A stretch of 64,000 nt of DNA from Oikopleura dioica. Its lineage: Eukaryota > Animalia > Chordata. The position numbers and the translations under genes were made by a program. This document shows, piece by piece, positions 1 through 64,000 of the stretch; position 1 is the first letter of the stretch; every line of letters begins with the position of its first letter. The DNA is taken from NCBI GenBank assembly GCA_907165135.1, contig OU015569.1, forward strand, positions 8,556,001 through 8,620,000, written 5' to 3'. The notes beneath the pieces were generated by a model, which did not search any database, was not told the origin of the DNA, and saw nothing but the letters and a program-made list of their open reading frames with translations.

Positions 1-3000
1 AGTTTTCCCTGATCCGCTTTGAAGAGGAGCAAACTTGGTACGAAGCTCGCGACGATTTCGTTTCCGAGCAAAGAATTCCAGAAGGAAGCGAAGAAAAGTC
101 CCTTGATAAGAATGGAAAGTTTATACGTGTTTTGCGCGAACGAGCGGAAAAGTTACTCAAGAATGAGGGGGAAGTCGGCGCTGCGAAGGTAAGTCCGATC
201 TTAGAACGATGATTTGAAAAAAAGAATTATTTAGGAGCGCAAATTCTTTCAAATGGCGGCGGAATCTGGTACTCAAAAAGATAAAGTAGCGGCGATGGTA
301 TTGAAAGTACAGAACGCGCCGGTCTCGAACTACGCGATCCTGGAGCAACTCGTCAAAATTGTCAGAAAGAGAGTGCGCCGTGAATTTGTCTTGGCCAGCA
401 GTCACGTAAAAGACCTCTTTCTTTCGAGCATTTTGCCTTGCACACGACCTCTTCGCGAGTTTTACGAAAATACGGAACTGCTTCTCTTCGCCGCCGAAAA
501 TGTGGACACACAAGATGGAAGTAAAGCCCTCCTTTTCGCAATTTACGAAGACTACGCGAAGAAACAGTTTGGCTTCTTCCTCGACGGACTGGACGAGGTC
601 CTCTCAGATCCGATTGAAGAAATGAAGATAGTCTCTCTTCAAATTATCAAAACATTGCTTGAGGAACAGCCTGAAGCGGAAGGTCGACTTCTGTCTTGTA
701 TAGGAAGCGTTTTTATCTAGTTTTTGACGACACGGTCTTCTATTAGACTAGTGGTATCTCAAACGCTCGATAGTAAACAAAATCGGTGATCCAAAGAAAA
801 AGGTCGTAGACCGCGCCTCGAAGTTTATTACCGATTTGCTTTTCAAGCACCCAAACATGCAAGAAGTCGTTGGATACGAGATTGAGAACTTCCTCTGGCG
901 CTCGAACCAGTCCGATGCAAGTGTTTTGGCTGGAATCAATTTGCTAAATCAGTTCGTCTTCTCGAGTGATCGCCACGAGGTTCCATCCAGACTGATTCGC
1001 GTCTATTTCCAATTCTTTCAATCCGAAATTGCCAAGAATCAGAAGAAAAACAAGAAAACAGAGCTCAGTCAGAAGATTCTGTTCTCGCTGCTGACGGGTG
1101 TTAATCGAGCATTTCCTTATGTAACTACCGGCGACGATGCCGATCTAGACGTTCATATCAACAACACTTTTTCTTTGGTACACCAAGGGACTTTTACTGT
1201 TGCCCTGCAAGCGTTGAGCTTTCTATTCCAAGGTTAGTGATGAGTTCTTACTCAATAGAATGAATTTTATCAGTTATTTTAAGCTTTCAATTCGAGAGAA
1301 GAACTGGGTGATCGCTTCTACAACTCGCTGTATCGTCTTCTCTTACGCCCAGAATTAGGCACTGAGGTAATATATTGTCAACTATCAAAACATTCACAAT
1401 TTTCATTCAGCAAAAGCGACACACAGTTCTATTGAATTTGTTGTATCGTACGCTCTCAGAAGATAAAAATGTAACGCGCGGAAAGAGTTTTCTCAAGCGT
1501 GTTCTATCTATTTGCCATGCATCGAAGACTCCCTTTCAGGCTGGCTCCTTGGTTTTTGTTGGTAAGATATTTCAATTTTTATATATTCTGGGCAACGAGT
1601 CAAAGCAGTGTAATTTTTACTAGTTGAATTTCTTCTTCATGTCGCTCCCAGCGTATCGCCTAAGCGCAAAGTTTATATAAAGCCCGGATTGAGGCTCACC
1701 TCGATTTCAAATTTTGTGCCCTAAATGGTTTCTGCCGGTTAATGTCGGGTAATCTGAACAGTTGAGTCCTATCTTTTATGCTGTCTCTTTACCTAGTTAC
1801 AGCTGGTATGTTTGAATGTTTTTCTTTTGCTAAAAACCAGGGCATATCCATACCGGCTTGCCTAAATGAAGAATTTCTGGTTTGTATGGCTGGCTTTTTT
1901 GGATTTAAAACTCCGTAGACTAGCGAAAAATCTCGAGAGGAAAGATTTATATCCTTGTCAAAATGATGATGCGTTTGTCGTGCTCATTATCTTCTTTGGA
2001 GACTATAGGATTCCTTGATACTAGTTTTCTACGGCTTGGTATTGTTGTCTTAAATGTTTTCTTAAAATATGGTCACAACGATTAGCTTACCATCGGCTTG
2101 TCCTGATAAAAGTCTCTGTAGTTAGAAGTAGTTTTGGGTTCGCTCATATTTGGCAGGTGCGTGAGCGACGAGTTCACTGAATAAATTGACCAAGTTTGCT
2201 TGCGAACTATGTCATATTTTTTCACCTTGGCAAACGGGTTCTCTTTTCAGTGGGAAAATGTGTGAAGTGCCTGTTTTTGCGGACTGGGGTTTGTTGCGGC
2301 GACCGATCTCGCCGCGTACCGATTCTCGTCTACTTTGCTAAGGTTCAACTCCTTTGACTTTTCTAATTCTATCAGTTAAACTGTTGCCTGTATGGTTTCT
2401 GGGTGAACTCTGCGGAATAACTTGTCTGCGCAGCCTGTTGATTCTCTACTGATTTTGGTCGCTTCGCCGGCTCCTGCCGAGAGTTTTCCACTTGAAATAA
2501 GGAAACCGCGTATTTTTAGTGCTCTTACCTGGTGGAAAAATTAAATACCTGTCTACCATCACCATGTTCAAGTTTTTGGTTTCGCATCGGCCTTATACAG
2601 CAGTAGGAAATGCGGCAGCCACTCTTTCGACTCAATGAAACAAAGAACCCCCATTGACGATGCCCTTGTTCTGCGTTTTGCGAATCAGCATCATGCCCAT
2701 TTCGGCTAATGCTTCCATCAATTTACGGGGAATTGAAGAGTTTCCTAAACCTATATCAGACTTCTATTCACTCATTTTTGAAAGAAAATATCCCATAGAA
2801 TGCTTGTTCTCTTGCTTATATATATTTAGGTCATCTACTGAATGAAAAGCCTGTGTGGAAGTCTCTTGCATGCGCCCAAGAAGCTCCGCAAACAGCGATA
2901 GGTGGCCTAGATCAGTTAAAGAAAAGCAAATTCGAAGATGAGGATTCGGACGAAGAAGAACACTTCGTCGACGCCGACAAGCAGGAAACCAAAGAAACAA

Positions 3001-4113
3001 GAAATAAAACCGTGTCCGAAACAGAGAAAAGCAAGGGTATGATAAAAAAATATTTTCATCGTTTAAATCAGATTCGTAGGGTGGCATCATCGCGAAAAAG
3101 TAAGCAGAAGCGATTTCGACGCTTGGGCCCGAAATCCTAGTTACAGCAATGTAGACGGCGAGAAGGCATGGGAACTGGTCTCAATGGCAAACCACTTCCA
3201 CCCGTCCGTCTCGATGTTTGCGAAAAATGTCATTTCTGGTGGGGACGAGGTGAGTGACCTTCAGATTAATCATTTAATTTATAAAAGTCAAGACTTTACT
3301 GATTTGTTTCAGAAATATCCTGGCGACCCGCTGAACGATTTTACTATAATGCGTTTCTTGGATCGATTTGTGTATAAAAATCCGAAAGCGGAAAGAAAAT
3401 CGCCCAGAAGCATCAATCAACGCCGGGTCAATAAGTATCTCGACACGCATCAGTTACCAGTTACTTCTTTGGAGTTCCTTCAAGCCAAAGAGCACGAGCT
3501 TGGACCACATGATCGTTTTATGCAAAAGTAAGTTGTCTTCCGATAATATTCGATCGGAATTTCACCAATAACTTGCAGGTTCTTCCAAATGCGAGCTTCT
3601 GGCGTGACTTCGAAAGCAAAAGAAGATCAGGATATTGACGATGTGGACGACGACGAGTTTGACAGAATCCTTGACGGCGATCTTCGTGGCTGGGAGAACC
3701 GTGTTGGCAAGATTGACTCCACTCTAGCTACTCCTAAGCAGCGGAAAGCAATGAAAAAACGCGGGGATCTGGAGGAGCTCGAAGATTTGGACGACGATGA
3801 TATTGATTTTGGCGATTTATACTCGGATGATGAAAATGAAGAAGAGGAAGAGATCAGTCCCGAGCTCATAGAAGACTACGACGGAATTCTGAGCGATGAA
3901 GATGAAGAAGAGAGTCCAACGAAGCGGGTGAAGCTTGCGAAATTAGAACAAGATGCAGAGCAAGTTGGGGACCTGCTGGACGACGCTGGCATACTTTCTA
4001 AACAAGAAAAGTGGGAGCAAGGAAGGAATAAGAAGAGGGGCGTAAAGAATAATATAAAATCGAAGGGCCCGCGAAAACGAACGGGAAAAATGAAGTCAAC
4101 AAAAAAAAGATAG
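1..4113 (+). CDS. CEBPZ: CCAAT/enhancer-binding protein zeta / NOC1-Mak21 family 60S biogenesis factor (5'-truncated, multi-exon)
   Basis: Spliced translation gives IVNKIGDP..LLFKHPNMQEVV, GDRFYNSLYRLLL, RNPSYSNVDGEKAWELVSMANHFHPSVSMFAK and YPGDPLNDFTIMRFLDRFVYKNPK, the recognisable CBF/Mak21 motifs. Acidic, then Lys-rich C-terminus; TAG at 4111-4113. Introns include 189-234, 704-773 (GA-AG), 1233-1283, ~1562-2829. Confidence 0.93.
1696..2565 (-). CDS. Nested antisense multi-exon gene inside the CEBPZ intron; small basic protein with SAXO/MAP6-like (S/T)xYxx(D/E)F motifs
   Basis: Minus-strand exons bounded by GTAAG/GTGAA donors and pyrimidine-AG acceptors: MVMVDRYLIFPP|VENSRQEPAKRPK..QTSYSAEFTQKPY..; ..EPKTTSNYRDFYQDKPM|..; ..RQAGMDMPWFLAKEKHSNIPAVTR|LPDINRQKPFRAQNLKSR* (stop 1696-1698). 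Some internal junctions are unresolved. Confidence 0.5.
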
Positions 4114-4195
4114 CAAGTTATTACTATTGATGACAAACACTGTCCATGCTGTTCATAAACTGTTGACTTCAGAAAACTATTGTTTTATGAGACTT

Positions 4196-4205
4196 TTTCA
4201 TTTAG
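4196..4205 (+). promoter_or_regulatory. Putative unpaired (trans-splice) acceptor site upstream of DDX21
   Basis: TTTCATTTAG 11 nt before the ATG at 4217, only 103 nt after the CEBPZ stop; no upstream donor needed. The trans-splicing role is inferred. Confidence 0.4.
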
Positions 4206-4216
4206 ATTGAAAACGT

Positions 4217-6517
4217 ATGCCCGCTGCCACAATGACAGCTGCTCGTATTTTCGAAGAGCCTGATTCGGGTGTCGTTACCGACAAGCCGAAAAAGGTGAAA
4301 AAGTCAAAGAAGTCCAAGTCGGCAAAAGACGAGGAAATGCCAGAACTCGTAGAAGAGATCGCGGGCGACGACGAATCTGAAAGACTGCCAAAGCAGAAAA
4401 AGACAAAGAAACGGAAACTCAACGACGAAGCAGAGGCTAGTCCCCAAAAGTCTAGCAAAAAGAAGAAGGCCAAAGTGGAGCCTAAAGAAGAGCCTAAAGG
4501 TAACTTTTTAGTCCTCATTTAAAAAATAAAAGATCTAGACGAAGACAGCTCCTCGACAGACGGCGACGCTCCACCAGAGATGGAGTTCAAAGAAGAGTGG
4601 GATATGCTCTCTCCTGAGACTCAAAAGAAGCTCAAAGAACGAGGAGTGATCCAACTCTTTCCTGTCCAGGCAAGAACGTTCAAAACGGTGCGAGACGGAG
4701 AAGATGTGATTGTACAATCTCGAACTGGCTCTGGAAAAACCCTGGCCTTTGCCATCCCCACAGTAGAGCGTCTCCAAGAGGAAAAGCTAACGAGCCGTGG
4801 ACGTTCTCCTCGAGCGCTGATCCTCGCTCCTACTCGAGAACTTGCTAGTCAGATTTGCCGTGATGTGGAATCCATCTCGACCGGACTCACTGCATGCGCA
4901 ATTTACGGTGGCGTGCCGTACGCCAAGCAAGAAAACATTCTCTTCAAAGGATGCGACGTTGTTGTCGGCACTCCTGGACGAGTCAAAGATCTTCTTGAAA
5001 AAGGCTCACTGAAGATGGATCTCATGAAGATCGTCGCTCTCGATGAAGTCGACAGAATGCTTGATATGGGTTTTGCCGACATTGTCGATGAGTGTATCCG
5101 TGGTGCTTACGAAAAAACTCAGCCCCAGACATTATTTTTCTCTGCTACATGCCCCGACTGGGTCAAAAATACCGCGGCGAAATATATGAAAAAGTCCCTC
5201 CAATCATCAACTTGGTTGAGTCGAACGCGAACAGAACTTCAAAAACCGTCAGGCATTTGGCCATTCAGGTAATTTCCATATCGCTAAACTCTAAAACTTA
5301 AACGCTATGTAGACCCATTACACGGAATGGAGCGATGTAATCGGAGATCTTGTCACCGCTTTCTGTGGAAGAAGTGGCCGAGCAATGATTTTCGCGTCAA
5401 CGAAAAGAGATACATCTGATCTTGCTCTTTCCGACAATATCTCTGATGCTCAAATGATTCATGGGGACATCGAACAAGCCACTCGGGAACAAACGCTTCA
5501 AGGTGCATTTATGATATAAGTTATACTTTCGAATGGTATTTTTAAGCATTCCGAGACGGTAAAATGCGGGTTCTCGTTTGCACTGATGTTGCTGCTCGTG
5601 GTCTCGACATTCCCGAAGTCGATTTGGTTATTCAGACAGAGCCCCCCAGTGATATTGACTCTTACATTCATCGGTCTGGTCGAACTGGCCGAGCTGGACG
5701 AAGCGGCGTGTGCATATGTCTGTACAAGCCGAAACAGCTGTATCAGTTGAAACAGGTTGAGAAGGAAGCCGGCTTCAAGTTTGAGCTTCGAGGACCTGTA
5801 TCTGCCGTCGAGCTTGAAGAAGCTGCCGCAAAGGATGTGAAACGACAGATCGCTAAATTGCCGGAAAAGGTTTAAAAGTTCACAGAACATTTTTATTTTA
5901 TATCATTTTCAGAGCTCCGCTCGATTCTTGGAAATCGCACGAGAAATGATTGCAGAGGCGGAGGAAGAGGAAGAATCAAGCACAGAAAAGCTGCTGGCCG
6001 CAGCCATTGCTATTATGTCAGGTGTAACTGACTCAACAAGCCGGTCCATCATTACTGGAAAGAAAGGTCAAGCTAATTACATGATTCTCTTAGTTAAACC
6101 ATTCTAGGCTTTCAGACGTGGCAGATGAACGTTTCATTCGAGATGAACAATCAATACCTTATCTTCAAACTGTTGGAGAAGGGAATCGGTGAACAGGCTC
6201 GTATCGACGCGCGCAACGTCAGAGTGTTCAAAGATAGAATGGGAGCCGCTTTTGATCTCCCAACGAAAATGACGAACGAAGTCTCAGAAAAGTGGAATGA
6301 TTCGGATAAGTTCCAGTTGAAGCGTGTCGAAAAGGCATCGGACTTACCAGAGCTTGAAGCTAAGAAAGAGATGTACTCGAATGGTGGAGGACGTGGATTT
6401 GGTGGCGGTGGCCGCGGACGAGGCGGTAGTGGCGGCCGTGGTCGCGGTGGCGGACGAGGTCGCGGTGGTGGACGTAGCTTTGGCGATAAGCAGCCATGGC
6501 AACGAAAGAAGTACTAG
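4217..6517 (+). CDS. DDX21: DDX21/DDX50 nucleolar DEAD-box RNA helicase with GUCT domain and RGG tail (apparent 1-nt frameshift at 5189-5193)
   Basis: Motifs: Q (LFPVQ), I (SRTGSGKT), Ia (PTRELA), II (DEVD), III (SAT), V ([11 protein letters not shown]), VI ([12 protein letters not shown]). Lys-rich N-terminus and GGRG-rich C-terminus. Confidence 0.93.
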
Positions 6518-6779
6518 GAAAGGATTTTCAGAATTTTACACTAAGTTTTTATTCAACGTAGATAAATACGGAATAATATTTTAAAACAATTTTGGAAATC
6601 AACATCAGAGCTCCTAAGATGACTGCTCGTACTTAGTGTGTTTATTGTATGCTGTTTAAATTATTTTCTTCTAGATTCTTTAAACCCCATATTTTTCCTC
6701 AAACTGATTACAGAAAGGCAGACTGTGAGAATAAGAAGTCCATCTTTATGCCTCTTTTAATTATTATATAAGTTGTAGA

Positions 6780-9700
6780 ATGAGCGAGGGCTATGACTAC
6801 GACAATGACTACAGCGACAGCGAAATCAAGCACAAGAAGAAAAAGAAAAAGTAAAAAGGTAGGCCACCGATCCCGAGAATATAAATTCTTATTCAATACA
6901 AGGAGCGGAGAAATGCCTCCCCTGAAATGAAAGAAGAACCTAAATATGAGTACGAATCTGATGATATCAAGGAAGAGTACCAGTCAGACTCTGGCAGTGA
7001 CTATGAGCAGCCTAAAAAGAAAAAGAAGAAAAAGGTCACTCCGAGGAAAAATGAGTCCGTGAAAAAGGAGCCTGGAGAGACCAAAAAGCGAAAAAGGTAT
7101 TTCCTGAAGCAATACCTTTCTTTAATTGCATTCGAAGCACGACCACTGCTGGCAAAAGTCCGACGAAAAAGGTCAAAAAAGAGGAGAAACCGGAAGATCC
7201 GAAGTGGGAATGGTGGAACGAAGACCCAGACGAGAAAAGGAGACGAGAAGAAGAGGGAATCAAATGGACGAGCTTAGAGCACAAAGTATTGCTAATGCGC
7301 TAATCATGTAAATAATTAACTGTATTCAAGGGTCCCTTCTTTCCCCCGGAATATGAAAGACTACCAAGTGGCGTAAAGTTCAAGTACAATGGTGAGCCAA
7401 TGGTACTTTCCGATGCGGCCGAAGAAGTCATGGGCTTCTACGCTGCTATGTTGAGAACAGACTATGTTACTGACCCAGTCAAGTCTGAACTCTTCAATAA
7501 AAACTTCTTTTCTGATTGGAGAAAAGAAATGACGGACGAGGAGCGCAAGAAAATCAAGTCGCTCGAGTAAGTTTCAACGATTATTGTAGAAGTTTGATGG
7601 TATTCTTTAGTAAGTGTGATTTCACCGCTGTTCTCGAATACTTCGATGAGCAGCGCGAGATCAAAAAAGGGCGAAGTAAAGAAGAGAAGCAGGAGGAAAA
7701 AGAGCGAAATGCAAAGATAACGGAGGAGTATGGCTTTTGCATGTGGGACCATCACAAAGAGAAGATCGGCAACTTCCGCCTCGAACCTCCAGGTTTTAAC
7801 TTCGATATGGCTTGAGTTCTAATCGTTGGTTTTAGGACTGTTCCGTGGACGAGGAGAGCACCCTAAGATGGGCAAGTTAAAGAAGAGGATCACCGCGAAC
7901 GACATCATCATTAATATTGCCAAAGGCGCAGAGGTTCCCAAACCGCCGCCGGGGCAGAAGTGGAAGGAAGTCCGTAACGACAACAAAGTTACGTGGCTTG
8001 CTTGTTGGATCGAGAATGTGCAAGGTGCGATGGCTTTTCGATTCTTAGTCTAAATTGCCTAGGATACACTTCAAAAAGCATAGATTTAAGATTCTTTTCC
8101 CAGGTCAATACAAGTATATTATGTTGAACGCCAACTCGAGGATAAAGGGAGAAAAGGATTGGCTCAAGTATGAAAAGGCGCGCAAGCTGAAAGACATCAT
8201 TGATGATGTTCGGCGTTCTTACGAGGTTCTTTTCTCCTTTATATAACGCTTTAGATAGCCTTTTTTAGGCCGACTTGCAAGATAAGATGATGGCTAACCG
8301 ACAGCGAGCAGTAGCCATGTATTTCATCGATAAACTGGCGCTGAGAGCTGGCAACGAAAAGGATACCGACGAAGCAGCGGACACTGTGGGCTGCTGCTCT
8401 CTTCGAGTTGAGCATGTCAAGGTAATTGATATACATAGAGTTACTCTGAACACTTGTTTTTACATTAGTCACGGTTGATACGTGGCTCGCTAGAAACAAA
8501 TTAATTGTCTCTTTATAATTCCCGTTAACATAGAGCAAAACATCTTAACCAACGGCGGTGGGTATTTTAATCACTAATTAATAGTGCGAATCGGGAACGG
8601 TTCTCTAGTCAACGTGTAAACCAACGGAAACAACCTAAACATTTTGGTTTTGTGTCGAAGCTTCATTTGAGTGTTCATTCACAATACCTGTTGTTTACTG
8701 ATATCATGCGCGAATCGAGTTCGCAAGATTTCATATTGCTTAGTTCCCAACAACGGATTTAGTTGTCGCAAAACATTCACTCTAAGAAAGCGAAAAATGT
8801 GTGCTCACCTAGATACGCGGAGCTAACTACTCAAAAATCTTTCGTTCAGTTGCACGACGAACACGTGATTGACGGAGAACGAAAACAGTATGTCATTGAG
8901 TTTGACTTCCTCGGTAAAGATTCTATGCGCTATCACAACTACACGCAAGTTACGAAGGTAATTCCGTTTCATCTATCCTTAGCTCACGTTTTTACATTCT
9001 CAGCGCGTCTACAAAAACGTCCGCATTTTCTGCGAAAACAAAAACGGGGAGGACGAGCTCTTTGATCGACTTGACACAACGAAACTCAACAAGCATCTGA
9101 ACTCGATTATGGACGGACTCACTGCCAAGGTTTTCCGTACCTACAACGCTTCGAAAACGCTGCAGGAGCAACTTGATGAAACAACCAAAGCGGATCTAAG
9201 GTAATTAAACTTCCTCTTCCTTGAGGGTCTCAGTAACTCCTCTGTTAACTAAGAGTCTGTATAGGATAAAATTTGTAAGTAATTAGCTATGTTTGTGGTA
9301 ATTAGCAGCTGATCTTCAAGTGTTCATCGAAACTTACGACTCTCTTAAAAAATAAGCTTAGATGAACATTTCCGCTGTTTTCATTCTTCTAGACTGCCTA
9401 ATTTGTTCTTAGCGTTGCTGAGTACGTGTTAACCTACAACAACGCCAACCGGCAAGTGGCGGTTCTTTGTAATCACAAACGTACCGCACCTAAGACCTTC
9501 GACGATCAGATGAAGAAAGCGGAAGAGAAGATTGAGGACAAGGAAGAGAAAATAAAGGAAAAGAAGAAAGAAATTAAGGCGGCTAAAAAGGTAGTAAAGT
9601 TGTTGAAGAATAACGAAAGTGACTCTCTTTAGAACGGGGATGATACCACCAAGAAGAAGGCACAACTGGCTCGATTGGAAGATCAGCTAGTGAAGTTGAA

Positions 9701-10022
9701 ATGTGCGAAGACTGATCGCGAGGAGAACAAAGAAATTGCTCTTGGCACCTCCAAGCTTAATTATCTCGATCCAAGGATAACAGTCGGTTGGTGCAAAAAG
9801 TGGGACGTTCCGATCGAAAAAGTAAGTAGGCTACTTGCGTAGAAATGGCGATTCCCCAAAAGAACGTGGCGATTTAATTGTCAATTAATTTTGGGTCCTT
9901 GATCGTTAATGGGAAAACAACCGAGTTTTGATTACTAAAAATAATTTAAGGTTTATAATAAAACGCAGCGCGACAAATTCGCTTGGGCGATCGCAATGGC
10001 TGGGAGCGACTTCTCCTTCTAA
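6780..10022 (+). CDS. TOP1: DNA topoisomerase I (type IB)
   Basis: Spliced translation: [83 protein letters not shown], catalytic [25 protein letters not shown]. About 12 GT-AG introns. Confidence 0.97.
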
Positions 10023-13000
10023 CTTACAAGTTCTAAGGCTTAGATTTCCTTACTCTTTTCCATATCTTTTTTTTTCTGACCATTTACAAAATTCAACGTG
10101 AGCGACTTCAGATCCTTCTGATGCCTACTTTGTTCTCTAATCCTGAAAGTCTATAGCACTGAACAATTTCGCGAAAAAAAACGCTGTCGGGCAAACACTC
10201 TGCAAATAATTTAAAAGGAACACGACAGCATCAAAGTAACGATTCAAAGTGAGAAAATGTGCGTGGCACTTTTACCTGAAACAAACTTTTCTAATAATTC
10301 AATTCAGCTTTTCCATACATTTTTCTTTATCTTTACTCCCTGAGAGCGGAAATCTACTGATTAGAAATAATGAAGATTACTGTTTCTAATTAATTCCGCG
10401 ATCTTCCGTATTATATCCTTGCTACGTTGATACATTACTGGGCCCATCATTAGGTGAATTCAAGTAGAATTCGAGCGGTTTCAAATCGCTTGAATGCTCG
10501 CGTTATACTTTACTGCCTCTTTATTCGTAATCGAGAAACGATTTTGAATATTAAACTAGAATAAACATTCAATTATGAAAACATCCTTTCAACTCAAAGT
10601 AAATCTGTTATTTTGAAAATTGACTTCTTTTTTGTGCAGTTTTTTCGCAGGAAGATTTTGATAAAGAAGCAGTGAATGAGTTACTCCCAAGGTATAAGTC
10701 TAAACTGAAAATAATCAGAAGTAACGGCGAGCAGAGTTCCCCGATCTCCCAGACATGCGGAGAGCATAAACATCTTTCCTATTGAAGTGTAAATCCTGAC
10801 ACCGATCCTTCCCCTTTTTAATAACCCAATCGTTCTTCTTGTTAATTTTTAAAACGAGTTATTATTCTGAAAATCAATGCCGGCTTTCGTATATGCGATT
10901 GACTACAGGTCAGGATTCCAATATATCACCAGAGGTTATCCCGTAAATCGTCTAACATCTCATTTCAAAATGTTGCCATTGGCGTTGGGTATTGTTGATT
11001 TATCTCTGCTCTAGCAAAGAGCCTCTAGGTATCATTTTGAGAAACATATTTTTTTGTAGCGAGTATACACAATCAACAAATATTTTAGTCGCTGATAGTG
11101 AATAAATCATTTATTCTATCTATTCAACTAAAATATGAAAAGAGCGCTTGAAAATCATTAATGAAATTAGAATCTCAAGCGCCAAAGATTCTCTTGTTTA
11201 TTTCTAACACTAGAATAGACTAATCTGATTAGTTATTTTTTCTTCACCGTCAAGGCGCCCCGTAGACACATCAATGATTCCTTTTCCGTGAAGTTGTACT
11301 CGTTAACCTCTGAAGAAGGGATGCCAGGAGGTAAACGTGTGAAAGTTTGTAAGCGGTCATAAACGGAAACAAACAGTGGGTTGAACATTTTCTCGACAAC
11401 TTCGCGCCATTGCTTTCTATTTGTTCTTCAAATATCCGACGCAGTGAAGCTTTAACCAACACAAAACAGGAACATCGTGAATTGAACAACACAACAGTTC
11501 GAAAGAATGAAATTGGATAAATTTCTGCCGCAGAAAAATAAATAGGGATCGAGAAAATCGAATATCCGTTTTCTAAGTTCAACTAATTGTTGATTTACGG
11601 CAACACACACAATGAAGCCAACCTTTTGGAACATAGGTCCGAGGAAAGATATCAATCGATACCACTAGAGTAATGCCACCAGTATAAACAAAAGTCTCTT
11701 GGTACTCCTTCAAACATCAATGCTTCCATTATAAATAAATGTTCATGGCCGTTACGAATTTACACTGAACATCACAAGCAACAAGGCTCTCTCATCTCGC
11801 TGCCACAACTGGATCTGCCCCAAGCAAACATCATTAGAATTTTTAACGGAAACCATGCTCTTCCAAAATAGGCTATTTTAAATAGCCTTTTTGGGTACAA
11901 TTCGAGAAAAACTCTATTCTAGGCAAGGACTATTTTAGGAGGGTCCTAGCCAGAAACGTTACGCTCTCGAGGTAAAAATAAATCACAACCCTAAAAAAGC
12001 TGCAAAATCATAATTAGACTCTCACTGGAAGAGTATTTTTTGTCGATTTATCAGCAAATGTAGTTTTAAATTATGTAATTTAGCATGTGGTTGGTTTTCG
12101 GAAATTTTGATGGAAAATAATTCTTTGCGCTTGTAATAAGCTTGTTTCTGATCATTCTTAGACATCTCGTGGTGAATATTAATAACTATCTAGCGAGAAT
12201 TTGAACTTGCAACAGTATTTTATATCCACATGTTCCGAAATCAACGCACAATTGTACATTTGTGTTAAAAAGACAAACATTGTCATCATGTACAAAATTG
12301 TCTCACTGATTCTGGCTCCTTATCTACGAGAGCCTTATCCGTCTAGAGTTTTAGGTAAATATTTTATACAAGAAGGTGTCCTTAGTATTTACAAGCAAAA
12401 TCCAGATTTTGAAAAATAGTCAAGTGCGTTTGTGAAAATGGATTATCGACTAAGATGAAATTTTGTGTGATTAGTAGAGTAATAACTAGAAGAACTAGAA
12501 CGTGAGCAATGTGACTCGGGTTAATGTCAGAACCGGCTTACAGCGGAGGGGTGACAGATGGCTGCAAGTATTTAGCTGCCATTTTGGTATTTGCCATTCG
12601 AAGCAAACAACGATAACTTTTTAAAAAGGTGGAAAGCAAGAGTCGCGAGAGTCCGTCTTTCATCCATCATTCAAGCTTAATTGAACATATTATATTTCAA
12701 TTAGAAAGGTAGAGGAAAACGAGAAAAGCCGCAAAATAAAAATATCCGCCTTCTCGCAGCCGGAGCGTTGCACGATCGTTATTCCGTGGAAGAGCGTGGA
12801 ACGTCTCCGAAGTTCGCCAGTGCTTCCATATTAGCAATTGTTTTCCTTGCTTCCTCCGCCATAATCTCTCAAACGAAACTCTTAGAACAGATTAATCTAA
12901 ACAGGTCCTTTCACTTTGCCGCTGAATCGACACTCGGAAGCATTAAGAACTAGATTACTGGACTTCCCGCAACTTGGGTTTTTTCCTTTGGACTGTTATT

Positions 13001-16000
13001 GTTTTCGGTCATAAATCGACTACTGTATTAGAAGGTCCGGCGAAAACAAATTCATTTCCTCTTTTAATTGGCTCTCTTTGAGCTTGCCGAGCACCAAAAC
13101 ACAGCGGGGCATTATTTTGATCACGTTCCTTAGAATACCCCTCCAAATCACTCCCGCAACTGCTTTAACTCTACCTTTGAACAGTGATTGCATTTATCAA
13201 TAGCTTATTGCTTGCGAGCAGGCAGCTGATGTGTTGAATAGAAGGCAGCATCAGCTTCAAATGGCTTCCATCCATTCGATATCGCTATGTTCTAAAAATT
13301 ATCGAGCTTGTCGCTTCTATCACTCGCACGTTTGCGCCAGCTCATGATTGTTCAATTGGCAATATTTCTAATTAAATTACTGCGCATCGCGAAAACAACG
13401 CACCAGCTTTTGAATCAAATAGCCGGATTCTAGTGAAGGCGTATTTTGATAATTTCCTTGTTCCATTTTGATAAAAAAATGTTCAGCAATCACTTTTAGC
13501 GATTTCTCGAAAGATGTGGCGTTTGGAATGCAATTATTTTGTTTTATTTGTGACACTGTTTACTTGGAAACAACGTCCTAATTGGGCAATTAACACTTAC
13601 AAGGTGCGAATAAAGATTCGCCTGTTTTTATAAACTTGGCTCAGCAAGGATTTGCGGAACTGATAAAAAGGTAACTCTTCACAATTCGAAAGTGAATATC
13701 AACTCTGCTCCTTATTTTGCGCAGAGACACGGATTTGTGGGAGCCGTTTACCGATAAAAAGCGACCGAAATTAGGACGAGAAGTGATAACGACAAACGCT
13801 TTGAAAAGTGGCCGGACATGCGCCTGGTAAACACGCGTTGTATAACACACGTTTACTCTAGAATCTAGATCGCCTTTCAAAAGTCTTACGAGTCTAATTC
13901 GATTCGCTCCACCTCATAACCCAGGGAGCGTCTAATTAGACTGATTAATTAGGTAGCTAATTGTGCTCCAAAAAACATTAAATTTTACGCGTCAAAAAAT
14001 ATATACAGTATTATAGGCTCGTTGCGACGGACCACATCGAGACAAAATTTGTTGCACCGCGGCTTATGGATTTGCGTATTTTTATGTATGGGCTGGTTCG
14101 CGATTAAACACGAGCGTGAGCGCATGCTTAGTCCGTGGTTGAACGTGTTGTCACGCTTTATAAATAATTTTTAAAGCGCCTCTTTTTTTCTCGTTCCCGG
14201 CTGTGATTATTTATCCCAACGCCGGAGAGAAGTAAATTCCCTTTAAACCCCTCTCACTAATTTACACGTCTGGAAAAAACACGCGCCAATTATGTTCTAC
14301 TAAAGTTACCAGTCTTTCGAACACGAAAGTGGAAAATAAAAGCCAAAAGACAAAATATACCGTCTTATCCGAACATCCGTGTTTAAAAAAGTTTGCCGCT
14401 GCAGCACGTGACTTATGAAAAAATTTGGCTTCCTCAAGAGCTAAACCCTTAGCAACAACCGCATGCTATGTGAAACCAGCTCAATATCACGTGCTGTCAC
14501 CGGAATCCAGAAGTTTTATTGACGATCTTTGTATCTTTGATGGTGAAACGATAAAGTGTGAATTTTTTTCTGAGCATGAAAAAAAGCTATTGAAAGATAA
14601 AAATGAGAATTGGAAATAAAAGAACAAGTTCGTAGATTATGAAATGCAAATCTTGAAGGAAATAGTCAGAAAATGGGAGGCTAAGCAATGGCTTAATCCC
14701 TGCTGGAACGTGAGGTGAACGCTTTTGATCTAAATAAATATGTCGCCGCTCGTTTTCCAGGAGAAGTGAGACGGATCCACCACGAGAACGGTGGTGCTGC
14801 TCAACCGCTGCTGCGCCGCGCAAAACGCGAGCGCCATTCAACGAAGCTCTTATTCCGATAGTAAACTATGCGAATATGGTTTACGCGTTACACAAAGTTT
14901 AACAAAAATGTGATTTTTATTCTAGTTTTTCAGAGAGAGGTAATAAAAGAAGAGAGGAGAGAGAGAGAAAATAGGGGCGTCCGACGGACTGGCTAGCCTT
15001 ATTCGCTTGAATAAAGATTCAAATCAGAAAGCGGTCGCCTTTGCTTGGAACTGATCCTTGAATTCATCATGAAGTGACAAAGCGAACCCTTAACACGTTT
15101 GAGAGACATTTGTGAACGCATGTTCAGTGGAATATTTTTGTCTATTCGAGCTTTTCAGAACTAGAAAGTAAGTAAGTACCTTTGCGGAAAGAGGAGTCCG
15201 GAAACTCTTCGCTTGAGAACTTCCCCACCATTTTATGGAGCTTTTAGGAGCAATCGCTAATTCTGGGTGTTTTCCCGCTACATGAAAATTCCCGCTTTTA
15301 ATTAACACTAGGTGAGTAACCTCGCCGTTTTCGCTAAAAATATGGGAGTGGAGGGGTCCTGTTATGGGAAATTGAGAATCTTCGCCGAGCGAACGCCCTT
15401 GTTATTTAATTTCACATTTTAAGGAATGAGTTTCTGCGAATATGACGCTTCCGATTAAATCGAGAACGAGCCACGCTTTGCCTGATTAATTTTCCACTCG
15501 TTGACCATCACAAGTTTGCATCCAGGGATAGCGAGGCCGTTTTCTGAAGCGATATTAGCGCGTTTGGCGATATTTTAGAACTTATCACCAAGATTAGCCT
15601 TAATCCCCCGGCTGCGTTTTTATTTAAGCCTTTATAAGAGCATAGAGCTTATTTTAACCTGAGTTCGTGAAAACTGTGCTCCCAGAAGAGTTCGCGAACC
15701 ACTCGCCGAAAAAATCGTCGCGCTTTTCTTCCAGAATAGCTCCCTAAATACCAAGTGAAACGCTATATTCATATAAAAAACAAACCTCCACCCTTATTCC
15801 ACCCATAATTGCCCGCCCTCTTGTGAGCACAAATTTGGAATTTTCCTCAGCAAAATAGATCGAGCAAAATTGACCGCGGTGGTCGCCTGGAATTGTCTTG
15901 ACAAAAGTCTGGAATTCCTTGCGAGAGCATATTCTTTTAAAAAGTTCGATAACAAACAGACTTTTCAAAGGACGGAGATTTTCGAAAACATGAATGAAAT

Positions 16001-16971
16001 TAATTTTCTTATCGCAGGAAAATAAATATTTTGAGTTCAAACGAGCAGATTTGCTGCCAAAAGTTTCTTTTTTTACTATTTTGAAAACACATTATACAGC
16101 GTTTTGAATTTTATCATCGCAAAAATGCCGTCTGTGAATGAAAATGAATGAATCAAAGCTTGCTAACTACTTGTATACTCTTCCTGAATCATTGTTGAAG
16201 TCTCGCTTTCTCTCTTTCTCACTCTTGTCGGTTTTGATTTGGATGGATGCAGAAGCAGTTAGCACAAATTCCAACCAGAACAAATTTGAAAACCATAATT
16301 TACCGCGCTTTGATGTTATACTCACTGTCTACAGCTGTGCCATACTGTACTTAAGTTTAACTGACGCCAAATCTTTTTAGACTGAATCGGACTGATTTAG
16401 ATAAGACTGACAGTATCTAGATCGCTTTTTATATTTTGGCTTTTTTAAAACTACAAAAAGGGATAATAACAACAATCATAATAAAAAATTAGGTTAGCTG
16501 ACCAAAATTTTTTATTTGATTTGCTTTTAAAATTTGAAATAAACTGGAATCAACAGGACAGAGTAAAATAATAACAAGTATTAAAAATTAAAGAAATAAA
16601 AAAACTCATATTTTAATTAATCAGATTAGATAGAATTAGTATGATAAGAAAGGGGCTTTCAAGTTTTTTAACTCTCCAAAAGGAAGGTTTTAGTGACTCT
16701 TTTAGTGACTTCTATTAAAACGCGACTGATATAACTAGTCTTAAAACCAATAAGGCACGTTTCAAAAAAAAATATAAATCAGATCAAAATATGAGGGATA
16801 CTTTTGAAACCGTGGCTTAGATATCCTGAACTCCGAGTTTAAGCGAAATTGATTATTACAGGAAGAGGAAATCCGATTTTGATAAAAAAAGAGATTTCCT
16901 TTTGGCTAGTTCCCTCCGAAGCTCAATCTTAGGCGCGGTAAGGACATAGATTCATTTGTTAAAATCAAGAG

Positions 16972-19312
16972 ATGTCGAGTTTTCTAAACCGAGCAAACAC
17001 AATGGCAGACATTCGTGCGAGCCAGTCAAACCAAAAACGCAAAAAGAACATTTTCTCAAAAGTATGGAAGTCGTTTTCGAAACTCGGCCGCTCTAGTAGC
17101 AGAGCTAATCTTTACGGTAGCGCTCGGCACGTAGGTTCGAGCTTCGGGGGGAGCAGCTTCGACGGCGGCGACGGCAGCGACTCTGGCGTGATGACTACCG
17201 GTTCGACTACTACCAGGAATGGGTCGTACGTAGCTAAGAAGAATGACACTCAGTAAGCCCGCTTGCTTATTGAAATGCCAGATTTACCCCAACAATTTAC
17301 TCTTTGTGGCCAAACAAGCACTTCTCGATCAATTATTGACTCAAAGCAAAAGGTTGTATGTTTAGAATAACAATCTTCAATAAATTATTGACAATAATAA
17401 ATTCACGTTTCTTACCTCAGCAGAAATAGAAATACCCTACTTATTAAGCATTACTTAGAATTCGAAGATTTTTTGTGGTGATTTGGTACATTGAAACTCT
17501 AAGTGATCCGTTAATAGACGAAGTTCAGCAATAAACAACTTGGAAGATTTCCACAGAGATGGTTCGACAAACTCAGACTCCGCCTCAACAGGCTACGCTT
17601 CAGAAGGTATGAACCAAGGCGCCATGCTGCTCGCTAAGCCCGAATTTAAGGATCGTCAGATAGAAGCAAAGACGAACAGAATCTTAATCAATGCAAAAAA
17701 GTCTTCCCGCAGAAAAAGTTTTACGCCGCTAAGATGGAATCGACTCCAATGCTCGATTCGATAATGAAGAGTCTTGAAGCTTCCAAGAAAAAGCAACGAG
17801 TCCCTTCCCGCACTTGGAGCTCCGAAGAAATTAGTGACGAAGAAAGAGATTCTTCAGGTTTGACCCCTGCCCTTTTAATTCTCATAAACTTCGTTATTAT
17901 TGGCGAAAAGTTCGAATCGCTTATTTTATGTCCCCATACAAACTGCTTAACAAGCTAAAATCAAGCATGACTAGTTTGCGATTACTACCCTAGTTAGGTT
18001 AATTTAAGACAAGGATTACGTCAATTTGTAAAACAGCTTTCACTCATGTTGAAAATCGTATCTTGTTTTGATAACAAGTAACTCTGTAAATGAAGATTCA
18101 ACTTTCTCAAGAAAACTAGAACACAGAATTCGGCGATTAGCCTCATGTTAACAGTTGTTTGAAATGGAATTTAGTTTATTCGACGACTTCTGTTTCTTCA
18201 TCGGATTCCGTGATTGACAACTCCTCTTCTGAGGAAGCTCCTCCACCAGTAATTCTGCACCGCCACGCGCCCGTCAAGCAACAGCGAACATATTCTTACA
18301 ACCCTCGTCAGCTGAGTACTCCGAGACAACCTCAAATGACAGCGGCGAGCTCTCATGTGAGTAGTTTCACTCCTGCCTCTGTAGCTTGCTCCGGGGCAGT
18401 GAGAAACATCGCTGCTAAGTTCGCTGAAAATGAAAACATTGACGAAGATTTCGGGCATATTCATATATCTAAGCCAGAAGGAATTCGACGAACACAGAGC
18501 ACTAAAATCCAGGTTATTTCATTTGACTTCGCTCAATCGTCATCTCGGTTTTAAGGCTCTTGCGGCCAGTTTCCAAATCTCAAACGAACAAATCGAAACC
18601 AAGCCAAGTTCGCCGACTGCCTTGGTGCGCTCGCAAACTGTGGTAACGGGACAAAACCGACCGAGCAAAATGACGAGTGACAGTGCGTTCATGAAGAGTT
18701 TACTCGAAATGGCGAAGTCGGATGAGCTGGATGAGCCTGGCGCGCGCGTCCGCGATGTTGAGGTGAGATCAGATTCCTTTCGATAAATAAATATCTTGCC
18801 CGTTTCTAATGTTCAAAATATTTGTCTCAAGAAGTGAACGAATAGAAATATCCGCGGTAAACAGAAAAACGTTTATTGACAATCAGAGACTGCGGAAGAA
18901 GCAACTGAGTTCAAGTTGACAAGTTTGTTCAGATCAACGACTTCAAATCCCAAATTTCCCTTGTGTCTACCAAAATGCACCTAAGAAGAACAATGACTAT
19001 CGCAGAGCCAGATGACAGCACGTGCGCCCAAGAAAACGTCCACGACATTGCTAGATCGAAGTCCGAAAGTGTCTCTTCAACGTTTGTGCCAAAGTATCAA
19101 TCAGGTTAGACAATAAGTCTACCACTGGTATCAATATCTGTTCAGTTGACCCGTTCGTCGTTGAGATTTTGGAGCAAGGGAATATCCCTGAAGGTGTCAA
19201 ACAGAAAATTCGAGAAGAGTGCTGGTCGCTTTTCAACGATCCCAAGACGCCAAGGGGAGTCAAACAGTGTATTCTGAACACAATGCTCTCCAAGTACCAG
19301 GCTACTTGTTGA
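16972..19312 (+). CDS. Multi-exon Ser-rich, largely disordered protein of unknown function
   Basis: ATG 16972. Coherent GT-AG exons (e.g. donors at ~17254, 17609, 18513, 18763, 19106). Ends VDPFVVEILEQGNIPEGVKQKIREECWSLFNDPKTPRGVKQCILNTMLSKYQATC*. No family recognised. Confidence 0.65.
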
Positions 19313-19689
19313 ACACTTTTAAAATAACGACGAGGAGAAACCGACCCTGGTGAACCTTTCCAACTTCATTTTCACAATTCTATTCTGAACAAAAACAGCT
19401 TGAACTTTTTTATTCCTGTAATTTTCTTTCTTTATTAAATAAAGCTCTGTAAATCTTTTTAAATGAATCGAAGAGGTTTTATGTCTTTTTGTGCGACTTC
19501 TCGAGAAACAAAATACAACAGAAAACGGGAAGGTGAAAGGCGAAAAGTGGTGTTTTTGTGGTGCAAAGGTTACATTCGAATTCGCGAATCGCGAATTGAG
19601 TTTGATCGTTTGATCTTGCTGTGCTTTTTGGGATTTGCAAAAAAATAATTGTTCTTGATATGTTAGTGCTCATAATATCACGTTTGGGT

Positions 19690-20220
19690 TTAATATTGTA
19701 AATCCCGTGCGTGCTCGGTGTTATGCTGCCCTTCAAAATTCCATGGGGGCACAGAAAATGTTCTGCGAATATCCATCTGCCGGATCGAGCGGGGATCCCC
19801 AGTTATTTCTCCGTTCTCATCGCGCACAGACGCAATTCTTCTCATTCGCTTCGCCACTTCTACAATGAAAAATTCAATTTCATGCTTGCAAACGTTAGGA
19901 TTCGAGAACGACGAGTTTAAACCTTTAAATCGATTATCTCTTCGGATGAATTTTTCAGTAGATTTAATTTCTTCTGGACGAAGAATCGACTTAATTTTGC
20001 AATCACGACCAGCTGAAGAAACATGAAAGTGAATAATACTGAAATCGAACGTACCAATTATGCAACGGCCAAGACCTGAAGTCTTCTTCTTGTTTGTTCC
20101 GAGATATTTGTATTCAATAACGTGCACTGGAATCAGTGCCAGTTTTACAATCTGGAATTTCGTATTATATAAAGCCCTCGAAAATGAAAGAATTTTTGTG
20201 AATCGCCAAAAATTCTTCAT
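19690..20220 (-). CDS. Unknown ~160-176 aa basic protein; possible mitochondrial-type N-terminus
   Basis: 176-codon ORF 104 nt downstream of the SSUH2-like gene on the same strand. It contains an in-frame 42-nt GT..AG segment that is probably an intron. N-terminus MKNFWRFTKILSFSRALYNTK lacks acidic residues. Confidence 0.5.
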   Translation of the reverse strand: MKNFWRFTKILSFSRALYNTKFQIVKLALIPVHVIEYKYLGTNKKKTSGLGRCIIGTFDFSIIHFHVSSAGRDCKIKSILRPEEIKSTEKFIRRDNRFKGLNSSFSNPNVCKHEIEFFIVEVAKRMRRIASVRDENGEITGDPRSIRQMDIRRTFSVPPWNFEGQHNTEHARDLQY

Positions 20221-20324
20221 TGAAAAAGTAACTACTGCTAAGAATTTTTCACGATTTTTATTCTATGTAGAATATTGTCGTTTTTTTGTAAACAATTGAA
20301 GTAAGAGTCAAACCTCTGCATCCA

Positions 20325-21669
20325 TTACAACGATTTTTTCACAGCTCTGATTTTGTTTTTGATTGATTGTAAATCGGATTGATTGATTAATATTTGAAAT
20401 TTACTTTTGCTTGTGTGAGTGAATTGGAATCCATCCGTCTGTTGATCTCCTCCGCCATTTTGTCCACTTTCTGTTTGAGTTTTCTGTTCATTGCTGTGCG
20501 CTCGTTCAGACTGCGCAAGTCGATCTGAACCGGTTGGCCGCGCGGGCGCAACCCTTCGATCCAACTTGTAATTTCTTGATCGATGAAGTTTGAGGTCGCA
20601 AGCTTCGTTGCGAAAGAGTACTGTGTTCGAATTTTCAGTTCTCGGTGAACGCCATTTGCGCAGCTCCGACTACACATGGGCTCGTTCAATGAACTCAACA
20701 ATGAAGCAATATTTTTTCAGAATTACTATTAAAACATATGAGCGCGGTACGAGTCGATCCCGTGCCAAATATTGTCAGCGTTTCCAGAGCAAGACTCACA
20801 AGGCAACTTTCCGTCTCCGTGACACAGCTCACATTCGGACTCGTCCATTTCATCGATCACTTCAGTGTCCTCGACTTCTTCATCTTGTCCGTCTGGGCCA
20901 GATATGATATTAATTGTCGTGCGGTTAATTTGTTTGAAATCTTGAATTCGCCCGCTTCCAGCGCAAATGTAACAATCGATCTAAAATGAATTTTTATTCA
21001 GTTCACCATTTTCATAAATCACCAGCCCAGTATCTCCACATAAGCAGGATTCGATAACTTCTTGAGCATCTGAGGTAACGCTTTCGGTATTACAACGGTC
21101 GCAGTCTACCCAAAGCGCTTTTGGCAGCTGAAGGCAGTTTTAGCGTTTTTCTTGGCAGCAGCAGTGTGCTGACGTCCATTGATGGCCGCTTTTGAGGGGA
21201 ACCTTTAAGAGAATACCTTGATTTTGTGCACGGTCAGAAACTCTTTCTGCTTTGGCGTCGGTATGCTCCAGTGCTTTTCGAAGCGACTTTCTCGCTTCAA
21301 AGGCGTCGAGTTTGTAAGAAAACGCATTTCTTTCTTGATTTCCACTGTAATCTGAAAACATTAAGATATTGCTGAATCGCAGAACTCAATTCACCAGGGG
21401 AATAGTGTAAAAATAGACTTGACTAATTTCCATCATCGTCACCATTTTCTGATCTTGTTTCTTCCCTAGCTTCCCGAGGACTTGAAGAAGAGCGGCATTA
21501 TTGAGTTTGTCTCTATCTCGGTATCTATCCGTGTTTTCTTTTATAATTGGATTTTCGAAAGGTTGTAGCGGGTTTTTGAAGAATTCTGTACGTAAATTTG
21601 ACAATAAAATTTATATTAAAACTTACCTGCTAGTGCAGACTCTTGAGTTGCTTTCTTTTTCAGCTCCAT
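20325..21669 (-). CDS. SSUH2-like protein with DnaJ-type CxxCxGxG zinc-finger repeats
   Basis: Spliced: MELKKKATQESALA|EFFKNP..VYFYTIPL|ITVEIKK..HWSIPTPKQKEFLTVHKIK|LPKALWVDCDRC..CLCGDTGL|IDCYICAGSGRIQ..CELCHGDGKLPCESCSG..CSRSCANG. The layout resembles SSUH2; orthology is not established. Confidence 0.6.
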
Positions 21670-23573
21670 CGCTTCTTAGGTTTCTAAAAGTCTCAATTTC
21701 ATAAATTCTCTTTAAATCGCGAAGAAACCATTCCTGTTGGAATCCGCCTGAAAAAGTCTTTATGCTTGCGAAAATAGTGGAGAGCAATGCTCCGCTGTTG
21801 AAAAGTAATTCGTTTATTTCCCATAATTTATCTTGTTCCTTATTTTGTTGAAAGTTTATTTATATGCTCGAAGCAATAAAGTCAAAAGAGACTATGTCCC
21901 GAGCGGGTGGCTAATCCCACTCATAGATCACTATTTTGAAGGAAATGCCACTCCAGACATTCATTTTTACGAAAACTTTACGCTGGCGACTTTGTTCACA
22001 ATAGACCTTGATCTTTTAGTATAAAATAAAACCATGTTTAAACTAGGTCACGGCAGAAGAACATTAATTATTCGAAGCAGTACTCAGAATTCATAAAAAT
22101 TTCATTAAATTTAATTTAAAATACCCATTGCTTCATTTTCAAATACTCATTTCTGGATGATGACTAGTTTTTGAAATAATAGAGGGGCAGATTGCAAGTC
22201 AGCTATGGATTTCTTCTCCAAAAATAATGCTGGGGTGAAGAAACAAATCATTAGATAAATAAAAAAGAAATCCTCCTTGCTATCAAAATATCTCTGTCGA
22301 CGTACTCATTTATCAGGGCTCCAAAAAGACACATTTTCTAGGGAAGCTACCCTCAAAATGTGAAAACCTTTTTTTTTCATCCCCTGCTATTGTTTAAATA
22401 GGCTCGGACTATGATTTGATTTCCGGGCTGTCTGAAATAGTCCCTATCTTTACCCGATATCACTTTCGTCATCGAGCTCGACCATTGTTTCTCTCAATTT
22501 CCGCGTTCTTTCCTGATCTGTCTTAACGCTTTTCTGTTTTCACGTGCTTCTGATGCAGCAGCCTGCGTTTAAACTATCGAACGACATCAATCATCGTATT
22601 TTCCTGACTTCTTAACGATATCCTACGATTTCAGAAGAGCGCGCTAATTTTCGAAAGCGAGTCTTTTCAAGCAAGCTTGTTTAAATAATAAAACATCTTT
22701 CAGTTAACTTAAAATCTAACATAAGTCATGTTACATGACCGATAGCTTGACCTACGATGACCTTGGTTTAGAAAATGAATATTTCGCCCAATGCATTAGA
22801 TTTATTGCCTGGGAGATTGTTTGCTCATAAAATTCCTTTTACCGAGGCCAGTAAAATATTTCTCAGTCGACTTCAATTATTTCTTTATTACCTGATTCTG
22901 TTGAGTATTTTGACTTCGATAACTGTATTAAATACTGCTTCTTTTTAATTCTTCTTAATTTCTCTTAATCGTAAAGTTAACGTTTACTCACTAATTGCCC
23001 ACTGAGCAATTAATAGCTCTTTGCTATCTTCAGGCTATATCTGAGTTAGTACCCACCGCAATCCACATTTAAAAGTCGGAAATCGTTAATTGTGATATAC
23101 GCAGAGTCCTTTTCATCTAGTTCGTCTCATTTAGAAACTAATTTATGATGATAACGGATCATCGCCACATGATTGAAATTCAAAACTAACCAAGTTTTTA
23201 TTTATTTTATTTCAGTGATTTTCAGTATTTGAGAAGTCAGTATCAAATTTTGAGTGTCAATTAAAAAGCATATGAATTTGTAGAAATGTCAATTCGCATG
23301 TATTCTCGGTCGATATCTCACCAGGCAAAAGGGCTGTTTTCTTGGTACTTCTTCATTCGTTCTGATTTATATTGTCAGCAAGGCTGTTCACGTGGAAATA
23401 GATATTACCTTTTGCTTCAGAGTTGTATTGTTGCCGGACTTCCGCGGGTAGCCGTTTCCATTCGGCAGACATCGTTTCGAAGAGGGTCGTTTTCGGCTTT
23501 CCTTCCTGTTTACTTTCTTCATTTTCCTAAAATTATTTGTGTGCAAAAATTAACAAATCAGTATATAATCTGT

Positions 23574-24139
23574 GACGATTTTCAACAACATTTTTTTGGG
23601 AAAATCCTGGTCCCCCTTTTTCATTCCCTCAATAGATTCTTCGTATGAAAAAACCCCCCTCACCCGGTTTAGAGCCGGTGTGCCCAACTCAATATGCCCA
23701 GAGGGTGTTTTAAAATTTTTTTGGATTACCCCGTATATTTTGCCCTAGGGCATAAATAATGTGGGCACACTGTATATATTTAGAACTCTCGTGATCTAAC
23801 AAGTACGGGGAGCACAAAATTGTGACCTCTTCAAAAGGTCATCTGGGGTCACGTGACCTCAACCTTTCCGAGAGGTCACAATATTGTGCTCCCCATACTT
23901 GTTAGATCATGAGGATTTTAAAAATATATATTTTGCCCACATTATATATGTCCTAGAGCAAAATATAGGGGGTAATCAAACTGGTACTTTTGGAACTTCC
24001 GTCACATGCAATGACGTCATAAGTTCGAAATTTTGCCAGTATTTCCGACTCATCTAGCATAACTTTTTACGCTCTTTCTAATGGGCCTATAAAAAAGGTG
24101 AACCAGGATTTCCCTCAAAAATCCTTATTGAAAATCGTC
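23574..24139. mobile_element. Degenerate foldback/MITE-like element (~565 bp, nested inverted arms)
   Basis: Outer arms 23574-23623 and 24091-24139 (GACGATTTTCAA..AAATCCTGG) and inner arms ~23724-23830 and ~23870-23977 are imperfect reverse complements. No clear TSD. Confidence 0.8.
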
Positions 24140-25090
24140 CTGTACCTTCTTCCATATTTCACGAATTTCGTCAATGTGGTCAGCCACAAATTGCTTGTAC
24201 GCACTTGGCGGGGCTTTGCGTATTCCTTCAATTCTTATTTAGAATTCGAGTAAAAAAGTATTCTTACCTTCAGACATTCTACTCTTTTTTGCGTCTCTTT
24301 CCGTTTTTAAAAAAAAAAAAAGAAGAAAAACGGCCGAAATCTCGAGTTTCAGAAATGGATGATGAATGAAAAAGAATGCTCCGGTTATATCACGAAAAAT
24401 TCGGACTTGCTAATCCCGAAATTTTCGGGCCGAAAACCTTCAAGCGCCTCAACCAACGATTCCCAAACTGAATCGTTGATATTCCCACGATTACCAACCC
24501 ATTCTTTTAGTCAAAATAGTTGAAAAGGATCCTTTTCAAACCAGTCTGTCAAACTTCAATACATTCAGTACTATTGACAGCACTGCAATGTTTTGAAATT
24601 TCATCCTGGTGTCAGCTTATCTGTCTAAAATGAAGATAATCTCCCTGCAATGAATTCACAGAAATAAATCGAAGTATAATTCGATAAATAATTACATGCG
24701 TAACATATGATATGTTGTCACAATGCATATTATTACTTCCAAAATTTGTCAATCAATATTTTCAATGAATAGAGAATGAAGTCTATTTTGTCAGTTTCTG
24801 AATCGAACAATAAATTTCGGACAAGATTTATGGGATTCTTTTATTCTTTATTTTTGAAAGTTGGTGGATAATATATTGGATTTGAAGTAAATAGGTAAGA
24901 TGGAAAAGGTGAAACCGCCTTGAATAAGGAGGAAAGATGTAAAACGTAAGTTTGAATCATGCACTCGATGGTTTGTCGATTGTGATTTGAACGAGAAGAA
25001 TATTCTTAACGTTTTGTATGTACCAGTAAGAGTAGGTGTTCTTCACTTCCTCCCTAAATTAGCTGTTAGAGGACGGATGCCCAGGCTATC

Positions 25091-25706
25091 TTACAGAAGT
25101 GTCTCGTCGTCGGGAAACTCTTCGAGCAGTCGACTCAGGTCCCTTTCGCTTTGAATCGCTCTTATGTTATTCAAGACGACAGGAGAGCCAAAGCAGGGTT
25201 TTGTGTAAGTTTTCTTTTTCCATTCTCCAGCTGAAATTAAACGGTTATTCAAAGCTGCTATTTTGATGAGACTTACTCTTCTCGTCTCTTCTCGTCTCAC
25301 TGTAAGTAAAGGCAACATCGAAAAAGAGGTTGAAAGGGTAGCTCACATTATCAGCTACGTCTTCAATGAGCTCTTGCAACTTTCCCCTGGTGAAAGGAAC
25401 GCAACAAGTGATGGAATCTCTATCTGCGACTCTTTCGAACTCGAAGGACTCTTCAGACAGTGAGTCGAAGAAAAGGAGCTCTTCTTTTGAAAAGGCAGTG
25501 GGAATTTTCATTTTTTCGAATGTGATGATCGAAAAGCCAACGAAGCCCTTTTTGATGCTCGAAATTGGGGTCACAGCCGCAACAATTGACCGTAAAATTG
25601 GCACCAAACAATCAACCTCCCTTATCGACTCCATCTCCACTGTTAATTTGACCCAAATCAGCTGTTTATTGTCCCCAACTCAGGCGGAACTTTGAGACGC
25701 GCCCAT
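25091..25706 (-). CDS. Unknown two-exon gene; start either ATG 25634 or ATG 25706 (with in-frame TGA at 25680-25682)
   Basis: Long open frame ..MESIREVDCLVPILRS..PFNLFFDVAFTY| GT-AG intron |TGEWKKKTYTKPCFGSPVVLNNIRAIQSERDLSRLLEEFPDDETLL*. Confidence 0.5.
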
Positions 25707-26920
25707 CGTTGGAGCTTTGAAATTCTATTTTCAGAATGAGCCATTTTTAACAAAAAAAATCAAGTAGAGGGGATCAAGCGGGTTCGAGAGGTGATGAATT
25801 TAGCACTTGGCAATGCGATCTACGCGGAACCTGCATGCTTGACTCTTCCACAACATTTGAGCCACGTGATCGAAATCGCGTACATGGTGCGAGTCGATTA
25901 CGTAATCCATGGCCGCGCCTTTTTGTTCGGCCAGAATTGCAGTAATTTCAGCGTACGAAGGCGAAACGGCTCCAGGAGGAGGAAGCATCGGAGTCACCGA
26001 TTCGGAGCAGTAGTGACTCCGCCGCCATGGAAGTGACAGGAGCAGATTGTCCCGTTAAATTCCATCGATTGGTCAAATGCGTGCGCCCACGCTACCTGCG
26101 AGGGCATTTGAAAATCTTCAGAAAGGTTTTGCGAAAAGTTCTCAGTCCTTTTCGTGCTTTACCGCCAACTCCGGCTCAGCTCAAGCTCGCTACTGCTCAA
26201 CTCGCGCTCTTCAGAGAATCTGAACGAGCTCGTTCTCCACTCCACGGTCATTGAGGTAGGAGCAGAGTAGAGCAGCCAGCTCATTTTCTTTCATAGTTTT
26301 CTGAAAATTTTATCGACAAATTTTCTAAAAACGTACGTTTGAGCCAATCGAAAATTGCCCGCTAAAGTGGGCGACTTCTTGAAGTTTTTGAACCATTAGG
26401 TTTGGTCTCACAGTCATTATTTTCTTCAGATATACATGACACTTCCGTCTTCTTCTTGATTCATAAGAATGTAAGAAAAAAAGTACTGACCCAGTGTTAG
26501 TGAATGTACGAAATTAGCACTTAGAATACGATTTACAACCATGATTGAAACTCGATTTATTAAATCTCCACACTGTACTGGCGGAATAGGTCTCATAACG
26601 CTGGGCACTCGCTTACATTGGAGTTCATGATGCTTTTTTGTGTGGGTTGGTGCCCGAAGCTTGTGAGGGAGACGCCCCTTCCCTCGCCTGCGAACTTGTC
26701 TAATCTTCGAGCAGACAATATAACGAGTAAAAATTACTCGATCTTTACCACTTTTCTTCTGAGGTAATAGGATAATCAAGAGTAAATTTTAAGGCTCCAT
26801 TTTTCAACAAAAGCTCTTTGAATGAGTCAGTGCGCTGTTTCCTCAAAAACATATTTTTTTCTTTGAAAATATGACTACTTATTAGCGACTGAAGAATAAT
26901 TGCGAGTTCAGAAAGCATTA

Positions 26921-28798
26921 ATGAACGACTTATCGATTCAAAATGAGGAACTTGCGACTTTGGCTGGAATAGAGAATTGCAAGGAGCTGGAATTCCGGAA
27001 TCGAGGCTTTTCGGACTCTTCTGGTTGCTCTTCTGACGAAAAGGCTCCTTCTTCGCAGCCAATCGCGATCGCCGATGGCGCTGGAAGTCGTCGAGCTTCG
27101 CAATCGTCAGCCAAGGGGTCTACTCGTTCCAGGAATAATTCCAAAGCCGAGTCAACTGGGGTCTCCGTCGGATCTTCCGGAGTAGGATCTCTTCAGAAAG
27201 TTCCGCCTGCCACTGCTTTCAAGGTGCCACAGTCACTGAGTCAGATCTTTCACTGTAATTTAGGACTTCTGCAAGAAAGGCTTTGGAGACCGGAAATCTC
27301 GCGCCGCTCAAGGTCGCGGCCTCGCCAAGAAACGTTAGTTCTGTTGTTGCCTTTTCTTTCGCTAATTTTATTATTTGTAGAAGGCGGCGGCGGCTCGTTT
27401 ACTTGGGGCAAGCCAGGTTGCGAGCTCGATGATCGAAATAATGTCTCCGTCAACGTAGATGATCCAAACTACGACCCCTTTCAGGTTCGTGAGCTCAGCA
27501 TATATGGACTTTCGAGCAAAATATCCTACTGTAGGACCCGGACATCGTCTTCGACTCACTTGAAATCGAACCGAGCACGGAGGAGATCGCCAGCGAACTG
27601 GAGCAGTGCATCGGCGAATATTTCAATACTGCCGATCAAGCTGCTTTCTTAGAACAAGTAGAAGGGATGATGATCAAGAACAACCGCTCATTCGTCCTAG
27701 AACAGCTTCTCGAGTCCAGCCTAGGTAATAAATGTGATCCTCGAACAAATGACCGAACTTCCTTTCAGAACAAAAGAACGAATACCGTGAACTAGCCTCA
27801 AAAGCTACCAAATACTTCTTCGATCTTCAGTACTACGACGTCATAACCGTAGCTCGTGGATTTAGCGTAAGTTAATTGACGTATTTAGCTAAATACGAAT
27901 TTCTTCTTTAGGTGTTGCTCGATCGACTGGCAGATTTAATCTTGGACACTCCTGAAGCGCCCGAAATTCTAGGAAAATTCATTTCGCGATCAATTCTTGA
28001 TGGCTGCTTGCCGGACAACTTCATTTCCGAGGAGCTTAGAGGCGCCGGGAGTCTTGGTATTTAAAATTTAAAAAAGGTTCTATTGTAATCCGTTTAATTC
28101 AGTTCGAAGATGCCTTGATTACTCGTCTGCGCTGAACAAGGATCCGAGGAGCGTCGAGACTTGCTGGGGAACGGCGATTGGCGGCTTCACCGACACTTCA
28201 GTGCTCACCGAGAAGGTGTTTATTACTGATTGAGCCATTCGTTACTTTAGCGTTTAAGATTCGCGAGCTTCTCAAAGAGTTTCTCTCTTCGGGCGATAAA
28301 GATGAGGCGTCGAAATGTCTACGCGAGCTTGACGTTCCTCATTTCCACCACGAGCTCGTTTTCGAGGCGATTTTGATCGCGATGGAAGCCGAAGACGAGA
28401 ACGTCATTAACCAAATGACATGGCTTTTACAATACATGTTCAAAGAGGTAGATTTGATCATTTCACTACATCACACTTAAAACTATACTCAGGGAGTTTT
28501 ATCTGTCGACCAGATGCATGCTGGATTCAGCCGATTCTACGCAAACGTAGACGACGTCATGCTCGACATTCCACATGTTCATCATTGGCTAGAGAAGCTC
28601 GTTTTCCGCGCTGCCCAACGGAAGATCATTTCGAAAAAATCGAACTGATGTGTCCGAACAGGTGATGTTTTTCGATGTTTTTCGCTCTTCATCGAAATTT
28701 TTAGATCACGCAAACGATTTTCCTCCGAATCCGACGCCAGCACCGTCTTTGGCCGTTCCAGTCGAATGAATAATCTTCGCAGTCTGGACGAAGAGTAA
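26921..28798 (+). CDS. PDCD4: Programmed cell death protein 4 (two MA3 domains; apparent 1-nt frameshift at 28634-28639)
   Basis: Spliced: DRKSRAAQGRGLAKKQGGGGSFTWGKPG, DPNYD, DLILDTPEAPEILGKFISR, CLRELDVPHFHHELVFEA, DVMLDIP, CPN|RSRKRFSSESD. Confidence 0.92.
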
Positions 28799-29195
28799 GC
28801 CGACAACTGCGACGCATTCTTCGATTTTCATTCTTCGCTCCACCTAACCTAAAACCGTCCATGGGCATCATTCTCTAGGCCCTGTATCATTCTCTTTCAG
28901 ATGCTTTCCTAACGCCCCAGAAAACGTCCTAGCCGCTAGTTACCTCGAGATGTGGCAATTGAGAATGCTTTGGACTCGATGCTTAATTCCGTCTATTGGT
29001 TAATCTCGAACCTATCTTCCAATTTTCGCGAAATCTTTTTCAGCATCGAGTTCGGTTCGTTTGCGAATTGCAAGCGTATTATGCGTTCTCAATCTTCAGA
29101 AATTTATTTAACTAGAAACAAATTGCCACATAACGTTCGAACTTGAATCTCCTTTCAAGCTTCTCATTCATAAAAATGTCCTCTGCGAGGATATT

Positions 29196-30110
29196 TCATC
29201 TTTCAAACCCATGAGTACTTCAACCGGTTGTAGAATCAACTGTCCAGTTCCATTTATACATTTCACAGTTACAGTTAAGCGTGTTCCCTCAAAATTGCTT
29301 TCAGATATTTCTATCAGGATGGAAGGTTATTCAATTTTAAGTGTAGGAGAACCAAAGCAATTAGTGCCGCTCCTTATCCATGGCAGCATTTTCTATTAAT
29401 TATCTTCCTGACTAAAATTTGATATTTTTGCGCTTGTGAAAGTACAAATACACTTCCATAAAATGCTAGTGTCCCTTTTTTTATTTTTGTTAAATCCTTC
29501 TGGTAGCTTTCAGCAAGACAGCGACTAGATAAAACTTTCAATTTCTGGGTTTATCAGCCATTGCCTTATGAAGAACATTGGATCATGATTCCATGGCACC
29601 AGTAACAAAGAAGTCTGCAGGCTAAACGATTGAAATTATTAACTGATCTTATGTTTCCCAAGCGCTTAATTCGACACCGCCTTGCTTATTAAATTTGATC
29701 ACGCTAACCGACCGCTAAGTTCAAATTCTACTTCGTTTACTTTTTTCTTGGCATTCATGCTCATACCTGTCTTCCAGAATGTTTGGAATTATTCGTGACT
29801 CAAAGGTTTTCTAACTACAAACGCACTCAACTTATGTACTACACATTCGCCAAGCAGTGACAAATATTATTTATAATACCATTCGCTCAGTTTCGATCAA
29901 GTCAAGTAAAGTCATAAAAAAAACTTTACTTTACAGTTGTTGTTCTGTATTTTGATCGCGCAGGTCTCAAAAGCAGCTCGTTGAATGTTGTGAAGTGGAG
30001 GTTCACCTCGCACAAGTCCGCGGAAGGGTTAATTTTCATCGGTACCGCCTTCAGCGCACTGGTGTTAAGGTGTGCCAGCCCGTCACGTATTTCGGAGTTT
30101 CAAATCTCTC
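29196..30110 (-). CDS. Possible unidentified multi-exon gene
   Basis: Several open minus-strand segments with plausible splice sites (KTFESRIIPNILED|SLQTSLLLVPWNHDPMFFIRQW; EISESNFEGTRLTVTVKCINGTGQLILQPVEVLMGFER*), but I could not join them into one frame. Confidence 0.25.
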
Positions 30111-31316
30111 GTTTTAATTTCATCTATCGCAAGCAGGTTTGAATGCTATGTCGAGGCAGAATCTTCTTACACCTGGCAAGAATTTCTGACAAAAATATTT
30201 TTTATTCCGAAAATAATGCTCTCGGAAATATAAAAATGATTGGATATGTATATAAAAAATAATTTAAGGAGACCAACCTTGATTTAGTCCCTTGATTTGG
30301 AGCTCGTAAAATATCGTTATCTTGTTGGTAAATGTTTTTTTTTTTATAAATGTGAGGTAAGTTTTGGTGGTCTCTGATTCGGAATAAGTTCGTTCGTGCG
30401 ATTTAGCACCGCCGATTAGAAATTCAATATTTTCATCACGTGTGATGAAAACTCGGAAAAGATTAGCTTCCCCCTCTCGAGTCGATTCTAAATGATGGAA
30501 GTCAACTCTCAGCCTCGCATTTATTGAGAGTCTCTAATAGAGACGAACACTCAACTATCTGTGGGGAGCCCTCAGACGGCGCACCACCTTGTAAAATCAG
30601 TAGCTTATTTTCCAGTTAAAATAGTTTTTTTCTGGCAATACAGTAGTTGGGATTCTTTTTGTGAAAACTCTTCTATACTAAGAGTCTCTCCCTATACTCT
30701 TCTATGTTATCAGAACTTCGTGGACTTAATCTAGATTACTGAAACGGAAGCGAGCGTACTTCAAGGGAAGATGAGAGAGCCGACTAAGTAGTAGGGGCGT
30801 CGAGTTGCAGTCCACGTCTGACGGGGGGATACAGTACAGCTCCAGCTTTGATGATCGACTTCGGTGGCTTTTCCTTAATGACACCTCGTTGGGCGCCCAT
30901 CGTTGATGGATTGAGCCCGCTTCGCCCGGTGGCTAAATCGAGGTGGTGGTGGTGGCGGACTCCTCAAGAGGGAGTCCCAGCGCCTCTCCACTTGTTCAGA
31001 GTTAGAGCTTTGAGCGAGAGGCCAGTGGTAACTGATAATAAGCGATTGAGTCTCGTTATCGAAGGGCGCGTCACTTGACCACCAGCAGCGCCCATCCTCG
31101 CCACCAATTTGCTCTCCAGACAACCTACTCCACCACCAAAGACTTTTGAACTGACCAAGCAACCCGGGCTTCGACCCCTCAAGAATGAAATTCAAGAGAT
31201 AAACATCTTTTGCGAACACCACCTCAAACTACTATCGAACACCAGAAAAACAAAACAAAATACAAAACAGAGAACGAAACAGAGAGTAGACACACAGAAG
31301 ATAAACGAGCGATAAA

Positions 31317-34300
31317 ATGAAGCTCGTCTGGCTCAGCCTTGTCCTCTCAGCACTAGGCGAAGACAAGGTAAGCAGTCCCAAACCAAGTAATTCAGAAACG
31401 TACGCACAAAGGAACGGTTTATGCGCTTCTCTGAAACAAAACACGGAACACGTAATCGTTATCGTTCCACGTGTGTTTGAACTTTGAGCTCGCGTTTTTC
31501 TCAAGGACTCGCGTGCGCTCCTAAGAAGTGTTTCTAAAAAATCCACCACAATAGTTCTATGTATATTCACGACAAATACATTCACGTAGAACATTTTTGC
31601 AATCTCCTACCATTGAAATATGCTATACATTAAAGATGCTTTGTTAGAACAAATATTATAAAAAAATTTAGTGACCATTATTAAAAAGATAGTAAATAAC
31701 TTTTTCATGCTAAGCAAAGATGAATTGTAAAAAGGAGCACAATTATTTATTGTACTCTTATCTAATAAAATATAATCGCTTATTAGTTTTTAATTTTTTA
31801 GTCAAAACGTAATAAAATATTTTTTTCTACTAATCACCGTGCTAAACCGTTTACGAGAGCGATATCATCGTGGCAAGCAAAACGAGAACAGAAAAAGAGA
31901 GAAAAAGAAGCTGAACGTATCTCACGTAGAGCAAAGCGTAAAAATGAGCGCAGAAATAAAAAACCATCTGACTTTGTCACTTTCACTGATGCGCCTTCCA
32001 CGAGCCCTTTTCCGACTCCAAGCAGCGAAAGTTCGAATGCGAAGTCGAATCACTTGAACGATCCGCGCCCGATGGACTCTGAGTACATCCCAAATTACAT
32101 GTCTCATGACGAGGATGACATCCTCTACACACCGAGTTACGCCATGTTTATGGCTCAGTCCGGAGCCGACATTTCCGACATTCCGATCGAAGCTAACGAA
32201 AAAACTGCCAGAGTTGCCGGTATTCCTGGAATCATAAACCTCTGGGACAAATATATCAATCAGAAGAATGGAAAAATGCAGGTCCCATACGCTTTTGAGC
32301 CCAGATTCGACGATTGGGGCCGCAAAGTCGTGGAAGATGCATTCGCCCTTATTGAAAGTGAGATGCCTTGCATTGAATTCATCCAAGCTAACCCGAGGTA
32401 TTGAGATAACTAACACAATAAACTTAGTTTTCGTTACATATAATCTATGTGAACGCATTCACTTGTTTGCATGCAGTATCAGCAAAATAAGACTGACTCC
32501 TATTGAATTCGTTGCTTGAGATTTTCCCTAGACCCTAGCTCCCAGGAAGGAGAATCTTGCAATAAGATTGAAAAACATCGTTGCTCTATCAGTATCAGCT
32601 CTGAAAATAACTCGTCTTTCTCAGACTTCATCGCGATTATTTGTACATGATGCAGTCTCGTGGATGTCACAGCTATGTGGGCCGCATAACAGGAGCTCAG
32701 CCGCTATACCTCGACATTCCGTGCCAGCGCGTTGGAGTGGCTACTCACGAAATTTTCCACGCTTTGGGTTTCCACCACGAGCATCAGCGGCTCGATCGCG
32801 ACAAGTACATTCGCATTGAGTGGGACAACATTAAGTCAACAGGATGTGGTGCCAGTAGGAATGTTGGTTGTGGCATCTACTTCCAGAAACTCAAGTTCAC
32901 CAAGTTAAGGTTACCCACACCCTACGAAATAAGCATATTCCGAATATGATATTCGGCTTTGTTTTGAATAAGCACGTCGCTAGTTGTGATGAGCAAACAC
33001 ATGTTATCCACATTTCTTTTCGATAGTTAAATTGAAGTGAACCGTTATCTATAAGCTGGTTAATACATAGCTTTTAATCGCCCTCTTATGGTTTTTTATC
33101 TGTTATTAATTAGAAGGTTGGGCGATATTAACCGCTATCTGGACTTTTCCACATCACGTGGGTAACCTATCGTCCGGTTGATGCTCCTTACGATTACGTC
33201 TCTGTTATGCACTACGACGGATTTGCCTTCTCCGAAACGCCAGGGAAGAAACCTACGATCACCAGCCGAGATGGAACCGTCTTCAGAGCGCAGCGAATCA
33301 AAGCATCTACTGAGGACATTCGACAGCTCTGTGAACTTTATGGTTGCGACAAATGCGCACAAGTTGAAGGTTCCGATGCTAGAGCCTGTGACACAGCGCC
33401 GTACTCAACATTTGAGCGTCGTGTTTGCGATGGATTCCAAGATTGCGTCGATGGAGCTGACGAGCGAGAGTAAGTTTTGGCCAATTGAAAAACGTCGTTC
33501 AGAATTAATTTCGTAATTGCTCAGGCCCCTCGGCATTTGTCGCATGTCTTTTCTTCAAAAACAAGTCAATGAGTAACGATTAAATTTAGCTGCAAATCTT
33601 GCAACGGCGACAAATCTTGGCAGTGCACAGATCAGCCTCAGTGTATCCGGACAGAACAGCGCTGTGATGGATGGGCCGACTGCAACGATGGATCTGATGA
33701 GCGTGACTGCATCGCTACCTGTTGTAATAAACTCGAACTCAACGGCATTGTCTTTTCTCGAATGAAACACGAGTTGAATGGTCGACCAGTTTACTACAGG
33801 TACAATTTGGGAGATTGATTCGGTTCTATTTCCATTTTTAGCACATCTGAAGACAAATATGTTTCTTTCTCCTACGAAGACTCGACATGGAATCTCGGAC
33901 CCCAGCCCGGTAACAACGTTGCGGATGTTCTCGCCATTTCCGGAAAAATTTGTCCCGAGCAAGTTGAAGAACCATGGTACAAATGGAATCAATACGGAGG
34001 ACTCAAACCTTGCTGCTATCCAAAGTGCTTGGACAATGTTGCGCCTCCTAGAGAAGGCAGGCCATGTGAAGAAAAACCTTGCCAGAATGGCGGCGAATGT
34101 ACGGACGACGGTTACGAGTTTACGTGTAGTTGCCCCTCAGGTTACTATGGGACACGTTGTGAACACGAATCGTCTATTTGCCAGACAAAACCTTGCTTAA
34201 ATGGTGGAACATGTATTCCTAAGGAAGACTCTTACACTTGTGAATGCCCACTTGTCTACTTTGGTCCAAATTGCGAACATGGTACGTTATAAAAGAGCAG

Positions 34301-35922
34301 AAACATTTTTTAATTCTTGTTTAATTGATAACGCTTAAAATTAGGCTGCGAGCATCCATCAGAAGCATTTGACGCTTCGCCCTCTGTTATCTACGATTGC
34401 AAGGACCGAGTGTGTCGGTTCAAATGTCCTTCTGGTGAGCTAGCAAGCGTGAGAAATCCAGCTGTGTGTTTTTGCTCTTCTGGTCATTGCAAGTGGTACC
34501 CGAGTTCCCTCAGTCAGCAGATAACTTGCCCAGATGAAGAACCTCCTACTACCACAACTACGACCACAACTACTACTACAACTACAACTACTACTACTAC
34601 TACTACAACAACCACTACTACAACAACAACGACAACTACTACAACAACGACTACTACAACAACTACGACTACAACAACAACAACTACTACAAAACGTACA
34701 ACTAAACGTACAACAACTACAAAGAAGACGACAACTACTAGAAGAACAACTACTAAAAGAACTACAACAATGAAATTCATACCTAAGAAGCCCACAACAA
34801 TGCCCCCAAAGGTAATATAGTCTATATTATACAGATATATTTAAGCATCGTTAAATAAAACCACTCGTAAAAATCACATCGATAATGTCAATTATTTATG
34901 TATTCATTCAGGCATTTATGGTAACCGAATCTGATGATGTAAGTTCCTAACCTGATGCTTAAATTAATTGAAATGAGTTTTTGTTTAAAAATTTCTTCTC
35001 GAATCATTTCTATGATAACAATAAAAACTTTGTCTTACTCCTCCATCTATAAAATATAATAGTATGACTTACTGGACGGGTACGATGAGGAGGACTACGA
35101 TGAGGAAGCGGTAACTTCCTCGACTGTAAGTGCATCACCCCAGCTACGCGTTCTTTATTTCAACCCTAGTCTCATCATTAGACTCTTGTTGGAGCATGTT
35201 TTTAAACCGAAAACTTCTTCTCAAAAACTCACGCATGGCAATATATTCGAGAGCTACGAATATATTCCTAGGGTTAATACGCTCGCTCATTAACCTCTTT
35301 TTTGGCTGCTTTAAAAATCGTGCAACGAAAAGCACGAAAAATAATTCCTCCAAGACTATCAAATTGATTCTCGGAGTTTTCGTTGTTTATTCTTTAGCAA
35401 ACGTAATGTGCATACTTTTACGAATTTGTTAGAGCACTGGCAATCGTGTTGGCAAGTGCCCGCGTCCAACAAACAAGCTCGACTCAGATGTGTTGCCGAG
35501 GAGTGACTGCTTGAACAGAGGAAAGTGGACGAAGAACTACTCTTGCAAGCTAGAATGCAAGGACAAGCGAAAGCGCCCAGTTGTTAACGGTAAGCTCAAT
35601 CGACTTCAGTCAAGACAAATGAAGGGTCGAGTTCATCTCGAGGGATATCTGGAAGTAGCATTTTATCGCGTCCCATAATGTCAACATAATAAGCGCGATA
35701 AGAAATTGCGCCAGCTCAGAATTGAAAACGATAAGAAGACGCGTAATATCGGACAACGCAAACTAAAACAAATAACCTTTTCTTGTGCGACCCCAAATAC
35801 CACATTAGATCGCGAATAACAAAACTCATCATTTTTTTATAGAAATGAAATGCCGATGTCGGCCAGGCAAGCTGTGTTCGTGGTTAGCGAAGAACGTTAA
35901 AAGAAAAGTTACATGTCACTAA
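31317..35922 (+). CDS. Secreted astacin (M12A) metalloprotease with 2 LDLa, 2 EGF, two Cys-rich CCP-like modules and a poly-Thr mucin stalk
   Basis: Signal peptide MKLVWLSLVLSALG (31317). Zinc motif HEIFHALGFHHE (~32745-32780). Met-turn PYDYVSVMHYD (~33185-33215). LDLa: CDGFQDCVDGADE and CDGWADCNDGSDE. EGF: CQNGGEC..CSCPSGYYGTRCE. Ends CRCRPGKLCSW..VTCH*. Confidence 0.9.
34548..34770 (+). repeat. ACN-codon low-complexity repeat encoding about 48 consecutive Thr followed by TTK/TTR units
   Basis: Mixed ACT/ACA/ACC/ACG codons, in frame within the astacin gene. Confidence 0.95.
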
Positions 35923-36442
35923 TCAATTTGTTCAAAACATAAAGCAAAAAAAAAATTAACGAACCAGAAAATTGCAAATAGATTGTCTGAACGCTGCGCT
36001 GGGCGATAATTCCCACCGCACAGTTCAGTTTCTATTAAAAACTACTTTTAAAAATGTTCACTTCGACCCTGCCACCAACTACAACTGTGACTACCAATTT
36101 GTTCCAACTAGGTTCTTCTTTTTCATGTGTGAAACTCCTCTGAAACCATTTTTCCTATCCGGAAGGGGCGAGAGTTCTTGAATTCCAACTTGGACTCTTC
36201 TTGGCGGGCGAAAAGTTTCCCGTGTGCTCGCTTCCGTTAAATACACTTTTGTAAATTTCACCAAACAAAATATTAAATTATTAAAAAAACAACACCAAAA
36301 AGAAGATATCTGTGTCCCACGTTTCGTTCAAAACGAAAATTTACGCTTTCGTCCAGACCGTTTATGTGTTCAATAATATAACAAAAATATACAATTTTTG
36401 TGTGTCATTATTTAAAATGTATTTATTTATCTAAAGGGATCA

Positions 36443-39400
36443 CTAAAGATCAGGGCCGAAGTTTTTAGCAAGCTCTTCACGTGATGAATCGGCAGCCATC
36501 TTCACATGGGTCCAATAGATCGCATTGAAGAGTGCGAACATAAGGAAATACAGATACCGGAAGTAGAAATCTGAAAATCATCAGACAGTTTAATTTGAGG
36601 AAGAGCCAGATTGACTGAAAAGGAATTACCTAGTCGCCTTGCCGTGTCGGGACTCTCGTGTACATTGAAGATGGAATAGATTTTTTTGGCAGACTTGGAG
36701 AAGCTGTGTGGGGAGTCGAACGAGTGGCTCGATGAAATACGCTGACTCATATGTCGCCGCTAAAACATTTATGATTTCTCGCTCACTCATAATTTATGAG
36801 AGTGCATTCGGCAGAACGAGGCATGTGTCAAGGAAACACATCGTACGCCAGTCATCAGCGATCTTACTTTTAATCCTTGGCTTGGATACTCGTCGACTGG
36901 CGCTTCTTTCTCGTCAACCACTTTTTTGCCTTTTGAATTTGAAAGAAAAGGAAACAAAAAATCATTGATTTTGAAGGCCTTCCTGTAGTCGCTTTGCCAA
37001 GGGCAACTCCATTCTTTGATTGGGATCCGTTTTTAAAGCGGGACTCGACCAGTTTGTCCCTGAAATAGTTTATGTTCAGTTCCGCCAAAGTTCATTTGAT
37101 GACGTTTATTTACCTGACTCGACCTTTTCGCGCCATCAAAAGTTCAGAACACAAAATTCCAGGACCGCAGAAAACACAAAGAAATAACATGTCCACAAAT
37201 AAATGTCCAGCGCCGTCAAATAGGAGACGCGAGGTAGCGACGATTTCAGGCCCGTTATTATCGTAGAAATAGTAAGGACAGTTGTTATTCCTAAAGGAGA
37301 AGCTAATTAGTGCCCTGAAGGGAGTGAGTCTACCCATGGAGACTCTGGCTGGCACAGATTTCGGGTCGATCCACATCGTAAGACCACCTAGCATGACCAT
37401 GATCATCGCAGGAAAGTAGCTTGAGCTCGTTTTTAAAAGATGAAGCAAAATAAACAAGAAGCTATAGTTATTAGCTAACTGCGAAACGAATCCTTTGGAA
37501 GAAGACAGAAATAAAATAGCGTTCAAATTCAAAGGTCACAGTCAATCGACTCTTCTCATATTCTTAATTTTTTATTAACCCATTGCTTTTCTGACGGTGG
37601 ACATAAAAGGGTACCAAATTGAATATTTCATCCGTGGGGAGTTCGCAATTAGTCTCTACCTTTTGGTGTATCAGAGCCCTCTTCTTTTATGTAAAAAAGC
37701 GTGGTTGAGTAGTTGTATCCGTGGTCAATAATTTTGAATTTTGGCATGTTATTGACTAAATTTATATCCATGAAAAGTGCATTCTCGTCTTAATCGGATA
37801 AACTGACTGGCCGACAGTTATCCGCCTCCTGGGAAAAATCTTCTCCGCATTTTCCTTTGCCTTGTGCGTCTTTAATTGCAGTGCCGTCCCACTGTAATAC
37901 AATCTCATCAGTATCTATCCAGGATCATTAATATTCCGCACGATAAATCTAAGACTTACCATATGCAAAACTTTGCAACGATAAAGAACAAGTCTCAGTA
38001 TCCATCGGAAAATTGTGCAGTGACATGAGGCAAGCCACTATGGATAGGTAATTGGAGGATCTGTCGATGTTCTTACCTGTTGCCGTCAACTTTAGAGAAT
38101 ATAAAACACGCCCGGTCGGCCAAATACGTGCAGCTTGGTTTGCCGTCGTTGTTTTGTGAATTACAGAGGACTAAATTCAGTAAATAATGAGGATCGATAA
38201 TAAAAATCAGTTTGTCTTGCTGGAGCGAGCCTGAAGTTTTCTGATAATTAATATTGAAAGAATAATTGAAGACGTCAATAATCTTGTGGCATTTACAGTT
38301 TTGACGAGTGCATCGTCAATTTTTTTCAAGTATCATGGATAATTAGGATCGACATTTTTCATCACACAATACTAAGTGAAATCGATCTATTCCTTCGGTA
38401 TGGCACCAAACTGTCAATGATGATATTGAATGAATAAAATTATACTCAAAAAATAACTATTACGATGGTTAGTTGGTTACCTTGCTACCGACTACGTATG
38501 TGTCGGGCACCCACAGATGTTGGATGAGTCGCGAAGGAAGTACGACACTGAACGAAGCAACATCATTGCAAATGCGATTTTTGAAAGATGTTTGATACCT
38601 CTTTAAAGGCAGCACATCTGTGGGAATCATAAGTCTTGGATCTGTCCACGTTTGATAAATGACAAAGGTAATCGTCAAGTCCATGTTAACTTCGGAGACG
38701 TCCGTTATACTTTCGATAAGGAGAGTCACTTTAACTTTGACAGGACTTCCATTTGCATTTCTTGGTTTAACTTGTTTTAGGATGAACTTTTGTTCAAAGT
38801 ATAAATTGTACTATAGTCAACCATCAAGTCAAATCTATTTCTTAAAGTTACTACCCATATCCTGAGAGTGCATAGGTATGCTCCTTGAATCTTTCTTCGA
38901 GCTGGTTTGAGATGGAGTCTTCAGGATGGGATTTATTTTTTTAATTCAGTTGTTAACCTTAACTCAGAGCACTGCACCATTATTTTATGTTCAATACGAT
39001 ATCCATTCCGTATTAAATATTTACCCCGAAAATTGATTAGCCTATGCGTTTGCTACACGCCCGTTCCCGGCAAAAATTTAATCTTAGATTGGATATAAAA
39101 TGAGCCCGAATTAAATTCCAAGTGAGTTTAACATGCCAAGCGACATGATGCATGAACTGAATAAATTGACCACACAATTGTCAATTTTTTTTATCTCGCT
39201 CATCTCCCAATTGAACTTTTTCGCAAGGCATTTGATGTGGTATGTTCTGCGGTGGGAAGTCTGCGCGATTTAAGGCTCTCCTCCATGATTTCATCAGACT
39301 AATACTCTTCGCTTAGAAATAAACGGTTGTATTAGAGTCACTTCTTCTGGTATATTTATAATCTCATCAATTATTCTGGGGGCATTTGTGATGGCCAAGT

Positions 39401-39980
39401 TGCAAATTATTCGCTTACATCTACGCACGTTAAGAAAATCGAAATCCCTATCATCAGCTGCTGCACCTGGTAGCTTTGACTTTGTTTTCTTTCCACCACA
39501 ACAACCGCAGCAGTTAGATGTCTCCTCAGAGTCCCCATCTTCTTCGCTATCTTAATAAATTTTTTGTCAGAAAGCATGCAAAGACAATACTCTTCCCGAC
39601 GAATAATTAGCGCTTGACGATAATCGTCTCTCTAAGGATGGGCATATATCATTCCTTCAAATTATCTCTCACATTCACTCCCTTTAAAATCAAGCTAATC
39701 ATATACAACGACCATGTTTTCCTATATCTGGTAAAATATACTGATATAATATCAGTGATATTACTGTTTGTTTCGGAAAACGGAGTAGGATAATCACTAC
39801 GAAATAAACGAACTATTTAATTCAGATAATAAATCTAGAAACCAGGATTACAAATTGATTTTCTACACGCAATCATCCCCTCTAATGGGATTATCCAGGC
39901 CTGGATTAATACATTTGGGTCGTACCGAACTGTGCAGTAACGAGTACTATTCCGAGTACTAGCGGTGGAAGAAGCCTCAT
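36443..39980 (-). CDS. GABRR: Cys-loop anion channel subunit, GABA-A rho (GABA-C)-like
   Basis: Signal MRLLPPLVLGIVLVTAQF (ATG 39980); TWTDPRL; LWVPDTY; IHKTTTAN..VLYSL; Cys loop CLMSLHNFPMDTETC; QSYFPAMIMVMLGGLTMWIDPKSVPARVSMGITTVLTISTIITG..PRVSY..DIYLW; M4 RLDFYFRYLYFLMFALFNAIYW. The PAR motif indicates an anion channel; STIITG and YFPA are rho-like. Confidence 0.88.
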
Positions 39981-40653
39981 GAATTAGTATTTCCTCCTCG
40001 TCGTTTCTTCCATTTCGCACTTTCTTCTCCTTTACTGCTCCATAACTTCGATTAATCTATGTGTTTAACAGCTGAACCTTTCGATTTGTTTGTATTTGCC
40101 TGTAGATTTCTCTGTCTATTATTAGTCTCTTGTTCCTCGCTCGCTCTTCGCTGCCAGTAGCTTCTTTTGCGCAACGCGTTGGGCCGCCTGCATCACACAG
40201 CGCCATCTGACGAGCATAATATGTTCCATAATACGATTCTGCGGTTTTAATTTTTAATTACTTTTATTTGTGAATTATTAATATTCCTGCAAATCCTTAA
40301 GCTGAGGAAATGCGTTAGACGTTTTGCAATGAGTTGAAACTTGCTCTGCTGAGGGCACATATTCCGAAAACTGTCTGTAACCAGAAAAGTCAAGAAGGCA
40401 CAAGCCCGAGTGAGAAGAAGGATGATCGTTTTATCACCAATGATCAGCATAATCTGACATAAAAGCGTAATCGATTTCGCTAGCTGACAATCGATCCCTG
40501 CCAAACTGGATATTCTCGGACATAAAAACTCTTATAGTGCTTAGCCTTTCTACTTTCCATTTGATATTCTTTTAATTCGACTTATGAGCTCAGGAGTAGA
40601 AAATTTAACGTACATTTGGTAAAAAAAGATTAGAATATTTTGATAATTCTGCA

Positions 40654-42815
40654 CTATGGTCCATGGAAGAGACAACATATTAGAAATATAATGGTGAGAA
40701 CTTGCGTAAAATTGATCTGCCTTCTGGATGCACGAGGGCTCCGTGCTTTGTATATTTCACTCGCCGGAGCCTCTCCCTCTCCTCCTTCAGCACACATCAT
40801 GGCGTGATTAATAATGAAAACGGACAGCTCGCCTGTTAACGAAAATATATTTTTCTGACATAAAATGATATACAAGTAAAAATAACGGCAATCGACACTT
40901 TCTTTGGTTGAAAATTTCGGCCGAGTCGTTTCTTATGTAACCCATTCTTTGATGCGATAAATATTACTCTGTAGTTCTTGAGTTTAAATTGCTCAAATCC
41001 AATAAAGTTCGCCCTTCATTAATAATTCTTTTTTAAACTGACGCAAGACTCTTTCTAAATCATTTCTTTTTTCAACCTATGTTAAAATGCTCCCAAGACC
41101 GTAAAATATCCAGTTTTCTTGACTGGGATGACCAAGAAATCCAGATGAATAAATTATGAATCCAAGAGGGTAACCAGTTCCTTCAACGAGCGCTTCGGAG
41201 CAATACGCCTTGACTACTTCGATCTACTTTCGACTACAGTAAGTGAAGTCTTAGCTACAACTAAAGATCAGTATGCCAACACGTGTATCAACTCTCCTGG
41301 AATAGAATACAGTGAACCCAGTAAAGACTCGTCGACGCAGTCGGTCATCAGCTTTCTAAGTGCCGGGATCGCTGCGTAGAATCCAAAAGTAAACTTAATC
41401 AAGGATTCAGCCTGTATAAGACATTTGGTCGATGAAATTCGAACGGAATCCCGTGACAGAGCAGTCAGATACAGATCTAGTTTTGATGAAGAAAAAGCGA
41501 TTCCCAAAGAGTTGCCGATCTGACATGTTATTCCCAGGGTAACGTAAACCCAAGGAGAGAGTTTCGGAAGAAAAAACTCCATTACAAGCATGAGAATACT
41601 GCATATTATTGCGCAGACACTCTGGAAGGTCGCAAAGGCGGTGATTTCTTTGGGACTGAAGCCAAAAGGGGGCGCCTAAAAATATAAGAACAATAATAAT
41701 CTTCAATAATCTATATTACCTCCAAATAAACATAGAGAATCAGCTTTGTCCCACCAAAGACAACAATGAAAACAAAGAAGAGAATCGTTAATGGAACGAC
41801 CAAAAATCCAGGCTTCTTGCTAATCCATATCGTTTTGAGACCCCGGAATACATCTTTCGCGACTTCCGTGGGTCTTTTCTCGGTAACAATGTCTATTCGC
41901 CAAAATACAGACACGTAGACTTAAAATGAATCTAGGACAACTCTTTTAAAACTCGCAAATTAATTCCTCCTAAGATTCAATCCTCTAACATAGAGCAGAA
42001 CAGAAAGAGCGACAAATACCCAAAGAACATATTTTATTCCATCTAGATTCCAGTTTTCCACAATAATTCCAATGAAAAAGCTACTCAAAGCGGCGATTTG
42101 GATAGCCACTTCCATGCTTATAATAAGAGGAAGTCGTAGTGGTGAATCAGATGGAACTTTTCCAGTAACTGTTGAGAAGCCAACAGAAAGGGTTGTTGCG
42201 AATCCACCGAACAGGTTCCAAGGTATAGTGCCATATGGAAAGAACTCAGGAGAAAGCTCAAATTGTACGATTATCAAATAAATTGCACAAGTGAGGAATT
42301 GGCCGACGCAGAGACATTGAAAGCACTTTCGCTGTCCAATGCTATCGGATAACGCGCTTTGATCGGTTAATTGGAGAATTGAGAAATTTTCGCTATCTCT
42401 CTAACCGAGACCCAATGAGAAACGTAAAGCAGCTCATCACAACTGAAATTGCGTTGCCCTTGCTTGTTATTATCGCGACTTGGTCAACAATGTTTTTGTA
42501 TATTTCACAGCGTTCACTATTCTCCGATTTGCAAATGCTGCCGATATTCGGTGGCAAACGTGCGTCTTTAATTAACTTCACATGAAATACACTAACACCG
42601 CAAGTTCTCCACAATCAATTTACAAAAACCAATCAAAATATTTCATCCTGCCTTAAATAACGGATACGAATTATTAAAGTACGTTGTTCCATAAATGACT
42701 ATTATCATCGAGAATACCATTGTATGCTCGAAGCCAAGTTTTGTCAGCGCAAGCTAAAACTGCACTAAAAATTAATCTTGAATCAAGCTTTTACTTTTAT
42801 TCTTGCTGATGACAT
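40654..42815 (-). CDS. MFS transporter, SLC46 (PCFT/HCP1)-like
   Basis: FLIGALSDSIGQRK (MFS motif A), multiple hydrophobic helices, LYVYLE|APPFGFS, IPALRKLMTDCVDESLLGSLYS (resembles the SLC46 C-half). The 3' end is approximate. Confidence 0.72.
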
Positions 42816-43076
42816 TTTCTTCTCTATCGTTTTTTCGAAAAATATGAAAGAAAAACAAAATCGACAACAGATTCTGTTCATGTGCGATGAGTAAATATCA
42901 GTTTTTTGAAATGCAGTTTTGTCTCTTCACCGGATGACAATTTTTAAAGGCCCATATAAATATGCCTGCATTATTTTACACGTGATCTTCGAATCATTAT
43001 CACACCTTTCATCAATCATATAATAATATATTAGATAAATAAGTCAGCAAAGAAGAGAAAAAGTAGACAAGAAAAA

Positions 43077-44359
43077 CTAAGCACCTTGAAGCAAGATGGC
43101 TCCTCCGCCGCCCCCGCCGTTGCAAATAGCCGCCATGCCGATCTGGCCTGGTAGTAGTCGTAGAGCTAGACGGCCGGTTATTCTAGCACCAGAGCATCCG
43201 AAAGGATGTCCTAACGATATCGCTCCCCCGTTCGCGTTCATTTTCTCTCTTGGAATAGTAAACCGTTTCTCGACAGCAATAACAACAGAGGCAAACGCTG
43301 AAGAGTCTTTAATACAAACTATTTCTTCTGATCTCACCTTCATTAACTTCCCAGTGATCGATTTGCTCTGCAGAGAGGTTATACTTGTCAAGAGCCTTTT
43401 CAACTGCAAAGTTTACTGCTTCTGTGAAATTAAACGATTCCGTCGCCGCATCAGCATGTCCAATTATTTTAGCAAGAGGCTTCAGGTTGAGTTTTTGCAT
43501 GGCTTCTGCAGAAACAACAAGAACTGCACAAGCGCCATCACTCAATTTCGATGTATTTCCGGCGGTAATTGACGCAACTTCTGGCTTATCAAAGAGAGCT
43601 CGAACTTTAGCGAAATCTTCCGGCATATTTTCGATTTCCTCGTCAACTGCAAGTACCGTCTTTCCATCAATAAGTACAGGGGACACTTCTGTGAAGGAGC
43701 CTTTCGACCATGCTTCACGAGCCCTTTTGTAGCTCATTGATGCGTATTCGTCTTGTTCCTCCCTGGTTATCCCTAACTTTTGGACAATCTTTTCTGCACA
43801 TGTGCCCATATGCCAGCCTATGAGAATAAAAGTCACTTTTGAAAATTGATCGTAGTCAACCAGTAAATGAATCTGTCAGCCCGTCATTCATAAGAAGGTC
43901 AACCATCTTATCACCGCCGTATTTGGGTGGATTCCGGCCGATTGCGAAAGGGGCCATTGACATCGATTCTTGACCGCCAGCAAGAACGACATTGTTGTGG
44001 CCGGCGACAATAGTATCGTACGCCAGTTGGATAGCTTTCATGCTAGAGGCGCATACTTTGTTAACTGTTGTGCATGGAGTTTTGTTCGAGATGCCAGCAT
44101 TCAGGGCTGCCTGCTTCGCCGGAGCTTGTCCCAGTCCACCCTGAAGGACGTTCCCGAAAAACTTCATCAATCTGATCAGGCTTCACATCTGTTTTCTCAA
44201 GCAAACCCTTGATGGCCAAGGTTCCTGAATTAAATTAATAACATATTTATTGTGGCAAGGCAAACCAAGATCAGTCGCCGTGAACTTTCTTAATTTTGAT
44301 TTAAAACTGCCAAGAGGGGTGCGATTAACTGCAGCAATATAAACGTCTCTACTGCCCAT
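43077..44359 (-). CDS. ACAT1: Acetyl-CoA acetyltransferase (thiolase II), ACAT1/ERG10-type, copy A (3 introns; apparent frameshift at 44157-44161)
   Basis: [20 protein letters not shown] (catalytic Cys), NE|[24 protein letters not shown]. Confidence 0.9.
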
Positions 44360-44653
44360 GATAATTGGAGTCTATGAGAGCTCGAAAAACATATCTCAGT
44401 CCGAATTCCATGCGTAAATATTTGAGCCAAATAAGAAACTCCCCTTTTCTAGAGTTGACCTCGATTAAACACTGAAGAAGTCCTTCGAAAAAATAATCTT
44501 CGGAGAAAGAAAATTATTTTCGAACATAAATTAAATTCAGTAAATCCAAATAAGATTTATTAATGAAAAATTAATCACAGTAGTCCATATCTGTAAGTAA
44601 CTGAAGGCAGTGGCAGCTACATGAAGTGTCGCGGCAGTTTTTTTTTCATCAGG

Positions 44654-47600
44654 TTAGACCACCTGGAAGACGGCGCCGTTCATTGTCAGCTTTGTAGGTC
44701 TTGAATGTATTCTTATCTCCTTGCCAAAAGTTTCCCGTGGTGGAAGACTGGTTGGGGTTGGCTCCGACGTGTTGGCGCGAATATTTTCGTAGATCGGTTG
44801 TCCGGAAGAGTCCTCTTCTTCTGATTGAAATAACTCCTCTGTTCTGATCCAGTTTTGATCCCAGTAGAAATCCTCACTTAAAACTGATAAGAATCACTCT
44901 TTAAATATTATCCCGCGTTCCTAGATCGAGTGCAAATTTATTTCAGAACCAATTTATTTTTGGAATAATAAAACACTAACGGAATCGAATACTTACACTA
45001 AAGACTCAGACTCATGCTGATCGGGGTTCCTTTCCAAATCATGCAATGTGCGGAGTCTCGTTACATTCACTTTCTTCTTTCGATTGCAGATTTTAGTCAA
45101 CGTTTTCAGTGTTTCACGGAAGGGATGATTGAGTTGTCGGAACTCTGGTCTGTACTTTGAGCAGAGCTCTTTCAACGGGTCAATCGTGTGAACAATAGCG
45201 ATCTCCACAACTTCCAACCTTGAAGAATTTGGATTCACAACATCATCCAGAGTCGGCAGCACGACGTTTTTTTGGAAGTAATCGCTTGCAATATCTTTTG
45301 ATAGTTTTAAAAATAATTTCTGGAACATAAAAAACAGAAAGACCGCTTAAAAAGTAAAACTTTTCCTTTATTGTGATCAGGCCTTATAATTGATTCTTCT
45401 CTGCTTCCAAACTTTGTTTCATGTATATTTACATGATGCCTTTCCGTCGGAACGCGTTTCTTTGGTTTCACTTTCTTTGAGAAATATGATGCCAGATTTA
45501 TTGAAGTTAGTTCGAGATCGTTCGAAAATGACAGATATCGAGAAGCATTGTAAAATTTTGGCATCACGAGTTGTATCAAAATCTCCGATGAGATCGACTC
45601 GACCTTCCACTCGAAGTACGAGAACGTTGAAAGTATCTCATGAAGCTTAGAAAGGGCGTGACCTTGAACCTCAGATGGAATCTGTTGCTCTTTTATCGCT
45701 TTATATTGTTAAAAATTAAATAGTCCGTGAACAATCATCACAATCAAATCAACAAAATTTTCAACGAGCCTGGAAGTTGATGGCAGTAGTAATCGGTGTG
45801 TGTCAACAGATCGCCCAAATTATCAGCGTAAGTCTCCTCATCGATATAACAAGGGTAGTTGATAATCTCCATGTGGTGCCATCGGTATTTCATTCTACCC
45901 CAGACGCTCTTTGGCAAGAATTTAAGCAGGAACGCGATGTCGCTATTCGGTCTTTTTTGTTTTAAAAGTTGGACGATTGTACTGACGTATCTTCGGAAGT
46001 ACGCGAACATCTCTCTGCGTTCATCCTTATCTGCCATTCTCCAGAGACGGCAAAAATACCCAAGAAGCTCAACACAATAAAGGACGACCTCCTGCCGAAG
46101 CACTTCGCTCACAAAAAGGTCGTTATGGACAGAAGACCAGAGCTTAATGCCAAATGATTGGGAAAACTTGCGCTTGAAGAGAATATCTATGACACTAAAG
46201 TAGCTGTTGAGTGATTGAAATCGTCGAATTAATATTTACCGAATCGTTTCGTAGAAGAAATGCGCCTTGAGCACAGGAACACACAGTTGCATCAAAAAGT
46301 TATACTGCGATGCCGGGAAGAGGATCCAGTGAAAGTTTTCTTCACGCGGGTTCGCCTCGAATTTATCCGCAGCGAGGTAAAAGCAAGAGATTTGAGTCTG
46401 CGCCTTTTCGCACAGCGGCTGATGGAGCACTCGACAAACACCACGAGCCACCTCTTTGAGTATGAATGGAGGATATCGCTGATTTACGGGTCTTCCCTAG
46501 AACATGACTGTATATCGAGGTTTTGAAATGTCCAGCTTACCTGGTTTTGGGAGGGCTGGATCATGTGTTCAACTACCATGGGTTGACTCGTTCCGGGCTC
46601 AGGTTCGTTTATGTTATCTCGTAGATCCATAAAAAGATCAAAAAAGTGTTCTTTGAGAGCAAGTCGTGCATCCCAATCGCCTTCAAGAACCATGCGGCAG
46701 TATGCGTCTCCAAAAGGTTCGTTCAGAAATACAGTTTGTTTCCCAAGCGAAAATCGATTATTTAAAGCGCCGAGGGTCGTCATCGCATTGCGCTCCCCAT
46801 TCTCTTCTTCGTTTCCTTGCTTAATTGCAATAATGAAGAACTTCAACGCTTCCTGGATCTGGCGGTATGAGAGCTTGCTATACTGGCAGAGATACGCATA
46901 AATAAACTTAATTAAAAGCGGCAAGTCTCCGAAGGCGATATCATACTTGAATCTTCTCTTAGGTTCAATCGGGTGTCGTTCGTTGTAGACAGGCAGATAG
47001 ACCAGACGGAGAAGATTTTCAAATGCATCACACGCATTCTCATCGTCCTTATGGGCATGGTAGATAGTAAGAAGCTTTGCACACAATTGAGGTCCAACTA
47101 CAGGGTAGGTAGTTACTCTCGCTAGTGCAGGCCCGAGTTTCTTAGAAACATGCCTTGTGCTCTCGACTTTGCCCACATCACTGATCAGATATCGTGGACA
47201 TTTTTCTACTGGCGCGAAGAGGTCATCGACTTCCTTGTAAAGCACGTCGCGGGGCAAATTGAACAGGGCACCAGATGCCATAAGCATCGCATTTGGATGA
47301 ATGCATGATGAATTTTCGTCAATATTAAAAATCATTGACGAGAGCGGCACAAATAGGTCCGAATTCTGTGAAAGTCCGAGGATGGACACCAATGTGCTGG
47401 CGTATCTGGCCATGCAGGTTCCCATAAATGGAATCCATCTTGGGTCATCATCATGATCTTTGTAATGTTTTCGCTTCCATACTGTCCTTATCCTTACATC
47501 CATCATCCCCTTCTCCACAAGCGTTTTGCTCATCACGTCTAGAATTTTCGACTCAGCTGTCTTCAGGAGAGACGGAAAAAATTCCAGGATCTTTAAACAA

Positions 47601-50600
47601 CCTGCTGCTGCCGTCGTGTGTCTTATAAATGGCTTGTGGCCGACTTCAATTTCGACCGGGTTCGCATCGGATGCAATGATAGCTTCCAATATATTTATGA
47701 ACATGTCTTCGCCAGCGATTGGTAAAAGTTTCAAAAGGACCTTCTTCACGTATTTGCGGTCGCTTTGAAGTTCATCGACGTAACATGCAATCGAAACTAC
47801 TTCGTTCCATAAAGATGGGTCGAAAGAGATGAAGTTTTCCAGAAAATTCCACTTGATAGATCGCAAGTATTTGTCGACATCTTCGAGATGGAAATGATAT
47901 ATAAGTCTCCATATTCGAGGATCGGTGAATCTTCTGTTATTCTTGAACGGTAAAAAAAGCAGCTGTAAAATAGTTTTTGATAGTTTAAGGCGTTTATTTT
48001 CGGGTTTTGATAGGTCGAATAGTGACATGAACTCGTAAATTTTTCCAAGCAATCTTTCGAAGTGGATAAAGTCAGCTTTTGTCCATTTTTTCGGCTCTCG
48101 AATCTGAGGAACAGAAGCAATCGGGAAGTCGAGCACAGTTTCGAACAGGGATGAAATTATCTCAACTTCTTTATCAGAAGCTTGTTTTGGCAGAGCCTTG
48201 CACGGAATATAGATCGTTCCTTCGATTCCAGCCTTCAATCTGTACGGGAGTGCAACTTGGATAACTTCGTCTGAGTGGCAAAAATTGCACAGAATGGCTT
48301 CCGCGAAGAGAAAAGTCAGATGCCTAGTTCCGGAGAAATTGAATGTAGTCTGTAGTAAGTTACGGAGAGCCTGTAGAATTGTATCTGGTAAGTTGATAGG
48401 GTCTTTCCGATGAAGGAGGAAATTCGCCAGCTTTTGAATTCCAAGGGCGAAGAGAGACGATTGTTCATACAAAAAAGTCCTGATTTTCCGTATAAGAGAG
48501 AAAATATCGTTCGGTAGCTTCTGATTCTTCTCCAACGATTCTTTTGCAGCTTTGATAGCAACACTTAAATTATTGCATTCGAAAATAGCTTCGTGTCCGC
48601 GAAGTTGAGTGAAAATCAAGAGGATGGATTCACCGAGCTTGCCCTCGAAGGTGTTATCGTTCCTCTTCATAAGAAGGAAGTTGAGCAGATTAGCACAAGC
48701 AGTGAAATGGAGGTTGCTAAATTTGTCCGGAACGTATAAGTTAACAAGCGAGTTTGAGAGTAGTTTTGCGTTCGTAGGGTCGGGAGTTGTTTCTGGAGCG
48801 AGGTACATAAGCTGGCTTATGAATTTTTCAAAGAAGGATATCATCAAGGAATCGTCGCGGATAAACTCGAAGCAAGCATTTAGGAATGACAGGAATGTAT
48901 TGGAATCAAGAGACTTCGTCGAAAGGCCAAATAGTAATCCCGAGACGGCGACAGTGATGAGTGATTTTGCGTTACCTAGTTTGGACGAAAGAATCTCTGT
49001 CAAAAGTTGAAACCAAGTAGAAATGTCATGCGCGCAGCCTTTCTCTTGTTGCAGGAGTTCCTTCTGGAATATTTCTAACATTTGGAAGATGGTTGAGGGT
49101 AACGCAGGAGAGTGATTTTCTCGAGCAAGCTTAATCACATCGAAGACGAGCTTGATTGTGTCGTTGAAATACGGTTTGCCCTCCGCATACTTCGCAGCAA
49201 CAAGTTTTTCGTGTGCTGGATGCATTTTTTTTCTAGTAGACTCACGAAAACAGTAGCCAGGCGCATCATTTTCTTTGTTCTCTTCTTTCATGTCAATATC
49301 GTACTCGTGCTGCCCCATGTTCGCGCCGAGAAGATTGAAATTCTGCTTTTCGTCGAGCACTCTAACGCAGGAAAGCGCGTGTCGAAAGAAGCCGAAAACG
49401 TGGTCTTTCGCGTATTTCGTATGCGCAATTTTCTCAGCGCATAGGATTAATCGACCGACTCCGAGTAGGTCCGACTCCGATAAATCCAACATATAGGCAA
49501 CTGTCGATGATGAATGGTCGAGAAGTTTTCCAATACTGTGCACCAAGGTAATATTTTTAATCGACTGTTGTTTGTCCCAATGGATACGTGTTCGCGCCAG
49601 GATTCTCAAAAGCACCTTGCATACTCGTTCAGCCTGGAAGTTAAAAATTACAACGAGGTCTTCTCTTCCGATTGACGATGGGGGAAATTGGGGCATGCAA
49701 TCGCGTAAGACGTCAGATTGAGTCGAATGAAACGAAGAATCGAAGGAGGTCTCTCCTTCGTACTCATCTTGATTCTTTGTTCTAGGCTCGCGCTTTCGGC
49801 CAACTTTGAATCGATAACCGTGGCGGTCGGTGAACGCTGACTTTCGGATCTCATTGATGGTTGGAAATTGGTCAATGTCGCCTTCGGGACTCTCGAGGAG
49901 CCACCATATCTTCGTAAAAGTGCCTCTGAGGATCGAGTTATCTCCATTTCGGAAATCATCGCTGATCTCCGTGAAATTATCAGACAGCGTCTCTGCAAAC
50001 CGAAGCAATTCTACATTGTCCTTAGCGCTCAAGAAGTAAATCCAGCTGGTTATGAAGTCGACGAACATATTCTCCAAAAGCGCGTATTCATGTCCATAAT
50101 TGTCTTTATGCCAATAAGTGATCATGAGTATGGTATTCTTTAACAGCTGTCGGACGAGAGCGGTTATTTGACGGCTGCGATGTACATAAATATCTACGGA
50201 TTGGTCCCAATCCTGCGACATTGGCTCAGATTTCGCCGAGAAATCGGACATTCTACTGCAAACAGTTGGAGGTACATCCCTCTTCTCCGTTCCCATCGCC
50301 GTGTAAATCTCCCCTCTATCCATTGAAATAATATTCTGCAAGTAAACCTTCATGTAACGTAAAACCGCTTAAAATTGATTACTATTGAGAAATTTTAATA
50401 CAACGAACCGGCATATGTAGTCCGTGTATAGAGGATTTGATTGCGAGCGTACTCCTTACTTCCAGGCTTCAGTTTGTTAATAATTCCACGCTCCTGGAGA
50501 TATCCAGCACATGTCACTCGCAGAACGTAACGCGAAAACCTTTTCCAAAGCAGTGTAGTCCTCAGCACAGGGTCGATTTGGAACTGACTATCCAGCACGT

Positions 50601-50990
50601 CTATAAAATCCTTTTGATCCACGCTCTCTTGAGTCGACCTCTCGTCCGACCTTGAGCGATTGTTGGGCGATGATGGAGCAGTGCGTTGCTGACCCATATC
50701 TTCATCTTGAATCCTCGAGATCGCATGGGGCATAAGATGTTTCTTCCTGAACATGCCAGTGTTCAGGAAGGGACCAGCCGATTCCAATTCTATAATTATA
50801 GTGAATAATACTTGCGCATATTTGAAAATAATTTAGTAATATAGACAGATAGGCAGTTGGAAATTCTCTTTGAAGAAACACATCCAAAATAGAGTCAGAC
50901 TGGAATAAAAAATTCGACGGATGACTTTTATCTATTTCGACCAATAAAACCCTTGCCGGTGATTTCTCTGTAGCCAATGAGGATCGACAT
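44654..50990 (-). CDS. Very large (~2000 aa) Leu-rich, probably alpha-solenoid protein of unknown family with one ~3.8-kb exon
   Basis: The 1289-codon ORF 46484-50353 splices in frame to upstream (50395-50787) and downstream exons (46236-46490, 45770-46190, 45361-45698, 44996-45320, ~44654-44876). No catalytic motif recognised; start codon uncertain. Confidence 0.8.
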
Positions 50991-51260
50991 CAATGATTTC
51001 AGATGGCAGAGGATTTTTCTGTGATTGACAATCCGTGAGGCCCTGTACAGTACAGGCTGTACTGTGTTGAGCGAGCTACCAGCCTAAAATAAAGAGGCGC
51101 AAGCGAGCGCCTGCGAGAATTAAAATCGTATTTCAAGCTTTTTCTTTAGAATTTTTCTTTTAGAAATAAATTTCCAGCGTATGAAATCAGTGAAGTTTAT
51201 TGAATCAAGTTGAACGAAAATATCATTTTCGAATAGATAATTGGAAAAATTGAACTTAAA

Positions 51261-52501
51261 TTAAATTCCTTGAAGAACTATGGCTCCTCCTCCACCGCCG
51301 CCGTTGCAAATTGCCGCAATGCCAAATTCGCCAGGCTTAAGCCTCATTGCCAAGCGTGCTGTGATTCGTGCGCCAGAACAGCCAAAAGGATGACCAAGCG
51401 AAATTGCACCTCCGAATGGATTCATCTTTTCACGAGGGACATTGAACGCTCTTTCCACGGCGATAACCACGGATGCAAAGGCTTAATATAATTTAAACCA
51501 GTTTCGAATTCTACAAAGGGAAACCTTCATTGATCTCCCAGTGGTCAATTTGGTTTGCAGTAAGGTTATACTTCTTGAGAGCCTTTTCAATCGCGAAGTT
51601 GACTGCTTCAGTAAAATTGAATGGCTCCGTCGCTGCATCTGCGTGGCCCACGATTTGAGCGACAGGGTTAAATGAATTTTCGAGAACAGCGGCTTCTGAT
51701 GAGAGTAAAAGTGCGCAAGCGCCATCTCCCAATTTTGACGTGTTTCCAGCGGTAATTGAGGCAACCTCCGGTTTATCAAAGATTGCTCGGATCGCAGAGA
51801 AGTCTTGCGGCAATTTTTCGAATTCCTCGTCACGAGAAATCGTTTTGCCGTTGACTTCGATAGGAGAAACTTCAGACAAACATCCGTTAGCCCATGCTTC
51901 TTTTGCTCGTTTGTAACTCATTGAAGCGTACTCGTCTTGCTCATCCCTAGTGATGTTCAGTTTTTGAACAATTTTCTCGGCGCAAGTTCCCATGTGCATG
52001 CCAGTAAATGAGTCAGTTAGCCCATCGTTGTTGATGAGATCGATCATTCTATCGCCTCCATATGTGGGTTCTCTACGACTCACTGCAAAGGGAACAGATG
52101 ACATTGATTCTTGCCCACCGGAAAGAACTAACTCGTTGTGCCCGGCAATGATTGTGTCGTAACCTAATTGAATAGCTTTCATTCCGGATGCGCAGACCTT
52201 GTTCACTGTAGTGCAAGGGGTTCTGTTGCAAATTCCAGCATTCAAGGCTGCTTGTCTTGCTGGTGCTTGTCCTATGCCACCTTGGAGAACGTTTCCAAAG
52301 AAGACTTCATCTATTTGGGTCGGGGCTACTCTTGTCCTTGCCAGAAGTCCTTTTATCGCCAAAGAGCCTTAATTTGCAATAGAAACTGATGGTTTTCCTC
52401 ATTTTACCTAGTTCTGGAGCCGAAAGGGTCTTCAAACGTCCCTGAAAAGATCCAAGTGGAGTGCGGTTGGCGGCCACAATAAAGACGCTTCTTTTACTCA
52501 T
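51261..52501 (-). CDS. ACAT1: Acetyl-CoA acetyltransferase (thiolase II), ACAT1/ERG10-type, copy B (2 introns, intact)
   Basis: [54 protein letters not shown]|[18 protein letters not shown]. Confidence 0.93.
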
Positions 52502-52554
52502 CTTTCTGAACTGAACCCATGTTGGAGAAGGCTGGAAAAATGAAATTTGTACAA

Positions 52555-54410
52555 TCAGGCGGTAAATATTTGGGCAAAGTAGTCGATATCAAAATCAGAA
52601 CTGAGAGAGTCACGTGAAAGTAAAACAGCAGCGGGCTCTTTCTGCTCGCTCAATGCGCGTGGTCGATGCTCTTTGACGGAGACGAATACATCTTGTTGTT
52701 TCGCCGCGCGAATGAAGCCCGTGTTGCTCGACACTGTAATTGCTTTGTGCGTTTCTCCAGTGCCAAACGCGATTTTTGCTCGATCGGAAATCCTAGCTGA
52801 GCTTGGAAGCGAAGCGATGCGCTCAGATATTTCATCTTCAACTACGTTTACATATTCTTTGAGCCCGGCTGCTCTATTCTTCTCCTTGGGTCCAGCGATC
52901 AGTGAGATTATGCGATCGAACTCCTCCATTGCCGTTTTTGAAGAAATGATTTCTTTGTCGCGGATAAAATCTATAATTGGTTGTAGGCGGTCAATAGGAG
53001 ATTTATCTCCCAGTTCGTATTTTGACGAAATAGGAGATTTATCTCCCAGTTCGTACTTTTGCGAAATAGGAGATTTTTTTCTCCCATTGACCGCGGTCAA
53101 GAATCTTTGAACTGGGAGATATTTTTTCCTGCGACAGGGGTCGTCCAGTGCCCCTTACCTGGGGGCTCCGCCCCCTAGGTCCTAAGATGCCGGGGTCTAG
53201 TCTAGGGTTACTTAGGGTTACCTTCAGTAACCCTAACTAACCCTAGCCTATCCCCCTCGGGTGAGGTTGTTCCGTCATTTTGCCCAGTGCCCCTAACACT
53301 AACCTCAATTTTAGAAAGATAAATACTTACAAAAAAGGAATTAGGTGCTTCTTGATTATATTCTGATAAAAATTTTCTCATGCCTCGAAATCTCCCAGGT
53401 AGAAAAAATCTCCTATTTACCACAATTTGCGAAAAAACGAACTAGGAGAAAAAAAAATCTCCTATTTCGTAAAAGCACGAACTAGGAGATAAATCTCCTA
53501 TTTCGCCAAAAAACGAACTGGGAGATAAATCTCCTATTGACCGCATATCACCCTATAATTTCGGGGAGGACGCGCTTTTCTCGCTCGTCGATCGCCATCT
53601 GATCGAGGTGAATAAGAAACTTGGATTCCTCGCAGCGGAACTCGTAATTCGCAAAGCCGTTCGACAAGTTAGAGACTAGCGTTATCATCGTGCATGTGTC
53701 TAAATTCACTTTCAGCGAGCTCTGTCGAGGAAGCATTTCTTCGAAACTATCTTCGTCGGATGATTCGTCCGCTATTTCAAATTCAAGAAAAGGCTCTACA
53801 TCTCCGTATACAAGAATTCCGTACTGCTCTAGTTTTTTCTTTAAAGAAATTAAATGCCGGGCTTTATCAAGAGCAGAATACCTTGATCTTGAGAGGAACG
53901 ACATCGTGAAAGTAGAACTCAATTTTTGGCGGAAGAAACTCGTGATTGACATTTGCACCCATTAGCATCTTCCTCGCAGTGGCAACTATTATGTCTTCGC
54001 CATCCATGTACTTTTGAATGAGGGCTTTTCCCTTTCGTGAGCAGGACTTGATCCATGAACTTGAAGTGACAATGTCAATCTGTATCTTTTCCCCGTCGCC
54101 AAGTTTTGCTGAGTAGAAAATCTTCGTTACATCTTCTATTCTTTTCATTGCCAGTTCATAAATCGCCTCTAAGGACTTTAAATTCGACGACACCAGATGC
54201 TGTGGATTCAGCTTACTATTACCTATAAGCGACCTTTAAAAATTTCTGAATCATGTAGCTATTTGACGAGTACCTCAGAAACTTGACTTCTGAATGCACT
54301 TTATTTTCAAATTTCTTTGACCCTTCGATGTGACATAGATTTTCCCTGACGTTTTCCAGCAGTCTGCATCCCTTTTCTACGTGATCAAGAAGTTCTTGAT
54401 CAACGGACAT
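52555..54410 (-). CDS. C7orf25: UPF0415 / C7orf25 homolog (DUF1308), with a transposon-derived GG-AG intron 52971-53552
   Basis: IEG..K...SEVKFL; VNLDTCTMITLVSNLSNG; EREKRVLPEII|DFIRDKEI; LIAGPKEKNRA; FGTGETHKAITVSSNTGFIRAAKQQ; HRPRALSEQKE. Confidence 0.9.
52979..53552. mobile_element. 574-bp non-autonomous TIR element, 8-bp TSD CTATAATT, GG termini (Merlin-like)
   Basis: TSD at 52971-52978 and 53553-53560. Perfect 32-bp inverted repeat 52987-53018 / 53513-53544, and the terminal 14 bp match 11/14. About 3 subterminal tandem units per side; no ORF. Confidence 0.93.
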
Positions 54411-54606
54411 TCTCGAAAGGCAATCTTAGAGTATAACTTTCTATTTCCTCGATAAGAAACTCGTTTATAAGGCAATTGGGAATTAAACTATTGCACAGAA
54501 AATATAACACCATTAGGAGGGATCTAAGAGGGGCGATCTTGTTATCACAGATCACAATGAGCAAGAGAGTGAGTAGGTCTACTGTTCTGGATCTAGCAGT
54601 TAAAGA

Positions 54607-55984
54607 TTAAAGCTCTTCGTGCTTGAAGTCCTTAGAGACGGCGGCCATCGACTTGACGATTCCGGCGGTGGAGGGGTAGTAGTACTTGTATTTGTTTTAT
54701 TAGTTCGTTTTCCCTAATCGAATCAACGTACCTTGTACTTCTCATTTCCCCCAACATTAATCTTGTCCTTCATAACATTTCCATCGGTGTCCAAAAACAG
54801 AATTCTAAAACAATCAGCAAAACAATCAGCATGGTCTGTGGAAATACCTGGGAATGTAGCCGCCATCAGGGGTGTATTGCTCTCCTTTTGGCTCATCGTC
54901 ATCAAGAGCATTAACCATATTGAAATTGCTTGAAAGCTTTTCAATTTCTTTGTCTCCGGCAAACTTGGGCTTGAGCTGTTTGCAGGCCCCGCACCAACTG
55001 AAAATATAGATAACTAAATTAGTTAAATAGTTAAAAAAAGTAGTTGTTGGTAGGACGATAATGTTTTCATGTTCTGGTTTCGTAAAGAATCGCTGATTCT
55101 CTAGAATCTAAGTTTTTATCAGACCGATTTCGACTATTTGTCAGTTACTTTCAAACCACTTTAGGAGTAGTTGGGTCCGATGAGCTCATATTTACAGGTA
55201 TTTACTTATTGTTGAATATTGAAAACCATTTTAAGGAATAGTCCGATCCTAGAAAATGTGGAAATGGACTCAACTGAATCTCTATCCAGAGAAGAAGAAG
55301 GAAACTTCCTTGAAAGAGGACGTTCATCAAATGAGAGCAATAGTTGCTCACGTTCGTACTGCTTTATGACAACTGCTTTACTTGCTTTTACTGCTTTAAA
55401 ACAACAAAATAAATCTACTAAGAACTTAATCTTGGAGGAGATTTATATTAACAGTCAGGGCTTCTGATTTCAGTATTTTTGGCCATTTGCGTCATAAACA
55501 ACGAAATTGCGAGCCTTGACTGTATGTGTTCGTGTTGGTTTGAAACAAGGACTCAAATGCTAGATAAATGTGTAAACGAAGTTAATTGTGCTAAGTTGTT
55601 CTTCGAACTTCGAAATGATATTTTGATCGCAAGGCCTGGAAAATCTCAGTCGAATGAACTGCCGATTAATCAACATCGAGAGCTACTTTGACAATTATTG
55701 CTAATCCTAGCATGAAAGTAGCACACTCGGTCAAAGCGGGTGACAAATTTTCGGTGCAACAGTCCTCGTTCTGGGCAGTGATAATCCTCATTTTTCGGGC
55801 AATATAATTAGAAATTCTAATTCTGCGTGTCTAGAGACCTTTTATGAATCACGAGCATTGTTGCCTTGCCATTCGTCTTGGAAGCTTCTTTCGCCTCATC
55901 TAGCGTAACCCAGTCAATGTTATCATTCCATCCATGACTGTCAGCAGCGAGTGCAGCTCCGAGAAAGATGCTCCAAAACTTCAT
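54607..55984 (-). CDS. TXNDC12: ER thioredoxin-domain protein TXNDC12/ERp18 (AGR family)
   Basis: Signal peptide [25 protein letters not shown]|[20 protein letters not shown]|ILFLD, YK|YYY, ER-retention KHEEL*. Confidence 0.95.
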
Positions 55985-56183
55985 TCTGCGGAGAAACTTT
56001 TTAGTGGGCGTTTACTGCTGATTATCCTTTTTGTGTTATGGCAACAGAACAAAGTTCTACAGAAAATAGGTGTATTTGGCATGATGGTGATGATAATAAT
56101 GATAATTGTATCCTAGAACAGAAAATAAGAGTTAGCGTTGATTTTCTTGGTGAGAAGGCGCATTATTGCTTCCGAGTGACGTC

Positions 56184-58260
<2,077 letters not shown>

Positions 58261-59279
58261 CTCTAGAATATGAGCTTCGGACTGGTGTCTCCGAAGCTGC
58301 CGCTTAGGCTCTTGATTCAAGCTGTAGGAAGCGTCGCGGGATTGGGCGAAGTTGTCCTATCCGAGCTGGAGGCGCAGCGCTCAAATCGGCGCCAGACGCT
58401 GACCCTTCATTCGACCAATTTTCAAACACCCGAAAACGCACCGTAAATATAGCAACAATTCCTTCAGGCAGATTTTATAAAAAAACGTTCCTCATCTCAA
58501 CTAATCCACTTTTTACCTGTTCTATGTTCTCTTCTTTATTGAAGGAATAATTCTTGAGCTGATATAGAAAAATATAAAAACTTCCTATTTTTCCTCTAGG
58601 AAGAAATCACCAGATTTTTTGCCTTTTCTCCCTCCTTATCACAGGAAGCGCTCCGAGAAGCTATGAGTCAAGGTTGTGCCCAACTTCCAATAACGATGGA
58701 AGTGTTCCGGAGAACATTTGCGGACGGTTGGGGGGGGGGTTGCATGCATTTACTTGAGTAGATTTCAATATCGCGATTTCCGGTTCTGGTTTGCCTTCGT
58801 CGGCTGTGCTCACTTTATCCGGTTATTCTGAATTCTGGATCGTTTGAGTCTCGTCTCAAGAACGCGAATCCCAGTATTGAACTCGGGACCCTGCGATTCA
58901 AGCGCTGGCAGCATGACCAACGGGCCACGACCGGCCGGTTGCAAACCAAAAAACGCAGCGTTTAATCGATGCGAATCTCGGCATTCGCCTTATCAACTTA
59001 GCGCCATCAATTACTCTTTGCTCGCTTCGATTTTTCTGGCGTCTCAGCAAGATTATCTTACTAGTTGCAAACTAACTAGAAATGTCGGCGCGTTAGTTGT
59101 GAGCCTAAAAATAGAATTCGCAAACATTGCGCCCGAGGCGCTGCTCAGCTGGTGGCGCCCTTCTGCTCCCCGACGGCAAGTAAAAATTTCTTATTACCGA
59201 CATATTAGAACACGGACAAAAACAACTTTTCAATCTCCGCCAGCAAAGAAACAGAAGTTTGACAAATCATCCCCTTGAG

Positions 59280-59615
59280 ATGAATTCAACAACGGGTTTG
59301 GATCCGCCGGAGCTTCAAGCTTCAGATAAACGCCAAAATGTCACTGCTACCAATGAAGGCGAGAAAGAGAATGACTGCTTGACTACTGACTATTCCCAGA
59401 TTGATAATCTTACGAAAGCGACTGCAAAGGCGACTCTCTTTGGCTACGTCAACCGAAAGCGCAAGCGCTGCTCAATCCTCCCAGACACTGATCCCCGAAA
59501 GAAAGTGCGATTCGACATTCAGACACGACTCTTTGCCGCTCGAGCAACTGAGAGAGATAACGAAAACACAGAATTGGAGTCCCTTATCCAGCAATTCAAA
59601 GAAACATCATTTTAG
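59280..59615 (+). CDS. Unknown ~111-aa protein with a basic NLS-like stretch and a KKVRF (RVxF) motif
   Basis: ORF MNSTTGLDPP..RKRKRCSILPDTDPRKKVRFDIQ..; upstream exons unresolved. Confidence 0.35.
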   Translation: MNSTTGLDPPELQASDKRQNVTATNEGEKENDCLTTDYSQIDNLTKATAKATLFGYVNRKRKRCSILPDTDPRKKVRFDIQTRLFAARATERDNENTELESLIQQFKETSF

Positions 59616-60337
59616 CTTTCTGCCCACTCGTCCTGAACTGCCTCCAAATTTGCTGGAATAGATACGAATTTCTTCCAATAAAAATCAAATCGCATATTTT
59701 CCTCGTTGTTGTCCATTTTAGTCATGATGATATTTCAGCAATACAATCAATATTTTATTTGTATATTCGTAAACAGGCAGAAAAATCAGACAAGTCATGT
59801 GCATATCCAAACCGCAATGGCCTCTACTTCGAATTTAGTGCACCCTAGAAAGTGGCACCAGCCTTATTATTATTATAAGGGGATGGAGGGCCAATATAAG
59901 CAAGAAAAGATCAGGGATTTAACAATTTAATAATAATGACGTCCGGAGAACAACGGATTATCATCCAATAAAGGACATGTTATGCGATAGGCATTTCAGT
60001 TATACCTAAAAATATTTTCCTTCATTTGGTTATTTACTGATGAGTTATTTTACTGATGATTTATTCAATTAGCCTCTATAGCGGGAAAATTACCAAGGTA
60101 TCAATTTTACTAACAAGTTGTTTTCATCCACATGTCGCTCGTGTTATCAATTAAAAAATAGTACTCGCGATAAAAAAGCTCGTTTTTCAGATAGTTTTTG
60201 ATTACAATAAAGAACAGCTGTTTTTCCACCTTGAAGAGACAAGTTGTATGGAAAAAACATCGTGTTAATAAAATTAACTCAATATAAACGATGGAGATGA
60301 GTTGATCAAAACGACATTGTTAATGACAGATAATTGC

Positions 60338-61509
60338 GAGTGGTCGCCTCTCGCCCAGATCGCCTTCTGCCCAGATCGCCTCCTGCCCAAGATCGCCTCT
60401 CGCCCAACTTGGGCAAGAGGCGATCTGGGCCAGAGGCGATCTTGGGCGAGAGGCGATGAGAAATTATTTTCAATGAAAACTTTAAATGACTTGGGCTAGA
60501 GGCGATCTTGGGCAGGAGGCGATCACTTTAAACTAATTCCATTAGCCATCACGTGGACTGATTTTTTTTCATTCAACCTCTCAAGAAGACGATTTTTCCT
60601 CAACTAAAGTCGAAAACACCTCCAAAATAGAACGAACCGATATTGAATCATGCAAAAGTCATGAGAAACCTTCTTTCCGATCAACACAGGGATTAGCGCC
60701 CTATTTCCTGCTCTTTCCAGTTTTGATTAGTGATTCGATTATCACTTGAACTCTTCTGAATTTTCATATTCTGAAATAACCAGGTAATGAAGCTACCGGA
60801 TACTTTTGAGTTCGCTGGGTTGATGTTCAATACCACAACAACGAGCCAATTTGAAAGAAAGGGGAATGACGGTCTGTTAGAAACTCTCGATTTTCAATTC
60901 AAGTCGAATAAATTCTACACTTCTTGACGAAACGATCCTCAAGATAAAACGCTTGACAACAGCCACCAGTTTTGAATCCGTCATTATTTATAAATAAATA
61001 TTAATATTATAAATATTATTATAAATATATTATTGATAATCAATTCATAACTCTTGTTATCTTTTAAATAAAAGTTATTTTTGAATGCAGTCCGTGCAGT
61101 CTTCTTTGATGAGAGCGCATCGCAAACAAAACTGGAAAGAGCAGGAAATAGAGCGCTAATCCCTGTTTTGATCGGAAAGAAGGTTTCTCATGACTTTTGC
61201 ATGATTCAATATCGGTTCGTTCTATTTTGGAGGTGTTTTCGACTTTAGTTGAGGAAAAATCGTCTTCTTGAGAGGTTGAATGAAAAAAAAAATCAGTCCA
61301 CGTGATGGCAGAGGAAGTTTAATGGAATTAGTTTAAAGTGATCGCCTCCTGCCCAAGATCGCCTTTCGCCCAAGTCTTTGATAGTTTGCTATGAAAATAA
61401 TTTCACATCGCCTCTGGCCCAAGATCGCCTCTTGCCCAAGTTGGGCGGGAGGCGATCTGGGCAGGAGGCGATCTGGGCAGAAGGCGATCTGGATGAGAGG
61501 CGACCACTC
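60338..61509. mobile_element. 1172-bp non-autonomous Mutator/foldback-like element, ~385-bp TIRs, 9-bp TSD GATAATTGC
   Basis: Identical GATAATTGC at 60329-60337 and 61510-61518. Termini GAGTGGTCGCC...GGCGACCACTC. Arms 60338-60725 and 61127-61509 are near-perfect reverse complements. Subterminal ~16-17-bp GATCGCCTCYYGCCCA arrays. Confidence 0.95.
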
Positions 61510-62420
61510 GATAATTGCAATTGAATTTCAGAAATGATCTGAGAAAGAACTTCTCACTGAGAAGCTCCTGCGCCTGTTGAAAATGAAAGAATCTACCCTT
61601 CTCTTTAATAAATATAATGAAAAATTTTTTTGTTGTTAACCTCCGGAAACCTCTTCTTTTAGGATTATCATAAAAAATGATTACTAGTGATTACTTTCTC
61701 TGCAAAGTGCAATATAAAAATTCTAAATTTATCACTCGGTTTATACTCACAATAGGCAGGCTTCGGACATAAAAATTCATCACCACGATCAACTCATCAT
61801 GGCGAGACGAGACTAAACTCATTCGAAAGCTCTTGAAAAGGACTTTCATACGGGCGTTTGAAAAATGTTTCCAATTTCCCGGTTACGAGTTATTTTCTAA
61901 TTTTGCCGATAGGGTCAGATAACTGGAAACAGGGAGGATATTCATTCATTTACCTATATCATATGGGCCGTATGAAAGCCCTTTTCAAGAACTTTCGAAT
62001 AGACCTACTCTTGTCTCGGTGCGAGGATTGTAAAATTCGTTTTTTACGTCCGAGGCTTTACAATAGGGATTATTTCGCCTTGAAAAATCTAATTTCGAGT
62101 ATATAGTTCTATTAGCAGAAACGGTCAATAATGCTCCGATTCGAAAAAAACGGAATTTCGATGAAGTGCAATTTTCCCACGTCGATGTTTATCACGTTTC
62201 ATTCAGTCCAGAGCTCCATTCAGATGTTCCGTTAAGTTTATTTTATGTTTTTGTGGAAGACTCAGCCGAGTGGAGCTAGAGTGTGGCGCTCCACCGCGAC
62301 AGCGCCACGAAAGCTAGAAAGAGCGCGCTCGATTTAGGTTCTGAAGTGTATCGACTATTTACTCAGAAGAAGAAAACAGAGTTTTTACCCAAGAAGTCCA
62401 GAGAAAACATAGAAAACGAG

Positions 62421-63838
62421 ATGACGAACTTGACTGATCAAGAAGTTGTCCAGCAGATGAACCTGCTAAATTGTGGAAGCACCCTGTCTACGTATGAGCT
62501 CTGGTGCAGTCTCACCCAGGTAAGCCTTTTTCGGCAGCGCACTCTCTCTAGCATGATCATTTAGACGCACAATCATCAAGCTCACGAGAACCTTCTGAGT
62601 GAGATTGAAAGCTTCTACCAGAATCCGTACAGCCAGGGAGGTAACAACAATGCCGCGTTGAACGTGCTGCAAGATTTGCCGATCAATCCACTGCTCGAGC
62701 CTGAGCTCGAGGCGAGCCCGATAATGCTCCAAGCAAACCAAACGATAAAAATGGAGCGAAATTGCAACTCACCAAATGAGACAGTCGACTCAGGCCTTTC
62801 GGACTGTGGAAGTCCTCGCTGCGCGAGAGGAAGTAGCGCCGGCACAGAAAGCTCACCCTCAGTAACAGAAGGTAATTGGCGAGATTTAAGAAGTCAAATA
62901 GTGGCCTGGCTTATCAAAAACAATGAATCGAGTCGATAAGCGAATTGAATATTTTCATTAACTCTAGAACTGACACAAACGTGGTGGGAAGTAGAATCTG
63001 ATTTTTTCGTTTTCAGTTCAAACATTCAAAGTGAGCTCAGTTTATCCTCAAATAGCGAGTCCGTAGCCGCTGTCTCGTCCATCAACAAAATGTACAATAA
63101 TTTTCACGTTGTGAATCTCTTCGTTTTTTTGGATCAGTAACATGTTTGGAACTATAATTTCCACGTTGAGCGTAGATATTGAGTTGTTTTTATTCCCCCA
63201 ATGCCGAGCTGTTCAGGCTCATCCGGACATGCATAGCGCGCAAATAAATCACCCATCAGAAAAAGGCTCCAGAATGACGATGCAATGTTCCTAATGTCTT
63301 TTTAGCGGATCTAAACGAGTTCGAAAAGGGAAGCGGAGAAGTCTCGGACGAGGAGGACGATGCATCTGACGAAAACGAACTTGCTTCTGATAAAAGAAAA
63401 CCCGCAAGCCGAGGACTATTTACACTTCGCTGCAGCTGCAACAACTGAATTCCTACTTTCAAAAGACTCAGTATCTTAGTCTTCCAGAGCGAGCGGATCT
63501 CGCTGTGAATCTCGGACTAACTCAGACTCAGGTAGATTGGCGATAAGTTTATCGGTTGATAAAAGACAATTTAGGTGAAAATTTGGTTCCAGAACCGCCG
63601 TTCGAAAATGAAGAAAATGATGAAGCAGCGCCCCAACGGAAGTCTTGAAGATGGTGAAGCGTTTGATGAAACACGCGCGTCAAGTGCTCAGCCAAGTCAA
63701 TTGCCGATTGGAAGCTGCTTTCCCGCTGGAGCACAGTCCTTTTTCCGCTCTAACTCGCAGCCAGCCTTCAACTATCCTCGCGAGCATTCGCAAGATTTCG
63801 GTAGCATTACATTCAATGACAAACGGCGTTTCCATTGA
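62421..63838 (+). CDS. Dlx: Distal-less (Dlx) homeobox transcription factor (apparent 1-nt frameshift at 63392-63395)
   Basis: [43 protein letters not shown]|[14 protein letters not shown], with the intron at the usual position inside the homeodomain (TQTQ|VKIWF). Confidence 0.92.
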
Positions 63839-64000
63839 ACCAACTTTAACCTTCCTTTCTTAATTAGTTTCTTCAGTAAACCGGCTCCAAATGGGTAATG
63901 CAAATTGGCAGCGCCTCTCGCAGAATCATTCAAATTGGTGACTTATTGCGTTTTTTCAAAACTCTGACCCTGCTTGTATATAACAACTGCCTGTTTCTGC

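Follow-up and report, generated by a model that had tools for sequence, protein, structure and literature searches.

A polymorphic miniature transposon in the last coding exon of a C7orf25-type gene of Oikopleura dioica: an insertion allele and candidate non-canonical intron

We found a recent insertion of a low-copy miniature cut-and-paste transposon in the last coding exon of a conserved C7orf25/DUF1308 gene on the minus strand of the Okinawan O. dioica reference OKI2018_I69. The allele is polymorphic, the exon being intact in other animals of that lineage, and in the DNA the C7orf25 open reading frame (ORF) is broken by the insertion. We lean, with roughly even confidence, towards an ordinary insertion allele whose main transcripts would differ from the exact wild-type mRNA. 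A more tentative reading, held at clearly less than even confidence, is that this chordate has an intron segregating for presence and absence: animals with the MITE allele only would make normal C7orf25 mRNA, the 582 nt being precisely excised as a non-GT intron clamped by the hairpin. New in our data are the empty-site allele, the uninterrupted exon in relatives and the X-specific location.

Table 1. Features of the interrupted gene and of the inserted element (positions within the window)
Feature	Position	Strand	Basis
Non-autonomous DNA transposon (MITE), 574 bp, termini 5'-GG...CC-3'	52979..53552		TIRs, TSD, empty sites
TIR arm with ~36-nt periodic subterminal repeats, each with palindrome GGAGAT-nn-ATCTCC	53448..53552		repeat search
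TIR arm, partner of 53448-53552	52979..53083		repeat search
TSD copy, upstream on coding strand, coding-strand reading AATTATAG	53553..53560		exact 8-bp direct repeat
TSD copy, downstream on coding strand; last 2 coding-strand bases (52972, 52971) = proposed AG acceptor	52971..52978		
Central 65-nt palindrome with telomere-like TAGGGTTA units	53192..53256		repeat search
TGA stop on read-through; end of annotated 241-aa model	53548..53550	-	ORFs, annotation
Proposed GG donor = first 2 coding-strand bases of the element, exonic AG before	53551..53552	-	register k=0, sequence only
Competing canonical GT donor, 1 nt inside element	53550..53551	-	sequence
Host gene, C7orf25-type (DUF5614 + DUF1308)	52555..54410	-	ATG 54410, stop 52555-52557; ORFs, Pfam
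Downstream part of split exon (DFIRDKE... to stop)	52555..52970	-	DUF1308 profile positions 48-162

The two TIR arms are 105 nt long each and 91% complementary. A 32-nt terminal motif occurs exactly twice in the 64-kb window (the whole stretch of DNA analysed), once per element end and in opposite orientation, with 0 copies expected by chance. The element is flanked by the exact 8-bp direct repeat CTATAATT. Its central palindrome is part of a module (~53110-53352) that is far commoner in the genome than the TIR arms; in the DNA run X30, the summed word depth was 1e4-1e5 for the central module, 480-830 for the arms and 68 for the flanks. No long ORF was found within the 574-bp element, and a transposase is absent from it. 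We also considered a structured RNA gene inside the element and rejected it, with Rfam giving insignificant miRNA-like matches only.

The host gene can be assigned to the C7orf25/UPF0415 family, as DUF1308 (PIN-like, C-terminal) is colinear across the insertion site: the upstream piece matches profile positions 1-45 of Pfam PF07000 (28 bits) and the downstream piece positions 48-162 (118 bits). The Pfam match to DUF5614 is weak. In a 232-codon ungapped match to the ORF of the sister lineage, pN was 0.10 and pS 0.74, so the gene is under strong purifying selection. The contig OU015569.1 (12,959,145 bp) is the X-specific region (XSR, 12.9591 Mb) of OKI2018_I69. For this assembly a single male was sequenced, with a Nanopore coverage of 137 for the XSR against ~260 for the autosomes (PMC8008620). 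Owing to its location on the XSR, the sequenced male was hemizygous at this locus and carried the interrupted allele only.

On the coding strand the insertion site reads ...CCC GAA ATT ATA G^GGTGAT...CAACC AATTATAG^AT TTT ATC, where ^ marks the cuts. Reading through into the element gives ATA GGG TGA, with the stop two codons in. Deletion of 53552..52971 (582 nt) yields ...VLPEIIDFIRDKE..., and the resulting ORF is stop-free and aligns gaplessly, codon by codon, with that of the sister lineage. The original prediction had described the 574-bp TIR element in coding sequence, its flanking 8-bp duplication, the scarless removal of 582 nt colinear with C7orf25, and a GT one base inside the element that is out of phase, with a TGA on read-through. 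All of these were borne out, and the 582-nt difference is also seen in two outside DNA contigs. Scarless removal of the element with one TSD copy holds for any insertion. The prediction had further proposed an exact GG-AG intron. A GG-AG register is indeed present, but it is one of nine cut registers (GG-AG, AG-AT, TA-TA and others) that yield identical mRNA owing to the TSD, so that GG-AG is a choice and not an observation. For a random exonic landing, the chance of a G*-AG register is ~12% and that of the exact GG-AG register 6%.

Two of the registers resemble known intron types. Register k=0, TTATAG^GGTGAT...AATTATAG^AT, has a G followed by a non-T, an AG end and a preceding exonic AG, as in the G[ACG]-AG introns of O. 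dioica. Register k=-2, AATTAT^AGGG...CCAATTAT^AG, shows the YAY of the AG/AT-type introns of Fritillaria borealis, which is a fit of sequence only. Using the GT 1 nt inside the element together with the AG at 52971 would remove 581 nt and shift the frame, and no frame-preserving GT-AG pair was found near the element ends. Native donors nearby read G^GT plus a weak context, a pattern that the inside GT fits, and the candidate acceptor ...AATTATAG^ looks like native AT-rich acceptors nearby. The predicted fold of the pre-mRNA has a >100-bp stem (-292 kcal/mol, z = -15) that would extend to within 8 nt of the AG and leave almost no single-stranded space for a branch site.

The original prediction had proposed a search for the empty allele and had named a pre-existing intron at this position as evidence against a new intron. 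We found the empty allele in two sources. A 5350-nt contig of X30 (DNA of another animal of the same species and lineage) joins 52970 to 53553 with an 8-nt overlap; it is gapless from 53553 to 54700, so the other introns of the gene are present. The same junction, again with an 8-nt overlap, occurs in the ENA environmental contig L003, which is 97-99% identical, was found in 3 samples and retains one intron. These two DNA sources of the empty site, a conspecific animal and an environmental contig, show that the insertion is young and polymorphic. Element aside, the filled and the empty allele differ by 6 synonymous and 1 non-synonymous changes, and at several linked SNPs within 60-110 nt of the insertion the empty haplotypes depart from the filled one. 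Linked SNPs include 52912 (filled G, empty C), 52866 and 53614 (filled A, empty G). In public assemblies, ORFs of the interrupted allele are on record only from the reference. In the DNA run X25, 95% of the sampled 31-mers of 52700-53800 are present, and 73-79% in three more runs of its study, which exceeds the 48% that the flanks alone allow. An older intron that was merely entered by the element was rejected, given the exactness of the empty allele and an ORF that runs uninterrupted through this place in the sister lineage and in other appendicularian relatives.

In the RNA runs X5 and X6 (oligo-dT, labelled as this species), all reads were 90-95% alike with partial matches only, and they therefore come from another, divergent cryptic lineage. 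The plankton metatranscriptome X1 contained one unspliced 244-nt contig and a match to the central repeat. The reference annotation places two models over 52555..54410, of 241 aa and 124 aa, the second of which starts after the element. This annotation is RNA-hinted and includes 11% non-canonical introns, and the exons are still unjoined here. Low expression of the gene would make this a weak argument against splicing.

How, then, would an ordinary insertion allele behave? The element might be retained, giving a 241-aa truncated protein without most of DUF1308, or the spliceosome might pair the inside GT with the AG of the TSD, giving a frameshift; some exact removal may occur and would make the allele leaky. 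Such an allele could persist because it is young, because selection is relaxed in laboratory culture and because loss of the gene need not be lethal. This explanation is in line with the element, its TSD and the early stop, with the empty site in same-lineage DNA, with the restriction of interrupted ORFs to the reference, and with an annotation that splits the gene and ends one model at the TGA of the element. The alternative, which we regard as less likely though quite possible, is a nascent intron: a spliceosome tolerant of non-GT donors would remove the element with one TSD copy exactly, leaving the allele functional. The TIR hairpin would bring the ends together, and the exonic AG^G and the AG of the TSD would act as signals. 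The same observations that support an ordinary allele argue against such an intron, namely the unjoined exons of the annotation, the occurrence of the filled allele in the reference only with the empty allele in two other sources, the native-looking canonical GT 1 nt inside with no in-frame GT-AG pair, a register fit expected by chance in 6-12% of landings (12% for any G*-AG register), and the predicted stem of >100 bp, which would bury the donor and the likely branch region and leave little room for a branch site. On the other side, the adult male that was sequenced had no intact copy of a strongly conserved gene under strong purifying selection and was viable, which is easier to understand if the interrupted allele still works. 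The allele is otherwise undamaged, with only the 6 synonymous and 1 non-synonymous differences given above. A G*-AG register with an exonic AG before it exists in a species that splices G[ACG]-AG introns with donors preceded in the same way, and in which the 11-12% of non-canonical introns are enriched among new introns; the acceptor resembles native AT-rich ones. In F. borealis, MITE insertions with TIR and TSD are removed as non-canonical introns, and register k=-2 gives the YAY^AG...YAY signature of that species.

Two further explanations have to be weighed. The insertion might be reversible: excision repaired across the 8-bp TSD copies would restore the exon, some of the empty alleles would be revertants, and somatic or germline reversion would soften the cost of exonic insertions. 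The premise is that, in O. dioica, classical end joining is missing and breaks are mended through microhomology; MMEJ has been reported to be active in O. dioica, with cut-and-paste transposons discussed as sources of microhomology (10.1101/2023.05.09.539028). The empty sites are base-exact with an 8-nt overlap, and several family copies in another animal suggest that a transposase source may exist. However, no autonomous partner was found in the 64-kb window or in JGI metagenome contigs, and the linked SNPs within 60-110 nt fit never-occupied ancestral alleles better than recent revertants. We consider reversion unlikely; it is compatible with the other explanations and does not exclude them. 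An assembly artefact, in which the element got into the exon through faulty polishing or a chimeric long read, seems highly improbable. That the reference assembly is the sole record of the interrupted allele would agree with it, but a clean 8-bp TSD with intact TIRs is what real transposition leaves behind, and the 31-mer content of X25 (95%) and of three sister runs (73-79%) is higher than the flanks-only value of 48%.

The closest parallel comes from another larvacean tunicate. In F. borealis, the spliceosome takes out MITE insertions as non-canonical introns (PMC11282704 and PMC13326754, which describe Henriet et al. 2019, Curr Biol). The AG/AT-type introns of this species have a YAY before the 5' splice site and a YAY as the last three intron bases (PMC13326754). 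Our case shares with them the miniature TIR element, the TSD at the exon-intron borders, here candidate ones, and the pairable ends, and removal would need recognition of a non-GT/AG intron by a U2-type spliceosome. The F. borealis introns, however, number tens of thousands, are fixed, are supported by long and short RNA reads and come with duplicated U2AF paralogues, whereas here one polymorphic insertion is known from DNA. The TSD is 8 bp here, against a short TAC-type repeat in F. borealis, and O. dioica is known for GV-AG introns and not for the AG/AT or AG/AC introns of F. borealis.

In O. dioica, G[ACG]-AG introns make up ~11-12% of introns and their donor is preceded by a conserved exonic AG (PMC8008620, PMC4122922 and PMC7072748; Denoeud 2010 via PMC4122922). 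The candidate, in the same species, shares the G + non-T donor after an exonic AG and the AG acceptor. Known non-canonical introns are mostly tiny (median ~49 nt), mostly GA-AG and fixed, whereas the candidate is 582 nt long, GG-AG and polymorphic, with a canonical GT 1 nt inside. Introners of Micromonas, Aureococcus and dinoflagellates are likewise DNA transposons with TIR and TSD (Huff 2016; Gozashti 2022, PMC9860276; PMC12130899). As in introners, the element end would supply one splice site and the duplicated target its partner, both being candidate sites here. Introners are present as many near-identical copies that form introns in many genes, with RNA support; in our case the family has ~10 copies, no second genic copy was seen and the candidate signals are non-canonical. 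The non-autonomous Ds and dSpm elements of maize, studied by Wessler and colleagues, are TIR elements that are reportedly spliced out in part from exons of wx, adh1 and bz, resulting in leaky alleles. Their splicing is said to be usually imprecise and to use canonical sites inside the element. These alleles and ours have in common that a coding exon holds a non-autonomous TIR element, with splice sites, here candidate ones, at or near its ends.

Intron gain in animals and the origin of the many young, rule-breaking introns of Oikopleura are debated, with reverse splicing and transposon insertion both having been proposed. The locus offers a natural experiment, as a single species has this exon both interrupted by a transposon and free of it. 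Moreover, X linkage means that males show a single allele, the gene is strongly constrained, and the animal is amenable to culture and injection. Should carriers produce the exact mRNA, a permissive spliceosome would neutralise exonic transposon hits and thereby create introns, and the Fritillaria model would be extended to the main larvacean laboratory species. A true presence/absence intron would mean that intron birth by DNA transposition is seen at the polymorphic stage, with the ancestral allele still present. If carriers do not make the exact mRNA, this is one more deleterious insertion allele. Caution is advised, since chance alone should make ~1 exonic transposon landing in 8 "exactly removable".

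TIR depth in X30 suggests ~7-12 (about 10) copies of the family. It had been predicted that this family explains the non-canonical introns of the lineage. This could not be upheld, as ~10 copies by depth cannot alone account for thousands of such introns. No other family copies were found in the 64-kb window, the TIR and subterminal motifs had no match among JGI metagenome contigs, and ORFs read through the TIR matched C7orf25 relatives only. Thus, the transposon origin (TIR and TSD) inside a transcribed gene that marks introners is found here, while the many similar intron copies in different genes were not seen in the window, in the JGI contigs or by X30 depth.

Regarding the superfamily, the 8-bp TSD fits the 8-9-bp TSDs of Merlin/IS1016 and is common also to hAT, P and some MULEs, groups with TSDs of 8 bp or 8-9 bp. 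GG termini are Merlin-like. hAT elements have short TIRs starting with YARNG and the target consensus nTnnnnAn; the termini here are GGTTG and GGTGA, unlike YARNG, and the TSD CTATAATT fits 1/2 of the consensus positions. The TSDs of MULEs are more often 9-11 bp, in contrast to ours. A MULE-like MITE is located at 60338-61508 of the window, and long TIRs with periodic subterminal repeats are a feature that our element shares with it and with MULEs.

The element and its surroundings, located by repeat and motif searches (see the table), agreed in all details with the original prediction of an inverted-repeat transposon flanked by an 8-bp duplication. It lies in the last coding exon of the host gene. 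The match to Pfam DUF1308 is split by the element: the upstream part of the exon covers profile positions 1-45 and the downstream part positions 48-162 (118 bits). An earlier exon gives a weak match to DUF5614, and the whole corresponds to a C7orf25 architecture. DUF1308 is classified as a PIN-like domain (PMC5499597), and human C7orf25 has recently been described as an NXF1 mRNA-export adaptor (PMC13369676).

Coordinates of the insertion and its host gene in the window
Feature	Position	Strand	Size or sequence	Basis
MITE element	52979-53552	plus-strand coordinates	574 bp	repeat detection
Inverted-repeat arms	both element ends		105 nt each, 91% complementary	
Target-site duplication (TSD)	52971-52978 and 53553-53560 (borders of element)		exact 8-bp direct repeat CTATAATT	
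C7orf25-type host gene	ATG 54410 to stop 52555-52557	minus		ORF search

The product of 124 amino acids encoded downstream of the element is recorded in GCA_907165135.1 on OU015569.1 (12,959,145 bp), near 8.6 Mb. In the Okinawan assembly OKI2018_I69, which was assembled from one male, the X-specific region measures 12.9591 Mb, chr1, chr2 and the PAR being of other sizes, and its median Nanopore coverage is 137 vs 258-261 for autosomes and PAR (PMC8008620). Hence the locus belongs to the X-specific region, and the sole copy in the sequenced male is interrupted. In the sister Oikopleura lineage L001 (assembly GCA_977009715.1), the exon is a single continuous ORF of 231 aa. After subtraction of 582 nt, the window exon aligns with it over 232 codons without gaps (83% amino-acid identity), and the values of pN 0.10 vs pS 0.74 (saturated) indicate strong purifying selection on the exon. 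More distant relatives from marine metagenomes are likewise uninterrupted at the insertion site (...VLPDIIDFVKGKK..., ...VLPDIIPFIKDKEW...). A pre-existing intron that the element merely entered, a possibility which the original prediction had named, is thereby ruled out.

Comparison of public sequencing data with window 52300-54700 showed that the insertion, made by transposition, is recent and polymorphic. The empty allele, for which the original prediction had proposed a search, was found in two genomic DNA sequences. A 5350-nt contig from X30, a DNA run with the same species label, spans 52300-52970 and 53553-54700 with 12 differences in total and joins 52970 directly to 53553, so that 582 nt are absent and 8 letters fit either side. 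Since it is gapless over 53553-54700 and retains the other introns of the host gene, it represents genomic DNA rather than cDNA. P0014, a 255-aa ORF from an ENA metagenome assembly, falls into one 90%-identity cluster with the 124-aa product of the reference. Its contig, L003 (1041 nt, reported in 3 samples), matches 54074-53553 with 98.9% identity and 52978-52452 with 97.0%, the two alignments overlapping by 8 nt. L003 is genomic DNA as well, because the 43-nt intron 53881-53839 and the beginning of the adjacent thiolase gene are included in it. In the public ORF records searched, ORFs specific to the interrupted allele had no entry beyond the reference, which does not prove their absence. 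Within the exon, six synonymous changes and one non-synonymous change separate the filled allele from the empty one, and no other decay is visible in the interrupted allele. Exact excision across the TSD by microhomology-mediated repair is improbable as a contributing process; the idea stems from a report that O. dioica relies on MMEJ (10.1101/2023.05.09.539028), but the linked SNP differences better match empty alleles that were never occupied. That the insertion is an assembly artefact is very improbable: the flanks alone supply 48% of the sampled words of 52700-53800, whereas the DNA run X25 holds 95% and three other runs from that study 73-79%, so that the reference material does carry the insertion. 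X29, a DNA run filed as another organism (B), holds 60% of the sampled words of element and flanks vs 48% for flanks alone, and may thus contain the insertion or else a closely related element copy.

On the coding strand, CCC GAA ATT ATA G is followed by the element (GGTGAT...CAACC), by AATTATAG and by AT TTT ATC. Deletion of 53552..52971 (582 nt, the element and one TSD copy) gives ...VLPEIIDFIRDKE... with a frame open to the natural stop, as originally predicted. Such scarless removal is no evidence of splicing, since it restores the ORF for any insertion. The GG donor and AG acceptor that had been proposed do exist as a register, but the 8-bp TSD allows nine cut registers (GG-AG, GG-TA, AG-AT, TA-TA, AT-TT, TA-AT, TT-AA, AT-CA, AA-CC), all yielding identical mRNA. 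Among these, GG-AG would suit what is known of splicing in O. dioica. The AG-AT register has TAT both ahead of the donor and at the very end of the intron, which by sequence fit reproduces the YAY signature of AG/AT introns in Fritillaria borealis (PMC13326754).

For the transcript fate of the interrupted allele, we infer about an even chance that this is an ordinary insertion allele, whose main transcripts would be truncated or frameshifted, possibly in a leaky manner. It is possible, if doubtful, that exact removal of the element and one TSD copy makes it a functional nascent intron. Such an intron would have an exonic AG ahead of its donor, like the GA-AG introns of O. dioica (PMC7072748), and an acceptor, ...AATTATAG, similar to AT-rich native acceptors nearby. 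Non-GT donors are tolerated at 11-12% of O. dioica introns, and such introns are enriched among new ones (PMC4122922, PMC8008620); the U1 snRNA of the species shows the same 5'-terminal m6A signal as that of F. borealis (PMC13326754). Moreover, a viable adult male had the interrupted allele only, in a strongly constrained gene. However, the probability of a register fitting by chance is not small: with the element placed in silico at every position of the window's long ORFs, the exact GG-AG register arose at 6.2% and any G*-AG register at 12.3% of positions. A canonical GT one base within the element (AGG/GTGATA) would also compete, and native donors nearby have a weak context of barely more than G/GT. 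Used with the AG of the TSD, this GT would remove 581 nt and shift the frame, and read-through gives Ile-Gly-stop, which bears out the predicted wrong phase and immediate TGA. Close to the element ends there is no frame-preserving GT-AG pair, and the sole near-exact alternative is a poor GA donor adding one codon. As RNA, the whole insert is predicted to form a single hairpin of great length (-292 kcal/mol, z = -15 vs shuffles), whose stem of >100 bp runs from the element's first base to 8 nt short of the AG; it would draw the element ends together yet bury the donor and the likely branch region. The reference annotation, built with RNA-seq hints and with 11% non-canonical introns (PMC8008620), keeps a 241-aa model, closed by the TGA within the element, apart from the 124-aa model; this counts weakly against a nascent intron, as the host gene may be poorly covered. 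In two oligo-dT RNA-seq runs from 2026 with the same species label (X5, X6), all reads were 90-95% alike, partial and confined to conserved exon parts. Their divergence indicates a cryptic lineage other than the Okinawan reference, and the species label alone is therefore unsafe for choosing RNA for this genome. A plankton metatranscriptome (X1) gave one unspliced 244-nt contig at the locus.

An ORF search found no long ORF in the element, which is therefore non-autonomous. Its arms are made up of periodic subterminal repeats of ~36 nt, each with the palindrome GGAGAT-nn-ATCTCC. The 32-nt terminal motif given in the original prediction is present at exactly two places in the 64-kb window, one at each element end in opposite orientation (chance expectation 0). 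Neither a transposase for the element nor a second copy was found in the window or, with terminal-repeat and subterminal motifs, in JGI metagenome contigs. An 8-bp TSD is common to hAT, Merlin, P and some MULE elements. The element ends (GGTTG... and GGTGA...) lack the hAT-like pattern and start with GG, as do those of Merlin, while the long arms with periodic subterminal repeats resemble those of MULEs and of a MULE-like MITE at window 60338-61508. Summed depth in X30 is 7-12x that of the single-copy flanks for the arms, and hundreds to thousands of times the flank depth for the central module (~53110-53352); the element is therefore a low-copy shell enclosing a far more abundant repeat. The original prediction offered this family as a direct mechanism for the lineage's non-canonical introns, but ~10 copies by X30 depth cannot alone account for them.

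The module at 53110-53352, a separate and very abundant repeat, is matched by >1400 X30 contigs, with a summed word depth of 1e4-1e5 vs 68 on single-copy flanks. Its core palindrome (53192-53256, 65 nt) contains telomere-like TAGGGTTA units between 14-nt direct repeats (CCAGTGCCCCTtAC and CCAGTGCCCCTaAC). One plankton metatranscriptome contig also holds a copy of the module, matching only there.

In F. borealis, it is established that a permissive larvacean spliceosome neutralises MITE insertions as non-canonical introns (PMC11282704), and introners are established cases in which a TSD has been co-opted as a splice site (PMC9860276). In the literature searched, we found no report of a transposon-born intron in O. 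dioica. What sets this locus apart is that an empty allele is documented, that the reference male was hemizygous for the X and that its host gene is under strong constraint; the combination makes it a good test case.

The MITE at 60338-61508 (1.17 kb) has termini GAGTGG...CCACTC, a 9-bp duplication GATAATTGC and nested inverted repeats of up to 167 nt (98%) made from GATCGCC...GCCCA subrepeats, and it sits in a stretch without long ORFs. Further palindromic TIR-like structures are present at 23574-24139 (566 nt, inner 260-nt palindrome) and 61803-62018 (216 nt); within the window, neither a clean target duplication nor an obvious coding context was found for them. The probable first intron of the host gene (54200-54233, minus strand, GTCGCT...CCACAG) is just 34 nt. 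For a product of 241 aa, as annotated, the introns would have to total 137 nt; this disagrees with the simplest model of 34 + 43 nt, and the 5' model of the gene is therefore uncertain. At the neighbouring thiolase locus (L002, 3429-6375; window ~52501 and downstream, minus strand), a 2622-aa product with two Thiolase_N/Thiolase_C pairs is annotated in the reference; it has the appearance of adjacent genes, perhaps from one operon, fused into a single model.
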